IMG/VR virus record: IMGVR_UViG_3300005613_000001
Coordinates: 463,113 to 527,112 of that record
DNA length: 64,000 nt
Direction: 5' to 3' (one strand)
Of this stretch, positions 1 to 64,000 are shown one piece after another. The first letter of the stretch is position 1. Each line of letters opens with the position of its first letter. The notes under the pieces are model-generated. The model was not told where the DNA came from, made no database searches, and worked only from the letters and a program-made list of their open reading frames with translations. Made by a program: the position numbers and the translations under genes.

Positions 1-6
1 GGGCTG

Positions 7-876
7 GTGGAAATCGGGTTCGGTATTTTCGGCTCGGTGGCCGATATTACCCCCCAAATGGCGGAGGATTGGTTGGCTACCAACACCAACAATCGTCGGC
101 CAAAAGAACGCTCGATCAAGAAGTATTCGGGCGATATGGCTGAAGGCTACTGGCGGCTCACTCACGAAGCGGTCGCGTTCGGCTTGGATGGTGAACTGAA
201 GGACGGTCAAAACCGCCTCAAGGCGATTGTTCGTTCTAACCAGACCGTCCGTATGATGGTTGTGGTCGGCATTTGCGACGAGGCGAAAGCCGTCATTGAC
301 CAGAACGTTCCCCGCACACCGCTGGATGCCGCCCGCTTTCAGGGGGTGGATGTTGGTCCCAATTCCCGCACCCGCATCGGTGGCGCTAAAATCGCCTATG
401 TTGGGATGAAGGGTCAGTCATTCAGCGTTTCGAACAGCAAGACCCTGGAATTGCTGGACGACTTCTGTGTGCCCCTGGATTTCGTTTGGGATCATCTTGA
501 TCGTGTCAAGGGTGTTTGCGTCGGCGGCGTGATCGGAGCCATCGTGCGGGCATACATCCACTGCCAGGACGATCCCAAGGCTATCGCCCGGCTCAAGCGA
601 TTCTGCGAAATCCTGAGTGACGGGCAGTACGGCAATGTGGACGCCGATGTTGCCGCCTTCCGCCTCCGCGAACGGCTGATGCAGAAGGAGCGTTACGGCA
701 GCACGGGCAGTAAGGAAGCCTACGCCCTGTGCGAAAAGGCGCTGATCTTGTTCTTGGATGGGAAAACCGTTAGCCGGTTGAACCCCGTCAAGGTCGAACA
801 GTTTCTCTTGGCCCACGAAGTGCCGCTCGATGAGTTGCACGAATTGCCCCTCGCGGCACAAAAGCGACGAGACTAA
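7..876 (+). CDS. ParB/Srx-like (DGQHR-type) domain protein, probably 5'-truncated by the window edge
   Basis: Motif NTNNRRP...Y..DM..G.W......VAF..DG.LKDGQNRL.AI; the frame is open back to base 1; visibly more GC-rich than the rest of the window. Confidence 0.6.
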   Translation: MEIGFGIFGSVADITPQMAEDWLATNTNNRRPKERSIKKYSGDMAEGYWRLTHEAVAFGLDGELKDGQNRLKAIVRSNQTVRMMVVVGICDEAKAVIDQNVPRTPLDAARFQGVDVGPNSRTRIGGAKIAYVGMKGQSFSVSNSKTLELLDDFCVPLDFVWDHLDRVKGVCVGGVIGAIVRAYIHCQDDPKAIARLKRFCEILSDGQYGNVDADVAAFRLRERLMQKERYGSTGSKEAYALCEKALILFLDGKTVSRLNPVKVEQFLLAHEVPLDELHELPLAAQKRRD

Positions 877-893
877 ACGTTGCGGAAACCTGG

Positions 894-928
894 AAAGCCG
901 CCTCAATTTTTTGGGGCGGCTTTTTTTT
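894..928. terminator. Bidirectional intrinsic terminator between convergent genes
   Basis: AAAGCCGCC...GGCGGCTTTTTTTT hairpin, A-run on the left and T8 on the right. Confidence 0.85.
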
Positions 929-1952
929 ATCGACTCAAAATGTGTAGGAATTCCTGAGTAGAAGTTCCTTTGTAGTCCCTTTTGCTGTCCGCTTTAAATC
1001 GTGAATAATCCTTTTCACGCATGTCATACTTGCCGTATTTCTCCATTATCTTCTGGATTTCTTCAAATGATAGCAAACCTTCATTGTTGTAACTCAAGAA
1101 GATGTAGTTGAACTTGGCGGCGCTGATTATCTCATCTAGAGATTCGGGCACAGTTTTCTTGGAACAATATGTTGACCGCTCATATTCCCGCAACCCTGTC
1201 TTCCCTCTCGGTAAAAATTCATCATATTTTGCAATCGTATTGAGCAAATGATAGTTAGCACCGTAATCACGTTGGTTATATGGGGGGTCCAGGTAGAGAA
1301 TTCCGCCTTCAATATGATGAATTAACTCGTTGGCATCCTGGTTGTAGGCTATGTTGCTGCCATCGTTAATGGTAAATTCCGGCGCATGCAACTGCATTGT
1401 GCGTATCGCTGTCTTTTTGAACTTCTTTAGGAATGCCCCATAGACAGAAGCAGTGTTGGCAACGCAATCTGCCGCCTCTAATAATGAACATAAGTAGAAG
1501 TAATATTCGTTATCGTTGATTGCGCCGCTGGACAACCATCTTTCTATTTCCATTCTAATAGCATCAATCTTTTTGCCATTCTCATCACTGAAATACATCC
1601 TTTCCGATCCACCAACGCAATAGTTGTTGAAGATAAACCCCTCTACTCCTGGTAGTTCGTTTAAATATTTGAGGCGGTCTACATGTGGAAAATGTTGGTT
1701 GTTGCGGATATAGTTGCGGCAGAAGACATAACTGTAATACTCAATATCGTTAGCAATGACGGATTGAACGTGGGGTTTGAAAAATCTCCCTACGATTCCC
1801 GTACCTGCAAACAGGTCACAGAATACTTGTTGTTCTAAATCTGGTACAGTCTCTTTAATTGTCTGATGAATAAAATCTAAAAGTCTGTATTTAGAACCAA
1901 TATAGTTAATCTGACATTTCGGTTTCATTAAAATTAGCTGGCAACTTAACAT
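927..1952 (-). CDS. Dam/FokI-like (D12 class) N6-adenine DNA methyltransferase
   Basis: NYIGSK, DLFAGTG (SAM binding), ANDIEYYS, LYLDPPYN catalytic motif; true start may be MKPK near 1928. Confidence 0.9.
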   Translation of the reverse strand: MLSCQLILMKPKCQINYIGSKYRLLDFIHQTIKETVPDLEQQVFCDLFAGTGIVGRFFKPHVQSVIANDIEYYSYVFCRNYIRNNQHFPHVDRLKYLNELPGVEGFIFNNYCVGGSERMYFSDENGKKIDAIRMEIERWLSSGAINDNEYYFYLCSLLEAADCVANTASVYGAFLKKFKKTAIRTMQLHAPEFTINDGSNIAYNQDANELIHHIEGGILYLDPPYNQRDYGANYHLLNTIAKYDEFLPRGKTGLREYERSTYCSKKTVPESLDEIISAAKFNYIFLSYNNEGLLSFEEIQKIMEKYGKYDMREKDYSRFKADSKRDYKGTSTQEFLHILSR

Positions 1953-3057
1953 TCTCTAAAGTCTTTTGGGTAAAGACATATCTCCCACCTGTTTTAAAGC
2001 CCAACTCCTCCCAATCAATTTGGTTGAGTTTGTCTCTCATCATCTCTAGACGCATGGGTATGGTTGGGAATATCGCCAAAATAGAGCCATCATAGTTTTT
2101 ACAAGGGTGTAGAAAGAAAGGATTCTTCGCCCTTGTCTTGCAATTGACATATATTCTGGGCTCATCACTCTTATGGCACTCTCTGCCCCACTTCCACCAA
2201 TCCGCCTCTTTAAATTTCTTAACCCTTCTATTTAAGAGGCGGTCTTTGTGTTGCATGAGGTAGTCATTTTCCACATTGTAGTACATTCTCTTCAGCTTAT
2301 TGGTCGTCCGCGTGTAGGAACAAACGAATTCCTCATTCCCATCTGGATGCTCAAACACTTCATCGAGACCACTAACTGCTCCTACTTTAACAAAGAACAA
2401 ATCTTTAAAATCTAAGGAGTAATCTTTCTTAGTGAAACATATCTGCCCATTCATGCAGACAAAGTTTCTTTCCCCTTTAGTAGTGATGGTCTTTCTGGTG
2501 AGATTATCTTTCTCATACCGCCAAACTGCGCATGTGGGCGAGAAGCCTTTGAATATCTGTTTGTCTCCTAAGTCAAAAAAATGGGTTATTGTTCCTTGAT
2601 CCCATAGAAGTTGATTCAATTTAAAGCTGGAAGTGGCTTTGATGAAATCTCGGGGCGTAATGAAGATGATCTCCCCCTGAGCTTCCAAATGCCGAAAACA
2701 CTTCTCAATAAAAAACAAATATAAATTGGCTCTTTTATCAAACAAATCAAACCGCAATTTGTTTTTGGTGCCTTCTTGTATGTTTTTAAAAGCAACATAG
2801 GGTGGGTTACCCATAATAGTGACGAATTTGTTTTCTATTGAATAATCAAAAAAATCCATACAAAGACAATCATCAGGGCACAACTCTTTGTCCAATTCAA
2901 TACAAGCGCTAGGTTCAAGGAGTGATAAGAAATCTCCCTCTCCCGCACTGGGCTCTAATGCTGTGCCATGATTCCGCCTCAAATGATTCATCTTCCCTAC
3001 AATTTTTTGAGGCGTGAATATTTGACCTAGTTGTTCAACATTTCTGTGGATATCCAT
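1906..3057 (-). CDS. Eco57I/TaqI-like (gamma class) N6-adenine DNA methyltransferase
   Basis: QIFTP, LEPSAGEGDF, GNPPY, NLYLFFIEKC, IFITP motifs in gamma order. Confidence 0.88.
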   Translation of the reverse strand: MDIHRNVEQLGQIFTPQKIVGKMNHLRRNHGTALEPSAGEGDFLSLLEPSACIELDKELCPDDCLCMDFFDYSIENKFVTIMGNPPYVAFKNIQEGTKNKLRFDLFDKRANLYLFFIEKCFRHLEAQGEIIFITPRDFIKATSSFKLNQLLWDQGTITHFFDLGDKQIFKGFSPTCAVWRYEKDNLTRKTITTKGERNFVCMNGQICFTKKDYSLDFKDLFFVKVGAVSGLDEVFEHPDGNEEFVCSYTRTTNKLKRMYYNVENDYLMQHKDRLLNRRVKKFKEADWWKWGRECHKSDEPRIYVNCKTRAKNPFFLHPCKNYDGSILAIFPTIPMRLEMMRDKLNQIDWEELGFKTGGRYVFTQKTLENVKLPANFNETEMSD

Positions 3058-3946
3058 TTTCGATTAGAAGATTTGCCATTCGCACATAATCCATATTAAT
3101 ATCAAATCCATAGGCAGTCATTCCCAAGCTTTTAGCAGCGTATAACTCACCGCCAGTACCAGCGAAAGGAACAACAACAATCCCATCTTCAGGTGGTTTT
3201 GATGCCAAGAGCAGCTTAGTGCTTAATTCCAAAGGTTTTTGTGTGGGGTGGGTAACAATTTCATGTTTATCATGTTCTTTCTTTTTCATAGATGCGAAAA
3301 TATTATCACAATCTTTGCAATAAAAGAACCTTTCTACACGGCCCGCTCCACCGGCTAGGGCTGGAATTTTAAATACATCTCTTGGCAAAGCACCCTTATC
3401 ATGTGCTTTGTATATAGTTGTTTTCCCTTTTGAGGAAAACCGACCCTCTGTATCTTTTCTTTCTTTTCCTGCTGCGTTTTTCAAAAAGGTTGGGGTATAG
3501 GGTTCTCTTACATCATCTAAATTAAAGATTCGATTTTCGTCAGTCTTCCAAATTGCCAGCACAGATTCATGGCTTCGTTGCCAGAATTTATTTGTTGCTG
3601 AATTCTTATTAGTGTAATGCCAAACTAACCACCTACAGGGGTAGTCTATAGTGACAAATAAATGGGCGAGTATTTCAGAAAAGCCATAAATATAAGTTGT
3701 GCCTGAGGGTTTTAAAACCCGCATGGAATGGTGTATCCATTCTTGAGCCCATTCCACATATTCTTCAATCTCCACTTTGCATGTGTTATTCCCGAAATCC
3801 TTTCCAATGTTATACGGAGGATCAATTAAAACGATATCAGAATATTCTCTGGGTAGGTTTCTAAGACCCAAAGTGGCATCCAATAATGTCACTCTATTTG
3901 GAAAGAAATGATTTTTGACTATGCACATATTATTGAGGGCTCCCAA
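3035..3946 (-). CDS. Beta-class N4-C/N6-A DNA methyltransferase
   Basis: IDPPYNIG, HPTQKP, VVVPFAGTG; insert CKDC...H..H before HPTQKP. Confidence 0.9.
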   Translation of the reverse strand: MGALNNMCIVKNHFFPNRVTLLDATLGLRNLPREYSDIVLIDPPYNIGKDFGNNTCKVEIEEYVEWAQEWIHHSMRVLKPSGTTYIYGFSEILAHLFVTIDYPCRWLVWHYTNKNSATNKFWQRSHESVLAIWKTDENRIFNLDDVREPYTPTFLKNAAGKERKDTEGRFSSKGKTTIYKAHDKGALPRDVFKIPALAGGAGRVERFFYCKDCDNIFASMKKKEHDKHEIVTHPTQKPLELSTKLLLASKPPEDGIVVVPFAGTGGELYAAKSLGMTAYGFDINMDYVRMANLLIENGYPQKC

Positions 3947-4740
3947 AGGAAACTACTGCCATTTTGGAAAACATCAATATAAGGGAAACCATGTGGCAAT
4001 TGCAAGTCATCTCTGTACGAAAAATCGCACCCCAATTTATTAAATGGCACTTCCATTTCAACCAACTTAGTAATTCTTGCGTCCTCTGGGTCATTTGCAA
4101 TAGAATCAAAAAAATCCCTCTTAATGTAATGCCATAATTGATGAGATTGTGTAAACGTTATTTTATGATGAATGTTTGATTTGTCTGCGTTTTTTGTTAT
4201 GTAACCATTATGGTTTCCACTCTTGCCATAGGTTTTTTCCCAATTCTTCGCAGAGGGCACTTTAAGCACTTTTGCTTCTATCCAATACACATAAAGCCTT
4301 AAACAATTTTCTATTAAATCTTCTTGTTGTACTAAAAGCCCAATATAATCATAATGAATAGAACTTATATATTTAACTTTAGCATCTATCTCTGGCAATG
4401 CTGGAAAAACCTTTATGGCACACTGAGTTCTGTAATTGCTTATTTCAACAAATGCGTTTTGCTTACATAAAACAACCTTCTTTTTAAACCGTTTGTTCCG
4501 TCTAATTGGATCATATTTTGTAGTCTTATTAGCAATATTCCCGTCGTCAGCCCTAACATCAGTGCCAGGTGCATGGGAACCCTTCTTCCTCTGCACGTTT
4601 TTGTGACCACTATGTTTCAAAGACTGCTCTGTGATGTGCTCCCAATCAGAATAACCTACTTCTGAAACAACTTTAAGAAGATGTCGCAAATGATCCTCTA
4701 ATGCATTGTGAAATTTCTTATCATATATTTGACGTTCCAT
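3919..4740 (-). CDS. Putative PD-(D/E)xK-type endonuclease heading the methyltransferase operon
   Basis: WE...GSH..GTD.....IANKT...ISNYR pattern resembles phage restriction-endonuclease-like proteins; first gene of the MTase operon. Confidence 0.4.
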   Translation of the reverse strand: MERQIYDKKFHNALEDHLRHLLKVVSEVGYSDWEHITEQSLKHSGHKNVQRKKGSHAPGTDVRADDGNIANKTTKYDPIRRNKRFKKKVVLCKQNAFVEISNYRTQCAIKVFPALPEIDAKVKYISSIHYDYIGLLVQQEDLIENCLRLYVYWIEAKVLKVPSAKNWEKTYGKSGNHNGYITKNADKSNIHHKITFTQSHQLWHYIKRDFFDSIANDPEDARITKLVEMEVPFNKLGCDFSYRDDLQLPHGFPYIDVFQNGSSFLWEPSIICA

Positions 4741-4769
4741 TAATATCCCTTTTAATACTAACTCACAGC

Positions 4770-4798
4770 ATTATAGGGAGATTAAATTAAATTGTCAA
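4770..4798 (-). promoter_or_regulatory. Consensus sigma70 promoter for the nuclease/MTase operon
   Basis: Minus strand TTGACA (4798-4793)-N17-TATAAT (4775-4770). Confidence 0.9.
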
Positions 4799-4802
4799 AT
4801 AC

Positions 4803-4831
4803 TTGATTTAAAATGCTTCCCATAGTAAAAT
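4803..4831 (+). promoter_or_regulatory. Sigma70 promoter, probably producing a leaderless primase mRNA
   Basis: TTGATT-N17-TAAAAT ending 6 nt before the ATG at 4838; no SD sequence. Confidence 0.65.
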
Positions 4832-4837
4832 GTCGCT

Positions 4838-5857
4838 ATGCCTGTAGATTTTGATACATTTGTTGATTGGGCCGAAAGCCGCTTCGGAGATATAATTGTC
4901 TCATATCCCGAAGTTAAAATCAATTCAATATTTAAAGACAATGACCAAGATCATAAACTCTGGTGTAATCCCGATGGCGGAAAAGACAATATTGAACTAG
5001 GCGTCTACCATTGCTGGAAAACAGGGGAAACAGGCACGCTCGCGGGACTTGTTATGGAAGTGGATGGCTGCGCCTTTGAAGATGCAGTTGATATCCTCGG
5101 CGGTGATACGCCACTCACGGAACTCCAAGGGAAAATAGAAGATTTCTTCGATAACCTACAAACAAAAGAGGCGGCAGAAACCGAAGAGTCTGTTGATCTA
5201 AAGCTACCTCATGACACATATGCTATTGATGAATTGCCGCCCTGGAATCCATATCGCCAAAGAGCAGAAATTTATCTTAGAAATAGAAAAATCCCTACCA
5301 CTAATCTAATGGTCTGCACAGAAGGGATCTACAGGAATAGAATTGTTATCCCGTATTATGACGAAAAAGGGAAATTAATCTATTTCAACTGCCGGGCATT
5401 AAATGATAAACAAATACCCAAATACCGTGGACCTGAGAAAGATTTGGGAATCGGGAAGGGCGATGTTATTTTCATGCCCAAATGGCCCCCTAAAGGCGAG
5501 AAATTATATATTACAGAGGGCGAATTCGATGCTCTATCACTCTTTTATTCAGAGCTTTATTCAGCAGCTATGGGCGGTAAAAATCTCTCCGCAAAGCAAA
5601 TTCAACTACTAAAGGATTATATCCCTGTTATCACGGTTGATAATGACGAGGCGGGCAGATTAGCTTTGCTCACCATAGGAGATTACCTACTAGAACAAGG
5701 ATTTGAAGTTTATTACGTCCGACCACCCCAAGGATTTAAAGATTGGAATGCGTTATTTGAGGAATATGACGCCCAAATTATAAAAGGCTATATCTCTACA
5801 AATGAGAAGCTCTACACCGAAAACACCAGTGTAGAGCTTCTTGAAAAGAGCTTGTGA
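4838..5857 (+). CDS. dnaG: DNA primase (phage TOPRIM type)
   Basis: YHCWKTG zinc-ribbon remnant, YLRNRKI, RIVIPYY, FNCR, PKY, ITEGEFDAL, DND TOPRIM motifs. Confidence 0.9.
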   Translation: MPVDFDTFVDWAESRFGDIIVSYPEVKINSIFKDNDQDHKLWCNPDGGKDNIELGVYHCWKTGETGTLAGLVMEVDGCAFEDAVDILGGDTPLTELQGKIEDFFDNLQTKEAAETEESVDLKLPHDTYAIDELPPWNPYRQRAEIYLRNRKIPTTNLMVCTEGIYRNRIVIPYYDEKGKLIYFNCRALNDKQIPKYRGPEKDLGIGKGDVIFMPKWPPKGEKLYITEGEFDALSLFYSELYSAAMGGKNLSAKQIQLLKDYIPVITVDNDEAGRLALLTIGDYLLEQGFEVYYVRPPQGFKDWNALFEEYDAQIIKGYISTNEKLYTENTSVELLEKSL

Positions 5858-5947
5858 ATAAAACTCGCTTTCTCCAGAACACTCTGGATGAGCGTGCAAC
5901 GATTTATTCTTTACTTATTTTATATAGAACAAACTGGTTAAATTATT

Positions 5948-6478
5948 ATGTCCCAATTAGAATACTTTAATGGTAAGATCGTTACGATACTTACAACTCC
6001 AATCAATCGCAACTTTAAAGAAGAGGCCGCAGCACTAGGAAAACCCAAGCTATTTCCTGCCAACCTCATGGATCACTTTGTCGGGCGTTTTGAGAGTTAT
6101 GATGCACTAGGGGTGATGTTGGCTCACCCTGATGCCGCTGTAGGTACAAAAGCCTACTATTTTTTGGATAAAATTGTAGGGATTGTTGAAGAACAGGAAT
6201 TAAATCCTGACGATCCCCAGGAAGCTGAATTAATTGAAAAATACAAGGCATTAAAGCAAACACCGCCTCAAGATAAGGTGTATTGCCCCAAAGGACATGC
6301 ACTAGATATACCACCTAATATCAAACCTGGATCACTTGTAGCTTGCCCTAAATGTCAAACTCAATTCCAATTGCCTGACGATAATCCGCCTCAAGATAAA
6401 CCCGCCCCAATAAATCAATCCAACTTTGTGGATATTGATGGGATGTCCAAACTAGCAGAAGAAGCTAAATCAAAATAA
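5948..6478 (+). CDS. Sm/Hfq-like fold candidate with C-terminal zinc ribbon
   Basis: GKIVTILT...GRFESYDALGVML...YYFLDKIVGIVE resembles Sm1/Sm2 spacing; CPKGH...CPKC. Confidence 0.45.
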   Translation: MSQLEYFNGKIVTILTTPINRNFKEEAAALGKPKLFPANLMDHFVGRFESYDALGVMLAHPDAAVGTKAYYFLDKIVGIVEEQELNPDDPQEAELIEKYKALKQTPPQDKVYCPKGHALDIPPNIKPGSLVACPKCQTQFQLPDDNPPQDKPAPINQSNFVDIDGMSKLAEEAKSK

Positions 6479-7573
6479 ATCATCTAAATCATCAAAATGA
6501 TCGTCGTCGGTGGGTGTAGATATAAGCGTATCAATATCACCGGGTTCAGGTGGTGGTGGTATAAACTTTGAAGGTTCAAAAATCTCTGGACCTTCTTTTT
6601 TCTTTGTAGTCTTTTTCTTCGTAGTCTTTTTCTTCTTCTTTTTAGCAGCCGCCGCCTTATCTTCCGCAGAGCGTAATTTAATTGTCATCGGTTTCTTTTT
6701 CTTTGGCGTTGACGTTGGTTTAGATTTTGATTTGGGTTCTGGTTTGGGTTCTGGAGGTTCTGGTTTGGGTTCTGGAGGTTCTGGTTTGGGTTCTGGAGGT
6801 TCTGGTTTGGGTTCTGGAGGTTCTGGTTTGGGTTCTGGTTTGGGATATTGTATGGCTGGTCGTGGGGGTTTACGATGTTTGGTAATATAAACAAGTATAT
6901 CATCACCTTCAACCCCTGCTTCTTTAGCATCAACTATCCACTTCTCCGCTTCAGAAGGCGTCAATTTCATTTTTATCAAACTATCATATACATCTTTCTC
7001 TGCTCCCTCAAATGATGCTCTGGAAGGCTTTGGAGGCTTCTTTTCTTTTTTCTCTTCTTGTGCTTGTGGAATTTTCCCTGCCCGAGTAATAGCAGCATCT
7101 AAATTCCTTCTAAACAGCCTTTTCATGGTGTCTGCAAATTGATTAAGTGCAGCCCCAATGTTATCATTGCCCAATTCATTTTCTAATTGCAGATAAGCAT
7201 TATGGGTATCTTTATAAACTCCCAGACTTGCATGTTCGAGTCCTAGTTTTTTCTTAATAGCTTGCCACCAGCGAGGAGACTCATATTCCGTGCCCGTCTG
7301 TGGGGATTCCCCCGTAGACCAGTTGCGCATCCGATCTCCTGTCGCTTGCATTTTGTCCCCTGCCCTCCATAACCAGTGAGCCAAACCAGAGCCCTTCCCA
7401 GGTTGATTTTGCATTATTTGGGTGTATAAAGAAGCAACCATTCTATCAATTTGTGCATCAATAGAAGGCAAAAGATCACTCATGATTTGATCTTTTGTTA
7501 CACCGGCTTCCAGTTCGTCAGCCTCAATTAATTTTTGGGGATTTGCAAATATTTCATTAAGTGGGAAGTCCAT
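6470..7573 (-). CDS. Low-complexity Pro/Lys-rich protein, possibly a virion internal protein
   Basis: (PEPKPEP)n, KKKKKKTTKKKTTKKK, acidic C-terminus; no transmembrane segment. Confidence 0.6.
   Translation of the reverse strand: MDFPLNEIFANPQKLIEADELEAGVTKDQIMSDLLPSIDAQIDRMVASLYTQIMQNQPGKGSGLAHWLWRAGDKMQATGDRMRNWSTGESPQTGTEYESPRWWQAIKKKLGLEHASLGVYKDTHNAYLQLENELGNDNIGAALNQFADTMKRLFRRNLDAAITRAGKIPQAQEEKKEKKPPKPSRASFEGAEKDVYDSLIKMKLTPSEAEKWIVDAKEAGVEGDDILVYITKHRKPPRPAIQYPKPEPKPEPPEPKPEPPEPKPEPPEPKPEPPEPKPEPKSKSKPTSTPKKKKPMTIKLRSAEDKAAAAKKKKKKTTKKKTTKKKEGPEIFEPSKFIPPPPEPGDIDTLISTPTDDDHFDDLDDLF
6735..6844. repeat. 21-bp coding tandem repeat (4 perfect units plus partial)
   Basis: GGTTCTGGTTTGGGTTCTGGA at 6735, 6756, 6777, 6798; encodes PEPKPEP on the minus strand. 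Confidence 0.95.
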
Positions 7574-8082
7574 TAGATACCTTCTAATACATAGTCACCT
7601 ATTTTTTTCAAGGACATAAGGCAGGCATCAAATCTATGAAATTCACTTGACAAATATTGTAATCTCAATTCTTGAAACCCATTCATACCTGTATCTGTTA
7701 AATCGAAAAAGAATGATTGTCCTCTTCTTCCTACCACCTTATTTTTCTTTTTCATAAGTATATAGGCTGCGGCACCTAAATCTGATACTTCCCCTATTTC
7801 CCCGACATTTGGCTCATGTTCTCTCATTTTCTTGAGAGACATTAAGCATGAGTCAAATTTATGAAAATCGCTTGAGAGATACTCAAAATTTAGATTATCA
7901 AAGTCATCAAGCTCAGACTCATTCATAAGGAAATATACTGCTTGTCCTTTCTTTCCGCCGATTTCGTGCTTGTTCATTAGACAAAAAGCAGCGGCACCTA
8001 AATCGGTTACATACTTTACAACTCGTTTTTCTTCCACTTTCTTTACCTTTCTTATACTGCATTTTCTGCGGCGATCAAACAT
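7573..8082 (-). CDS. Tandem DUF5659-like domain protein
   Basis: Two internal copies: VTDLGAAAFCLM...YLSSDFHKFDSCLMSLKK and VSDLGAAAYILM...YLSSEFHRFDACLMSLKK. Confidence 0.65.
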   Translation of the reverse strand: MFDRRRKCSIRKVKKVEEKRVVKYVTDLGAAAFCLMNKHEIGGKKGQAVYFLMNESELDDFDNLNFEYLSSDFHKFDSCLMSLKKMREHEPNVGEIGEVSDLGAAAYILMKKKNKVVGRRGQSFFFDLTDTGMNGFQELRLQYLSSEFHRFDACLMSLKKIGDYVLEGI

Positions 8083-9059
8083 CCCCTGCTAACGCTATAA
8101 AGCGGATCAGTAGGACGGATTATCTTACCTATCTTAATTGGCAATTTCGCTTGTTTAATAACATCATTAAACAACGCATCAAACCCATTTGGCAAACTTG
8201 ATCCTCCGGCAATTACAATATCAATTGGATCGTCTGTTCTTGCTTTCTTACCTGCACCTGCCAAACCTTCTTTAATGCCTGTAGCTGTCTTTTCCATCAT
8301 AATTCTATATTGAGTTTGAATGGCTCTTTCTACAAGCGTGCTTGGTTCTTTCGTTAAATCAATATTTCTCTTTTCTTTGTTGATAAAAGTAGCCGTTTCA
8401 CTAACCGCCTTGGCAGCCCTTTTGTCAATCCAGTCACCACTATTAACTAATGAAAAACTAAATACTGGCGCACTGTAAATAGAGAAGCACAGATTTACCA
8501 TTCCCGCCCCAAATGAAATTCCAATGCCTGTATATGCCTTTTTCCCAAGCTCAGCATACACCAATGCTAAGCCCTCGTTAATGGGTTGAGCATTTACTGT
8601 GTGTCCGGTTTCATCTTTAAACGCCTTAAAAATAGCCTCTAAGACTTTACCGTGATAATCTGCATCGGTCTCTTCATTAATGGCATTTGCCGGGACGCTG
8701 TAATATAAGGTTTCTTTGTCCTTAGACACATTATCCAACAGGCTGTGGACCATAATTTTTAAAATCTGAAAGGCATGAATCTCACCCGGATTCACACACC
8801 CTTCTTTCATAGGTCTCTTTAGATTTAACGCACTCATCGTATAAGCCATATCTACGGCTTTCTGTCCCAATGCATAAGCAATATCATCTCGCTCAACAAG
8901 AGGAACGCCTGCATTTTTCATCATATTAAATACAAAACGGTTCTCTAATGGGAATTCAAGGAAGGCATTTACTTCCTTCTTATGAACAAAATTCTTATTT
9001 TCATCTCGCTGACAAGTCACTAAATTATACGTGCCCGCGTCAAAACCGATTCCTGACAT
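8052..9059 (-). CDS. Actin-like (ASKHA) ATPase, volactin/ParM-like
   Basis: Phosphate-1 GFDAGTYN, connect-1 INEGLA, phosphate-2 GISFGAGMVN, adenosine IAGGSSLPNGF, connect-2 PLYSVSRG. Confidence 0.85.
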   Translation of the reverse strand: MSGIGFDAGTYNLVTCQRDENKNFVHKKEVNAFLEFPLENRFVFNMMKNAGVPLVERDDIAYALGQKAVDMAYTMSALNLKRPMKEGCVNPGEIHAFQILKIMVHSLLDNVSKDKETLYYSVPANAINEETDADYHGKVLEAIFKAFKDETGHTVNAQPINEGLALVYAELGKKAYTGIGISFGAGMVNLCFSIYSAPVFSFSLVNSGDWIDKRAAKAVSETATFINKEKRNIDLTKEPSTLVERAIQTQYRIMMEKTATGIKEGLAGAGKKARTDDPIDIVIAGGSSLPNGFDALFNDVIKQAKLPIKIGKIIRPTDPLYSVSRGCLIAAENAV

Positions 9060-9071
9060 TGCTTTACCTTT

Positions 9072-9296
9072 CTATTCCTGTACCTGTTCTCCAAATTTAA
9101 TCTTACCCCCCGCCTCAAAATCGGGGACCATAAAGGGCTCATCTTCTTTTTGAGCTATTTTACCCTTGCCATCAACGGAAACCTTTATGTCATTAGTAGT
9201 TATGTTTAAATTAAGGTCTAATGTGATATTAACATCACATTCACCGTCTTTAGTCACAACGGTAACTTTGGGTTTGCCTTTTAATAACTGTACCAT
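9072..9296 (-). CDS. Small hypothetical protein upstream of the actin-like gene
   Basis: 74-aa ORF in operon orientation; ends in TAG in frame with the actin ATG. Confidence 0.65.
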   Translation of the reverse strand: MVQLLKGKPKVTVVTKDGECDVNITLDLNLNITTNDIKVSVDGKGKIAQKEDEPFMVPDFEAGGKIKFGEQVQE

Positions 9297-9344
9297 GCTT
9301 TATATCTATCCTACCAAATACCCATTTAATCTAGTTACTGAGAT

Positions 9345-9506
9345 TTAAAACTCCCAAAAAGGGATGGTTTCGACAGGGATAGGACCATCACCACTACCAC
9401 TAGAACTGGAACTAGAACTGGATGATGTGGGTGGGCGTTGTAGACAATTTTTAATCCAATTAACGAGGCGCTTGAGGGCATCCAATAATTTCTTCAGCCA
9501 TTGCAT
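9345..9506 (-). CDS. 53-aa amphipathic/Ser-rich peptide missing from the ORF track
   Basis: GGAGG SD, then MQWLKKLLDALKRLVNWIKNCLQRPPTSSSSSSSSSGSGDGPIPVETIPFWEF; fills the gap between operon genes. Confidence 0.65.
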   Translation of the reverse strand: MQWLKKLLDALKRLVNWIKNCLQRPPTSSSSSSSSSGSGDGPIPVETIPFWEF

Positions 9507-9507
9507 T

Positions 9508-10503
9508 TTATCCTCCAATGATTTTCAATGGTTGCTTTAACATCTTATCTACTCCTAATAGAATCATGTCTGCTGTAAGTTCTGTCAAACAGGGTTTTGG
9601 ATATGCCTTACTTTTTGGGCAATCGGGCCAATTATAACAAGGTCCACAGTTCCAGTTGCCGTCGTCTCGATGCTTTTGTACAAGTGTCCAATTTTCATAC
9701 CACCTTCCATATACCTTTCCATCGACCATTGTGAAAATACCAACCTGGGGCTTTCCCAAACCCCCGGCCATATGAAAGGTCGCTGTATCGACTGAGACTA
9801 TATAATCCGCTGATGCAACAAAACTCATCCATTTTCTAATAGACCCCATAAGCAAAGGCACTTTTAGATGTTCAAGCATTGGGATTGGACCCGTATGTGT
9901 GTAAAACACATAGCATCCACGCTCCCGTAGTCCGTTTACGACCCCCTCCATTTGATGTGAAATTAAATTTTTAGTCGCCATTGCTGAAATTGGCGAAAAT
10001 AATACTGTTGGTCCACTCTGGGTGCGATGAGACTCAATTTCTCGCTTCGCCTCTATTAATTCTTGTTCACTGAATTGGAAGTGCATATTGTGGTTTTCTA
10101 GTGCAACCCCACAATGGTTAGCCCAAATATCACTTCTATTTTTGCCAGAGAGAGGGGCCATTCTGACTTCATACCGACAGCACGCATTGGTAGTATTATA
10201 AGATGTCAGATAGTCTCCCTGGTCTATTTTTCCAGAATCAACCAGTTCATCTACAAAGGGGTGTCCTTTGATTGCTTGGTGATATATCCCTGGGCAAGCA
10301 AAAACTATCTTAGCATCGGGCATAATCCTTTTAAAATCTTCAAAGATCATTCGGTGAACTAGAATATCCCCTAGTCCCCCATTAGCACGATAAATGAGTA
10401 TAGAATTTCGCTTGTCGCTAAATTCCCTTAAAGACAGATTGGTAGTTCTCTGGCTTTTTTTGACAAGTCTTGATAATAACTTCTTATGCTGAAGTGCTCT
10501 CAT
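9508..10503 (-). CDS. Glycosyltransferase family 9 (heptosyltransferase-like)
   Basis: NGGLGDIL, IVSVDTATFHMAGGLGKPQVGIF, C-terminal CGPC...C...C. Confidence 0.85.
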   Translation of the reverse strand: MRALQHKKLLSRLVKKSQRTTNLSLREFSDKRNSILIYRANGGLGDILVHRMIFEDFKRIMPDAKIVFACPGIYHQAIKGHPFVDELVDSGKIDQGDYLTSYNTTNACCRYEVRMAPLSGKNRSDIWANHCGVALENHNMHFQFSEQELIEAKREIESHRTQSGPTVLFSPISAMATKNLISHQMEGVVNGLRERGCYVFYTHTGPIPMLEHLKVPLLMGSIRKWMSFVASADYIVSVDTATFHMAGGLGKPQVGIFTMVDGKVYGRWYENWTLVQKHRDDGNWNCGPCYNWPDCPKSKAYPKPCLTELTADMILLGVDKMLKQPLKIIGG

Positions 10504-11087
10504 TCAAATAATTTCGCAGGGAATTTAGGAGGCGGCAATTGGTAGAACCGGGGTACTTGTCTTTGGCTGAACGACCCGTGCCCACGCCCTTGACCTTCGC
10601 CTTCGCCTTCTCCTTCACCCTCTCCTTCTACACCAAATGGTTGCCCCCTGCCTTTGCTGGGGTCTGTTGTACCTCTAAAGCTACCGCCTCTTTTTAAATG
10701 TTGTTGGATTGCATGTCCTTGTTCGTGTAACGCTCTGGAATAGGGCAATTCATAAACACGGGGCTCATCTTTTTTAACTTCGAATGGACTATCTTTTTCA
10801 TCAGTGGGGTTTAAATCTTTGGCCCAAACGAGGACACCACCTTCATCATTATCACTGGGTTCATTAATAATAATCCAATATACTTGGAATTTTTCTGGCA
10901 TTTGCTCTGTAGACGGCCAGCCGAACAAGCTATTAATTGCAAACCAAACACCAAAGCCCAAGAATAATGTTGCTGTAATGGTTATCATTTTAATTACCCA
11001 CAGACCTTTAGCTCCAATAACAAACCAAAGGATGAGGGCAGACAACACAATGAAAGCTATAGGAATAGCAGACGTTTCTAAACTCAT
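10500..11087 (-). CDS. Two-TM membrane protein, third gene of the MotA/ExbB-like trio
   Basis: Two N-terminal hydrophobic helices, soluble domain, (GE)n linker; 4-bp overlap with the upstream gene. Confidence 0.7.
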   Translation of the reverse strand: MSLETSAIPIAFIVLSALILWFVIGAKGLWVIKMITITATLFLGFGVWFAINSLFGWPSTEQMPEKFQVYWIIINEPSDNDEGGVLVWAKDLNPTDEKDSPFEVKKDEPRVYELPYSRALHEQGHAIQQHLKRGGSFRGTTDPSKGRGQPFGVEGEGEGEGEGEGQGRGHGSFSQRQVPRFYQLPPPKFPAKLFE

Positions 11088-11734
11088 GGGTCTACCTCCT
11101 CTTCATAATTATTTTCATCAAAACCTCCACCATTAACTGCTTTATCTGCAATGGTCTTGGGCAATTGATTCATACTTACCACGGAGCCCTTTTTGTCTAA
11201 TAAGAACCTGCAAACAGTTTTTTCATCACCATCTTCGTCTAGTGTAACCTTTTTTATAGCCACGGTTTTGAGTGTTGGATTAATTTTATCAATCTGGACG
11301 GTAACCTCAGTAGGTTTATTGGGAGTTCGCTTCGCATACATGTGTACGTTCATTACATACTCACCAGGGATAATACCTCGAATCGTTATAATTTCCCTAT
11401 TTTCGTTATATTTAATTGTCTCACCATCAGGAGTCTTAAAAGTATCATTGCTATGCCCTAAATCGTCACGATCTAAGTGCATTAGTCCATCTTCCCGCCT
11501 CCTAAAGAACACAAGATGGTCAGCGGGGTCTTGCAAATAAGAATCTACATCATTATTTAACTCATTATCCCAAGTGGTTGTAATAACAAACTCAGCTTTG
11601 GCTTCAGAGGCATTATCCAGTTTTGCTTCTGGATTAATTAAAATGTAAGCTATGAAGAATAACGCTACAAATCCCAATAGCGCATTGAATAGCAAATCTA
11701 AGAAGGCTGTATTAGCCCCATAATATTGTCTCAT
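11084..11734 (-). CDS. MotB/ExbD-like single-TM protein with DUF2135/YfaP-like periplasmic domain
   Basis: FLDLLFNALLGFVALFFIA (TM with conserved Asp); W...DVD...P...LDRDD.G...E.I...G.Y...V.MY beta-sandwich pattern. Confidence 0.7.
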   Translation of the reverse strand: MRQYYGANTAFLDLLFNALLGFVALFFIAYILINPEAKLDNASEAKAEFVITTTWDNELNNDVDSYLQDPADHLVFFRRREDGLMHLDRDDLGHSNDTFKTPDGETIKYNENREIITIRGIIPGEYVMNVHMYAKRTPNKPTEVTVQIDKINPTLKTVAIKKVTLDEDGDEKTVCRFLLDKKGSVVSMNQLPKTIADKAVNGGGFDENNYEEEVDP

Positions 11735-12315
11735 TAGATGTCCTTTTTGACTAAATTTAGTCCTTGAGCTAGATTAAAATACTGGATTTTAAGGAGTTGA
11801 GAACAAATTAAACCGATAAGAGTAGTATAGAGGGCTGTAGACATACCTCCACTCATGCTGCTTAACAAATCCTGTACGGACGTGATATCACTTACATCTA
11901 AGGTGCTAAATCCAACGAGCATTAAAATAAAACCACTTACTGTTCCAATCATACCTATATTGACACACATTTCACTTGAAAACCAACCAATTTCTTCCAA
12001 CCTAGATAGCTTCTCAACTTCATCTTCCCACTTTTTTCGTCTTACTTGTTGTCTTTTTCTTTGCTTTGGAGGAAGTGAAGCTTGCGGCCCAGGTCGCGGC
12101 GGCACATCCATATTCAGCACATTACTTAATTTGAATGTTTTCAATCCACACCAAGCTGAGACATATACAAATATCCCAAAAATAACAAAACTAAGTTTGG
12201 TTAAATCTCTTTCCCAAACCTTTTGAAAAGCATCCATATAAAAGGCTGCTACCACTCCCACAAGCACTAAACCGATTACAAGCCACCATTTTAAAAATAA
12301 TTTGTGTTTAATCAT
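11734..12315 (-). CDS. MotA/TolQ/ExbB proton channel family protein
   Basis: IGMIGTVSGF and GGMSTALYTTLIGL signatures; four hydrophobic segments. Confidence 0.88.
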   Translation of the reverse strand: MIKHKLFLKWWLVIGLVLVGVVAAFYMDAFQKVWERDLTKLSFVIFGIFVYVSAWCGLKTFKLSNVLNMDVPPRPGPQASLPPKQRKRQQVRRKKWEDEVEKLSRLEEIGWFSSEMCVNIGMIGTVSGFILMLVGFSTLDVSDITSVQDLLSSMSGGMSTALYTTLIGLICSQLLKIQYFNLAQGLNLVKKDI

Positions 12316-12348
12316 TATATTTTCCTCTCACAAGTAAGAGAGTAATCG

Positions 12349-12386
12349 AAAAAAAATCTCCTCGGGCCAAAGGACCGAGGAGATTT
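12349..12386 (-). terminator. Intrinsic terminator after the 12410-13021 gene
   Basis: AAATCTCCTCGG...CCGAGGAGATTT 12-bp stem followed by a T-run on the minus strand. Confidence 0.85.
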
Positions 12387-12409
12387 ATATTTAATCCGGG
12401 GTTTAATTC

Positions 12410-13021
12410 TTAGCTGTTGCAGCTTGAACGAATGGACAGAAGAACGGCAACATCGGCGTCAGCGGCACCAGATTCACTGTTTGCAACCTGAATCTTGGAG
12501 ACAGCCAAATCACCATTGTTGAAGATCTGCGTATCGGCAGCAGCCAACGTAAAGGTTGCTGTGGTTAGACCATTCAAGCGAACCTGAACAGAACCAGAAC
12601 CATTGTTGGTAATCTGCGTGAACACAGCGGCGGAACCGTATGTGGTCACAACATCTACCTCGTTGTCCGCAAAAGTAGTACCCGCAGTGGCGGAAATCGT
12701 GGTTGCAGCGGGATATGTATTCTCGCCAGCAACGTCAGAATAAACACTACCATCATCACTTACCACTTCAACAATTGCATCTTCAAGAGAGCACTGTGGG
12801 TAAGCAAATCTCTTCCAATAATTACAATCCGTAAATGTCTCCCCGTCAGACAACTTACGATTAATTAAATTTGGACCCATAACATAAACTTGACGTTGCT
12901 TAGAAGGATCAATCTGATCTCCAAGCCCTTGACCCGTAACGGCACCGGCTGATGCGGTGGAGGGGTCTTTGTCCAAAAGGCCCTGTTCAACGTTGTTCAA
13001 CGCAACTCTAAATACGCTCAT
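12410..13021 (-). CDS. Probable abundant virion structural protein
   Basis: Strong GAGGAG SD, own terminator, Ala/Thr/Gly-rich beta-type composition. Confidence 0.5.
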   Translation of the reverse strand: MSVFRVALNNVEQGLLDKDPSTASAGAVTGQGLGDQIDPSKQRQVYVMGPNLINRKLSDGETFTDCNYWKRFAYPQCSLEDAIVEVVSDDGSVYSDVAGENTYPAATTISATAGTTFADNEVDVVTTYGSAAVFTQITNNGSGSVQVRLNGLTTATFTLAAADTQIFNNGDLAVSKIQVANSESGAADADVAVLLSIRSSCNS

Positions 13022-13089
13022 ACCTAACTCCTCAAATATGAATATACAGTATGACTCTCAATCTTCAAAAGTATATATGCAGCTATTAA

Positions 13090-13698
13090 CTATTTTAGAT
13101 CCAAGATGTCCCCATTAAACATCTTTTCATAAAGAGAAGTGCCTAAACCAGTGGGTACTAAACTAGTCTTAATACCTTTTGAGGCGGCAAGATAAAGCGG
13201 TCCACACTCAACGCCTATTACCCAACCCGCATTTAGAACATCAGTAGTGATTTCTGGCTCAAACCCCTGTTTTGCAGCCATTTCGATGACCGCCTCTTTT
13301 TGGAAATAGGACATAGATTTGACAGGATGTAAACCTTCAGGGCATATTGCGCACTTGGCTGTGGGATCATGATGGGGAACATCTACCCGTTCGCAAGCAA
13401 TATTGGAATCATCTAATAAACCGATAATAGGATGTGTTCGCATATTAAATTTCAAGGGTTTAATTAAGGCAAAATCATTCTTTTTTTGGGTCATTTTAGA
13501 GTGACCAAACACCCTTGGATTATTAAACCAGCTTACAAGTTCATCTTTACAGCAAATAAAAATTTCAACACCATTTAATTCTCGTTCAAGAGTCGGTAGT
13601 AAACAATTTAATTGTACCACATATTCGGAAGACTCCCCTAAATACGATATACAAATCCTATCTTTTATTTTTGCATATATAGGTAAAGGCATTCCCAT
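13090..13698 (-). CDS. Degenerate GT9/GT-B-like protein
   Basis: CISYLGE N-terminal strand; AGWVIGVECGPLYLAASKGIKT resembles the GT9 xDSGPxHxAAA motif. Confidence 0.5.
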   Translation of the reverse strand: MGMPLPIYAKIKDRICISYLGESSEYVVQLNCLLPTLERELNGVEIFICCKDELVSWFNNPRVFGHSKMTQKKNDFALIKPLKFNMRTHPIIGLLDDSNIACERVDVPHHDPTAKCAICPEGLHPVKSMSYFQKEAVIEMAAKQGFEPEITTDVLNAGWVIGVECGPLYLAASKGIKTSLVPTGLGTSLYEKMFNGDILDLK

Positions 13699-13826
13699 GA
13701 GTCAATCCGATAAAGAAAAAGCCGCTGCGGCGAGGGCTGGGTTGCTAAGTTTTCTGGGTCAATTTGGCGAACCTGATCCCTATAATAAGATAGTTTTGGA
13801 AGTTCTTTTTGAGGAAATGATAAAAC

Positions 13827-14192
13827 ATGAAGGTATTTCTGTATCTGGCGAAAAGGGACAAAACAGGAGTCAAAGTGCTCGCTCATCTAAGAAGCAATAA
13901 GAGATTATTTGGACGAGTGACCAATCTAAAAGACTTAAATCTCCCGCAAGCATGGGAATCTAGAGTAGAAGGAATCATTCACGAAAACAGAATGTTGTGG
14001 GAACCTTGGGTAGAAACTGCTGAGTCCTATCAAGCATTAAAGAAAGCGATGTTATCTAGGGGTTATACCGCTCTACCAAGCCACTCCATGCCTGTAATTA
14101 GAGGGATAAACGCCTCTGACGAGGTGCAACCTAATAATACAGATAACTTTCAACCATCCAAAACTATGATCCGCAAAGGGAAAAGAAATTAA
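13827..14192 (+). CDS. Hypothetical protein
   Basis: 121-aa ORF with typical composition, divergent from 13090-13698. Confidence 0.65.
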   Translation: MKVFLYLAKRDKTGVKVLAHLRSNKRLFGRVTNLKDLNLPQAWESRVEGIIHENRMLWEPWVETAESYQALKKAMLSRGYTALPSHSMPVIRGINASDEVQPNNTDNFQPSKTMIRKGKRN

Positions 14193-14497
14193 TCCCTTTT
14201 CTTAACAAAACAACGATGAATAGAAAATCCACCTGTAGAAACTTCAATTAAAAAAGTAGTTCCATCCACATCAGCGATGCTTCCGCCATTCTTTTTAAAA
14301 TCTTCTGCTATTTCATGAAGATTACCGTCAAAAGAGATGACATTTGCCGCAATCCTTTTAGCACTGAGTTTGGATACTACCGCTAGTCCAACCAAACTAG
14401 AACTTTTTGGTTGGTTGAATCGAGCAACATTATCCTTTTGTTCTGCTACCCATTTTTTGAAGTCTTCTAGCGATAAATAATTCATTCCCATTCCCAT
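14189..14497 (-). CDS. Hypothetical protein with capsid-targeting-like N-terminus
   Basis: LSLEDFKKWVAE; GGAG SD upstream. Confidence 0.6.
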   Translation of the reverse strand: MGMGMNYLSLEDFKKWVAEQKDNVARFNQPKSSSLVGLAVVSKLSAKRIAANVISFDGNLHEIAEDFKKNGGSIADVDGTTFLIEVSTGGFSIHRCFVKKRD

Positions 14498-14498
14498 T

Positions 14499-15353
14499 TT
14501 AAGCTCCTTCTATATTGAAAAACTCATATATATCCTCTTCTTGTATATACGCTGCATTCGCATATTTAGGGCCACAAGAATGGTCTTTAATTTCTACATC
14601 TATCATTTCTTGATTCCTCAACCAATATAAATTTCCATCAATAATATCATGTGCTGTATGATGTTGTGGATACATATAGAGTTCATTTTCTAATTTTTCA
14701 GCCCCCGGTCTATTATCTTCAAAAGAATCATCACAGCACATAAGAAGAAGTTTGGTTACGCCGAAATGAAAAGCTAAACCAATTGCGGCACAAATGGGAT
14801 TTCTATAATCATCTATTCTATATGCACATCCCGCCCCTGTTCCTTTATAATCCCTTTGAGGGACAGGGACATACCTATAAAGATGACCCCTATACTTTTC
14901 AATAAATTTATGATATGTTCGGGTAGATGTAATGCATTTGGGGAAATATGAATGTTTCGTTGGGAGATAAGATAAACATTCCTGATAGGGGTTATTTACA
15001 ACATAATAATTAATTGCCCCTTTGTGACTTAAATCCCATTTTCGTAAAGCTGAATTAACAGCTAACACAGCGATTTGCCCTTTAGGTAACTTGCCAATTA
15101 TTTTTTGCTTTTCTTCGAAATTATACCCATCGGAAATGATAATAACATTAGGGTGCTCAATTTTGAGATCATCTATTTGTAATGATTTGTGGGAATTATT
15201 GGCTGTCTCATTATTTAAGAACACACTAAAATCTTTTTTTTGAATTAGCGTGTTTATATCTTGACAATTAGAAGTTTTTGCAAAATTGCGAACCCATATC
15301 CCTGATGTGGTTTGCAAATATTCATTGCCATTTCTGTGATTTTTTATTCTCAT
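14499..15353 (-). CDS. Maf/DUF115 (MptE-like) family protein
   Basis: VIIISDGYN, VLAVNSA, AIGLAFHFGVTKLLLMCCD correspond to the GxGPS / I.vN.a / Ai.lA..lG...I.L.G.D pattern. Confidence 0.6.
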   Translation of the reverse strand: MRIKNHRNGNEYLQTTSGIWVRNFAKTSNCQDINTLIQKKDFSVFLNNETANNSHKSLQIDDLKIEHPNVIIISDGYNFEEKQKIIGKLPKGQIAVLAVNSALRKWDLSHKGAINYYVVNNPYQECLSYLPTKHSYFPKCITSTRTYHKFIEKYRGHLYRYVPVPQRDYKGTGAGCAYRIDDYRNPICAAIGLAFHFGVTKLLLMCCDDSFEDNRPGAEKLENELYMYPQHHTAHDIIDGNLYWLRNQEMIDVEIKDHSCGPKYANAAYIQEEDIYEFFNIEGA

Positions 15354-15355
15354 AA

Positions 15356-18300
15356 CTAAACTCTAGGGCAAGGAACAATTGCAACACATTGCAATTCTTC
15401 TTCGCTAGCCCCAGTGAGCTTCTGTATGTCTAAATCAATCTTGACATTGACATCTATTGGCTTGCCCTTGTAAACCATTTCTACTTCCATATCTTCTGGA
15501 GCTTTGAGGTAAATTTCCTCGGGTATATTATGAATTAGAGTAATAGTCTCAGGGATTCCTGTTACTTTAATGCTGTTTGGAATGCCAGAAGCATCTAGCT
15601 GAATCGATTTGGGAAAATCTTCAGGCACTAAAAGATCAATAGATTCAGGTATCGCAGGAGCAATTAATTCAATAGATTTAGGAACATCTGTAGCTGTTAA
15701 CTCAATGGAAGTTGGAATTTCAAAATCAGAAACAATTTTAATTTGTTCTGGGATTTTGGGGCCATCAAATGTAATTTTTTCTGGAATATTCCCTTCTAAC
15801 TTAATAGATTCTGGCAAATCATGCTTTAATTTAATAGCCCTTGGCATCTTGGGGGCAACAACTTGAATAGTAGAAGGAATGCCAAGATCACCAACTTCAA
15901 CAGTCAAAGGGTCATCTTCTTTGAACATATCTTCATCAAAGAATCGTGATGATTGCCTGTTCTTTTTATTCTGCGAAAATGCCTGTGAGGTTGCACTAAC
16001 AGAGCTAGGACACGAAACCGTCACAACACAACTAATAGTGGGTGGATCACTCCATGTAACCGTTAGGTCGGGTGCCTCCATTGTAATCTGAGTTGGTATT
16101 TCACAATCACATACAATTGCAATTTCTGATGGAATATCACAATCACATGTAACATTAATTTCGGAAGGTATATCACAATCACATACAATTGTAATTTCTG
16201 ACGGTAGATCGCCAGAGACATCAGCCCCTAAAACAACTTCAATTTGTGAGGGAAGGGATTGGCTCAAATCATCAGCCGCTCTAATTTCAATTGTCGAAGG
16301 TATTGAACCAGCGCTCTCTCCGGCTTCAATAAGAATAACCGATGTGAAATTCTCCGGCATTGCCCCAAATCCAACCTCAGATGGAATTGGTGTTTCCATT
16401 GGAGCAAATCCAACTTGGGATGGAATTGGTGTGTCCATCGAGCCGAAATCAACTCGGGATGGAATTGGTGTTTCCATTGGAGTAAATCCAACTTGTGATG
16501 GAATTGGTGTGTCCATCGAGCCGAAATTAACTTGGGATGGAATTGATTCCATTGAACCAAATTCCACTACTGAAGGCACAGCATTCCCCGTAAATTCCAC
16601 TACCGAAGGTACAGCATTCCCCGTAAATTCCACTACCGATGGCACCTCATTCCCTGTAAGTGTAATCTCAGATGGAACTGTCCCTGTAAGTGTAATCTCA
16701 GAAGGCAGAGAACTCTCCCCGAATTCAACTACCGATGGCAAAGGACTGTCCGCAAAATCAATTATTGATGGTACATCATTCCCTGTAAGTGTAATCTCAG
16801 AAGGAACACTCAAACCCGTAAGTGTAATCTCAGATGGTATATCATCATTCACCTGAATCATTGATGGCACACTATCTGTAACTGTAATCTCAGACGGCAC
16901 TTCCAAACCCGTAAGCGTAATCTCAGATGGTATGTCATCCATCACCTGAAGCACTGATGGAATATCATGATTTACTTCAATTATTGATGGAATATGATCC
17001 GTAGGTCCAAAATTAATTACCGATGGAATATCATGTTCTACTGTAATTATTGATGGAATATGATCTGTGGGTCCAAATTGAATTAATGATGGAATATCAT
17101 GTTCTACTGTAATTATTGACGGAATATGATCCGTAGGACCAAATTGAATTATTGATGGCAAGTCATGTACTACTTCAATTACCGATGGGAAAGGAAGAGG
17201 TACAGGTCCAAAATTAATTACCGATGGAATATCATGATCTACTACAATTACCGATGGAATATGATCTGTGGGTCCAAATTCAATTATTGATGGTAAATCA
17301 TGCACTACTGAAATAATTGATGGAATATCATTGGGAAAATATCCAAATTCAATTAACGACGGAATATTAACAGGACTAAATGTAATATTCGATGGAATAT
17401 CAACGGGACCAAATGTAATCACAGATGGAATATCAACAGGGCTAAATGTAATCACAGACGGAATTTCAACTTCTCCGAATAAAATAATAGACGGGAAATT
17501 AACCGCGTCTCCAACAACTGAAATTACCGAGGGTATATTGACGGGTCCAAATAAAATAATTGATGGAATGTCAAGAGGCCCAAAATTGATTATTGATGGG
17601 ATTTCAAGAGGCCCAAATTCAATTAATGTTGGGATGAAAATGTCACCAAATGGACTAAAACTTAGAAGAAAACTTGGGATATCAAAATCTAAACTTATAC
17701 AAGGAAATAAAATAGGCGGCACAATAACTTCAGGCGGCAAGAAGTCGCAGTCAGGAATATCACAATTGGGATAATCAGGAACTTCAGGAACCGGAATTTC
17801 CAATATTGGATTTACATACCCCGGAGCAGGCAAATTAGATTGGTGTCGTATAGTAGGTGTTTGCACAACTTGGCAACGAGGGTCTGTTACAATTACCACT
17901 GGGTCAATAGTAGAATTAGGCGCATATCTGTGAGTGCCCTGTGTCTCAGTAGTGGTAAATGTTCCATCACCAAAATCTAATTTATATTGAGTGTATAGCC
18001 CTTCAATGTCTATATTGTATTCTAAATCAACACCAACACACTCATTGCTTGTCTCAGCAACCTTTGTTTCAAAGCTGCCCACTGTCACACAGAAATCATC
18101 TAAACACAAAGGGGTTTCATCAAGACACCGAATACGGAAATCTAAAGTTTCTGTATCAACGTCATAGTTGTAACCTATAAACTCTTCAAGATCTATTACA
18201 GCATCAGCTAACTGGTTGTGGTGTTCGGCAACTACCATACCGCGAACTATTGTGCCTGTTCGGGGGCAAATAGCAGTGCCAGCTATAGTTGAATTATATT

Positions 18301-18595
18301 GTGTTTCTTCACCACCTAGATTTCTTAAAGCCTTTTTGAGAACATTAATTTTACCATTAGCATCATATCCAACATCTGCATAATAAAATAATTCTCCTCC
18401 TATAGTTGCAAAACCGTTGGTAGGCCAGATTTCCGTTTCATTTATCCCAACTGGCACAATATAGACTTCTTCCGACCACGGCTGATTATCAGTCGCCAAC
18501 ACACTCTCTACAGTGTTATTGACTAGATAAAGCGTGTGATTGCTGTTAATCCCCAGGGGATATACAGGAGTTGGGGGGAAGTTTTGTTGTGCCAT
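15356..18595 (-). CDS. Repeat-rich PKD-domain fibre/appendage protein
   Basis: Shared YP...AEHHN.L.DA N-domain, DFGDG PKD motif, dozens of 11-12-aa (I/L)PS.I.(F/V) repeats. Confidence 0.7.
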   Translation of the reverse strand: MAQQNFPPTPVYPLGINSNHTLYLVNNTVESVLATDNQPWSEEVYIVPVGINETEIWPTNGFATIGGELFYYADVGYDANGKINVLKKALRNLGGEETQYNSTIAGTAICPRTGTIVRGMVVAEHHNQLADAVIDLEEFIGYNYDVDTETLDFRIRCLDETPLCLDDFCVTVGSFETKVAETSNECVGVDLEYNIDIEGLYTQYKLDFGDGTFTTTETQGTHRYAPNSTIDPVVIVTDPRCQVVQTPTIRHQSNLPAPGYVNPILEIPVPEVPDYPNCDIPDCDFLPPEVIVPPILFPCISLDFDIPSFLLSFSPFGDIFIPTLIEFGPLEIPSIINFGPLDIPSIILFGPVNIPSVISVVGDAVNFPSIILFGEVEIPSVITFSPVDIPSVITFGPVDIPSNITFSPVNIPSLIEFGYFPNDIPSIISVVHDLPSIIEFGPTDHIPSVIVVDHDIPSVINFGPVPLPFPSVIEVVHDLPSIIQFGPTDHIPSIITVEHDIPSLIQFGPTDHIPSIITVEHDIPSVINFGPTDHIPSIIEVNHDIPSVLQVMDDIPSEITLTGLEVPSEITVTDSVPSMIQVNDDIPSEITLTGLSVPSEITLTGNDVPSIIDFADSPLPSVVEFGESSLPSEITLTGTVPSEITLTGNEVPSVVEFTGNAVPSVVEFTGNAVPSVVEFGSMESIPSQVNFGSMDTPIPSQVGFTPMETPIPSRVDFGSMDTPIPSQVGFAPMETPIPSEVGFGAMPENFTSVILIEAGESAGSIPSTIEIRAADDLSQSLPSQIEVVLGADVSGDLPSEITIVCDCDIPSEINVTCDCDIPSEIAIVCDCEIPTQITMEAPDLTVTWSDPPTISCVVTVSCPSSVSATSQAFSQNKKNRQSSRFFDEDMFKEDDPLTVEVGDLGIPSTIQVVAPKMPRAIKLKHDLPESIKLEGNIPEKITFDGPKIPEQIKIVSDFEIPTSIELTATDVPKSIELIAPAIPESIDLLVPEDFPKSIQLDASGIPNSIKVTGIPETITLIHNIPEEIYLKAPEDMEVEMVYKGKPIDVNVKIDLDIQKLTGASEEELQCVAIVPCPRV

Positions 18596-18627
18596 ACCTA
18601 ATTATTTACATTCTATTTTATAGATTT

Positions 18628-19323
18628 TTACCGGATGTTGCTATTTTTCCTACGCTGATTAACTTCTGTGAGACCTTGTGAATTACACCAACCGTTTGTT
18701 TGGCTATGACAATTAGGACATAAAAATTGCAAATTAACAGGTCTATCGTCTAAAACATTTCCATTCTTGTGATCTACTTGCAATCTCAATTCTTCTCCAC
18801 ACCATGAATCTCCAATTCCGCACTTCTCACAAATATATTTTCTTCCACTTTCAATCAAAGCTCGCCGCAGGACATAAGATAGATGTCTTCTACCCTCTTT
18901 TCTTTTTACAAGTATTTCATTAGCACTTTTCCTTTTATTTCCACCTTTATGTCTTTTGCCCGAGTTTGCCTTTCTTCCCAAAAAATGGCTTGTATCTATT
19001 TGATATTCTTTAATTCTTGTTTTTAAATAATTGTGAATTCCACCGTGCCACTTTACGCCCAAATGATTACAAAGTTCTGCATACGATACACTTTTGGCTA
19101 CTGCATCTTGCAATACTTCTTTAGTATATTTGCGTGGATGATTTCGCCCGACAAAGTGTGATGTGTTTATTCCAAACAATTTAGCTTTCTTTTGCACGTT
19201 GCAAATGTTTCCTCCATGTACAGGCAGTCCCAAACCCCTCACTACGCCACTCCAAGTTATATTTTCGGAAATCAAATATTGTAATTTTTCTTTGTCCATA
19301 TGTTTATATATTAAATCATCCAC
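18628..19323 (-). CDS. Free-standing HNH homing endonuclease
   Basis: CEKC...LQVDHKNG...NLQFLCPNCHSQT; two repeated N-terminal helical units; inserted between paralogous fibre genes. Confidence 0.9.
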   Translation of the reverse strand: MDDLIYKHMDKEKLQYLISENITWSGVVRGLGLPVHGGNICNVQKKAKLFGINTSHFVGRNHPRKYTKEVLQDAVAKSVSYAELCNHLGVKWHGGIHNYLKTRIKEYQIDTSHFLGRKANSGKRHKGGNKRKSANEILVKRKEGRRHLSYVLRRALIESGRKYICEKCGIGDSWCGEELRLQVDHKNGNVLDDRPVNLQFLCPNCHSQTNGWCNSQGLTEVNQRRKNSNIR

Positions 19324-19344
19324 TTTTTTTCATCATCCACTGGT

Positions 19345-21756
19345 CTAATATATTGCCATCATCCATTGATCGCCAGAAGGTCTTGCTCCTAGAGATGAAA
19401 ATGTAAGGTCCGCCTCATTAAATTTAATAAAGGCATTAGGACTATAATCAAAGCTCATATAAGCCCTTCTGTCATCATCCGACACAGCAAGAAGTGGCTG
19501 GTCTAAATTACTAAATCCTGCCACGGTTTTATCTTGAAGTGATCCAAAAGCAACAGAATTTGTTCCTGCACCACCTGTTTCCCATACGCCGCTTGTATCG
19601 TTGTAAGCGGAAATATTAGCTGAGTTATTTAAAAAGTACATGCCACTTGTTAAACCAACCAATTGACCTTCTAGTTTTGTAGTGCCAGCTATATCCACTA
19701 GTTTTTTAAGATCCCTAAGGGGATTTGATAAAATGCCTTCCGTTCGGTAGAAGCTTTTGATTCTAAAAAATGCTCCAACACCATCATTTCTTGCAAAATA
19801 TCCAACATTATTTTTTGTTGCAGCCCGATAAACACTGAAATGTCCTTCTTCTGGCACACCTGTTGTGGGGTCATAGTTTGCTATATTTTGCTGAAGTTCG
19901 TCCGCCCCATTTAAATAATTAGCAAATTGAAAGTCAACTGAAGTGCTAGACAAGTCTGTTACATCTACGGCGAGTTTTGCTGCATTTGTAGGAGATGTAT
20001 CAGGCGGTATTACAGCATCGGTTGTATTTCCTAGAATGAAGTAAGCATTAGAATAGATGTTCATACCTACCCAATTCCACGGTCTTGAAACTGTAGGAAC
20101 ACCGGGAGTGATATAAACGTCATCAAACCCATTAAACTCTCTAATTTTAATTTTCTCTGTGGCAGGAGACGCTGCGGAATCTCGTCCACCAGCCCAAAAC
20201 AGCAACGATGTGCCATGAGCAACAGCCCCAGATGTAGTTGTAGATCGTTGAGAGAAGAATGTATTTCTTTTAAATTCTCTTAACAACTGTTCTGCATTAT
20301 CATGGTCTTTAAGAAAATCTGTGTTTCTGCTGATAGTCAAAGGCGTTGATCGCGTTTTAAAGGTTTCGCTAATCAACCCAAATTCGCGTACTGAAGCTTG
20401 TCCGTTTGAATATATCCACAACCATACATTTTCTCGCTCTACTACATCAAATGCATCTTCATAAGTTGTAATTCTATAAGCACCATATTCTGTATCGACT
20501 CTTAAAATTAAATCATATAATCCACCAACACTATAAGAAGCCCTGGTAGAGCGGGCGTTTCCATGCGTTAAGTCATCACTAAGCTCCCAGTTGTAATCTA
20601 CAATTGGATCAATAGCGCTACCTTGAGCATCCAATAACTCCCCGGCATATGAAACACTTGGAGTATTGGGATTTTCCCCTTCCGCTATCACTAAATCTAT
20701 AAAAGTATCTACAGGTGTTTTGATAAAGGGTGTTGTTACAAAAGGCCCGCCCAATGGACTACCCTGTGTAACATCTTGTCCGCTTCTCTGGTCAATTTCA
20801 ATAATAGCTTCATCTGGGGCGGGGATTCTCGCTTGGATATAATCGTAAAATGTAACTGTGTCCGTCCCATATCTATTTCTCACCGTGAAACTAACATCAT
20901 ATTTGCCCGGAGAAGTATATGTTTTAGTAATATTGCCACCATCAATGTCTAGCACCTTTACTCCTACCTGCTCCACAGGAACTACACTAGCTACTGAAAT
21001 GGTTGAAGGGCAACCTGATATATCAAGATAATTACAATGTTCCACTAAAGCACAAGATATAGATGATATTGTTGAGATTGTTGAAATACAAGAAATATTA
21101 GAAATACACGATATCATTGAACAATCATAATCACCAAAATCCCATTCAAAAACCGTGGGAGATACAAGGCAGTATTTTTCATTTGTGCCATACCAATTGC
21201 CCCCCATATTAAAACTTTTCTCTGTAAATGTAACCTTGAAAGGAACTAAACCAACTTGCTTATCCACCGAAAACCAAGCTCTCGGTTGTAAGACCAATCG
21301 GTGTAGGAAGTTGATGCGCCCCTCCATTGTGTCGCCATAAGGAGCTAAATCAATAGTTCCCTTGATTCCAACAAAGGTTTCAATAGCAATAATGGCATCT
21401 TTTAAAGCATTGTGATATTCCGCCATTACGTTTTGAGTGACATTAGTGACCCTTTTCGGCTTGGCAACATCTGTATGTGTTGATAGTAAAGACAAACCAC
21501 TGAAAGTAAATGAATTATCACTCTCCTGTGATTTTGCACTATAATTGAAAGATATAGCACGATCATCTACATCACTACATTGCTCCGTAAGAGTGATATA
21601 TCCTGTAGAGGGGAAATTGTTATAAATATCAACATCGCCCTCAACACTAATACTTGTGTCCCCAGGAGTATAATCATCTGTTAATCGCAACCTTAAAGCA
21701 TCATGGGCAATTAATAAATTTTGTTCTGTATCAAGTGACTCTGGATAATTACTCAT
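19345..21756 (-). CDS. PKD-domain virion (tail/baseplate) protein
   Basis: YPESLD N-terminus, VMAEYHNALKDAIIAIE, WDFGD and YTSPGKYDVSFTV PKD motifs. Confidence 0.75.
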   Translation of the reverse strand: MSNYPESLDTEQNLLIAHDALRLRLTDDYTPGDTSISVEGDVDIYNNFPSTGYITLTEQCSDVDDRAISFNYSAKSQESDNSFTFSGLSLLSTHTDVAKPKRVTNVTQNVMAEYHNALKDAIIAIETFVGIKGTIDLAPYGDTMEGRINFLHRLVLQPRAWFSVDKQVGLVPFKVTFTEKSFNMGGNWYGTNEKYCLVSPTVFEWDFGDYDCSMISCISNISCISTISTISSISCALVEHCNYLDISGCPSTISVASVVPVEQVGVKVLDIDGGNITKTYTSPGKYDVSFTVRNRYGTDTVTFYDYIQARIPAPDEAIIEIDQRSGQDVTQGSPLGGPFVTTPFIKTPVDTFIDLVIAEGENPNTPSVSYAGELLDAQGSAIDPIVDYNWELSDDLTHGNARSTRASYSVGGLYDLILRVDTEYGAYRITTYEDAFDVVERENVWLWIYSNGQASVREFGLISETFKTRSTPLTISRNTDFLKDHDNAEQLLREFKRNTFFSQRSTTTSGAVAHGTSLLFWAGGRDSAASPATEKIKIREFNGFDDVYITPGVPTVSRPWNWVGMNIYSNAYFILGNTTDAVIPPDTSPTNAAKLAVDVTDLSSTSVDFQFANYLNGADELQQNIANYDPTTGVPEEGHFSVYRAATKNNVGYFARNDGVGAFFRIKSFYRTEGILSNPLRDLKKLVDIAGTTKLEGQLVGLTSGMYFLNNSANISAYNDTSGVWETGGAGTNSVAFGSLQDKTVAGFSNLDQPLLAVSDDDRRAYMSFDYSPNAFIKFNEADLTFSSLGARPSGDQWMMAIY

Positions 21757-21763
21757 TTCACTC

Positions 21764-22795
21764 CTATAAAACTACCAATTGCTCGGTTAAAACGCCTCGT
21801 TTTTGTAATGTGCTCCCAAACACTAACAATAATGAAGGCTCATATGTACCAGGCTGTTGATATACGTGTTCGGTAGCATGTATGTTGGGATCAAGTTCCA
21901 CTTCTTTTTCAGTATCACCAAAAGCCCAATATCTCTGCATAATGTCCCCATCGGTTTGATCTACAAAACTAAATGTTGTTGGGGAAACGCCTAATTCCGC
22001 TGCCGTTTCTACAGAGTAAGCTTTGGAACCGCCATCTTTGGGAACAACATAAAAGAAAGGCTCTATCTGTTCTTCATCTACAATTATATATGCCGCCTTG
22101 GTCGTTATTCCAGTTCCGCCCAGGTCCGTTACTACGTCTAACCTTACGGTATAATGACCTTCTGCTAAATAAGTATGACTTGGACTGCGCTCTGAAGATG
22201 TTGTGCCATCCCCAAAATCCCACAAAAATCGCAATGAATGACCTAATGTGAAATTGTGAAATGAAACTTTTAGAGGCGGGGGTCCAACTACGGGGTGGGC
22301 TCTAAAAATAGCTCTAGGTGCTAACCATTTTTCTTCTAAAGCCTGAAGAATATAATTTAATGATCCTTCTGCTGGCTCATCTTCCACTCCTAAGTTTGTT
22401 TCAATGTTAACAAGTGCATCTCTTAATGCATTGTGATGCTCGGCCATTACCCCATGAATGACGGGACTTCCAATAGACCACCTATTTTGACGAGTTTTAG
22501 CAAAACCACGGTGTAAATCAGAAAAAACCCCATTAGTTCTAGAATCATACCAAATTAACTCATGACTCCCCGGAACGCCTGGTTCTGTTCCTATGCGTAA
22601 TAATCCCTTTTGAGGGAAAGCTGAGGCATCATTAACAATTATTCGTGATCCTGTAAAGCTTAGAGTTTGTTTTAGGGTTGTTTGCGCATTATTAGTAACA
22701 ATATGCAAATCGTCCCGGTCGTCTACAACCTCGGGATAAACAGACAAATCTCCTATCGTATATCCGTCGTCAAGGGATGAAATCTTCTCTACCAT
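21764..22795 (-). CDS. PKD-domain virion protein
   Basis: VMAEHHNALRDAL, GPPPLKVSF, WDFGDG...PSHTY...G.YTV.L, second WAFGD...HVY..PG.Y. Confidence 0.8.
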   Translation of the reverse strand: MVEKISSLDDGYTIGDLSVYPEVVDDRDDLHIVTNNAQTTLKQTLSFTGSRIIVNDASAFPQKGLLRIGTEPGVPGSHELIWYDSRTNGVFSDLHRGFAKTRQNRWSIGSPVIHGVMAEHHNALRDALVNIETNLGVEDEPAEGSLNYILQALEEKWLAPRAIFRAHPVVGPPPLKVSFHNFTLGHSLRFLWDFGDGTTSSERSPSHTYLAEGHYTVRLDVVTDLGGTGITTKAAYIIVDEEQIEPFFYVVPKDGGSKAYSVETAAELGVSPTTFSFVDQTDGDIMQRYWAFGDTEKEVELDPNIHATEHVYQQPGTYEPSLLLVFGSTLQKRGVLTEQLVVL

Positions 22796-22803
22796 TATAA
22801 CTC

Positions 22804-23499
22804 CTATTTATCATGCTTTTCCAGGCTTTTTTTAAGTTTCTGATCTTGCTTCACATGCATGAGTTGAACCTTTTCTATTATATTTACCAATTCTTTTTTA
22901 ATTGGCGCATCATCATTTAAAGATAAAATGGTTTTAGCTAATTCTACATCAATTGGATGATGCAATAGCAGCCTCAAATTCATATCTTGACGGAGGCGTT
23001 CATCCCAGTATTGCTTTTGAGATTCTAGGTCGTCAAAAGGCTTTAAAGGCTCTATTTTCTGCAATTCCTCTAAAGTCCGTAGGAACCATTCGGACTCTTC
23101 TGTGGTTTCTTTCATTCTCACTTTCAACTCAGAAATAGAACTATTAACTGCATCCATGTGCCTGTTAAATTTTCTTAATTTAATAGCAGATTCATCAAGA
23201 TGTAGCCTATTTTCATCATCTGAATAGGGCAAAGTCTCTTTTACCTTCTCCTCGGTCATTTTTTGCCTTCTTATCTCAATTTCCAACAACTCCTTCTGAT
23301 CTTGGCTTTCTGCGATCTCCCGACGTAGATTTTCAAGAGTATCCTTCCTGGTCCGTATTTCCCTAATGCATTGCCACATCTTACTTTGTAACGTAGGCTC
23401 TTTATTTACAATGAAATGTTGAAGCTGAAAGAAGCTCATCCGATTAACAATATCGTTTTCTAAGACCTTATTCATCTCGGTTACTATATCTCTTGACAT
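22804..23499 (-). CDS. Coiled-coil hypothetical protein
   Basis: E/K/R/L heptad-rich helix over most of the length. Confidence 0.65.
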   Translation of the reverse strand: MSRDIVTEMNKVLENDIVNRMSFFQLQHFIVNKEPTLQSKMWQCIREIRTRKDTLENLRREIAESQDQKELLEIEIRRQKMTEEKVKETLPYSDDENRLHLDESAIKLRKFNRHMDAVNSSISELKVRMKETTEESEWFLRTLEELQKIEPLKPFDDLESQKQYWDERLRQDMNLRLLLHHPIDVELAKTILSLNDDAPIKKELVNIIEKVQLMHVKQDQKLKKSLEKHDK

Positions 23500-23550
23500 T
23501 TTATTCTCCTTTGGTAATAATAGAGTTGGGCATATTCAGAAAGGAAGGGA

Positions 23551-24132
23551 ATGACAGGATTACTCAAGCGTTTTAATTGCCTTACTAGCAAACTCACCGA
23601 GTCCGTAGTGCCGCCGACAAGCGTTTTACAAGGCAAACGTGGATACCTTAGCGGACCCATTGAAAATGATGCTACAAACTTTAACTGGCGAGTAGAACCA
23701 CTTAGAGTTTTGCGTGATGAATTCAAAATTAACATGTTTGATCCTCATGCTGATCCCAAACAACAATGGGTTCCAATTTTAAGAGAGGCAAGAGATAAAA
23801 GGGATTACGGAAAAATAGCCCATATCGCTAGAGATTTTGTTAGAAAAGACCTAGCAATGGTAGATCGTTCTGACCTCTTAATTGCCTATCTACCTCGCAA
23901 TGTTTATACAACTGGCACTCATCATGAAGTGATTAATAGCGATAGCGCTAAAAAACCTACACTTTTGATCTGTCCAGAAGGGAAGGAACACATTCCAATT
24001 TGGTATCACGGGTTTATTCCTCACGAATTTATGTTTGGTAGTTGGGAAAGTCTGTATGAGTATTTAAGGGAAGTTAATGAGTGCAAACATACGGAAAATC
24101 GTAGGTGGCATTTCGTCTATGGGTTAATCTGA
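23551..24132 (+). CDS. Nucleoside 2-deoxyribosyltransferase-like (dNMP N-glycosidase) protein
   Basis: YLSGPIE, DP, DLAMVDRSDLLIAYL, GTHHEV, KKP. Confidence 0.75.
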   Translation: MTGLLKRFNCLTSKLTESVVPPTSVLQGKRGYLSGPIENDATNFNWRVEPLRVLRDEFKINMFDPHADPKQQWVPILREARDKRDYGKIAHIARDFVRKDLAMVDRSDLLIAYLPRNVYTTGTHHEVINSDSAKKPTLLICPEGKEHIPIWYHGFIPHEFMFGSWESLYEYLREVNECKHTENRRWHFVYGLI

Positions 24133-24498
24133 TTTTGCCCAACTGACAGTTACATATTCATATTCTTTTATACTTAAAGTTACGTCAGTAAAATGACAAT
24201 AACCTATAACACCAGAAAATTCAGCCACTAGAAGCACGTCTTTATAATAATAATTTATAACTGCCTTCCCTGCTTTGCTATAATACACAAACTCCAATTC
24301 AGATACCTCTGTGGCGTCAGTGCTTATTTTAAACGCCTCTCTAATTTCAACATTTTCAACTTTAAATGTGCGATTATTAAATGGACTAATAGGTTGAATT
24401 TGAACGGGTTCAAAAACTATCTTTTTGTTTTTGAACCCAGTTGCCATCCAACAATCTTTAGGCTTATCTGCTATTCTTTCTAACCAATAATTCTTCAT
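24124..24498 (-). CDS. Hypothetical protein (start reassigned to MKNYWLE)
   Basis: ATG at 24498 overlaps the upstream TGA (ATGA coupling). Confidence 0.6.
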   Translation of the reverse strand: MKNYWLERIADKPKDCWMATGFKNKKIVFEPVQIQPISPFNNRTFKVENVEIREAFKISTDATEVSELEFVYYSKAGKAVINYYYKDVLLVAEFSGVIGYCHFTDVTLSIKEYEYVTVSWAKSD

Positions 24499-24713
24499 AC
24501 CGGACCTTTCGGACCCTTTACCCCTTTTGGCCCTTTGGGGCAAGTGTGTCCTCTTAATTGCCAAGCATCTTTTACTTGAGTTGTATCTAATATTTTCTTA
24601 AGATGCTTAGCAAAAGATTCTAAATCTTTATGGTGTGACAAATCATGCATCTGTGCTGCTTTTTTCTTTAACAATTCTTTATCTTTAATCTTTTCTAACC
24701 AATGATTTTTCAT
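24495..24713 (-). CDS. Small hypothetical protein
   Basis: MKNHWLE N-terminus; C-terminal PKG repeats; coupled to its neighbours. Confidence 0.6.
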   Translation of the reverse strand: MKNHWLEKIKDKELLKKKAAQMHDLSHHKDLESFAKHLKKILDTTQVKDAWQLRGHTCPKGPKGVKGPKGPV

Positions 24714-25237
24714 AGGATAGCTGCTCCCAAAATAGCCTTAAATTTAGTTTTACATGACGCGGTGGCAATTAAAGCCCATCTTTCTTTACACTGTTCAATC
24801 TGGCCCTGTTCTTGAAATGGCCCTGCTTTTTTAAATGTTTTCTTATTTATACACAATCCATTCAATGTGGCCTGCTTAAAATTTGAAATTCTATCTACAA
24901 TGGGGAATAATACGTCCGCCTCGTTTGTTGCGAATCTTGAATACTTTACAGGCAAATTGCGGCGTATCCAAGTGCCTGCCATTGTAAATATCCCCCAATT
25001 AGACGGCACATTTCGCATACCCGTGTTTAACAATGAGGTAATGGTGTCCTTAGCTCGGAAAACAGGGCATATTGCTTTCATTTCATTAACAACATCTGCT
25101 TTGAAATTATTCGGGATCACAGCGATAAAATCATTGGGATAGCCTAATTTCAAAGATTTAACTGTACTTTGAAGTAAAATAGCATTTGGTTCAGTGCATA
25201 ATATAATGAAGCTGAACTCTTCACTCTTAAATGGCAT
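24710..25237 (-). CDS. Degenerate GT-A (GT2-like) fold protein
   Basis: FSFIIL...TVKSL...NTG....NW.IF pattern, but no DxD. Confidence 0.4.
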   Translation of the reverse strand: MPFKSEEFSFIILCTEPNAILLQSTVKSLKLGYPNDFIAVIPNNFKADVVNEMKAICPVFRAKDTITSLLNTGMRNVPSNWGIFTMAGTWIRRNLPVKYSRFATNEADVLFPIVDRISNFKQATLNGLCINKKTFKKAGPFQEQGQIEQCKERWALIATASCKTKFKAILGAAIL

Positions 25238-25252
25238 CTATTATCTCTTTAC

Positions 25253-26020
25253 TTATAACTGCACATCAAAATCAATTCTAATTACATCACTGGCTGTGAT
25301 TGCTGTATCTAATTTAAACGTCCCTGCGGCAGCGGTAGGGGTGAACTTATTTAAAGTCCAAGCATCGGTGGGTAATTCGCCTGGAACATATATGGCTTCA
25401 TCTTCGCCTAATCTGGTTCCATTAATGTAGACTCTAAGGCTTCCTGTCATATATGGAGTGCTAACAGAATTTACCTTATAATTCTTGTAGTTGGAAACAT
25501 GAACAGGCTGTATGTCATAATAATGTCTATGAATTGCTGTTAATGGGAAATTTAAATCCAAGTACATCTTGCCTGTCTGGTATCGCCAAGCGGTGCTAAC
25601 GGAATCTGCCATTACTACCGTACCATTCTCAAAAAGCACCGGCGTATTAGAAGCCCCTGCTGTCTCAAAGTTAAATTCAATTAAATTAGATTCATCTTCA
25701 ATCAAAGTGAGCTTATCCCGCTCAGCACTCAGCATTCTGACATATGTGGAACTATCAGTGTGTTCTTCAATATCATGTAATGCCGCATCCACAGCACTTG
25801 TCTTTAAAGCACCACTATCCTGTAGAGAGGCAGAAAGTCTAGCGTTCACGCTACTTGCTGAACCATGAGCACCATCTAGCTCATTGCGGTTTGTATCTAC
25901 AGCGTTATTAATAATAGTTTGTCTGCCCAGGATGTTACGAAGGGGCATATTGTCAAATTCATGACGGTAGGGCATTAAGCCTGTGTAATATACTTCTGGA
26001 ATAGAATAAATATTTGGCAT
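25253..26020 (-). CDS. Virion structural (tail-associated) protein
   Basis: SLRVYINGTRL...VIRIDF C-terminal module typical of tail proteins; tail gene context. Confidence 0.6.
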   Translation of the reverse strand: MPNIYSIPEVYYTGLMPYRHEFDNMPLRNILGRQTIINNAVDTNRNELDGAHGSASSVNARLSASLQDSGALKTSAVDAALHDIEEHTDSSTYVRMLSAERDKLTLIEDESNLIEFNFETAGASNTPVLFENGTVVMADSVSTAWRYQTGKMYLDLNFPLTAIHRHYYDIQPVHVSNYKNYKVNSVSTPYMTGSLRVYINGTRLGEDEAIYVPGELPTDAWTLNKFTPTAAAGTFKLDTAITASDVIRIDFDVQL

Positions 26021-26084
26021 TATTTCCTCACAATTTCCCTTATGCGATCAAGATTATATAGCCCTACATTGCCAAAGATTTGCT

Positions 26085-26393
26085 TCAATCAAAATCATCT
26101 TTATTGGGTGTCATAATTAAAAGTGACTCGGTGGCCTTCCAATTAAAGTAATAAGTCTTGCCTTCTATGGTCAGGGGCACTACTTCTCCCGCTGAAAGTG
26201 TAGTATGGGTACTTGCTAAATCTTCATCTATTACTACAATGTTAATTTTGGAATTTAATGTAGGGCCTACTAATTCAGATTTATTTTTGCCATCTTCTAT
26301 AAATTCAACGACTACAAAAATGTAGCCTATCACACAAAGTAGCCCTACTACAACTAATGACCAAAAGATCATCCTATGCATTGATCGCCTCAT
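26085..26393 (-). CDS. Single-TM membrane protein
   Basis: Basic N-terminus followed by a long hydrophobic helix. Confidence 0.6.
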   Translation of the reverse strand: MRRSMHRMIFWSLVVVGLLCVIGYIFVVVEFIEDGKNKSELVGPTLNSKINIVVIDEDLASTHTTLSAGEVVPLTIEGKTYYFNWKATESLLIMTPNKDDFD

Positions 26394-26400
26394 TTATTTC

Positions 26401-26868
26401 TTAAACAAAATTCAATCGCCAATTCCAGGTAATTTGCATTTGGTTGGTTTTGGTAAGATCGGGGAAAGTAACCATACTGTATAGTTGGCCGTTTTGCATT
26501 CGGAGAGCCATTTCATTTAATATGGCTGAATTAGCTTCTGTAAAACTAATCACGGAGGTAAAAATCACTTGTGTTTCATCTCTGCTTGCAATTACAGATT
26601 TGGAGAGTTCCGTAACGCCAAACAAACCTGTACGGCTAGCTGCCACAAATTTTTGAACACCACCACTTGCACCATTTGTCCCAAAAATCATTTGGGAAAT
26701 ATAGAAGTCATAAGTATCATCTACTTCATTTGCTAGTGATTTCGCCAAGGCAATACGACCGTTGCGAAGAATGGTATTTTTGAAGGTTTTAACTTCCTTT
26801 CGCCCATCACGATAATCAATAATTCGTTCTATTGTGCCCTCGGGCTGTATCTGTTCATTAACGTTCAT
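26401..26868 (-). CDS. Baseplate/tail-fibre attachment protein (DUF3751/gp8-like); start reassigned to MNVNE
   Basis: NTI...GR..LA...IFGT.G...F..V.....AN...L.EMAL...YS..TFP...K; AGGAG SD and ATGA overlap at 26868. Confidence 0.6.
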   Translation of the reverse strand: MNVNEQIQPEGTIERIIDYRDGRKEVKTFKNTILRNGRIALAKSLANEVDDTYDFYISQMIFGTNGASGGVQKFVAASRTGLFGVTELSKSVIASRDETQVIFTSVISFTEANSAILNEMALRMQNGQLYSMVTFPDLTKTNQMQITWNWRLNFV

Positions 26869-29800
26869 ATTTCTCCTTTTTCTTCTAAGCCGCTTGCCCA
26901 CTCAATATTGAATGAAATATCCTCGGATTGCTGAATAGTCTCAACAATTTCATCTTTGTTTGCGGCATTTAACATTGCAGCCTTAAATGCCATAGGGGCT
27001 GCTGTTTCCACAGTATTTACAATGATATCTTTACCCCTTCTATCTACGAAATCAAATGCATGTCCCGGTCCTGCCGGATCTCTTTGTGGTCGCACGGTCA
27101 AGTCCTCTTTCATTGCTTTATAAATAGTAAAATCTGTATTAGCCACCCCAGCGGTTCCCCAAACTTGAGCAGGACCGCCAAGAGTAATTTCTGTTCCATT
27201 TATGTCATTAATAACAAAATAATCTGCATCAACATAAAGTAGAAAGTCTTCTTTAAAATGCCCATCGCTAAATGGCGGAGTCCATTCGGTTGAAGGGGCA
27301 TCTGTTCCCGTGCCTTGTTCTAAGAACCCACCATCTTCCCAAGGGTATCCTGGCGCACTAGCTCCGTTCTGGATATTTAGATTAGTTTCATAATTTGTAC
27401 TTGTAGTAAGTGTAGCACCGGAATATGCCACATACCCCACTTCATTATCTACCAATCTACGATATACGCTAATTGCGCCCGCACCAGCGACTCCGTTGTA
27501 ATCCATATAAAGGGTCTTAGAGGCTCCCTCTTCAAATCCTATAACTTCATATTCAGAACCGCCCCAAACTACGTAATCCCCAATATTAATTAAAATTCTA
27601 ATATCAGACGTTGCGGCATCTGTGATTACAACCTTGCCCCTTGCTGTTACCGTTAATGCCCCAGTTGTGCTTGTCGTAATAGGAACAGAACCATCATCTA
27701 GAAGGGTATAGGTTATTCCTGTGCCCGCTACACCACCATCATCTATCAATAGTGTGCCATCTGGAAGGGTGGTAAGAATGGTATAAGTGGAAGCACCTAT
27801 TTTAATCTCCCATGCTCCTCCGCTGTAGTCTGCATCATTATCTACATCCCACTGTGTCTTTACTCCCAATAATCCAAAATTAACAGAGGCGTCAGAGAAG
27901 TTATTGACATCATCGCGTGAAATGGTATTCACGGCGTTGGTATAAACAATATTGGATAGCCTGAATGTAAATTCGCCTGTGCGAAAAGGACTTTCAGAGA
28001 TCGTATCAGGACTAGCTGGGTCAATCCATATTGTATTTTTAGTTGGTTCTCCTGAGACTGTGTAAGTTCCCGCCCTACCAATAGCCGGAGCTAAAATTTC
28101 AAGCACATTATCATTAGTTCCTGCCACATAGGCAGCAGGATCATTAATGTATGTGGAATTATTAAAATTAAGCTCTTGGAAATCTACATTAGGCGCATAA
28201 AGAACAATGTGATCGTTACTTACAGTACCCTTCACACCTGTCACCACGGCCCGCAAATCAGCGGTCTCAGTTCTTTTGACCATTTCAGGTGGCATCTCCC
28301 ACATATTGTGTTCCATTGATCTACTAAAGATGGTTTGAGCCGTACCACAATAAACATTTTCATCTACAGCTACCGTAACCAAAGCTTCAACTTCCTCCAC
28401 ACCGCAGTTTACAAACTCTTCAACTCCCCCGGAGAAATTCATAGTATGAAGAACGGCATGAAATGGCTTAAATTCATCTATAATTGATAATGCTTCAATA
28501 ATCCTATCATCTGACAAACTCTCAATTTCAATATCTACTGTAAATTTGCTACCCAAACATTTCGTACAGCAGTCTAAGAAGTCTTTGTCAATATCACAAG
28601 GGTCAGTTGAATCCCTTAAACTACCATTATACTCCTCCATATTGTAAATATTTTCTGAGAACGGGAACTCAGTTCTTATCTGACCAAAAACAACTGCCGG
28701 AGTGTAAGGTTGCCTGTCGGGTATGATAACGTCAAATAGAGGATCATCCTCCTCAATAACACGTACATTCCAGTTTTTCAACGGATATGTTTGATCCCTG
28801 AAATCTCTTTGATCGTCTAACGGTAATGTTCTAATATAATCCTCAATAGATTGTTGAGTGGCATTAGGAACGTTGTTTACTTCATACGTTATCTTTAAAA
28901 GGTCATCTTCTGCTAAAACAATGGGGCTCATAGAAAGTTGATGACCTACCCATGTCATCGTGGTTACGCCATCCACTGTTACAAATGTAACGTAGTCTGA
29001 TGTTAAATCAACAAAATCATCACTTCCCGCTGGGCGAATGGAAAGTTCAAAATTATTAGTATCAATAGGCAAAATTGGGTTTTTGTCTAATGTGAATTCT
29101 GTTTGTCCATTGCTTGATACCAATAACCCTTCTACCCAAGTATAAGGAGAAACAACCTGCCAAAGTCTTGTTAATTTAGTCAAAACAATGTCTGCTTGTG
29201 CAAGTGCCTCTTCCAATGCTAAATATGTTCCTTTTCGCTTAAATAATGGAATGGACCTCTTGATCTGCCTCCTCCACAATGTAGGATCACCACTTCTAAG
29301 CTGAAGATTGAACATGTTTGCCAGCAAGTTTAAAAATGATTCATTGGTTACATTGGCATCCATTAAATCAATTAGTTGATTGGCTAAATCTTCTACAAAA
29401 GTGAATCCTTTTGCTATCGCCCCATTAAAATTGTCTATAACTTCAGGTGTCAAATCATGGTCACCCAAGTAACTCTTAAACATTTGAGGCGTATATCTAT
29501 CCAACAGAGTGTCATACTTGAGAGGATCAGTAAAATGCGTGGGAACAGCGGTAGTAATTTGTGTTGCGCCAAAAAGATCAAATTGTCGGTAATTTGTTGA
29601 AGTATCCCCGGCTACATTCACAGTCCAAGTCCAACAAACAAAATATTGTCCCTCTCGCCTTCCATCGGGCTCCCAAGTCAGTTGGAAAGTACCTGTGCTT
29701 GTTCTTTCTAAAATGGCATTATCTGTGTCGGTAGACAGCCAGGCGGGAAACAACTCGGTGCCAAAGTTATCAGAAGGGGTTGCTTCATTATAATAAAAAG

Positions 29801-30104
29801 TAGAGGCAACCACACTTTGTTCTGCATCTTGTCTTAACTTGGTTGCATTTTCAATATTATCAGCAGTTGGAGTCGTGCAAGCCAATTCTTCAGCAGCAAT
29901 CGCAGCAGTTAGCTTGTCTTGATTGTAATTTTTAGATTCATGCTCTCTAAGGTTGCCACTAATAAAATCCCTTTCAATGAAGTAGATTGTCACATTGTCA
30001 ACTTTATATGGATCAACCAAACACCCATCGGTATCTGTTGTTTCTAAATCAATAAGCACTGTGTCCGCCATTGTAGGCGATTCATCAAGTGTTTTTATTG
30101 CCAT
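26865..30104 (-). CDS. Baseplate wedge protein (gp7 / P2 gpI-like)
   Basis: FLNLLANMF...LWRRQIKRSIPLFKRKGTYLAL...; FKPFH motif; follows the gp6-like gene. Confidence 0.75.
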   Translation of the reverse strand: MAIKTLDESPTMADTVLIDLETTDTDGCLVDPYKVDNVTIYFIERDFISGNLREHESKNYNQDKLTAAIAAEELACTTPTADNIENATKLRQDAEQSVVASTFYYNEATPSDNFGTELFPAWLSTDTDNAILERTSTGTFQLTWEPDGRREGQYFVCWTWTVNVAGDTSTNYRQFDLFGATQITTAVPTHFTDPLKYDTLLDRYTPQMFKSYLGDHDLTPEVIDNFNGAIAKGFTFVEDLANQLIDLMDANVTNESFLNLLANMFNLQLRSGDPTLWRRQIKRSIPLFKRKGTYLALEEALAQADIVLTKLTRLWQVVSPYTWVEGLLVSSNGQTEFTLDKNPILPIDTNNFELSIRPAGSDDFVDLTSDYVTFVTVDGVTTMTWVGHQLSMSPIVLAEDDLLKITYEVNNVPNATQQSIEDYIRTLPLDDQRDFRDQTYPLKNWNVRVIEEDDPLFDVIIPDRQPYTPAVVFGQIRTEFPFSENIYNMEEYNGSLRDSTDPCDIDKDFLDCCTKCLGSKFTVDIEIESLSDDRIIEALSIIDEFKPFHAVLHTMNFSGGVEEFVNCGVEEVEALVTVAVDENVYCGTAQTIFSRSMEHNMWEMPPEMVKRTETADLRAVVTGVKGTVSNDHIVLYAPNVDFQELNFNNSTYINDPAAYVAGTNDNVLEILAPAIGRAGTYTVSGEPTKNTIWIDPASPDTISESPFRTGEFTFRLSNIVYTNAVNTISRDDVNNFSDASVNFGLLGVKTQWDVDNDADYSGGAWEIKIGASTYTILTTLPDGTLLIDDGGVAGTGITYTLLDDGSVPITTSTTGALTVTARGKVVITDAATSDIRILINIGDYVVWGGSEYEVIGFEEGASKTLYMDYNGVAGAGAISVYRRLVDNEVGYVAYSGATLTTSTNYETNLNIQNGASAPGYPWEDGGFLEQGTGTDAPSTEWTPPFSDGHFKEDFLLYVDADYFVINDINGTEITLGGPAQVWGTAGVANTDFTIYKAMKEDLTVRPQRDPAGPGHAFDFVDRRGKDIIVNTVETAAPMAFKAAMLNAANKDEIVETIQQSEDISFNIEWASGLEEKGEI

Positions 30105-30115
30105 ATTTTTCTCCG

Positions 30116-31681
30116 TTACTCATAAATGAATGAAATAGTCACATCGTCATAACGGATTATTTCATTAAAATCGGCTGTGACGGTCAATCCACTATTATCA
30201 GGGTCAGAAGTTGTAAGCGTAATGTCGCTATTAGTAACTTCTCTTACATCGGATAAGATTTTAATTATATCTGTATCTTTCAAATCTTGACCATATTCCC
30301 AATTGTTTAAAGCAAAAAATGAATCAATACGCCTTACAATCCTTGTTCTTATTTCTTCCTCATATTTTCTTCGTGCTCTAGCTACGGTGACATCTAAACT
30401 GACATCTACTTCAATGATTACACCATCTCGAATACATAATTCATCCGTAAACATTTTTTTCTCATCTAACTCATTCTGCAAATCAACTTTTAATTCATTT
30501 GAAGCTTCTTCTAATCCATCTGAACCATCTTTTGCTAATATGTATAGATCAATAATGTTTGCTGCACATCCATAGTTTCTCAATACCGCCGTTGATTTGC
30601 CAACTTGACCATGATAAACACTTGCAAATTGATCTGCCAATGTTTTATAATCGGTTCCGGTGACTGCTCTATCTTGTGTGCGGATATACCGGGGTAGCTT
30701 CTGACGAATCTCTTCAATACCATCTCCGTTATATCCATATTCACCTTTGGTGTAGTTGGTAAATTCTACTGCCACCCCAAAAGGAAACACATCTATACCA
30801 ATTGCGCCTTGTGCCGTAACGCCTCCCGTAACAATATTCCCTCTGGTTCCGCCACCAACACGATAAACCACTTTAATTTCTGCGCCTTCACTTGGAATCA
30901 TACCCGCACGATTATTACCAAAAACAACATAAGCTGAATAATCGGGATTATATTCTAAACGAAATTCCCTTCTAGGTTGAGAATCTGTGAAATATTCAAC
31001 TTGATCCCATTGAACGCCTTCCACATAAACACGGACGGATTGATAAATAATTGGCAAATTGGGAATTAAAACCGTCTGCCCAATACTGCCGTCTCCTTCA
31101 AAGAAGGCTTCTATTGTCACACCTTCTAAACCAACTATATTAGATATTGTAGTTTTTCCAGCGGGAACTACAATATCTTCATCTAAAATAGGGTTATCAT
31201 CAGAGTCAGCAGGGAAAAGCTCAATTGTAATAGCACCCTCATTAGTTCCACTTTCAATTGTATAAGGCGTAGGAATAGTCAGATGTTCTGTCAAAACCTT
31301 ATTTGTTGTTGCTGTCCACATTGATTTTGATGCTATTGGAGGCAATGGATCAAAGCCAACCAACTTAGACAGCCTAAATGCATTGTCAATTTCTGTTACT
31401 GTGTCAATGAAAATTTCATTGGCTATTTGATCGATTTTAAAACTTAAGGTATCTCCGATGAAAGCAAAATTCTCCATCAACATAATTGCCAAAGACGACT
31501 CTACAAAGTCATTAAAGTCATCGGAAAACTTTTCATTAATAAAATTGATTAATCTACTTTTAATTGACCAAAAATCTTGGTTCGTATAATTAAAATTAGC
31601 TATATTTGTAGTCGAAATAGGCTCTGATATGTCATAGGGCCTTACTTCAAAAGGACAATTAACTGCCATCAAATCCTCCAA
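30116..31681 (-). CDS. gp6: Baseplate wedge subunit gp6-like
   Basis: DFWSIK...DFVESSL...GDTLSF.ID, V.FGN..AG.IP..G..I.V.YR.GGG.RGN, QDRAVT..DY. Confidence 0.9.
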   Translation of the reverse strand: MEDLMAVNCPFEVRPYDISEPISTTNIANFNYTNQDFWSIKSRLINFINEKFSDDFNDFVESSLAIMLMENFAFIGDTLSFKIDQIANEIFIDTVTEIDNAFRLSKLVGFDPLPPIASKSMWTATTNKVLTEHLTIPTPYTIESGTNEGAITIELFPADSDDNPILDEDIVVPAGKTTISNIVGLEGVTIEAFFEGDGSIGQTVLIPNLPIIYQSVRVYVEGVQWDQVEYFTDSQPRREFRLEYNPDYSAYVVFGNNRAGMIPSEGAEIKVVYRVGGGTRGNIVTGGVTAQGAIGIDVFPFGVAVEFTNYTKGEYGYNGDGIEEIRQKLPRYIRTQDRAVTGTDYKTLADQFASVYHGQVGKSTAVLRNYGCAANIIDLYILAKDGSDGLEEASNELKVDLQNELDEKKMFTDELCIRDGVIIEVDVSLDVTVARARRKYEEEIRTRIVRRIDSFFALNNWEYGQDLKDTDIIKILSDVREVTNSDITLTTSDPDNSGLTVTADFNEIIRYDDVTISFIYE

Positions 31682-32113
31682 TTACGCCAATGGTACTTCC
31701 AATACTAACTCTTGAACCGACTGTATATCTTCAGGATCATACAATGTAATCCGAATGCCTAAAATATGCTCCAAATCTTGCATCGCATCTGATTCGTTTA
31801 TACTGTCTTCCCAATCACTATGCGATCCTATCTTTATATCTATCTGATCCACTACAACTCTTGGCTCCCAAGCCTGAATTGAAGTTGAAATCATAGATTT
31901 TGCCTGTTCAATGATTTCCTGGTCATTTGGATTAAAAAACAATTTCTTAAGAGGCGTGCCAAATTCGGGCAACATTACTCGTTCCCCAATATTCGTTAAT
32001 AATAATATGAGTAAATCTGATTTAATTGTATTTAAACCAGTTTGAGTACGAAGATACCCTCTAGGGTGTGTGTTAATTGGATATGGTGCGCCTCTAAATT
32101 TTTCTTCTGCCAT
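31682..32113 (-). CDS. gp25: Baseplate wedge gp25-like
   Basis: IKSDL.ILLLT..GERVM.P.FG..L..L.F...I..WEPRV. Confidence 0.93.
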   Translation of the reverse strand: MAEEKFRGAPYPINTHPRGYLRTQTGLNTIKSDLLILLLTNIGERVMLPEFGTPLKKLFFNPNDQEIIEQAKSMISTSIQAWEPRVVVDQIDIKIGSHSDWEDSINESDAMQDLEHILGIRITLYDPEDIQSVQELVLEVPLA

Positions 32114-32117
32114 TGTT

Positions 32118-34268
32118 TTATCCTATTACTGGACCTATTCTTGGTACATCAAATACTCCTTCGCATTCATCCGGCCTCTTAGCGGAAGCAAATACTCTTT
32201 CACTCAAAGATTTTTCGGTAATGTGCAATAACATTGGGAAAATCGGGCACCTAGTAATACATCTGCCCACTAATACGGGATATAAACACGGACCCATTTC
32301 TTCGGGAGTGGGATTATCAACACCAGGCGGGGGACAATCACGACCAGCAAACAGTAAAATATACTTTTCAGCAAAGAAAATATGTTGATCTGCGTGATTG
32401 AAGTATAAATCTTTAGGAATATCTATTAAATATTTACCATTTAAAACAAATAAAGTTTTATCGGTTGGGCCTAAGCACCCTTCTTCATCTCCTACTATTA
32501 CGTGTTCATGTCCCAATGTGTGCCTTATGTAATCCCCGCCTGCTCGCACGAATATCTGCCCGCAGGTGTTGTTGGTATTTTCTTGCAATCTGATTTCATG
32601 ATGACCACAACAAGATCCCTTTTGAGGAGCCACTATTCTAATATATTGCTGATCCATTACCTCCTGAGATTGAGCATCATTCATCTCCATCATTAGACCA
32701 TAACCTGATCTAATTCTTACATAAGCATTCTTAGCCTTAGGGGCCGGAACTCCACCCTCTCTTCTTTTTGAAGATGGTTGCTCATTGTTAAAGTCAATCA
32801 TCTCAAGTGTGTGATTGCTTGTGCTTTGCATGGTAATCCCACGACTCGGACCACCTATATCGCCAGGAAGTGTATCATCATTTAATTCAACTCTATTCCC
32901 ATTAGCAGTTAATAGGAGAATTCCATTTCTAGCTGGACGAGGACGGGGAACCATATCAAGATCTTCATTGATCTGAGATGGAAGTGCCGTTACATCCCAA
33001 GGATCGTATTCTCCATCATCTGCTGGTGTCCTGCCCCCTCTTAAACCAGGAGGAGAATTTTCATCCCCGCCCCCAGGTTGATATTCTTCGTCATTTAATT
33101 CAACACGGTGTCCCGTCATAGATTTAAATAACATCTTACCCTTACACTCGTTCCTGCAACCCCAGTCAAAAGGTTCCTGTGATCGTTCCCATTTTGGTAT
33201 ACCTATAGGCTCGGCAACTGAATCGTCAAAAATTGCTGTGTGACCACCAAAAGTTAAAATTTGGATACCACTTTGAGGTAATTCTGCCTTATTATTTTGA
33301 GGCGTGCCTGGCCCCGTATAAGGCCGACATTCATTTTTATGTTTAAAATATTTATTTTGACATTCTCCTTGGAGAACAGCCTTATCATCACAGCTTTCCA
33401 TTTTTTCAATGGGGTTGCCTTCTTCATCAAGACAATCAGCATTCCCCGATGTGTTACCACAACATTGAGGGTGAGCCCACTGCCCAGCGTCATGCATATG
33501 ATCGTCTTTAAAGATCATCCAGTTTCCCGTACTGGACATAAGCTCCATTCTCTTCCAACGATAATTACACTTAGGGTCACCATCATCCATTTTAAGCATG
33601 TGTTTTTGAACACTCTTGATGCCCGATTGGTGTGGAATAGTGGCTCTTAGAAATGCATCAGGATCAACTTCAATTTCATTTAAAGAATCAGGGTCAAACA
33701 TCTGATAATTGTCAGTGTTCCACGGCGGTAAAACTTGTGATTCATCATTAGGGTCGCCCTCTCCTGGTCCAATGAAATATCCTTTTCGGGTGCCTTCATG
33801 AATATCATCATATTCCTTCATGGTCACAATGCTATCCCAAATCCTTGACCCTGACGTTCCTCTGTTTCTAGTCCAAATTGAACCTAAATAATATGGGGCA
33901 AGACTATGACCAGCCTCAAAAATAACCATAATAGTCGAACCGGCAGGCGGCACTGCTACCATTCCTGAATCATCAAAACCACTATAAGATGAGATTGGCG
34001 AAGCAAAAGGATATTTCTTGGTATTCATATCCGGCTTATGAAGATAAGGGCTAAAAAATCGCACCCGACCTTGTAAATGCGGATCTTCTGTGCTAATCAC
34101 CCACGCCTTATACACAGACATCTCAGCGGGATTTCGATGGGGAACTTGATCTGTGCTATGTTTTATACTCCCAACAAATTGTGCCATGCTGAAAAGTTCA
34201 TCTGATAACTTTTCTTCAAGCGATCTTATCCTTTGTCGTGATTCGTGTACTACTGAAAAAAATGACAT
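32118..34268 (-). CDS. gp5: Central spike gp5/VgrG-like (OB fold plus beta-helix; no lysozyme domain recognised)
   Basis: DP..QGRVR...PP.GS.I.V.FE.G....P.Y.GS; repeated GHRVEL.D / GNRVEL.D / NHTLEM.D units. Confidence 0.8.
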   Translation of the reverse strand: MSFFSVVHESRQRIRSLEEKLSDELFSMAQFVGSIKHSTDQVPHRNPAEMSVYKAWVISTEDPHLQGRVRFFSPYLHKPDMNTKKYPFASPISSYSGFDDSGMVAVPPAGSTIMVIFEAGHSLAPYYLGSIWTRNRGTSGSRIWDSIVTMKEYDDIHEGTRKGYFIGPGEGDPNDESQVLPPWNTDNYQMFDPDSLNEIEVDPDAFLRATIPHQSGIKSVQKHMLKMDDGDPKCNYRWKRMELMSSTGNWMIFKDDHMHDAGQWAHPQCCGNTSGNADCLDEEGNPIEKMESCDDKAVLQGECQNKYFKHKNECRPYTGPGTPQNNKAELPQSGIQILTFGGHTAIFDDSVAEPIGIPKWERSQEPFDWGCRNECKGKMLFKSMTGHRVELNDEEYQPGGGDENSPPGLRGGRTPADDGEYDPWDVTALPSQINEDLDMVPRPRPARNGILLLTANGNRVELNDDTLPGDIGGPSRGITMQSTSNHTLEMIDFNNEQPSSKRREGGVPAPKAKNAYVRIRSGYGLMMEMNDAQSQEVMDQQYIRIVAPQKGSCCGHHEIRLQENTNNTCGQIFVRAGGDYIRHTLGHEHVIVGDEEGCLGPTDKTLFVLNGKYLIDIPKDLYFNHADQHIFFAEKYILLFAGRDCPPPGVDNPTPEEMGPCLYPVLVGRCITRCPIFPMLLHITEKSLSERVFASAKRPDECEGVFDVPRIGPVIG

Positions 34269-35933
34269 TTAAGGTTTTAATCTCCCATTTAAATAATCTA
34301 TACCACAGGAATCCCGGCCTCCCAATGGCACATCTTTATTCATTACTACGCCCGGCGCTCGCAATCCCAACTTTAATATAGTGTGATATGAACCCTCTTT
34401 TATCTGGTGGTCTACCCCTTCAATTAGCCAATTTCTATTAGTCAACAAAGGATTACAAGGTGGCTTTACTGTATAATCGCCGCAATTAGTTTGATTATCA
34501 CTTCCCCGTAGGTGGAAAGGATTGACAACAACTACAGTAACATACCTACTTGTCAACAGTAATACTTTTGAATAAAAAGGATCACCCTGAATAATAAGAT
34601 TTGCTGAAACTGCATCAGCATGAATAAGCTGCGCTTTCTCATTGGCTTCTAATGATGTTGCTTGTTCTTCGGCTGCCTTATCTTTAAATTGATGTTGTAT
34701 ATCATCTGGAATTGGAGCACTCGATCCTTCTCCCTGCCCTGTTATTTGAGGACAAATTCTTGACTGTGGCTCTTTTTGAGCCGCTGGTTTACCACCAGCA
34801 TCACTAATACTACTCCCAGGATGTACCGTGGGCGGAAATACAGTAATTTTTGGATCAAATTTAATAACCGGACTACACGAACCTCCATGAACAATATATG
34901 TACCAACATTTAAGGGGGTAGAAGTGTTCATAGTGCCATCGCAATCTGGTTCTCCCGATTCCCAGAAAATTACAATAGGTAATCCCTTGACTGAATTATC
35001 TGTCCTTATTATAAATCCCTTGTCATTAGTTGTCCTATAGCTTTGTAACCATTGTGATGCTGCCTCAATAGGGTTCCTTTGATTCGGTTGCCATCCCCAT
35101 CGTTTCCCATTAATGTCTTCATAATTCCCATAAAAGGCCCATTCATATAAACCTCCAAGATCCATAGCTCCTGATGGTACAAGATTGTGTTCTTCGCCAA
35201 GTTGTGCTGATGCTTTCCTAGTTCCAGGCCCGGCCTTTCTAGTTAAAAATAAAACACCTATACTGTACCTTGCAAAAAGTATTCTGATTGCCTTTTTTAA
35301 AGCAATCCGATCTTTTTCTTCTCCCTCTACTTCTCCTATTGTCCCAGAGTCGGAAGTTTGCGCCATCAATGCAGGCACCCAGTTGGCATGAATTGTAAAT
35401 TTAATTTTACCTTGTTCAAATTCAATATCTATTCCTGTTGGCATTGCAAAATTGTTCTTAGGCGATGACTGAGCAGCCTCGCGGCCTCCTGAAATCCCAT
35501 CCACTGTACCGGAAGCATGACATGAAGTGGTTGTCCATCCATATTCAAACCTCATTGAAAATGCTTCCTGTATAGTTTGCCCCATGTCTCGATTTTTAGG
35601 CCATGAATCTAATATAAAAGCTTCAAAGTCACCCCCCTCTTCATCAAATACTTCTACTGTAACTTCATCTGATGCATTCGGTCCACCTCCAAAAGCAAAA
35701 TGAAAAGATTTAATTACTGCTGAGTTTTTTAATGCCCCCTCTGCGACTCCCATATTTGAAGATTCATTTCCCACAGTAATTATGCGGCCACTATCGGCAA
35801 CACATTCTATTCTAACCCAGGGAGCTATTCCCTCTGCATTTATTGGCTTGTTAAATTTAGGTGAAGCACTAGAACACCCGCATTTAGACAAAAAGGCAGT
35901 ACAAGATGCCCTGTTTGGTTTATACGCTGGCAT
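34269..35933 (-). CDS. Baseplate hub (gp27/late-control D-like)
   Basis: A.L.IQGDP...V.V.NP...W.I.GV.H.I..G.Y.T.L.L C-terminal hub motif; lies between gp5 and gp53. Confidence 0.7.
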   Translation of the reverse strand: MPAYKPNRASCTAFLSKCGCSSASPKFNKPINAEGIAPWVRIECVADSGRIITVGNESSNMGVAEGALKNSAVIKSFHFAFGGGPNASDEVTVEVFDEEGGDFEAFILDSWPKNRDMGQTIQEAFSMRFEYGWTTTSCHASGTVDGISGGREAAQSSPKNNFAMPTGIDIEFEQGKIKFTIHANWVPALMAQTSDSGTIGEVEGEEKDRIALKKAIRILFARYSIGVLFLTRKAGPGTRKASAQLGEEHNLVPSGAMDLGGLYEWAFYGNYEDINGKRWGWQPNQRNPIEAASQWLQSYRTTNDKGFIIRTDNSVKGLPIVIFWESGEPDCDGTMNTSTPLNVGTYIVHGGSCSPVIKFDPKITVFPPTVHPGSSISDAGGKPAAQKEPQSRICPQITGQGEGSSAPIPDDIQHQFKDKAAEEQATSLEANEKAQLIHADAVSANLIIQGDPFYSKVLLLTSRYVTVVVVNPFHLRGSDNQTNCGDYTVKPPCNPLLTNRNWLIEGVDHQIKEGSYHTILKLGLRAPGVVMNKDVPLGGRDSCGIDYLNGRLKP

Positions 35934-35941
35934 GATGACTC

Positions 35942-36268
35942 CTATATTTTATGTGGGATTCTAATATTCTTACCGGCTGTGAATTCAAAAACATCCCATA
36001 TGTTGTTAATTTGCATGATCTTCCACCAATAGTCAGGGAAGCCATAAACGTCATATGAAAGTAAATCCGGTCTATATTCATATTTTGCTGATAGCAAAGT
36101 GAATTGATCGTCGGCGGACTCTTGCACTTCATTTTCATTTCGCTTGTATGTTTCAAATGTTAAATATCCCTGCTCAGAATATCTCAAAACAGTTGAACCT
36201 GAATATCTACTTGAATTTGTTACAAGCGTAGTAGCTTTAATGTCGGTTACTTCAATAAGATTAGCCAT
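35942..36268 (-). CDS. gp53: Baseplate wedge gp53-like (LysM-like)
   Basis: RPDLLSYDVYG...YWWKI..IN.I.D...G..IRIP. Confidence 0.85.
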   Translation of the reverse strand: MANLIEVTDIKATTLVTNSSRYSGSTVLRYSEQGYLTFETYKRNENEVQESADDQFTLLSAKYEYRPDLLSYDVYGFPDYWWKIMQINNIWDVFEFTAGKNIRIPHKI

Positions 36269-36269
36269 T

Positions 36270-36860
36270 TTATTTGCCTATTTGCCATATTCTATTTTGA
36301 TTGGGCAAATGATCGCTCCGATATACCACTCGCCATTTTGAACTTATATTAAATTTAAAAGGAATTAGAGTGGCAGGGTCAAAAGGAACACTTGTATCAA
36401 ATTTTACGCTGTAATTATCTAAAACCATACATATGCCTTCTATCGGGTTACTTTGACTCCCTGTTATCATTTGACCACAACGAAATTTACAAACAGGAGG
36501 CGGGACATAAGGGGCTTCTGATGTTGGTCCTCGCGGATAAGCAGCACTCTCAACGGCTCTTAAAATTGCCTTATTGTATAAAAAACTCCCTGGTTCTGAT
36601 TCACTCCCATTATTTGTTGCAATCAAAGGTATATCAATAGTTATCATTCGTATATCAGAGTGCGAGTAAGTCGTAAGTGGCGTTGCTCGCCCCATAATAG
36701 GCTCATCATTCCATTTTGCGCCTTTTGAATCTTGAATGATTGGCATAGTATTAAAACGCACAGTTCTTGCGCCAGGAATATCCAAAGCGCAACCTGGAAT
36801 TTCATTAAGTTGTCCTTGTGGATCTGTTGCTTTAGGATATGGACCTGTTCTTCTTGCCAT
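36270..36860 (-). CDS. Tail tube initiator (gp48/gp54-like CIS tube protein)
   Basis: W....IMGR..P...YS.S.R...I...YP.....PPP...C.L....V.FD. Confidence 0.75.
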   Translation of the reverse strand: MARRTGPYPKATDPQGQLNEIPGCALDIPGARTVRFNTMPIIQDSKGAKWNDEPIMGRATPLTTYSHSDIRMITIDIPLIATNNGSESEPGSFLYNKAILRAVESAAYPRGPTSEAPYVPPPVCKFRCGQMITGSQSNPIEGICMVLDNYSVKFDTSVPFDPATLIPFKFNISSKWRVVYRSDHLPNQNRIWQIGK

Positions 36861-36872
36861 TTTATCTTCCTA

Positions 36873-39800
36873 TTAGTAAGGTCTAGTGGATTGGCCGAAT
36901 CTACCCTGTCGTCCTGGGCTCGCTGCGGCAAGTCCAACATTTAGTGCTGGGTACTTAGCGGGGGCAATAGGTTTTGAGGAGCCTGGAGAAGCATCGCCCA
37001 TAGAATTATCTTCATAAGGTATAATCTCGGACCCTTCGCCCATAATGCTAACCATTTCTATTAAGTGAGCATTCATTGCTGTTAAAAGGTCAACATTTTT
37101 CTTTAAATGTGTAACCATTTCACTTAATTCTTCGCCTGCTACCTTTGTAGTGGTAGGTTCGCCGCCAGCTTGTTCTTTCTTGATTTCATCATGAACTTCT
37201 GGCAATGCTGTAGTAGCAACTGGGGCTGCCTCACCCATCAAGGCTGTAGTAGCTGTAGCTGCGGCACCTGTGAAGTCACCGCTTAACAATTTACCACCCG
37301 CCTCTGTAAGTCCTCCCATAACTCCGAGAGGATCATCAATTAATCTACCACCTACAGTTTTTAATGTTTCATAAGATTTAGAAACGAAACCTTTTGCTGT
37401 TTCGCCTAATCCTTTGATTGTATCCATAGGATTCGTAGCAAAATTAATTGCAGCACCTTTTATCTTATCAAATGCACCACCAAGGAAGCCCCCAACCTTC
37501 TTTACAGTCTCTAAAGGATTCATAGCCATATTGGTTATGTTTTTGAAAGACTTACCAATAAAGCCGGTAACGCCATCCAACACGCCTCGGAACGGACCAT
37601 CCCCTTCAGCCTTTATTCCTTTTAGAGCTTCATTAGGTATAACCGCTTCCCCTTCATGCAAAACACCAAGACCAGTTTTTGTGATTTCTCTACTTCCTTC
37701 TTTAAACCAATTAAATGGATTTAAAGCTGAACCAACGGCTTTCACGCCACCCCAAGCTGCTTTTGCTGTTCCCGTAACCGCACCAACACCTGTTTCTAAA
37801 GCCCCACCTGCAATTTTACCTGCACCTTGAAGCAAATCGCCCTTAAGCATGTCACCAACACCACCGGCCATTCCTCCAAGTCCGTGCATTACGCCTGGAC
37901 CCTCTGTTAGCATAGTGTTCATTTGCTCGCCAGCAGTTTCTCCATATCCTTTAGAGGCGTCAGCGGCAGCACCACCAAATAAATTCTTAACCCAAGCAGG
38001 TATTGCATCAATAAGAGCACCAATGGTGTGATCCCAAAGCCAAGTGCCTAAATTAGCAAGACCTTGTGTAACTGAAGTGAATAGCCAAACTGGGAAATCA
38101 AGGAATACACTTTTCATTCCTCCAAGTAATGACTGTCCGAGCCAAATTGGGAAATCAATAAGCGTAGCCTTTAATCCGCTTAGCAAACTACTACCAAGCC
38201 AAATTGGGAAATCAATAAGTGTAGCCTTTAATCCGCTTAGCAAACTACTACCAAGCCAAATTGGGAAATCAACAAACACTGCCTGCAACCCGTTTAAGAA
38301 ATAGCCTCCCAATATCTTAGGAATTTCCCAGAAGACCGCTTTTATGGTGCCTCCAAGCGAAGTGAAAATGCCACCAACTAAGCTAACAAATCCATCCCAA
38401 ATTCTTTTGAATCCTTCTTTGATTTTATCCCAATCAAATGTTAATATTCCTGTTAAAATGTGTACGAATCCAGCAATAGAATTTACTACGCCTCCAATAA
38501 TTTTACCAATACCCATAATGGCTGGTTTGAGCAGGGTAACAATTACTTTAACAACAACCCCAATAGTGTTAATTAGGAATTTTGCTGCCAAACCAAGCCC
38601 TTGTATTCCCACTTGCAATGGTACAAGTGCCGCGCTTGCAACCCAACCGACTACTGTTCCAAGTGGTTTTAATACTGTACCGATTAACCATCCAATTTGC
38701 TTAGCCACCCACCCAATAGCTCCTACAATGCCGCCCAATGCTGTTCCTAACATTCCAAAGAATCCAGAAACACTAGCTAATCCTGATTTAACATCTAACA
38801 ACGGCCCAAAGAACGGTTGGAAAACGGTCATCAAGGTATTCTTGATATCACTGAACACACCTTTGAGCATTGCAAAGGTGGCTTCAAATGGTTCAATGAT
38901 TCCCATTATCACACCTTTAATGCTATTCCACCCATCTAACATAGGTTGGAAAATAGGAGCGAAAATACCCTTAGAAAGACTTTCCAAACCACTACTAATG
39001 GCATTCATTAAATACTTTGGCAAATCAACAAATATTTTGCCAAACATATTCAAGAAGAATTGAGGCACATTACCGACCACAGCTATAAGTGATTTGCCGA
39101 TCATGCCAATAACATTTCCAACCATATTTGGCAGAGCTATGATGGCTCGTCCAAATCCTTCTTTAATTGTTTCAAAATCAAAACTAAACAATCCAACCAC
39201 CGTGCTAAACAAACCACCAAGAACGCCACCTATTCCCCCGGCTATTTCACCAATGAGCTTAAATGGTGTCAAAATAGTCTTTAATATAGCCCCAATCGGA
39301 CCTGTAACCTTGTCCGCCATTCCGCCTATACTGGTAAAGATGCCAGCCACAGCCTGATATAATAACTGCGGGAGCTTTAATATCACTGCTGCAAAATACT
39401 TAGGCAATGCGATAATTTGTTTGCCAATTGCTGGGACGATTGCCACGACACTCTTGTATAGCATTTTTGGAACTGCGAGTAGCATTGTCACCAGCCCATC
39501 ACCCATAGATTTAAAATCAAGAGTAAAGAGCCCCTTAATGACTTGCCATGCTCCACTAAATGTTGCTTTTATGCCCTCGGCTAGATATTTTAATGGTTTA
39601 ATAATTGCATCAATGCCTGGTGCCCATGACATGAGAAATTTTCTTAGAGGCGACCCAGCATCGGTCATTATTTTATATAGTTCAGCTACACCACCACTAA
39701 CAGCACCAGCAATAGCTCCCATGCCTGTGCCAATAACGGGAACAACACTACCAAGAGCAGCACCAGCCATTGCCCCTGTTCCAGCAGCACCCATGATGCC

Positions 39801-42800
39801 CATAGCTTCATCCCCAGCACCGCCTTTTTTAATGCCAAAGAATCTACTAAACATACTGCCTGTGTCTGCGCCTCCGGTTAATGCTCCTAATATGGAAGAT
39901 TCAACAGCACCGGCTATACCTTCGCCCTTAAACACGCCGGTTGCAGCATCTCTTTCAAGGAAGCCACTAAGAGCACCCAACATATGACTAAGACCAGGAA
40001 TCTTTAAAACTTTTCCCGCACCCTTACCTACAGTGCCAGCGGCTTTACTAAGAGCAGAAACAGGGGCTACCTTTAATGCCTTTATGCCTCTATCAAGTGC
40101 TTTAGCCCCATCAGCAATTTTAGCTGCGGCTGGCGTCATCATCTTCGTCACAACAGGCGGAGAGATGCCCTTAGCCACACCCTTAGCAGTGGTTAATGCT
40201 TTTGCAATTTTACCACTTTCTACAACTGGTTTTGCTCCCCCACCCACCAGCATTCCAGCTTTTCTCATCTGTTCAACTTGTGCTGCTTTTTTGGCTCCTT
40301 CTGCTGCCTTTGTGGCTTTTTCAATTGCTGTCGCCATTTTGCCGGGAGCCTCACCAATAGCTTTTATTGCCTGCGCAACATATGGTGGCGTCACTTGTTT
40401 AACAACTTCTGCTGCCTTGAGACCTTTAATCCATTCTTTTGCCATGCCAGCCTTAGCAATTACATTAGATTTAGCTGCCGCTGCAAACTTTCCCGCTCTG
40501 GTTGCGGGTGGCATTTTAGCTGCCGAGAATGGAACCACAGGAGCTTTTGTAATTCCAAGAGCTTGTGATACGTCTTTTACTGTTTTCCCAAATCTACTAC
40601 CAGCGATAGCCTTGGCTCCTCTTTCTGTCAAAGCTACTGCTCTCCCTAGAACTGGAATTCTCTTAGAGAATTCCAGCATTCTCTTCCCATATTTAATTAA
40701 ATTGGTTGCTCGACTTGCAGTGTAGATGGCAGTAAAAGCTTTCCTGCCATAATTTACCATTTTCGCAAAAATACTAGCAGTTTGTTTGCCCCATTTAGCG
40801 GCCTCATCTGTCAGACCTGTCATAAACTTTCCAACATTACCAAATTCTATTTGTTTGGTATATTGAAGGAATCTAAAGGCATGATCTTTAGCGGCTGCCA
40901 TTCCCACTCTTGCATAATCAGTCATCCTTGATATGTCTTTATTTCTAAACACACCAGCAGCTACGTCGCCAAGAGCAGAAAGATGTTGTTTGCCCTTCAT
41001 AGTAACTGATGTCATAGCCTGGTTGAACATTGGAATTTGTTTAGCCGCAACAAAGTTCATCAAGGCTGGGGAGAAAGGCATTCCGCCCTCTGCCGCAGTT
41101 TTATAATCTCTTGCTGGTTCTGCCATTTGTGCAAAATTCATAGCCGCTATTTCAGGGGCAACGCCGACAACACCACCCTCAGCGAAATGAGGAAGCGAAG
41201 AACCATATCGATCTTTTAAGAATTGCAAAACACCAGCCACACCCTTTGCGGTATAGTCAGCAGGAATAATAAGTTCTCCCCCATGAACAACAGCCGGGAC
41301 AGCCCCGGAACCTGGAACTTTACCACCATCTTCCCAAAGCCAACCACGACCAACTAAAGCCGACCCAAATCCAGCTATACCCTCAGCCGCACCACCTATC
41401 ATCTTGCCTGCGCCAACTACTCTACCCACTGTATGTCCATACAAACCACCTTCTTCACTCCCCGTGACTACATCTGCAAGTCCACCACCCCAACGACCAG
41501 CACCTCTAGCCATTCCCCAACTTTCACCTTCCATACCAGCAGCACCAGCTTGGAAGTTTTTAACCATCTCAGAATTAACTATTGCTTCTTTTGTTTCTTT
41601 CCAAGGACGGGTGATAACACTCCAAAGCCAATCACCTATACCAATTAATGCTTCTGTAATTGTAGTCCATAAGAATGAACCAACTTTCTGTATGGCTTTT
41701 GGAAGAGCCCGGAAAGCCCCTCCAATTGTCTCGAAGATCACCCCAGGCAGTCTAAGGAATACCCCTACTAGCATTTCCCAAATAAATTGCCCAGCACCAT
41801 AAAGTGCCGTTCTTAATCCATCTGTGAACATAGTGCCATCAAGCGTGAAAATGCCTTTTAAGATTTTTCCTATGCCACTAAAGAATTTCATAAGTGCCTT
41901 CACTACAGGCAACACAACTTTCAAGACGCCTTTAACCAAACCGGCAAGTGCTCCAACAATCAATCTAATTGGAACTAAAACAACGCGGATAATCCAACCA
42001 ACAACCCATCCAATTTGTTTTAATACCCAACCAATAGCTTTTCCTACCCCCCCGATTACGGAAGCTAGTGTTTCCACGATACCAATAGCATCTTTGGCTT
42101 TCATCCCAAATCCACCAAAGGCTTTTTGGAAATCCTTAAAGATATCGCCCAGCATTTCCCCAAACTCTTGGAAAGGCTTAAATATCTCTTTTATACCATC
42201 CCATAACCCAATGAATACATTTTTAATAAATCTTCCTATACCCTTAAGAATTCCCCAAAGTATCTTTACGGGTATCATTACTGTTTGTAGTGCCCAAGCA
42301 AGAGGCGGGAAAGCATCAAACAGAAGAGCAAGTTTCTGAGTCAGCCACCCGGTAGGTCCAAGAGCCCCTTTGAATAATCCAAATGTAAGGGTATTCAACA
42401 CTCCGGTCATAAATCCAGCACCCTCAGCGGCCCACTTTTGGTTTAAAGTCAATTCGTCTAACGAAGTATTAAATATATCTGTGGCGTGTTCGGCAGCATG
42501 GAATGCATGTACTATTCCACCTATTGCTCCCGCAACTGCCCCAATGGCAAGTAGCCCTGTAGCTGCGCCGCCACCCAACGCTCCACCAACCATGCCAAGT
42601 CCACCCTTCACACCGACACCACCGGCACTCAAAAGATGAAGCCCTTTACCAATGTTTATCAGCCCACCACTCAATTCCCCGAAGATTGATTTAAACGTTC
42701 CTGTCATGACACCCAGGCCAGCAATTGCAATTCCACCAGCCCCTAACAAGGTGAACATATAATTCATAATTTTCCCTGTGTTTGAAGCAACCAATTCATT

Positions 42801-44837
42801 TGCTTCCATTATGCGGTACTGAATAGATTTAACAGGGTCTAACTTCCTCTCCCTAGCAGTTTCTATTTTTTGCAAGTCTTCATTTAAGGTGCTCATTGCT
42901 TCACGAATTAATGAATCTCTCTTATCCTCCGGGCCTTGTAATGCTTTCTGCATCATTTTAGAAGTAGATTTTATATCAACATCAAATTCATTTCCCATTT
43001 TAGCAACAAGATCAAAACGAGTTTTGTATAGCCCATTTATTTTTTCTTCATGTGATGCACCCGCTAATCCTAATTTGGCAAATGCGCCCGTGCTACGTTC
43101 CATTTCCTGTTGGAATCTTGCCCCACTTCCTGCAAACATCTCTTCTAAGGGGGCTCCTGCAAGATCTAACTTTTCAGCCTTTGTAATTGCAGTGCTATAC
43201 TCATTCAACAATTGACCCGTTTTCTGCAATGTGGTGCTGGCTATCTTTTGCTGATATTGCATATACTCTTGAGTTGTTCTAAAGTTTTGATCTCGTTCAG
43301 TTTCTAATTGCTTCATCCTTTGCTCAAAGCTCATAAAGCCTTCTTCAGTGGCTTTAATTGCCATCTGCATATCACCCAAACCCTTAAATGTCCCTCCTGT
43401 TATTTGTTGTGTTACCTCATTTAAGTATTGCCTGATTTCAAATGGAATATCTTGCAAATCAGCTTCTAGTATGTTGCCCGATAAAGCCTTCCTTATTTCT
43501 TTAGGAGCTAAACTTACAATGTGCTCCATGTGTTTTTTCAAACCACCAACAAATCGCTGCCCAAGTCTAGGATCATGCATTACTTCTGTGGTGAAAACTT
43601 CATGTGCAACTCCGGCAAGTTCACCGGCTCGCATTAAGAACGCTCTAAACCCAGCATCGGCTCGTCTAAAATCACTCAAACTACTGAGTGCTTGTTGTAT
43701 CGAAGAAACCTGTTCTTCAACACCATATTTTTGTGCCGCTGCCGTCATTGCAATCATATTCTTAGCAGCGGTGGTAGATAGGTTTGCTGAGTTTCGAAGA
43801 TTCTTCATGAACTTATCTGAAGCCTGCACAGCTTGCTCTAAATTCTCTCCCGTAACCCCTGTCATCTTGGCTATTTCACCCGTTGCACCACTTAAAACTT
43901 GCAACTCCCCTGTATTTAATCTAAGTTGCATATGCCAATCATGAAATCTTGAGGCGGTTGCGTCTACATTCATTCCTAATTGTTTGGCTGTAAACAACCC
44001 AAGCTGCGTCACCTTCAAGCTTTGCTGTTGGCTCTTAATGCCTTTCTTGAGGTTTTTCATATAGGCTGCTAAGAATTTATGCCTGATGACCCCTGTGTAT
44101 TTAACCTGTTTTCCTATCTCTCTTAATCGCCCCTGAATATTAAACATGGATGAATCAAGTGCATCAGTTTGATATGCAATTTCTCTCATCCCCCGAATGA
44201 ATTTATATTCTTCTACCAATGCTCCTTCAAATATTGATTGAAAAGCAATTGCTGTGCCACCAATTTCTGCAATTCGCCTCATACCGCTCATAAACCCGCG
44301 ACCTAACCTGCCACCTCCCCAATTCCAGCCACCACCTCCTTGACTCCCAACATCAGCGCCACCACCCATACCTGCATTAATTAAATCATCTATATTATCA
44401 ATAACAACGTGCTGGGCGCTTCCGAACACAAAGCGATTATTTTGTTTAACGGTTACATCGAGCAATTTCCTAACTTGCCCCATTAATGAACCTAAATTAT
44501 TAAGAGGCGAAGAAACACTTCCCAAATCGCCACCTAAAGCAGTTTGGAATCCTCTCACCATCTCTCGCATAGACATGCCCATCCCCACATCCTTGAGTTT
44601 GGGGGATCTAGTCTTAGGTTCCCTTTTAGCATCCTTAGCATCACGCCTTTCTTTATAGTCGTCACTTACAGATTTAATAAGTTTTGAGGCACTCTCTAAT
44701 CGATCACCAAAATTATCAGCAAACTTGTCTAAAATTGCCTGCAACTCTTCAGCAACATCAGATTTTTTGACAGTTTCCCCTTGGGCAACTTCTGCTGTCA
44801 TTCCTCTTACTAGATCATCAACTGTAAAATCTGCCAT
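36873..44837 (-). CDS. Tail tape measure protein (2654 aa)
   Basis: Ala/Gly-rich amphipathic repeats, F..D...IKEG units, two H.GE.(I/V)IP motifs; directly upstream of the baseplate genes. Confidence 0.92.
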   Translation of the reverse strand: MADFTVDDLVRGMTAEVAQGETVKKSDVAEELQAILDKFADNFGDRLESASKLIKSVSDDYKERRDAKDAKREPKTRSPKLKDVGMGMSMREMVRGFQTALGGDLGSVSSPLNNLGSLMGQVRKLLDVTVKQNNRFVFGSAQHVVIDNIDDLINAGMGGGADVGSQGGGGWNWGGGRLGRGFMSGMRRIAEIGGTAIAFQSIFEGALVEEYKFIRGMREIAYQTDALDSSMFNIQGRLREIGKQVKYTGVIRHKFLAAYMKNLKKGIKSQQQSLKVTQLGLFTAKQLGMNVDATASRFHDWHMQLRLNTGELQVLSGATGEIAKMTGVTGENLEQAVQASDKFMKNLRNSANLSTTAAKNMIAMTAAAQKYGVEEQVSSIQQALSSLSDFRRADAGFRAFLMRAGELAGVAHEVFTTEVMHDPRLGQRFVGGLKKHMEHIVSLAPKEIRKALSGNILEADLQDIPFEIRQYLNEVTQQITGGTFKGLGDMQMAIKATEEGFMSFEQRMKQLETERDQNFRTTQEYMQYQQKIASTTLQKTGQLLNEYSTAITKAEKLDLAGAPLEEMFAGSGARFQQEMERSTGAFAKLGLAGASHEEKINGLYKTRFDLVAKMGNEFDVDIKSTSKMMQKALQGPEDKRDSLIREAMSTLNEDLQKIETARERKLDPVKSIQYRIMEANELVASNTGKIMNYMFTLLGAGGIAIAGLGVMTGTFKSIFGELSGGLINIGKGLHLLSAGGVGVKGGLGMVGGALGGGAATGLLAIGAVAGAIGGIVHAFHAAEHATDIFNTSLDELTLNQKWAAEGAGFMTGVLNTLTFGLFKGALGPTGWLTQKLALLFDAFPPLAWALQTVMIPVKILWGILKGIGRFIKNVFIGLWDGIKEIFKPFQEFGEMLGDIFKDFQKAFGGFGMKAKDAIGIVETLASVIGGVGKAIGWVLKQIGWVVGWIIRVVLVPIRLIVGALAGLVKGVLKVVLPVVKALMKFFSGIGKILKGIFTLDGTMFTDGLRTALYGAGQFIWEMLVGVFLRLPGVIFETIGGAFRALPKAIQKVGSFLWTTITEALIGIGDWLWSVITRPWKETKEAIVNSEMVKNFQAGAAGMEGESWGMARGAGRWGGGLADVVTGSEEGGLYGHTVGRVVGAGKMIGGAAEGIAGFGSALVGRGWLWEDGGKVPGSGAVPAVVHGGELIIPADYTAKGVAGVLQFLKDRYGSSLPHFAEGGVVGVAPEIAAMNFAQMAEPARDYKTAAEGGMPFSPALMNFVAAKQIPMFNQAMTSVTMKGKQHLSALGDVAAGVFRNKDISRMTDYARVGMAAAKDHAFRFLQYTKQIEFGNVGKFMTGLTDEAAKWGKQTASIFAKMVNYGRKAFTAIYTASRATNLIKYGKRMLEFSKRIPVLGRAVALTERGAKAIAGSRFGKTVKDVSQALGITKAPVVPFSAAKMPPATRAGKFAAAAKSNVIAKAGMAKEWIKGLKAAEVVKQVTPPYVAQAIKAIGEAPGKMATAIEKATKAAEGAKKAAQVEQMRKAGMLVGGGAKPVVESGKIAKALTTAKGVAKGISPPVVTKMMTPAAAKIADGAKALDRGIKALKVAPVSALSKAAGTVGKGAGKVLKIPGLSHMLGALSGFLERDAATGVFKGEGIAGAVESSILGALTGGADTGSMFSRFFGIKKGGAGDEAMGIMGAAGTGAMAGAALGSVVPVIGTGMGAIAGAVSGGVAELYKIMTDAGSPLRKFLMSWAPGIDAIIKPLKYLAEGIKATFSGAWQVIKGLFTLDFKSMGDGLVTMLLAVPKMLYKSVVAIVPAIGKQIIALPKYFAAVILKLPQLLYQAVAGIFTSIGGMADKVTGPIGAILKTILTPFKLIGEIAGGIGGVLGGLFSTVVGLFSFDFETIKEGFGRAIIALPNMVGNVIGMIGKSLIAVVGNVPQFFLNMFGKIFVDLPKYLMNAISSGLESLSKGIFAPIFQPMLDGWNSIKGVIMGIIEPFEATFAMLKGVFSDIKNTLMTVFQPFFGPLLDVKSGLASVSGFFGMLGTALGGIVGAIGWVAKQIGWLIGTVLKPLGTVVGWVASAALVPLQVGIQGLGLAAKFLINTIGVVVKVIVTLLKPAIMGIGKIIGGVVNSIAGFVHILTGILTFDWDKIKEGFKRIWDGFVSLVGGIFTSLGGTIKAVFWEIPKILGGYFLNGLQAVFVDFPIWLGSSLLSGLKATLIDFPIWLGSSLLSGLKATLIDFPIWLGQSLLGGMKSVFLDFPVWLFTSVTQGLANLGTWLWDHTIGALIDAIPAWVKNLFGGAAADASKGYGETAGEQMNTMLTEGPGVMHGLGGMAGGVGDMLKGDLLQGAGKIAGGALETGVGAVTGTAKAAWGGVKAVGSALNPFNWFKEGSREITKTGLGVLHEGEAVIPNEALKGIKAEGDGPFRGVLDGVTGFIGKSFKNITNMAMNPLETVKKVGGFLGGAFDKIKGAAINFATNPMDTIKGLGETAKGFVSKSYETLKTVGGRLIDDPLGVMGGLTEAGGKLLSGDFTGAAATATTALMGEAAPVATTALPEVHDEIKKEQAGGEPTTTKVAGEELSEMVTHLKKNVDLLTAMNAHLIEMVSIMGEGSEIIPYEDNSMGDASPGSSKPIAPAKYPALNVGLAAASPGRQGRFGQSTRPY
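38084..38272. repeat. 57-bp (19-aa) tandem repeat within the tape measure
   Basis: GCCAAATTGGGAAATCAA at 38141, 38198, 38255; encodes FPIWLGSSLLSGLKATLID. Confidence 0.92.
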
Positions 44838-44845
44838 TTATTACC

Positions 44846-45472
44846 TTAAATTTGCTCCGGTGGTGCCACAGGAGGAGGATTATTTATATCTATGAAACCT
44901 TGTTGCTGTTGTCCTCGCATCATTTCTATGTATTTACCTGATAACTCTTCTGCCTTAGGTTGAGCCCGCCTCCTAATTTGTTCTTGGATTACTTTGCGTA
45001 GATTATCGACTTCATTAGGATCTAACGCACGAACAGAGGCGAGAACATGCAGAATAAAATCACAATCTAGGGTTTTAAGTCTTTTTATGCCTGCACGTTT
45101 ATATGTTCTAAAGGCATTTACTATATATTGATCTCCTCTAATGTTATAATAAGAAAAGCCATTATTATCACAGTTAGCTTGTAACAAATTTTTAATATAG
45201 GGAAAAGTCAGGTAGTGTAGATTTACGCCTCGGATATACAAGGGGAAAATATCAGTAACGACAACAAGGGGATATGGGTCGTGTTGCCAGAACTGATAAT
45301 TAAAGTGGACTAAACTGCCTTTACCGATAGGTTTAACACTTGGTCCATACTGGTTGGCAGCGACTCGGCGTACTGGTCCTTGCTGTTGGGTAATTCTTTT
45401 GAATTGATTTTGCATACTAGCGGGGATGCCGAGTCCCGCTGGTAATCCCATACTATTCCTAATTGGAGGCAT
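44846..45472 (-). CDS. gp2: T4 gp2-like DNA end protector
   Basis: G.L..F.Y....D.YPL........GVNLHYL. Confidence 0.65.
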   Translation of the reverse strand: MPPIRNSMGLPAGLGIPASMQNQFKRITQQQGPVRRVAANQYGPSVKPIGKGSLVHFNYQFWQHDPYPLVVVTDIFPLYIRGVNLHYLTFPYIKNLLQANCDNNGFSYYNIRGDQYIVNAFRTYKRAGIKRLKTLDCDFILHVLASVRALDPNEVDNLRKVIQEQIRRRAQPKAEELSGKYIEMMRGQQQQGFIDINNPPPVAPPEQI

Positions 45473-45491
45473 ATTTTATATATGCCTCCAA

Positions 45492-46001
45492 TTAGTTTGT
45501 TGTTGTTCCGTGGGTCCATCCTTGGACCTGATTGGCGTAATCCGTGCCAGTAGTTCGTACTGTGACTCTACCGAGTGGGTCACCAGATTTATCAAATTCT
45601 GATTGTTTCAATTCGTTTTCGGCTTCTGCACTTTTTTGAAAAAACCTGTTTAATTCTTCAACAATAGATTTTATTACTGCTTTACCGGCTTTTTCTTGAT
45701 TTTTGGTATCTGTCATATAATCGGAGAACATGTCCTCTATATCTAGGGGGTATGCTTTACCGAACGGATGTGTTTTTTCTTCTCTTTGAATACGATAAGC
45801 TAGAGAGTCTGCGATTTTATAGATTCTTACACCATCAAATGAGGTTCTGCCATCGGGGCATTTCAGGAACAAATGAGGCTCTTCATCTTCACGGTGGTCG
45901 CCAACAATTTGATTATTTTTTTCTAGTATTTTTTTAACAATACCAAGTTGTTTCTTAGCTTCTCTTGACTTTTTATCAATAAATTCATTAAATGTATTCA
46001 T
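45492..46001 (-). CDS. Hypothetical protein with capsid-targeting-like N-terminus
   Basis: MNTFNEFIDKK. Confidence 0.65.
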   Translation of the reverse strand: MNTFNEFIDKKSREAKKQLGIVKKILEKNNQIVGDHREDEEPHLFLKCPDGRTSFDGVRIYKIADSLAYRIQREEKTHPFGKAYPLDIEDMFSDYMTDTKNQEKAGKAVIKSIVEELNRFFQKSAEAENELKQSEFDKSGDPLGRVTVRTTGTDYANQVQGWTHGTTTN

Positions 46002-46204
46002 TAGAATTGTGGCTCCACTTCATCTCCGCATTGAGTACACCAAAAACGATTGCCTTTTCTGAGAATTCTGCCATCGTGTCTGCATTTGTACACGCTAACA
46101 CCTAAACCAGAACCTACACGGGCGGCTCCCTGTTCCCGTTCTTTTCTTCGGTCGGGATCTCTCGTTCTGAAATCTACTTCCGCTAACCATTGTTTAAATT
46201 TCAT
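46001..46204 (-). CDS. Small zinc-ribbon protein with capsid-targeting-like N-terminus
   Basis: MKFKQWLAE; CRHD...CTQC. Confidence 0.65.
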   Translation of the reverse strand: MKFKQWLAEVDFRTRDPDRRKEREQGAARVGSGLGVSVYKCRHDGRILRKGNRFWCTQCGDEVEPQF

Positions 46205-46464
46205 TAGTGGTGATCCCCTTCAACCTTTTTCAACTTTGTATAGTATTTAGGGTCTTCTCTAAGATGAGCCACAGCAATTTTCATAATTGTTCCCTTGTCA
46301 TGACCAGGAACTACATCTGTGTCTTTGCCCATCTTATCGTCGTGTTCCTTTTCTACTTCCATGCCCATCGCCAACTCTTTCATATTTACGCCTTTAATAT
46401 CTACTTTTGCTGTTTTGGCGATTTGTTCTAAACTATTTGATTCAAAAAACTGTTTAAAATTCAT
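46204..46464 (-). CDS. DUF5661-like protein
   Basis: LAMG.EVE.EH...KIA.AHL.EDP.YYTKL; MNFKQFFE start. Confidence 0.75.
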   Translation of the reverse strand: MNFKQFFESNSLEQIAKTAKVDIKGVNMKELAMGMEVEKEHDDKMGKDTDVVPGHDKGTIMKIAVAHLREDPKYYTKLKKVEGDHH

Positions 46465-47777
46465 TATGGATTCCTCAGCAGCATTTCACTGACATCTGGC
46501 ACACTTCTAGATAAAGCCTTTAAGTCACTTGGGTTGCCATTATAGGGTATTTCTTTAAAACTCATTCCCTGCAAGGTGGAAGCTGCATTCTGAAGCAGTT
46601 CTACATCTGCCAACAAGAACAACATTCCATCTCTCCGTTCCATAAATGGGAGCTTTTGCATCTCTTTAGCTCCACTAGCATCAAGCTTTCCTGTAGGTTT
46701 TAAGTAATCAATTTTTAAATCCAACATAGGCACAATTGATCCATTGTCATCAATCATTGCCTCTGAATTTTCAGACCTAACTGCTCTGACTACCATTTTG
46801 CCTTCTTTGTATGCGCCTCTTAATGAATTGGATAAATCCCATCCAAGGCAATAAACTGTACCGTCTTCACCTACAACACTTATTAAAAATGCTCTTGTCT
46901 TATACTTGTTAGCAATAGATTCCATTACCACACGCCTACGGAGCACATCGCGTTCTTCAGGGCTTCCTTCTTCCATTCGGTCCAACTCAGGCTCTTCCAG
47001 GTAAGTTTCAGGGTCATCCTCTTGCAATGCCCACTTCCCGATTAGAACGTCACCAAATTCAGAATTAAATCTTGTAGAAATACCAATAGAGAACTCTCGC
47101 TCATTAAAGACAACATCCTCTTTTGTAGAACCAGAACCCACTTGTACGCCTCCAATTAAAGAGGCGATGTATTTTCTATGTGCATCCCCTTTAGCCCCAT
47201 ATAGCCCAGTCATCTTAATAAATACATTATTCAATTCGGGCATGGTTTTAAGAACATCTTGTATGTGATTGCATAAACTGGTCGCAGGATTGTTTTGATC
47301 CAATTGATCTCTGATGAGCTTTCTAACCTTATCTGACGCCTGTTTGACATTAGCGTTTTGACGAAGATATTGAACTTGAATATTATCTTCAACAAATTTT
47401 CTTTCATATGGTTCTAACTCTCTATTGCGAACACCTTTAAGTAATTCCAAAAGATCATTAGGATCACCCTTCACAGATTCTTTAATATATTTTTGTTTCC
47501 ATTCCTCAAAATCTAGATCTTCCCGGTCTTCTGGCATATCTGGGGCCGGAGGATCATTTGTAATATCTTCTGGGGGCTGCTCTGGCATCCCTTGATTGGT
47601 GATGTTGGGATCAGGAGGCTGATTAGGGTCAGGCTGTTGTGCGGTTTGGTCAGGATAACCGCCTGGTCCTGCACCTAAAGGATTTGCCCCGCCTGGTCCT
47701 GCACCCGCATCCGGTTGCCCACCAAGCGACGGAATATCAAACTCTGCCAGCCAATCGTCATAAACAATATCGCTCAT
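46464..47777 (-). CDS. Hypothetical protein with Pro/Gly/Gln-rich N-terminus
   Basis: 437-aa coupled ORF; AGPGG duplicated; globular C-terminal part. Confidence 0.7.
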   Translation of the reverse strand: MSDIVYDDWLAEFDIPSLGGQPDAGAGPGGANPLGAGPGGYPDQTAQQPDPNQPPDPNITNQGMPEQPPEDITNDPPAPDMPEDREDLDFEEWKQKYIKESVKGDPNDLLELLKGVRNRELEPYERKFVEDNIQVQYLRQNANVKQASDKVRKLIRDQLDQNNPATSLCNHIQDVLKTMPELNNVFIKMTGLYGAKGDAHRKYIASLIGGVQVGSGSTKEDVVFNEREFSIGISTRFNSEFGDVLIGKWALQEDDPETYLEEPELDRMEEGSPEERDVLRRRVVMESIANKYKTRAFLISVVGEDGTVYCLGWDLSNSLRGAYKEGKMVVRAVRSENSEAMIDDNGSIVPMLDLKIDYLKPTGKLDASGAKEMQKLPFMERRDGMLFLLADVELLQNAASTLQGMSFKEIPYNGNPSDLKALSRSVPDVSEMLLRNP

Positions 47778-48238
47778 TTTTTACCCTTTTTACTATGTTT
47801 ATCTATTTCATCCATGAGCATTTGTTTGGCATCTTCCTCTGATTTGTTAGGGCCAAAATTGTAAGTGTTGTGCTGTTGTGCTGCTAAGTAACCCGGCATC
47901 GTATTCCGCTCTTTAAGCTTAATTCGTGTCATCAGGTCAGCAATCTTAATTTTTTTGTCTGCTGTGTCTGCTTTTAATTTCATTAAATTAACAATAGCTT
48001 CCTTTGCCGCAGCACTAGACTCACCATCATTTGTTACCATATCTATGAATGTCGCAAGCAACTCACTCGCCTCATCTCTGTCCTTTTCTATCTGATCTAA
48101 TACACTGTCATAAACGCCTAATAATTTATCGTCTGTGACTAGTGGATTTTCTTCGCCTTGAGCTTGTAATTCAGTAGATTTAGCCTTTTCCAATGCTACA
48201 CTTTCGTCTATAATTTCCGGTTCTTTGATTTCTTTCAT
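47774..48238 (-). CDS. Acidic helical hypothetical protein (start reassigned to MKEIKE)
   Basis: ATG at 48238 follows an AT-rich TATATAT element. Confidence 0.6.
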   Translation of the reverse strand: MKEIKEPEIIDESVALEKAKSTELQAQGEENPLVTDDKLLGVYDSVLDQIEKDRDEASELLATFIDMVTNDGESSAAAKEAIVNLMKLKADTADKKIKIADLMTRIKLKERNTMPGYLAAQQHNTYNFGPNKSEEDAKQMLMDEIDKHSKKGKK

Positions 48239-48296
48239 AACGTAAATATATATCAATATAGTACAGTATTCCGAAAGTAATTAGGTACATATAAGT

Positions 48297-48662
48297 ATGG
48301 CTGACTTTGAAAATCAAGTTTCTGAATCTATCCGATCCCTGTATGAATTAACCTCTCGTATCGATGAGAGAGTAAAGAATATGGGTAGTTCACTATCTAC
48401 AACGGATGGTAAAATAGAAAAAGATCGCCAAAGTCAAACTGAATTACTACAGAGAATAGCAGCGCTGGAAAGTAAAAATGGGGCGGGGGCTCAAATTAAA
48501 GAATTGGGCGACCGGCTGCGAAAACTAGAGTTGCAAGTTGGAGCCGTAGAAATTATATCTACCGGAAATCAAAGCAAATGGGCGCTGATGACCGATGCAT
48601 TTATGAAAATCGCTGTCATCCTCGCAGCATCCATCCTTATTTGGAAATTGGGTATAAATTAA
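48297..48662 (+). CDS. Coiled-coil protein with C-terminal TM anchor (XhlA/holin-like architecture)
   Basis: Heptads followed by FMKIAVILAASILIWKLG. Confidence 0.65.
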   Translation: MADFENQVSESIRSLYELTSRIDERVKNMGSSLSTTDGKIEKDRQSQTELLQRIAALESKNGAGAQIKELGDRLRKLELQVGAVEIISTGNQSKWALMTDAFMKIAVILAASILIWKLGIN

Positions 48663-48663
48663 T

Positions 48664-50283
48664 ATGAGAACATTTAAAGAATACGTTTCATTAAAAGAGG
48701 CGGCTGGAAAAGAGTCAAGCGGGGAGAATATTGTTGCCAAAAATACCACTATCTTAGGTAAAGATGAAGAAGGCGTTGAACCCTTCATGGTTGGCGCACA
48801 ATATAACCGGAAAAACCTTGGCACACTTGTTAAAGCATTTCTTGCCAGCCCCGAAGTAGAATTTGGTCCCAATATGCTTGATAGCAAAGCCACGACAAAC
48901 CCAGGGCAAAGCACAAGCGGTTTGACCAAAAACAAGCTAAAAAAGAAGACCTTGTATCTCGTTGGAGGGGCAGTAAGAGATCACATGTTGGGCCAAACCC
49001 CCAGTGATTATGACTTGGCTACCGATGCTACAATGGATGAAATCCGCCTCATTTTAAAACATGCTGGATTTGCAGAACTTAGACCACAAACTGCGGTGGA
49101 TAAGAAAAAAGAGGATAAAAAGCCTGATCCAAAATACGACAATCTCCCCGCTGCTTCTGATAATCCGAAAAAGTTCTATGTAAAAGGCACAGACATTAAA
49201 GGCACAGAATTCGTCATGGGAGCTAAAATTCATGGCGAAGAATTTGAAATTGCCACCTTTAGAAAAGATTCCAAAGGGGAAAGCGACGGTAGAACAACTC
49301 GTATGAGCTTCACACCCAAGCTTGAAGAGGACGCTGCAAGGCGTGATTTTACAGTCAATTCAATGTATATCCCACTAACAAGTGAGAATGGCCCAAATAA
49401 TAAATTAATTGATATTTATGGTGGGGTGAGAGACTTAAAACGCAAAAAAGTAAGATTCGTAGGCGATCCAAAAGAAAGATTAGAAGAAGATGAATTGCGG
49501 GCTCTTCGTTATGCTAGATTTGCCTCAATTTTTGAAGATTTGGACATGCCAGATGATATTGTAGATGCCATCGGACAAATGGCTGGACTTAAATCTCTAC
49601 AACCGTTCACTGATAAAGCAGGAAGGCAAAGAGATAGAAGAAAAAGAATTCGTGATGAATTCTTAAAAACAATGAAGAAGGCAAGTGTTAATCCTAAAAA
49701 ATACTTGATGGCGTTAAAAAGACTAGGATTAATACCAGCTATATTCCCTAATTTAAAAATTAGATTAGATGGGCCTGATGATATAAGCGATAAAAGAGAA
49801 AAACATTTAGCTATCGCCTGGTTGCTTAAAGACAATGATCCAGCTAGTGTTTATAGTATACTTACAGATGCACACTGGACTCAAGATGAAGCAAAGCGAA
49901 TTAGTTTTCTAATTAAATTCCTTCACTTCCACCCAGAAATTGATCCTGATAACCTCAACCAAATGTCTTCTGCTTTTATGAAAAGTGGCTTATCAAGTGG
50001 TTACCTCGGCGGAAAAGAAATGGGACAAAAATCACTACTTTCAACTTGGGCTCAAATGAATCCTGATAGATTCCCCGAAGGCTCTGTTGATGCTTTCTTG
50101 AAACACGTTAGCCACGGCCCAATTAAAGTATCCCATGAAGATCCAATGTTCGCTGATTTGTTCGTAGTTGATCCCTTCAGCGGCAAAAGGCGTGGAACAC
50201 CAGGCATTGCACAAAGACAAGCAGAATTGGCACATAAGAGATTTTTAGATATCTTTAAAAGCGGCCAAGCAAAAAATGTATGA
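48664..50283 (+). CDS. cca: Class II CCA-adding tRNA nucleotidyltransferase
   Basis: LYLVGGAVRD...DYDLAT, EIATFR, DAARRDFTVN, D..GG..DL, EDELRALRYARF; no HD domain; no poly(A)-polymerase G(R/K)(R/K)F signature. Confidence 0.9.
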   Translation: MRTFKEYVSLKEAAGKESSGENIVAKNTTILGKDEEGVEPFMVGAQYNRKNLGTLVKAFLASPEVEFGPNMLDSKATTNPGQSTSGLTKNKLKKKTLYLVGGAVRDHMLGQTPSDYDLATDATMDEIRLILKHAGFAELRPQTAVDKKKEDKKPDPKYDNLPAASDNPKKFYVKGTDIKGTEFVMGAKIHGEEFEIATFRKDSKGESDGRTTRMSFTPKLEEDAARRDFTVNSMYIPLTSENGPNNKLIDIYGGVRDLKRKKVRFVGDPKERLEEDELRALRYARFASIFEDLDMPDDIVDAIGQMAGLKSLQPFTDKAGRQRDRRKRIRDEFLKTMKKASVNPKKYLMALKRLGLIPAIFPNLKIRLDGPDDISDKREKHLAIAWLLKDNDPASVYSILTDAHWTQDEAKRISFLIKFLHFHPEIDPDNLNQMSSAFMKSGLSSGYLGGKEMGQKSLLSTWAQMNPDRFPEGSVDAFLKHVSHGPIKVSHEDPMFADLFVVDPFSGKRRGTPGIAQRQAELAHKRFLDIFKSGQAKNV

Positions 50284-51019
50284 ACTTAATGTCTTAACTT
50301 GTAGACCTGATTACTTTTATATCACCCTGGCATCTTTGTTGTCTTCCGATTGGACCGATGATATTAATATATGCCTGGGTGTGGCAAATGGAAGATATAT
50401 TACACAATACCTGCAAGAAGGTAGAATTAAATTAAGAAGATTACATACTAAAAAATCTTATGCTGAAATTAAAGAATGGTTGAAACAAAGACAAGCCTCT
50501 TGGAATTTCTCTAAAATATTAAGAGGCGCTAATAGAAATAAAAGGGGCATCTTTGTTCTTGAAGATGATATAATTCTAAATCCCGATTGGTTCGCACACG
50601 CACATGAAGTAATAAATGAAATAGAAAAAATATCAGATAAGTTCATTCTGTCCATATATAGCCCACATAGGAAAATGGAAGTGGGTGAAAACGGTTTCGC
50701 AGAATACCCAATTGATAGGTTCTTTGGCACGCAAGGGATGTATTACACTCCTTCTGTTGCAATTAAATTGGGGCGGTTCCTACGCGATGGTAATTACCAG
50801 CCAGGACATGATGTGATGATGCATGATTTTTGCAAAGATGAGAAAATAAAAGTGTATGTTCCAAACCGCATAACAATTCAACATATTGGTGAGAAATCAG
50901 CATTTCATGGCACCACGCTCAAAAAAGGACAAGGACCAGTACCCGGTTACTTGTGGCCGACAACTTACGAAATGCCACACTTCCACACTTCAAAGAAATA
51001 CAAGCATCAAAATCTCTAA
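50276..51019 (+). CDS. GT-A fold glycosyltransferase (GT25/GT2-like)
   Basis: IFVLEDDIIL, FGTQGMYY, D.MM, IQHIG. Confidence 0.7.
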   Translation: MYELNVLTCRPDYFYITLASLLSSDWTDDINICLGVANGRYITQYLQEGRIKLRRLHTKKSYAEIKEWLKQRQASWNFSKILRGANRNKRGIFVLEDDIILNPDWFAHAHEVINEIEKISDKFILSIYSPHRKMEVGENGFAEYPIDRFFGTQGMYYTPSVAIKLGRFLRDGNYQPGHDVMMHDFCKDEKIKVYVPNRITIQHIGEKSAFHGTTLKKGQGPVPGYLWPTTYEMPHFHTSKKYKHQNL

Positions 51020-51022
51020 TCG

Positions 51023-51063
51023 AAAAGAAAGACCCCTTATCGTTGTTTCCAACAATAAGGGGT
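51023..51063 (-). terminator. Intrinsic terminator ending the ncRNA transcript
   Basis: ACCCCTTATTGTTG-GAAA-CAACGATAAGGGGT then CTTTCTTTT on the minus strand. Confidence 0.88.
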
Positions 51064-52045
51064 ATTCCCAGCAAGCACGTTCAGGATTCAGCACTCGTTA
51101 GAATAACTAAACCCTCCATTGAGTTCCATCACCTTTTGCCAGTCTCCGCAGGTAGTGCTTACCTTGAGGCTTTTAACCTCACCGCACGCAATTGGTATAA
51201 CCTACGGCGTGATAGTTGTGGGTAGTTTACCTGTTACTTGAACTTTCCGTGCTTCTGATGATTAAATTCCAACATGCTGCTGTTACCACAGTTTAGCTGG
51301 GCCTAATCTCAGGGTGTCACTTGAGCCCTTATAACGGCTCTACTCCTCAACTTCCCATTTTGTTTCGTGGTTGGATTCCACGTCGTTTCTGAATGCCATT
51401 AGGTTGGCATTAGGCTCAACGTTGCTATACAGCCCGACGACTGTGCCCGATATTCTCGGGGGATTTGCTCACAAGCAACTGGCTGCTTGTGGTCTATCCC
51501 GCAACGTGCTAGGGTGTCAGTAAATCCTCAGTTTATCGGCACCAAGCGATCACTTGGCTCCGTATCCGACTGAAGATGCTGATGTTGGGCTGACTTTGTT
51601 CCTTGTCACATTTCTGCGCACAAGGTTTATGTGCCAATCCCACCCTCTAGACGCTTACCACGTTAAATTCGCCTGACTGACAGTTCAGACAAAACCTAAT
51701 ATGGTTGGAAGAGAGACCTACAAATTAATGCTGGGTAGCTGTCAACAACCCGTCTCTAATCCACGCCTCGCATCGAAGCCTGCCTGTGAGTATCCGGTTT
51801 GAATTCTCAGACTTTGCCGTTTCGGCGCTGTCTGTTTCATCATTCCGTGACTTCAAGCTAAAAGGCTCTTTAGAATACCCGTCCGAAGACAAGCTCCCTT
51901 GGATACCTCCGCCTGAGAGTCCCCACCCCTTTTTATGCGGATTGGGGTTTTGTACCCGTGGTCCTATTTTTCAAGAGCCATCGGGTTCCACAGGACTCCT
52001 TGAGGCCACTTACACTTTACAGTATAAGTGCGGAACTCAGTACCA
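51064..52045 (-). ncRNA. ~1-kb highly structured non-coding RNA (GOLLD/ROOL-class candidate)
   Basis: No credible minus-strand ORF; dense hairpins with GNRA/UUCG loops; long-range TGAGTTCC (52039-52032)/GGAACTCA (51127-51120) closing helix; boxA upstream, terminator downstream. Confidence 0.8.
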
Positions 52046-52048
52046 AAT

Positions 52049-52060
52049 TGTCAAAGATCA
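52049..52060 (-). promoter_or_regulatory. boxA antitermination element
   Basis: TGATCTTTGACA vs rrn boxA TGCTCTTTAACA. Confidence 0.75.
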
Positions 52061-52063
52061 AAG

Positions 52064-52235
52064 TGAACAGAGCAGGGCTTGCACCTGCATTTCCTGGTTT
52101 ATCTAGTAGTTAAACTAAATTCCCAAGCGTTCTACAAAATTGATACACCTGTTGGGGTGTCCTCTAATCTCAACTTACCGGAGGCAGTGATAAAATTAGA
52201 GGCGAGATCAACTCCGTTAATTGAACTATCTGTTC
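52064..52235 (-). ncRNA. tRNA-like RNA B (172 nt) with 90-nt D-loop domain and extended anticodon arm
   Basis: GAACAGA/TCTGTTC acceptor, U8A9, GTTC/GAAC D-stem, CTTGG/CCAGG stem, AAAT, GCAGG-TGCAAGC-CCTGC T-arm, A73. Confidence 0.8.
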
Positions 52236-52236
52236 A

Positions 52237-52368
52237 GGCGAACAGGGCAGGATTCTCACCTGCATTTCCGGTAGCGGTGCTTTGGACAACGCTTCCAGCG
52301 TTTTGCACTATTCACTTGACACTGCCGGATGGCCGAGCAACTAATTAGTGCAGTTAAACTACCTGTTC
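52237..52368 (-). ncRNA. tRNA-like RNA A (130 nt plus encoded CC) with 52-nt D-loop domain and extended anticodon arm
   Basis: GAACAGG/CCTGTTC acceptor, U8A9, GTTT/AAAC D-stem, CTGG/CCGG stem, AAAT, GCAGG-TGAGAAT-CCTGC T-arm, G73-C-C. Confidence 0.8.
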
Positions 52369-52380
52369 TTGTGTTTCGTT

Positions 52381-52512
52381 CCCAGCATTTTAACAAATCA
52401 TTTGGCTGTGTCAAGCCCAATTTTTTGTCCGGTCTGCTGAGTAACCTTTGCCTTCTTCTCTGTTCTGTGCCCAGCATTTTAACAAATCATTTGGCTGTGT
52501 CAAGCCCAATTT
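52381..52512 (-). promoter_or_regulatory. Tandem duplicated sigma70 promoters (43-bp exact direct repeat, 89-bp period)
   Basis: Each copy TTGACA-N16-TAAAAT with extended -10 TG; -35 at 52503-52498 and 52414-52409. Confidence 0.88.
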
Positions 52513-52529
52513 GTTCGGACTGCTGGTGA

Positions 52530-52835
52530 CCTTTTGCTAAATTTTTCTCAATTCACTTATCAACCGTAGTTGATGCATTGTGATTGCGAATGGCTTTAGC
52601 TGCCTGGGTTCCCTCCACATGATTGACAACTTTTCCGAAGAGGTTGTCACAGTTTTTTTTCAGGGCTCCTCTTGTACTCCGTTGCCACACGGGCGGGTTC
52701 CCAAATCTCTCAAGGTGGCTTTATGATAACGACTTCTCCTCTTCTGTCAAGGGCAGAAGTTTGGGGATCGCTGCCTCTCTCCCTAGAGGCAGCAATTCCC
52801 CAGGAGCGTTAAAGGCTTCCATCGCCACCGATTGT
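52530..52835 (-). ncRNA. Second structured ncRNA candidate (~300 nt)
   Basis: GGTGGC/GCCACC enclosing helix, 16-bp GGGGA..CCTCT/AGAGG..TCCCC hairpin, cUUCGg and cUACGg loops; preceded by boxA. Confidence 0.6.
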
Positions 52836-52836
52836 G

Positions 52837-52864
52837 TTTTCAAAGAACGTTTGCCCCGAAGGAC
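52837..52864 (-). promoter_or_regulatory. boxB-like hairpin plus boxA
   Basis: GTCC-TTCG-GGGC hairpin followed by CGTTCTTTGAAAA. Confidence 0.7.
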
Positions 52865-52908
52865 GAGAGCCAAGTATAGCGGTTTGCCAAATCCATGCAA
52901 CCCCAATT

Positions 52909-55164
52909 TCACCGCTTGGAGGACTTTTTCTTGGAGAAGCGTAGCTTTTTAAATTTTCTACGCATATTGTCTTTTTTGTCTATCTCACCAGGAGGGTCGG
53001 AGTCACCGCATTGTCCCCTAAATGCCCCGCTTCCATCACCACTAGAAGAAAATGTATTCAGATCACCGTCTTCCCAAAAGCGGTTTTCTCCAAGACTACC
53101 GAGGAACTCACTATGATGTTTCCGAATATCAGCAGCATCTTTGGAACTAATTATACCTAATTTCTGTTGAAAGTCTATCCAATCACTAAGGGCTTCGCCT
53201 CCCCATGATATTCTTTCAAACCCGCTTAGTTTATTAAGAGGTTTAAACCGTACTGCTTTATCAATATGGTCTAACTTTTCTTCTCCTGGGTAGTTAATTT
53301 GGAAGAATTTTTTAGCCCTACGAATATTTGGTACAAATGCCTGGCCGTAAGATTTCCTGTCAGGAAGCTCATCTGATTCCATTGCATCGTGAAGATGCTT
53401 AAGCCTTCTTAAGAATTCGGACATATACACTTTCATGTCGGCATCTTGCATTGCTTGATCGTAAAACCTTTTAAGTATTTGACGATTATTCAAGGATGGT
53501 TTTTCTTTTGTTAATTTTCGCCAAGAATAAACTAAGTGTATTGCATGTGTTGTCTGTCTTATTGCTCTTTTTTCCCAATCTTCACGCTTTGAATCTACTG
53601 CCGCCTCTATTACTTCAAGCGTTTTCCTTAGAGTTGTTTCCAAAGAATGTTTTGTCATTTCCTCTGTGGTGCCTCTAATTGAAGAGCGATTTTTATAACC
53701 GGATGATCTACCATAGGAAACTATACTGTGAGCGCCTCTGTCTTCATCCCAATAATCAGCTTCATCTTTTAGATTGTTAAACCAATCATTGAATTCCCCG
53801 GTTAATTCAACCGAATCACTTATATCAAAATCTTGAGGAAGTCCTTTCCGTTTCCTCCACTCCGCCTTTAGGAAACTTTTCCACAAATTCATATCCCAAA
53901 GATATTCATTAGAAACTTTATATTGTCTTCTAAATTGATCTGCTAATTGGGCATATTTCAAACTAGGTCGTCCTTCAACTTGTTTATGTGTAGGATTTTC
54001 AAAGTTTGGAACTGTTGCAACGTGTTCCCAAGTACCAGGCGTAAGAAAAACAGCTTGCGTTGGCTCAGACGCATAAATAGTATCCGTCCCTATATCAGAG
54101 ATCCCAGAGACTCCCATTTTTCTTAGAATAGCTGACCACGTAATCCACGGGCGAGTATCACTAAGTTTGTCTGACCATCGTTTTGCCACCTGATAGAGAA
54201 CACCTATATCTGAATTGAAGCTATTTGATTTCACCCATTCTTTTGTTTTCTCAAAATCAACCTCAGGATGTTTTTCAGCAAATTTTTTCAACACATCCTC
54301 AAAAGGAATTCTACCCTGTTTACCCCTTTTGATTAATCTTTTTACATGCGTCCAATATTCTTTAAGTGTCTTGTTTATAAAGCGTATTGATTTTTCGCCA
54401 AGATTTTCTTCAATATCTAAATACTCACTGTTTTTCAAAATATCCCAAAAACCATCAACAAGCTCGTCCCAATTCACCTTTTTTATATCTCTAATAGAAC
54501 CAGACAAAGTAAGACTTTTATAAAGTGACTGCTGTAATGAATCTAGTGCTCTTGCTATCACTTGATACCATTGAACTTCATCCCTGGGTTCTCCAAAAAA
54601 CTCCTCAAGGTCTTCATTTTCTATTTTCCACACTTTCTGTAAGTGCTTAGAGATAACCATTCTATACTGATTTAACAAATACAAAGGATCTCGCCCGGCA
54701 TTGATAGACGAAGTTTGCATCATCTTGCCTTTATCATTCTTCTTCTTTGTTATTAAGACTTGAATCCAAGGCTTAGCAGAGGCAAACAAATCATCTGGGT
54801 TATCTCTCATCATTTTGATTGCATAACGAATTGGATATGCATAAAGACCTATAGGCGTCTCTGTCCATGTTGTCTTGGGATTAATGCCTAATTTTTCAAG
54901 ATCAGTGAAACTAACCCATATTTCCTTGGGATGTACACCTTTAGTTTTTAAAGCTTTTTTAATAAACTCTAAATGTGTTATTCTTTCATCATAACGATAT
55001 GTCCGCCCCGTTTTTGGATTGATAAGAGGGTGTTTCACATGGGCGGGAACTATCTTCTTTTGACCTTCTAAGATAGACTCAATGAGCATCTCCATCTCCG
55101 TGTTGTGGAGATCAAGTAAAATGTCCTCACATTCGGAGGTTATTAAATACTCAGAGAACTTCAT
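52909..55164 (-). CDS. Large probable virion internal protein (start reassigned to MKFSEYL)
   Basis: ATG at 55164 preceded by TATAAATA; capsid-targeting-like start; KLGINP..TP.G.Y.YP and GVSGISD.G...EPTQAVF motifs. Confidence 0.7.
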   Translation of the reverse strand: MKFSEYLITSECEDILLDLHNTEMEMLIESILEGQKKIVPAHVKHPLINPKTGRTYRYDERITHLEFIKKALKTKGVHPKEIWVSFTDLEKLGINPKTTWTETPIGLYAYPIRYAIKMMRDNPDDLFASAKPWIQVLITKKKNDKGKMMQTSSINAGRDPLYLLNQYRMVISKHLQKVWKIENEDLEEFFGEPRDEVQWYQVIARALDSLQQSLYKSLTLSGSIRDIKKVNWDELVDGFWDILKNSEYLDIEENLGEKSIRFINKTLKEYWTHVKRLIKRGKQGRIPFEDVLKKFAEKHPEVDFEKTKEWVKSNSFNSDIGVLYQVAKRWSDKLSDTRPWITWSAILRKMGVSGISDIGTDTIYASEPTQAVFLTPGTWEHVATVPNFENPTHKQVEGRPSLKYAQLADQFRRQYKVSNEYLWDMNLWKSFLKAEWRKRKGLPQDFDISDSVELTGEFNDWFNNLKDEADYWDEDRGAHSIVSYGRSSGYKNRSSIRGTTEEMTKHSLETTLRKTLEVIEAAVDSKREDWEKRAIRQTTHAIHLVYSWRKLTKEKPSLNNRQILKRFYDQAMQDADMKVYMSEFLRRLKHLHDAMESDELPDRKSYGQAFVPNIRRAKKFFQINYPGEEKLDHIDKAVRFKPLNKLSGFERISWGGEALSDWIDFQQKLGIISSKDAADIRKHHSEFLGSLGENRFWEDGDLNTFSSSGDGSGAFRGQCGDSDPPGEIDKKDNMRRKFKKLRFSKKKSSKR

Positions 55165-55169
55165 AAAAA

Positions 55170-55177
55170 TATTTATA
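55170..55177 (-). promoter_or_regulatory. T4-type late promoter motif
   Basis: Exact TATAAATA 5 nt upstream of the ATG at 55164. Confidence 0.5.
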
Positions 55178-55309
55178 GTTTGGCACTCAATTTGCGTCCA
55201 AATTAACTTAATTAAATTAGCTGTCAATATGGCAGCTAGAAGCCTAGACCTTGTAGGATGGGCTAACTGGACGTAGTTACGACAGTTTTTATAGAAAGAG
55301 AGGTATAGT

Positions 55310-55813
55310 ATGTTACGTCGCAATCGTCATGGGCATGGACACGGTAGATGCCGAAATGATTTTCTTTTCCCAATTGAAACGCAACTCAATAAGCTTTTTG
55401 ACCAATTCTTTGAAAGTGATGGTTTAAAAGATTCTGTCAAATCAACTCAGGGATATCCAAAAATGGATGTTATTGAAGATGATAATTGTTTGCAATTCAA
55501 ATTGGCGGTTCCTGGTGTGAAGTTAGATGATCTTCAAATTGAAGTTGAGGACTTTTTGGACAGGGTATCGCCCCATAGAATTTTAACAATCTCGGGTAAA
55601 ATGTCGGAAGAGTACGCTTCAAAAGATGATGCTGTATTCCACATCAGAGAACTAAGACACTCCCAATTCCAGAGAGTGCTTCAAATTCCTGATCTTGTAG
55701 AAGGAGAACCTGAAGCTGAACTTCATGATGGCATTTTGGTTCTCAAATGGAAAATCAAAAAGGAAGAATTGCCTCCTACAAAGAAAGCAATTCCAATTAA
55801 AACTACTGAATAA
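55310..55813 (+). CDS. hsp20: Small heat-shock protein Hsp20
   Basis: YPKMDV.E......VPGV...DL.I.....L.ISG...ELR.S.F.R....P.....A.L.DGIL.L. Confidence 0.95.
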   Translation: MLRRNRHGHGHGRCRNDFLFPIETQLNKLFDQFFESDGLKDSVKSTQGYPKMDVIEDDNCLQFKLAVPGVKLDDLQIEVEDFLDRVSPHRILTISGKMSEEYASKDDAVFHIRELRHSQFQRVLQIPDLVEGEPEAELHDGILVLKWKIKKEELPPTKKAIPIKTTE

Positions 55814-55819
55814 CCGAAA

Positions 55820-55854
55820 GAAACGCCCCGGTTTTACCGGGGCGTTTCTCTTTT
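55820..55854 (+). terminator. Intrinsic terminator after hsp20
   Basis: GAAACGCCCCGGT-TTT-ACCGGGGCGTTTC then TCTTTT. Confidence 0.88.
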
Positions 55855-55860
55855 AATTCT

Positions 55861-56703
55861 ATGGATTATCTAGTTATCATTGACAATACGCCCCATTTTC
55901 ATTGGCAAGCCGAACTGCTTATCGAAAGCTTTAAAATGAAAGGCTTAGAAGATAAGCTGGCTATAGGAATCGTTGATAATAGATCAAAACAAAGAGTTAA
56001 TCATACGCGAAACCTCATTGACCATAAAAGAAACTTCTCATTTAAGGGGCGGACAACACAATACGACCCCTCTAATTTCCCCTATGGGGCCTATTTGGCA
56101 ATTAAAGAGGAGATCATTAAACAACCATTCGTTTTATTGCACGCTGATACAATATTATTAAAACCCATAGAAGCGGAAGAAACAAATGTCACCTTTTCCC
56201 GTGATGATGACCCCCTAGAAGAAATCTTAGAGCATACTGATTTTAAAACATATTTTAATTTAATTTTAAAGAGAAGAGAAATTCCTACCCTCAACATCTC
56301 TCCCGTTGGTGGCATTTGTCAATTTAATGATATCCCGCCTCTGTTTTTTGAACAAATGATCATGTGGGCTGACTCTTTGACAAATAAATGGTCTGAAAGA
56401 AATTGGAAATATATAAACAAAGCCGCATTGATGTTGACTTTAACGGACTTTTTAGGGATACTAACCCTCCAAGGTAAAAATTATGAAGTGCCTTTAATTG
56501 CTCATTTGGGGGAACATAATTTCATTCATTACTCCAAAGGCTTGCCGCCTCATTTTCATAAATCAATGTTTACCTATAGTCCGACAAAGGTTGCATTTTC
56601 TAATATTGATAACCCCTTCCAGGTATTGTTAGAAAACAACCCGACTACGACTACCGATTATGTACAAAACGTTATCAATTCATATAAAAGAAGGAAAACA
56701 TGA
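55861..56703 (+). CDS. Hydroxyproline O-arabinosyltransferase-like (GT-A) protein
   Basis: WQAELL..SF, Y...N.PY, LHAD.ILL.P, FIHYS pattern. Confidence 0.5.
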   Translation: MDYLVIIDNTPHFHWQAELLIESFKMKGLEDKLAIGIVDNRSKQRVNHTRNLIDHKRNFSFKGRTTQYDPSNFPYGAYLAIKEEIIKQPFVLLHADTILLKPIEAEETNVTFSRDDDPLEEILEHTDFKTYFNLILKRREIPTLNISPVGGICQFNDIPPLFFEQMIMWADSLTNKWSERNWKYINKAALMLTLTDFLGILTLQGKNYEVPLIAHLGEHNFIHYSKGLPPHFHKSMFTYSPTKVAFSNIDNPFQVLLENNPTTTTDYVQNVINSYKRRKT

Positions 56704-56888
56704 GAAAATCATTAGCATCATTAACAACTGGGATAGCTGGCATCATTTGCTTTGTAGGCGCTTGGAAAATCTGTGAGGCGGGGAACCCTAATTGGCCCTG
56801 GTTTCTATTAGCTGGGACGGCGGCGGTACTTCTAAGCTGTGCAACTGCGGCGGTTCCCGAAGAGGAAAAAGAAGACGAAGACCTATGA
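56700..56888 (+). CDS. Small two-TM membrane protein
   Basis: Two hydrophobic segments and an acidic tail. Confidence 0.6.
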   Translation: MRKSLASLTTGIAGIICFVGAWKICEAGNPNWPWFLLAGTAAVLLSCATAAVPEEEKEDEDL

Positions 56889-57724
56889 TGTATCATGGTG
56901 ATGCAATTAAATTGCTTCCCACTTTAGACCCAGGATTTGATGCTGCTATTGTTGACCCCCCGTACAGCACCGCATTTGTTGGTAAGTTCTATAACGTCCT
57001 AAAGAAATATCAAAAAAAAGCCTCCCTGAGTGAAAAGAGAGATTGCAACGCATGGGCGTGGGGTGGGTTGCCCGGCTATTGGTCGGACCAGTTTTATAAG
57101 ACAAGCCCTGAGTTCGAACAATTTACTGAGGCGTGGATGAAAGAGGTTTTCCGTCTTTTAAAGCCAGGGAGCTTCTTCGCCTGTTTTGGCACGAACAAGT
57201 TGGTCCATGTGAATGTCCGATTAGCGGAGTCAGTAGGCTTCCAAAATAGGGACTTGCTCATCTGGCGTTACACCCCTACATTTACCAAAGGATACTCTCT
57301 CAAACGGATTGATGGAAAGCCTGAATCCAAACGGTTTTCCACGGCACTAGCCGCCTCTTATGAGCCAATCATGCTTTTCCAGAAACCGTTTTCAGGAACC
57401 AATAAAGACAATTACGCTCAGAACCAAACGGGCTTTTTGGACACAGAGGCACTTCCATCTAACATCATTGAAATAAATAAACCAGATAAAGCAGAGAAGG
57501 TTGATAATCCACATTATGCTATCAAACCCCTCAAATTAATGGAAGTTTTATGCAAAGGACTAAGAGCAACGAGAATAATTGATCCTTTTATGGGGTCAGG
57601 TCCATTGGCTGTAGCTAGTGCAAAATTGCGTTGTGAATACGTGGGCATGGAATTAGAACGTGAATTTTATGATTATGCCCTTGACTCAGTTCAGCATTTT
57701 TTTATAACTAAAGGGCATGTCTGA
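56885..57724 (+). CDS. Beta-class N4-C/N6-A DNA methyltransferase (start reassigned to MMYHGD)
   Basis: YHGD, IVDPPY, H...KPL.LM..L, IIDPFMGSG; ATGA overlap at 56885. Confidence 0.9.
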   Translation: MMYHGDAIKLLPTLDPGFDAAIVDPPYSTAFVGKFYNVLKKYQKKASLSEKRDCNAWAWGGLPGYWSDQFYKTSPEFEQFTEAWMKEVFRLLKPGSFFACFGTNKLVHVNVRLAESVGFQNRDLLIWRYTPTFTKGYSLKRIDGKPESKRFSTALAASYEPIMLFQKPFSGTNKDNYAQNQTGFLDTEALPSNIIEINKPDKAEKVDNPHYAIKPLKLMEVLCKGLRATRIIDPFMGSGPLAVASAKLRCEYVGMELEREFYDYALDSVQHFFITKGHV

Positions 57725-57944
57725 ATTAGCCTTCCACACAAATGAAGAACTAATCAGCGAACTGCTCTCCCGAGCCACATTCGCTGGTTTCATCGTTCGC
57801 CCCAAAAGACCTACTGAAGAGGCTGAAAAAGAAGCCTCAGTAGAATTTGATTTAAGTTGGAGTCCCCGCCTCAGAATTGTTGTTGTAAAAGAGCTTCTTA
57901 AAGAGGCTTTGTGCAAATTAGAACCCATTGATGAAACGAATTAG
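57717..57944 (+). CDS. Small hypothetical protein
   Basis: Coupled 75-aa ORF. Confidence 0.6.
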   Translation: MSELAFHTNEELISELLSRATFAGFIVRPKRPTEEAEKEASVEFDLSWSPRLRIVVVKELLKEALCKLEPIDETN

Positions 57945-57952
57945 GTGATTAC

Positions 57953-59278
57953 ATGAATGGCTGTTGTAACCCTGACCCCGCCCCAGTTGATCTTAACAAG
58001 CCCGAACGATGGACTCCCTGCTATCCGGGTCTGCTTGAATTAAAACAAGCCATGCCCAAAATAGCGGAATTGTTAGACACAACCACGGATAACCTTAATG
58101 TTATTGAATTTTGGAGCTTTCCTACACACCACATGGCGAGTTCATTCAATGATCGGCCAATAAAAAGCCGAGGGCTTCACGGAGATTTGCCTCTCATCCA
58201 AAGTGGTCCCCTTCATGGTAAAAAGGGTCGCCCCGGTTTGGGGATGTTTTTGTATCAATGTCGTAACATAGATGATCCTAAATTGTTAGTGGGAACAGAT
58301 ATTGCGGAAGAGCGTGGTGATTATGTTTTATACAACACAAAGAATCTCAGCGGTTGGACCGACACCTATATAATTTGCCGAAAAGGAGAGGCATATAGAA
58401 TCATAAGGAATTGCCACCGCCTCGCTAAATTGGCTAATGTTGAAGAGAAGCCGGTTTTAGAAGAGGGATTAATGGAAGAAATTGTTGCTTCTAGTATTCA
58501 TTTCCTTTTGAACTCTAAACAGATTGAAAAGTATGGTGTGAGAATTAAAAGAGGCATTCTATTAGATGGACCTCCGGGTAACGGCAAAACGATGGCTTGT
58601 CGTTATATTCAAAATCTATGTACTGCCAACGATATTGACTGGGGAACTGTAAATGCCAGCGATATTGATAAGGCGTATGCAGACAACGAAATGGAACATC
58701 TTTTCAATCGTTACACCGTGACTTTCTTTGACGATATCGATATTTCGTATCTCAGTCGTAAGCACGGCAACGGGAAAATGGCTTGTTCCATCTTAACGTG
58801 TATGGATGGTATGTCCCGCACAAGTCATGCTGTGCGAATTTTTACCACCAACGAAGCAATTGACGATTTGGACCGTGCTTTTATCAGACCAGGAAGAATT
58901 GATAAGCGGTTCATCTTTAACATCCCAACTGCCGCTTTGCGGGCTCGTTTATTGGAAACTTGGCCTGAAGAAATTACTGACAATATCGATACCGCGAAAC
59001 TCGTAAAAGCGACACACGACAACTCATTTGCAGAGATTGAGGCCATTCGGGCTAATTTGGTGACTAACTTCATCTTTGGGGATCAAACTTGGGATTTGGA
59101 AAAAGCACTTGATGACTTCAAGAACAGCGCAGGATCGTTCTTCTTGAAGAAAAACAACGTGGGTTTCTCAAAACAATCCGGTGTGGAGCCCCATGTGCCA
59201 GATGCCTCTGAGCCAGATATAACAGAGAACCCCCCAAGCAGGAGGGGTAATGGGCAACCAATCCGAGTTGGTTTTTAA
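57953..59278 (+). CDS. AAA+ ATPase
   Basis: GILLDGPPGNGKT, FFDDID, IFTTN, DRAFIRPGRID. Confidence 0.92.
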   Translation: MNGCCNPDPAPVDLNKPERWTPCYPGLLELKQAMPKIAELLDTTTDNLNVIEFWSFPTHHMASSFNDRPIKSRGLHGDLPLIQSGPLHGKKGRPGLGMFLYQCRNIDDPKLLVGTDIAEERGDYVLYNTKNLSGWTDTYIICRKGEAYRIIRNCHRLAKLANVEEKPVLEEGLMEEIVASSIHFLLNSKQIEKYGVRIKRGILLDGPPGNGKTMACRYIQNLCTANDIDWGTVNASDIDKAYADNEMEHLFNRYTVTFFDDIDISYLSRKHGNGKMACSILTCMDGMSRTSHAVRIFTTNEAIDDLDRAFIRPGRIDKRFIFNIPTAALRARLLETWPEEITDNIDTAKLVKATHDNSFAEIEAIRANLVTNFIFGDQTWDLEKALDDFKNSAGSFFLKKNNVGFSKQSGVEPHVPDASEPDITENPPSRRGNGQPIRVGF

Positions 59279-59323
59279 AATCACTTACCATTAGCTTAAT
59301 CTATGGTAGAGTGTAAATAAGGT

Positions 59324-60013
59324 ATGAAGACGGAGATCATCGCTCATAGAGGCATCAAAACCCACTGGGCTCCTGAAAATACCTTACATGCCATCGCTGG
59401 AGCTTGGAAACGGAATATCAGTGCAGAAATCGATATCCGCCTCACAAAAGACGGAAGAATCGCTGTCATTCACGATTCTAACACAAAACGGTTACTTAGG
59501 AAGAATTGGCAAGTTAGCAAAACACCCCTGAAACGACTGGCTTCTAGGAAGATTGTAGATTCCAATAAAACCATTTCTGCTTTAGGACAAATCCTAAAAC
59601 GATTTCCCAAAGGAAATTCCCGCCTCTTTATTGAAATCAAATGTGGAGATGCAATTCTTCCGGTGTTAAAGAATTGCTTGTTAAGGTTTCCTGATAAACT
59701 AGATCAAATTGCCATTGTCTCTTTTCATCTTAACATGCTTGCGAAGTGTGTAGATGAACTTCCTAAAACCAAACTTTATTGGACGGGACCAAAAGTAAGG
59801 GATCACCGAGGAATTCCAATTAGCGGCTTCTTGTGTCGTTGGATATCCGAAGAAAGTGTTAAAGTTGCTCACGAACAAGGACATGAGATATACGCTTGGA
59901 CTATTAATTCATACGATAGAGCCCAATGCCTTATAAATTGGGGCGTGGATGGCATTATCACCGATAGAGCATTGCAAATTCTGGAATTCTTAAAAAGACG
60001 GATCAGGTTGTAA
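59324..60013 (+). CDS. glpQ: Glycerophosphodiester phosphodiesterase
   Basis: IIAHRG, PENT, EIDIRLTKDG..AVIHD, IEIK, WTIN, GVDGIITD. Confidence 0.93.
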   Translation: MKTEIIAHRGIKTHWAPENTLHAIAGAWKRNISAEIDIRLTKDGRIAVIHDSNTKRLLRKNWQVSKTPLKRLASRKIVDSNKTISALGQILKRFPKGNSRLFIEIKCGDAILPVLKNCLLRFPDKLDQIAIVSFHLNMLAKCVDELPKTKLYWTGPKVRDHRGIPISGFLCRWISEESVKVAHEQGHEIYAWTINSYDRAQCLINWGVDGIITDRALQILEFLKRRIRL

Positions 60014-61521
60014 TGGATAGCAAATACAAATTTGTCAGACATGGCAAATCAGCTTTTGTCGTAGAGGGAAAAGGAAGAGGAAGTGTAATTGTTCGTCTAG
60101 ATGCCCTCGGTAGATCAATTGAGATACAAACCGCAAATGAGTACATAAAAGAAAAAGAGGCAACGGGCGTCTTTTCAACGGGAAAGGGTAGCCTCTCAGG
60201 GTTAGGATTTGAACCTTGTAGTCTGGGGCATGGCAGGCAAAAGAATAAATTTAAACTACATGCCTTTCGGATGTTGATTAGATCGGTAGTCAACCTCCTT
60301 TGGACTAGAGAAGCTGTAGAGAGTTTGCAACCGCCACCTGGAAAAAAACAATTCCCCAAAATCAAAGCGTGGGCGACACAGAAAACTGGAAAGGCTATAT
60401 GTCATAGATTCAAAGAAGAGTGGAAATATTTACTGTCACAGGTTGAGCCGCAAGTCATTGAATTGGACAAGCGGCTTTTTCATTGCACCTTTAGAAATGA
60501 ACCTACTCCATTCTTAAAAATACCTAACATCTTAGAAGAAAAGTATTTAATTTCAGATGTTTTAAAATATAGAGCAGCAGCTTGCGTGATGGATGCTCAT
60601 GATTATTTTATCCCTGACGATATGTTTATCTCTAATGATATGGATTGGGGTGCTCGGCTGGATGCTTTAAAAGATTGGAAGTCGTTATTTGCCTTGGATG
60701 GCAAAACTTATACAAGTCTCAATCGAACACTAATGAATCTTCCGGGTGGTATTCCTCCCCAAATGTTAAGGTATTTTAATCGGGTTCGATTAGAAAGACC
60801 CATTTTTGATAGACTAGAACTCCTGTTCCTTCTAGCAGCCGTCAGTAATAATCGTAATGTGTTTTTTCACGATCATGAAGCCTTTGGGCCAAACGTACAC
60901 ATATTCCAACACACAACAAGAAAACAGCTTAAGACTGCAATGAAACGTGTAGGGGAGCATACTAGAAATCGTTATAGTGCCCGAAAATTACGCCACATTA
61001 CAGATGTAGTGCTGTTTTTAATGGATTATCCAGTAAGACACTCTGGAAATGTCGTGGGTTTAGCTACAAAATCTATTCGTTGGCATCGACAACAACGATT
61101 AGATCGCTTTAAGCGGAGTATGAAGGACTATAACCTCCAAGATGAAGTTGCAAAACCTACCATTGAATTGCCTGACGATCCTAGAATAAAATTCTTGGCA
61201 ACCGTCCAAGATATTTTAAATGAAGCTCAAGACATGAATCATTGCATTAATGGTTATGTCAAGTACGCAATGAGGGGGGATTGCTATTTGTTCCACGTTG
61301 AGTATAAGGGGGAACACGCCTCTATTGAAGTTGATCCTTTTGGTCAAGTAAGGCAATCCCACGGACCTTACAACAAAGACAATGAGGCGAGTAAATGGGG
61401 AAGAAGGCGATTGGGGCGTTGGGCAAAAGAGATATTAGGAGAACGGCCCCGCCCCACCACTAATCCCTGTGCGGAAATACCAATTCCTGCGAATTTTGTA
61501 GAAGAGTTAGCTCAACTCTAA
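60013..61521 (+). CDS. PcfJ-like domain protein
   Basis: I..EA..M.HCI..Y...G...LF...A.IEV C-terminal PcfJ pattern. Confidence 0.7.
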   Translation: MDSKYKFVRHGKSAFVVEGKGRGSVIVRLDALGRSIEIQTANEYIKEKEATGVFSTGKGSLSGLGFEPCSLGHGRQKNKFKLHAFRMLIRSVVNLLWTREAVESLQPPPGKKQFPKIKAWATQKTGKAICHRFKEEWKYLLSQVEPQVIELDKRLFHCTFRNEPTPFLKIPNILEEKYLISDVLKYRAAACVMDAHDYFIPDDMFISNDMDWGARLDALKDWKSLFALDGKTYTSLNRTLMNLPGGIPPQMLRYFNRVRLERPIFDRLELLFLLAAVSNNRNVFFHDHEAFGPNVHIFQHTTRKQLKTAMKRVGEHTRNRYSARKLRHITDVVLFLMDYPVRHSGNVVGLATKSIRWHRQQRLDRFKRSMKDYNLQDEVAKPTIELPDDPRIKFLATVQDILNEAQDMNHCINGYVKYAMRGDCYLFHVEYKGEHASIEVDPFGQVRQSHGPYNKDNEASKWGRRRLGRWAKEILGERPRPTTNPCAEIPIPANFVEELAQL

Positions 61522-61531
61522 GGAGTCCATC

Positions 61532-61693
61532 ATGGACATTGCTTGCGCTCTAGAAGCAAGAATTAGGCGACTAGCTTACGACAATTGGGAGGCGGCTGGA
61601 TGCCCCATGACCACGGATGAAGACCGCCAGAAATTTTGGTATGAAGCCGAAAAAAGCGTTCTGGCAGAGGACAGTGAAAAACAAAAGGAATGA
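61532..61693 (+). CDS. DUF2934-like small protein missing from the ORF track (53 aa)
   Basis: AGGAG SD; IRRLAYDNWEAAGCP...D..FW.EAE. Confidence 0.8.
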   Translation: MDIACALEARIRRLAYDNWEAAGCPMTTDEDRQKFWYEAEKSVLAEDSEKQKE

Positions 61694-61696
61694 AAC

Positions 61697-61882
61697 ATGC
61701 TTCTAGATGGCTTTTTGTTCGGGCTAGGAATTATCTTAGCCGTAACTGCATTTATCGCTGTATTCTCTGGAATCACAATAGGAGTTGTTCACTTATGGGA
61801 ACGACACGATAAGAAGAAGGAAAAACAGCAAACTCCTGTGTTTGTAAATAGGTTGAAAGAATATGAGCGAAGCAACAACTGA
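61697..61882 (+). CDS. Small membrane protein
   Basis: Long hydrophobic N-terminus and basic tail. Confidence 0.6.
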   Translation: MLLDGFLFGLGIILAVTAFIAVFSGITIGVVHLWERHDKKKEKQQTPVFVNRLKEYERSNN

Positions 61883-62108
61883 AAAACTTAAACAACTCCT
61901 TAAAGAGTGCATCAACCCACTTAGCCAATGTGGTTGTCCCACTGCAAAGAATTTAGCGCATAAAATACGAGACGAACTTAACATTCAAACTAGTGTTTGG
62001 GAAAGACTACCCAATTCTTGCTCTCCTAACTATGACGATCCCAAAAATACAAGAGAAGGACAAATAAGGAGAATAATGCAGTGCTTAGAAGAGACATGCT
62101 TAAAATAA
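61863..62108 (+). CDS. Small Cys-containing hypothetical protein
   Basis: Coupled ORF with QCGCP. Confidence 0.5.
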   Translation: MSEATTEKLKQLLKECINPLSQCGCPTAKNLAHKIRDELNIQTSVWERLPNSCSPNYDDPKNTREGQIRRIMQCLEETCLK

Positions 62109-62950
62109 TGGGAGGCGCAGTTCTACTGCCTTCACTTCCCGCCCCAAAAAAAGAAGTTAAACCTTTTGTGGAGCTTTCCCCTTTTGTTAATTTTGCACGA
62201 CGCGCCAAAATTAAGAATTCATCGTTTTACGTAGGGCATTATTTTTATGATCCCACAAGTGCCCAATTGCGAGTAGTAGATGCATTTGACAATTACGATT
62301 ATGTAATTATCAACAAGTCGCGTCAAGTAGGCATGACTACAACTGCCGCTCTTTGGGCGTTGCAGAAATGCATGACCCAAGAAAACCAAACCATCGTAAT
62401 AGCGGTAATTGGTCATGGGCTTGCAATGCGTATATGGGATATAATTACCTCGGCAGAAGGAAATGTGCTTGCAGAGGGAAATTTGTCCTGGTCTAATTCT
62501 ATCAGGGGTTATCTTGGTGTTAAAGAATTTCCACGCACACGCAGCCATTTAATTCTTGATTGGGAACACCGCAACCGATATCAAGCCCCTGTATATAAAA
62601 ACACAGAATTTACCTATATTCTTGATGAAGCTGCATTTATTAAAGACATGGGCAACTATTGGCATGACATAATGAGAAAGGATGCTAAAGTTGTAGCTTA
62701 TAGTACGCCTAATGGTTCGCCTAATGGGCGTGATTGGTTTGCAACAGCCTATCATTACCCACATTTTAACTGGGAAAGAAATTGGTTTGCTACTAGAGGT
62801 TCGAATCCTCTCGGGGATACTCATAAAGCCTTGCTGGCGAAACACTGGCTCGGGACAGGCCACCAATTCCACAAAGAAGTTATCACACGCGAAGAAATAC
62901 CATATGGCGGTGTACCCCCCCCCACATTTGGTACAATTCACAACTTTTGA
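62081..62950 (+). CDS. Terminase-large-subunit-like ATPase domain with twin-arginine-like leader
   Basis: KSRQVGMTT (Walker A), ILDEAAF (Walker B), STPNG; no nuclease domain; MLRRDMLK leader. Confidence 0.75.
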   Translation: MLRRDMLKIMGGAVLLPSLPAPKKEVKPFVELSPFVNFARRAKIKNSSFYVGHYFYDPTSAQLRVVDAFDNYDYVIINKSRQVGMTTTAALWALQKCMTQENQTIVIAVIGHGLAMRIWDIITSAEGNVLAEGNLSWSNSIRGYLGVKEFPRTRSHLILDWEHRNRYQAPVYKNTEFTYILDEAAFIKDMGNYWHDIMRKDAKVVAYSTPNGSPNGRDWFATAYHYPHFNWERNWFATRGSNPLGDTHKALLAKHWLGTGHQFHKEVITREEIPYGGVPPPTFGTIHNF

Positions 62951-63017
62951 GAAGACATTTAGGCGAAAAAGCCTGGCGTAGTGAGTATAATAATGAATTC
63001 ATAGGAAAGGGAATAGA

Positions 63018-63533
63018 ATGCTAAGACGAGATGCACTTAAAATAATGGGAGGCGCAGTTCTACTGCCCTCACTTCCCGCCCCAAAAAAAGAAGAACCCAT
63101 ATTCATTCCCAGAACCCCTCTAAAACTGAGGCTTCTCCCTCCTTACAGGTTGAAAATGTGGCATAACGGTATTGATACTGTTATCGCTGAAAACATTGAC
63201 GAGGCGAGACTATTAGTTGCTAAGACCTATTTTGGGGAAACAGCATGCCCTGGAGCAAAGCAAGGTGAGCCGAATATATGGGGATTCCATATAACCACCA
63301 CGCCACGATCCGCCAAGTTCATGGCGAAATTTCCCAACGCTACGCCTACCGTAATGGATGGAATGAATGATATTTATTACGACGAAGTAGATGGTTATGG
63401 AAATTGGACGCACCTACTTCCTGGTCAAACTTTCACCCTTTGGGACTACCACCCAACTAACGAAACAACCAAACCCGTACAAGAATGGATAGATGAACAT
63501 GGCAAAGGATACTTCGCCTCCACAGAATACTAA
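63018..63533 (+). CDS. Hypothetical protein with twin-arginine-like leader
   Basis: MLRRDALKIMGGAVLLPSLPA; leader DNA nearly identical to that of 62081. Confidence 0.7.
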   Translation: MLRRDALKIMGGAVLLPSLPAPKKEEPIFIPRTPLKLRLLPPYRLKMWHNGIDTVIAENIDEARLLVAKTYFGETACPGAKQGEPNIWGFHITTTPRSAKFMAKFPNATPTVMDGMNDIYYDEVDGYGNWTHLLPGQTFTLWDYHPTNETTKPVQEWIDEHGKGYFASTEY

Positions 63534-63555
63534 AGTAAGTGGATTTAAACAAAGT

Positions 63556-63750
63556 ATGAAATTAGTAATACTGGCATTAGCCATAATTTGTGGCATTTTA
63601 GTTATCCAAACATTCAGGGCAAATCGGACAAAACCTGAAACATTTGAACAACATAGACAAACTTGCCCCGAATGCGGTCAGGATAATCCAAATGTTCCCC
63701 TGTGCGAACGTGGATTTGAACTCATGAAGGAGGCTCTTAAAAATGAATGA
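63556..63750 (+). CDS. Small signal-anchored protein with CxxC
   Basis: MKLVILALAIICGILVI...CPEC...C. Confidence 0.6.
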   Translation: MKLVILALAIICGILVIQTFRANRTKPETFEQHRQTCPECGQDNPNVPLCERGFELMKEALKNE

Positions 63751-63925
63751 CGATTTAAAAAATGGCGATTCATTCCGTCTAAAGCATGATACCGGAACTG
63801 AATCCGTTGGTTATAATCGGCGGCGTAAAACCATGACATTTTTGCAACGCAAAAATGCTGGCACTGAAAGTGAGTTGAGCGAAGCGAGACGAACGAAAGT
63901 GCCAGCCCTTGGGTCGTGGATGTAA
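63743..63925 (+). CDS. Small hypothetical protein
   Basis: Coupled 60-aa ORF. Confidence 0.4.
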   Translation: MNDDLKNGDSFRLKHDTGTESVGYNRRRKTMTFLQRKNAGTESELSEARRTKVPALGSWM

Positions 63926-64000
63926 GCCGCCATAGTGGAAAATAATTTTGAGAAAAGTTATATAAAAATAACAGAAGAATACTATATAATAGTATGCTGT

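Follow-up and report, generated by a model that had tools for sequence, protein, structure and literature searches.

In bacterial rrn operons 5S RNA and spacer tRNAs are co-transcribed, and the tRNA operon of phage T4 carries the small stable species 1 and 2 RNAs. The boxA of E. coli reads GCUCUUUAACAA. In rrn operons a boxB-boxA-boxC set stands just after the promoters, a second set follows further down the operon, and the leader is removed during maturation (PMC10250234). BoxA binds NusB/NusE and shields long untranslated RNA from Rho (PMC4807359). Lambdoid nut sites (boxA plus boxB, with protein N) also place a phage-borne boxA beside a hairpin, upstream of terminator-like structures (PMC4807359, PMC10250234).

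Here we describe a locus in a half-megabase phage whose layout resembles that of the rrn control region. A sequence-only reading had assigned the minus-strand stretch at 52530-52835 to a separate structured RNA of about 300 nt. Because of the match with the published rrn layout, we read the stretch instead as the upstream structured leader and promoter array of an rrn-operon-like unit making an RNA of ∼970 nt, and give this reading about an even chance of being right. Like a bacterial rrn control region, the locus has several strong, same-strand sigma-70 promoters in tandem (predicted here), a promoter with a small hairpin and then a boxA right behind it, another boxA immediately ahead of the mature RNA, an extended structured leader that is missing from the mature product, and an untranslated stable RNA as the product. 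Unlike in rrn operons, the product is an unknown phage RNA of ∼970 nt with no Rfam match rather than an rRNA, four predicted promoters occupy about 500 nt, with stretches of structured RNA separating them, neither a clear boxC nor a long leader-trailer helix was found, and Nus dependence is putative.

The window, that is, the whole stretch of DNA analysed, comprises 64,000 nt and corresponds to bases 463113-527112 of a 527,112-bp virus record. Translation table 11 reads its ORFs normally. The element at 52530-52835 (minus strand) sits in a 1.9-kb gap (51020-52909) without credible ORFs, which gene callers also left empty in two other assemblies of the same phage. On one side the gap is bordered by a minus-strand gene of 751/804 aa, with its stop codon at 52911-52909, and on the other by a plus-strand gene for a 247-aa protein (50276-51019), followed outward by a plus-strand gene for an enzyme of the CCA-adding/poly(A) polymerase family (48664-50283). 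The G+C content of the gap is 0.45-0.51, and that of the coding sequence beyond it in either direction roughly 0.32-0.43. Searches of PHROGs and Pfam with the neighbouring genes were uninformative except for the CCA-adding enzyme, an HSP20 and a methyltransferase.

In our searches the gap matched no described RNA gene. Rfam 15 gave no match to any family (RNase P, SRP, 6S, tmRNA, ribozymes and riboswitches among them) at the gathering score in the whole window, and at E<=10 only two chance-level hits (E 0.37 and 3) in 50900-53000, which supports the earlier view that the stretch fits no known RNA family. ARAGORN detected neither tRNA nor tmRNA in the window, blastn found no match to the gap among GenBank phages, and we found no description of such an RNA in the literature. 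The genome as a whole has 59 tRNA genes, two of them of the suppressor type; these two are adjacent, carry the anticodons CTA and TTA and lie outside the window (ARAGORN; C1:167265-167425). Two further oddities among the 59 are tRNAs with 4-base anticodon calls.

The same phage was recovered three times at 100% identity (including loci L003 and L004), so these copies carry no comparative information. The 804/751-aa protein has no relatives in IMG/VR, and a word search with it produced only remote matches, whose loci (L002 and L015) are without the RNA gap. No relatives of the CCA-adding enzyme were found in IMG/VR either, and a word search with this enzyme led to two informative loci, both carrying the RNA. 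In L005, whose phage also supplied the IMG/VR contig of L013 and L014, the enzyme is 77% identical and a homologous 1.9-kb gap is present. In L010 the enzyme is 52% identical and a shorter version of the ∼970-nt RNA is found, in the order two tandem promoters, boxA immediately after them, then the RNA; both the 340-nt leader and the upstream element are absent, and a small ORF occupies their place. Using the 247-aa neighbour as a query returned only two short contigs. Motif scans for the RNA and the element returned nothing from viral contigs, or only the L005 phage again (L013/L014), and no carriers from genome contigs. Over all collections searched the element thus has a single independent homologue, in L005, ∼66% identical over the element, and for this reason all comparative statements on the element, covariation included, rest on two sequences.

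The RNA is missing from the CCA-enzyme relatives L007, L008, L009, L011 and L012. Neither the 247-aa gene nor the RNA is present in three of these (L007, L011 and L012, with enzymes about 50% identical). The RNA gene has the CCA-adding enzyme and the 247-aa gene as neighbours in the window, L005 and L010. A functional link between the enzyme and the RNA is possible, for example through tailing of the 3' end of the RNA.

The stable product of the locus was traced in RNA sequencing data. Part of a 2.2-kb stretch of the locus is carried by 13 RNA runs from five studies (sediment, marine, estuary). We compared contigs in four runs from four studies, of which two have near-full-length RNA and a third diverged fragments. 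The 970-nt RNA contig of X1 corresponds exactly to 51071-52040, with >99% identity; the 972-nt RNA contig of X5 is about 97-98% identical with diverged ends; and X14 contains several variants of <90% identity, as fragments; the variants in X5 and X14 span a divergence of 2-15%. Across the four runs, RNA or DNA contigs fall only on 51071-52305 and RNA contigs only on 51071-52040. None covers 52306-53100, with the proviso that contigs show presence, not absence, and that depth is low (9.1) in the run with the identical strain. The best RNA runs contain <=0.42 of the words of the 2.2-kb stretch, which is about the share of the 970-nt RNA alone. The contig limits therefore identify the ∼970-nt RNA at 51071-52040 (minus strand) as the stable product of the operon. 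Its 5' end follows directly on a second boxA (boxA2), and its 3' end falls just short of a strong terminator. At position 51999 the window has C and all four runs, the >99% identical ones among them, have T, pointing to a private variant or an assembly error in the record.

The ∼970-nt RNA is 84% identical in L005, above the flanking coding DNA (70-79%), and a three-sequence alifold consensus contains 41 compensatory pairs. It has the look of a large phage RNA of no known class, and the main interest of the locus lies here. As with GOLLD and ROOL, the RNA is large, structured, highly expressed, phage-borne and of unknown function, a likeness that concerns this neighbouring RNA and not the 306-nt stretch. 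It differs from them in that Rfam gave no match to GOLLD, ROOL, OLE, raiA or HEARO, even at E<=10.

The 5' end of the RNA is abutted by boxA2, TGATCTTTGACAATTTGGTA (52060-52041, minus strand). Its 16-nt core TCTTTGACAATTTGGT, which is close to the rrn boxA of E. coli, has three copies in the 527-kb genome, with copies inside two tRNA clusters (C1:320769-320787 and C1:134430-134450, minus strand); apart from these 19-nt boxA matches and a promoter duplication, the gap has no paralogue in its own genome. The boxA of L010 is GATCTTTGAAAACTTGG. The distribution of the motif suggests that boxA antitermination serves all stable-RNA operons of the phage. Upstream of the RNA lies a structured leader of 340 nt that ends in boxA2 (52041-52380, minus strand; structure conservation index 0.72, z -9.6, 0 of 200 simulations as good). 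Within the leader a ∼30-nt unit, GGAAAUGCAGGUG...CCUGC.CUGUUC, occurs twice (52240-52269 and 52065-52094, minus strand) and folds into a small hairpin; in L005 the GCAGG/CCUGC pairing of the unit is replaced by GUAGG/CCUAC, a compensatory change. At the other end of the operon, an intrinsic terminator with a 14-bp stem and a U-rich tail (51032-51063, minus strand) is conserved in L005. No minus-strand terminator was detected by the terminator scan between 52865 and 52503.

Four promoter-like sites precede the leader on the minus strand. The first, P_a (TTGCAT-16-TATACT, 52900-52873), was found by eye 9 nt after the stop codon of the 751-aa gene. It matches 8 of the 12 consensus positions, which is under the scan threshold, and in L005 both hexamers are identical with 5 of the 16 spacer bases different; we predict it to be a promoter. 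The sequence-only reading had seen no obvious promoter for its RNA, and this is contradicted by P_b (TTGACA-16-TATCAT, 52750-52723), an 11/12 sigma-70 match recovered by the scan inside the claimed fold, with a predicted start near 52716. By our own estimate, about 0.003-0.005 matches of this quality are expected by chance per 380 nt of one strand. The counterpart in L005, TTGACT-16-TATCAT, matches 10 of 12 positions and adds a TG extension, with 6-7 of the 16 spacer bases changed. For both P_a and P_b, then, the hexamers are kept at 16-nt spacing while the spacers have diverged, as would be expected of sites with promoter activity, which is predicted for all promoter-like sites here.

The tandem pair P_c and P_d (TTGACA-16-TAAAAT with a TG extension; 52387-52503, within the region 52381-52512) consists of two identical 43-nt copies 89 nt apart, and L005 has a single copy at this place. 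L005 has instead a 56-nt insertion between positions 52705 and 52704, amounting to a promoter, TTGACT-17-TAAAAT (L005:14024-14079). This cassette is related to P_c/P_d, has a 9-nt inverted repeat on its flanks and sits about 300 nt further upstream. Each lineage has thus gained a promoter on its own, the window by tandem duplication over 89 nt and L005 through the 56-nt cassette, as would fit selection for a high yield of the downstream RNA. The promoter modules of this locus seem to be mobile or prone to duplication.

Between P_a and the element we found the two remaining rrn-like signals. A small hairpin, GUCC-UUCG-GGGC (52853-52864, minus strand), lies just 5' of the upstream boxA, in the position that boxB takes in rrn leaders; in L005 its stem is kept and lengthened by UUU/AAA and the loop is UUUG. 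BoxA1, GTTCTTTGAAAAC (52836-52848, minus strand), resembles the bacterial consensus, is 100% identical in L005 and shares TCTTTGA.AA with the second boxA type of the genome. The sequence-only reading had credited its RNA with a boxA of its own; the motif is real, at 52848-52836, and falls just outside 52530-52835. The order predicted P_a, hairpin, boxA1 and a stable RNA downstream is that of an rrn operon. After boxA1 no conserved GU-rich element is recognisable as boxC, and the segment holds a 9-nt deletion of L005; nor was a conserved long-range (leader-trailer) helix found around the element. A nut site is matched less well, as the placement of the small hairpin 5' of boxA is the rrn and not the nut order, and we identified no protein resembling N. 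H4, the long hairpin that follows boxA on its 3' side, was considered as a lambda-like boxB and rejected, since its loop and spacing are not conserved (34 nt against 25 nt), unlike those of a boxB whose loop is recognised specifically by N.

All helices that had been listed for 52530-52835 are present when the minus strand is read. RNAfold gives this stretch -107.6 kcal/mol, while its dinucleotide shuffles reach -81.4 +/- 5.2 (z -5.0) and none of 100 does as well; over the wider 52530-52910 the z value is -3.4 on the minus strand and -2.8 on the plus strand. The minimum-energy fold contains the enclosing helix GGTGGC/GCCACC (52829-52824 with 52719-52714), the long hairpin and the CTTCTG/CAGAAG hairpin. 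In its middle part it forms UGGCAAC/GUUGUCA plus AAGAGG/CCUCUU. The TGACAAC/GTTGTCA hairpin (52649-52624) that had been described there does exist in the sequence, but RNAfold prefers the competing UGGCAAC/GUUGUCA, and the two are mutually exclusive.

The enclosing helix delimits a multi-branch domain (52714-52829, minus strand) around the helices TAACG/CGTTA (52811-52807 with 52731-52727) and CTCCT/AGGAG (52806-52802 with 52740-52736). L005 has lost the 5' arm of the enclosing helix to a 9-nt gap, and three of the five CTCCT/AGGAG pairs are broken there; TAACG/CGTTA is kept, but its CGTTA arm overlaps the -10 box of P_b. Inside the domain, H4 (52763-52801, minus strand) is a 16-bp hairpin with one bulged A and the loop AGGGAG, and in L005 it is a perfect 15-bp hairpin with a different loop (AUAU). 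One compensatory and three one-sided changes separate the two versions; G-C to G-U is among them and leaves a pair on the minus strand only. What is conserved in H4 is the helix and not the sequence. The alifold energy of H4 is -26.5, whereas substitutions put at random positions yield -7.8 +/- 5.0 and in none of 200 simulations do as well. H4 lies 108 nt past the stop codon of the 751-aa gene. In L005 it is followed by CAAUUUUUGG, a U-rich tail, and the scan flags it as terminator-like; in the window it is followed by AAACUUCUG, a U-poor tail, and is not flagged. H4 may serve to terminate or attenuate transcription, with the boxA complex overriding it, or it may be a site for a double-strand RNase or a 3' stabiliser of the upstream mRNA. 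The neighbouring hairpin H5 (CTTCTG 52759-52754 with CAGAAG 52746-52741; 52741-52759, minus strand) holds the -35 box of P_b in its loop. Compared with L005 it shows one compensatory, one one-sided and one broken pair, and its counterpart there folds as a longer 10-bp version.

Downstream of the multi-branch domain, two stem-loop domains have the same architecture when window and L005 are folded independently. D2 (52604-52704, minus strand) is an extended stem-loop and contains a near-invariant block at 52679-52626, made up of an A8 run and TGACAAC/GTTGTCA. D3 (52536-52600, minus strand) is a stem-loop capped by the invariant TCAAC-TACG-GTTGA (52573-52560) and shows two clean compensatory changes, GCUAAA/UUUAGC to ACUAA/UUAGU and CAC/GUG to CGC/GCG. 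On the plus strand, a hairpin at 52624-52660 with 11 pairs (including G-U) followed by eight T is terminator-like and flagged by the scan; it lies within the most conserved block of the gap, and no obvious plus-strand gene or promoter was found for it.

Conservation between the window and L005 is uneven along the gap. The segment from P_a to boxA is 86% identical, the multi-branch domain 57% (the lowest in the gap), the A8-hairpin block at 52680-52624 95% (the highest in the locus), 52623-52530 63% and the leader 79%. The 55-nt block is thus more conserved than the mature RNA (84%). The structure conservation index is 0.59 for the element, 0.72 for the leader and 0.91 for the mature RNA, and the two-sequence alifold of the element has a column-shuffle z of -8.0 on the minus strand versus -4.8 on the plus strand. 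We then placed the observed number of substitutions at random positions in 200 simulations and compared the consensus energies. On the minus strand none of the 200 simulations equalled the real energy of the multi-branch domain, a result that H4 drives, and none of 200 that of D2 and D3 together; D3 by itself gave 0.01 of simulations as good and D2 by itself a weak 0.09. Values on the plus strand were weaker.

These comparisons support the view that the minus strand carries RNA-level structure under selection, with local elements conserved. H4, D2 and D3 are kept, the enclosing helix is lost and one inner helix is broken, so that it is the local elements and not a single global fold that are conserved between the two sequences. 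The covariation anticipated for a structured RNA is seen in part: H4, D3 and the combination of D2 and D3 are preserved with compensatory changes. The single 300-nt global fold was rejected. The compensatory changes in D3 and the conservation of the 55-nt block beyond that of a passive spacer hint at a function of their own, such as a protein site, a small RNA or a plus-strand terminator.

In the reading we prefer, the array runs in the order P_a, small hairpin, boxA, H4, P_b, D2, D3, P_c/P_d, leader, boxA2 and RNA. Transcription would start from the weak P_a right after the 751-aa gene, and the small hairpin with boxA1 would load the antitermination complex of host NusB/NusE. RNA polymerase could thereby cross about 0.8 kb of untranslated RNA, with P_b acting as a strong internal promoter after H4. 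The leader, including 52530-52835, would be cut off in maturation and would not accumulate.

The initial description of the stretch as an unclassified, structured, non-coding RNA of the minus strand holds in these respects, but the stretch is probably not a separate RNA of ∼300 nt and is not promoterless. Several results speak against such an RNA: the enclosing helix is lost and an inner helix broken in L005; the claimed fold contains the least conserved segment (57%) together with a conserved strong promoter; the 56-nt promoter cassette of L005 is inserted in the middle of the element; no minus-strand terminator precedes the tandem promoters and RNA contigs occur only on 51071-52040; and the element is missing beside the RNA gene of the distant relative L010. 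A separate small non-coding RNA, or a ∼175-nt version made of D2 and D3 and transcribed from P_b, could still be excised from the co-transcript, in the way that T4 species 1 and 2, 5S RNA and spacer tRNAs are structured segments inside a stable-RNA unit. This we hold to be possible but doubtful, and it keeps that standing because D3 covaries and the invariant block exceeds spacer conservation. The minus-strand-specific preservation of structure and the promoter just upstream of D2 in both phages (P_b in the window, the inserted cassette in L005) agree with it, and rrn operons do have a functional RNA between two boxA sets (PMC10250234). Against it, none of the four runs has an RNA contig covering the stretch, though the neighbouring RNA was assembled, there is no 3' end signal before the tandem promoters, the element is absent from L010, the global fold is not conserved, and, unlike the T4, 5S and tRNA examples, no discrete RNA, tRNA-like fold or known (Rfam) family is seen. 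It is likewise doubtful, at a similar level, that the stem-loops at 52704-52536, perhaps with H4, constitute a new class of small phage RNA specific to this lineage, with the near-invariant A8-hairpin block as its functional core. If they do, a new small RNA would be released from the same boxA-protected precursor and act with the 970-nt RNA, as a partner or assembly factor.

The stretch might also be an ordinary 3' UTR of the 751-aa gene, with H4 as its terminator or 3'-end stabiliser and with the promoter- and boxA-like motifs upstream of P_c/P_d non-functional. About 45 long perfect hairpins occur in the genome, most of them at the ends of genes and some lacking U tails; H4 is terminator-like with a U-rich tail in L005, and P_a is a weak match. 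We consider a 3' UTR rather unlikely, given the 11/12 match of P_b, its hexamers kept in L005 next to a diverged spacer, the full conservation of boxA1, the 108 nt between the stop codon and H4, and conserved structure that runs 230 nt beyond it. Another explanation concerns the conserved block only, which could be a plus-strand terminator (52624-52649 plus T8) shielding the promoter array and the 751-aa gene from antisense or convergent transcription, or a double-stranded DNA site for a regulator. On the plus strand 11 pairs form, G-U included, ahead of a run of eight T, and the scan flags this hairpin; the minus strand has only 7 pairs, and the block is 95% identical with no covariation; yet the sole substitution in L005, C to T at 52625, keeps a G-U pair on the minus strand and leaves an A-C mismatch on the plus strand, no convincing plus-strand promoter or gene feeds such a terminator, and structure preservation favours the minus strand, making this account quite improbable. 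That the stretch encodes a small protein is scarcely credible. Three ORFs exist (63 aa at 52721-52912, 45 aa at 52553-52690 and 37 aa at 52537-52650), and the 45-aa ORF has KKNCDNLFGKVV and TTVD in common with the peptide of an ORF in L005, but the shared peptide merely mirrors the invariant nucleotides. A 1-nt insertion in L005 leaves just 26 aa of the 63-aa frame, in which a conserved protein would have spoken against an RNA; the 45-aa frame is a different one ahead of the A8 run, has no shared start codon and is frame-shifted over about 8 middle codons; and the 37-aa ORF is 16 aa long in L005. Pfam gave no hit. With all candidate frames truncated or frame-shifted in L005, coding by small ORFs was rejected.

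On the preferred reading of an rrn-like leader and promoter array, the candidate new class of non-coding RNA is replaced by a picture of the leader of a large-RNA operon. A half-megabase phage makes a large unknown RNA, seen in metatranscriptomes from several environments, behind signals like those of an rRNA operon: multiple strong promoters, a boxA also present in tRNA clusters, and a long discarded leader. These signals suggest that the phage uses the rRNA transcription machinery of its host for its own stable RNAs. Handles on how and when this large RNA is produced are provided by the four predicted promoters, the two boxA sites, the conserved hairpin and the two covarying stem-loop domains.
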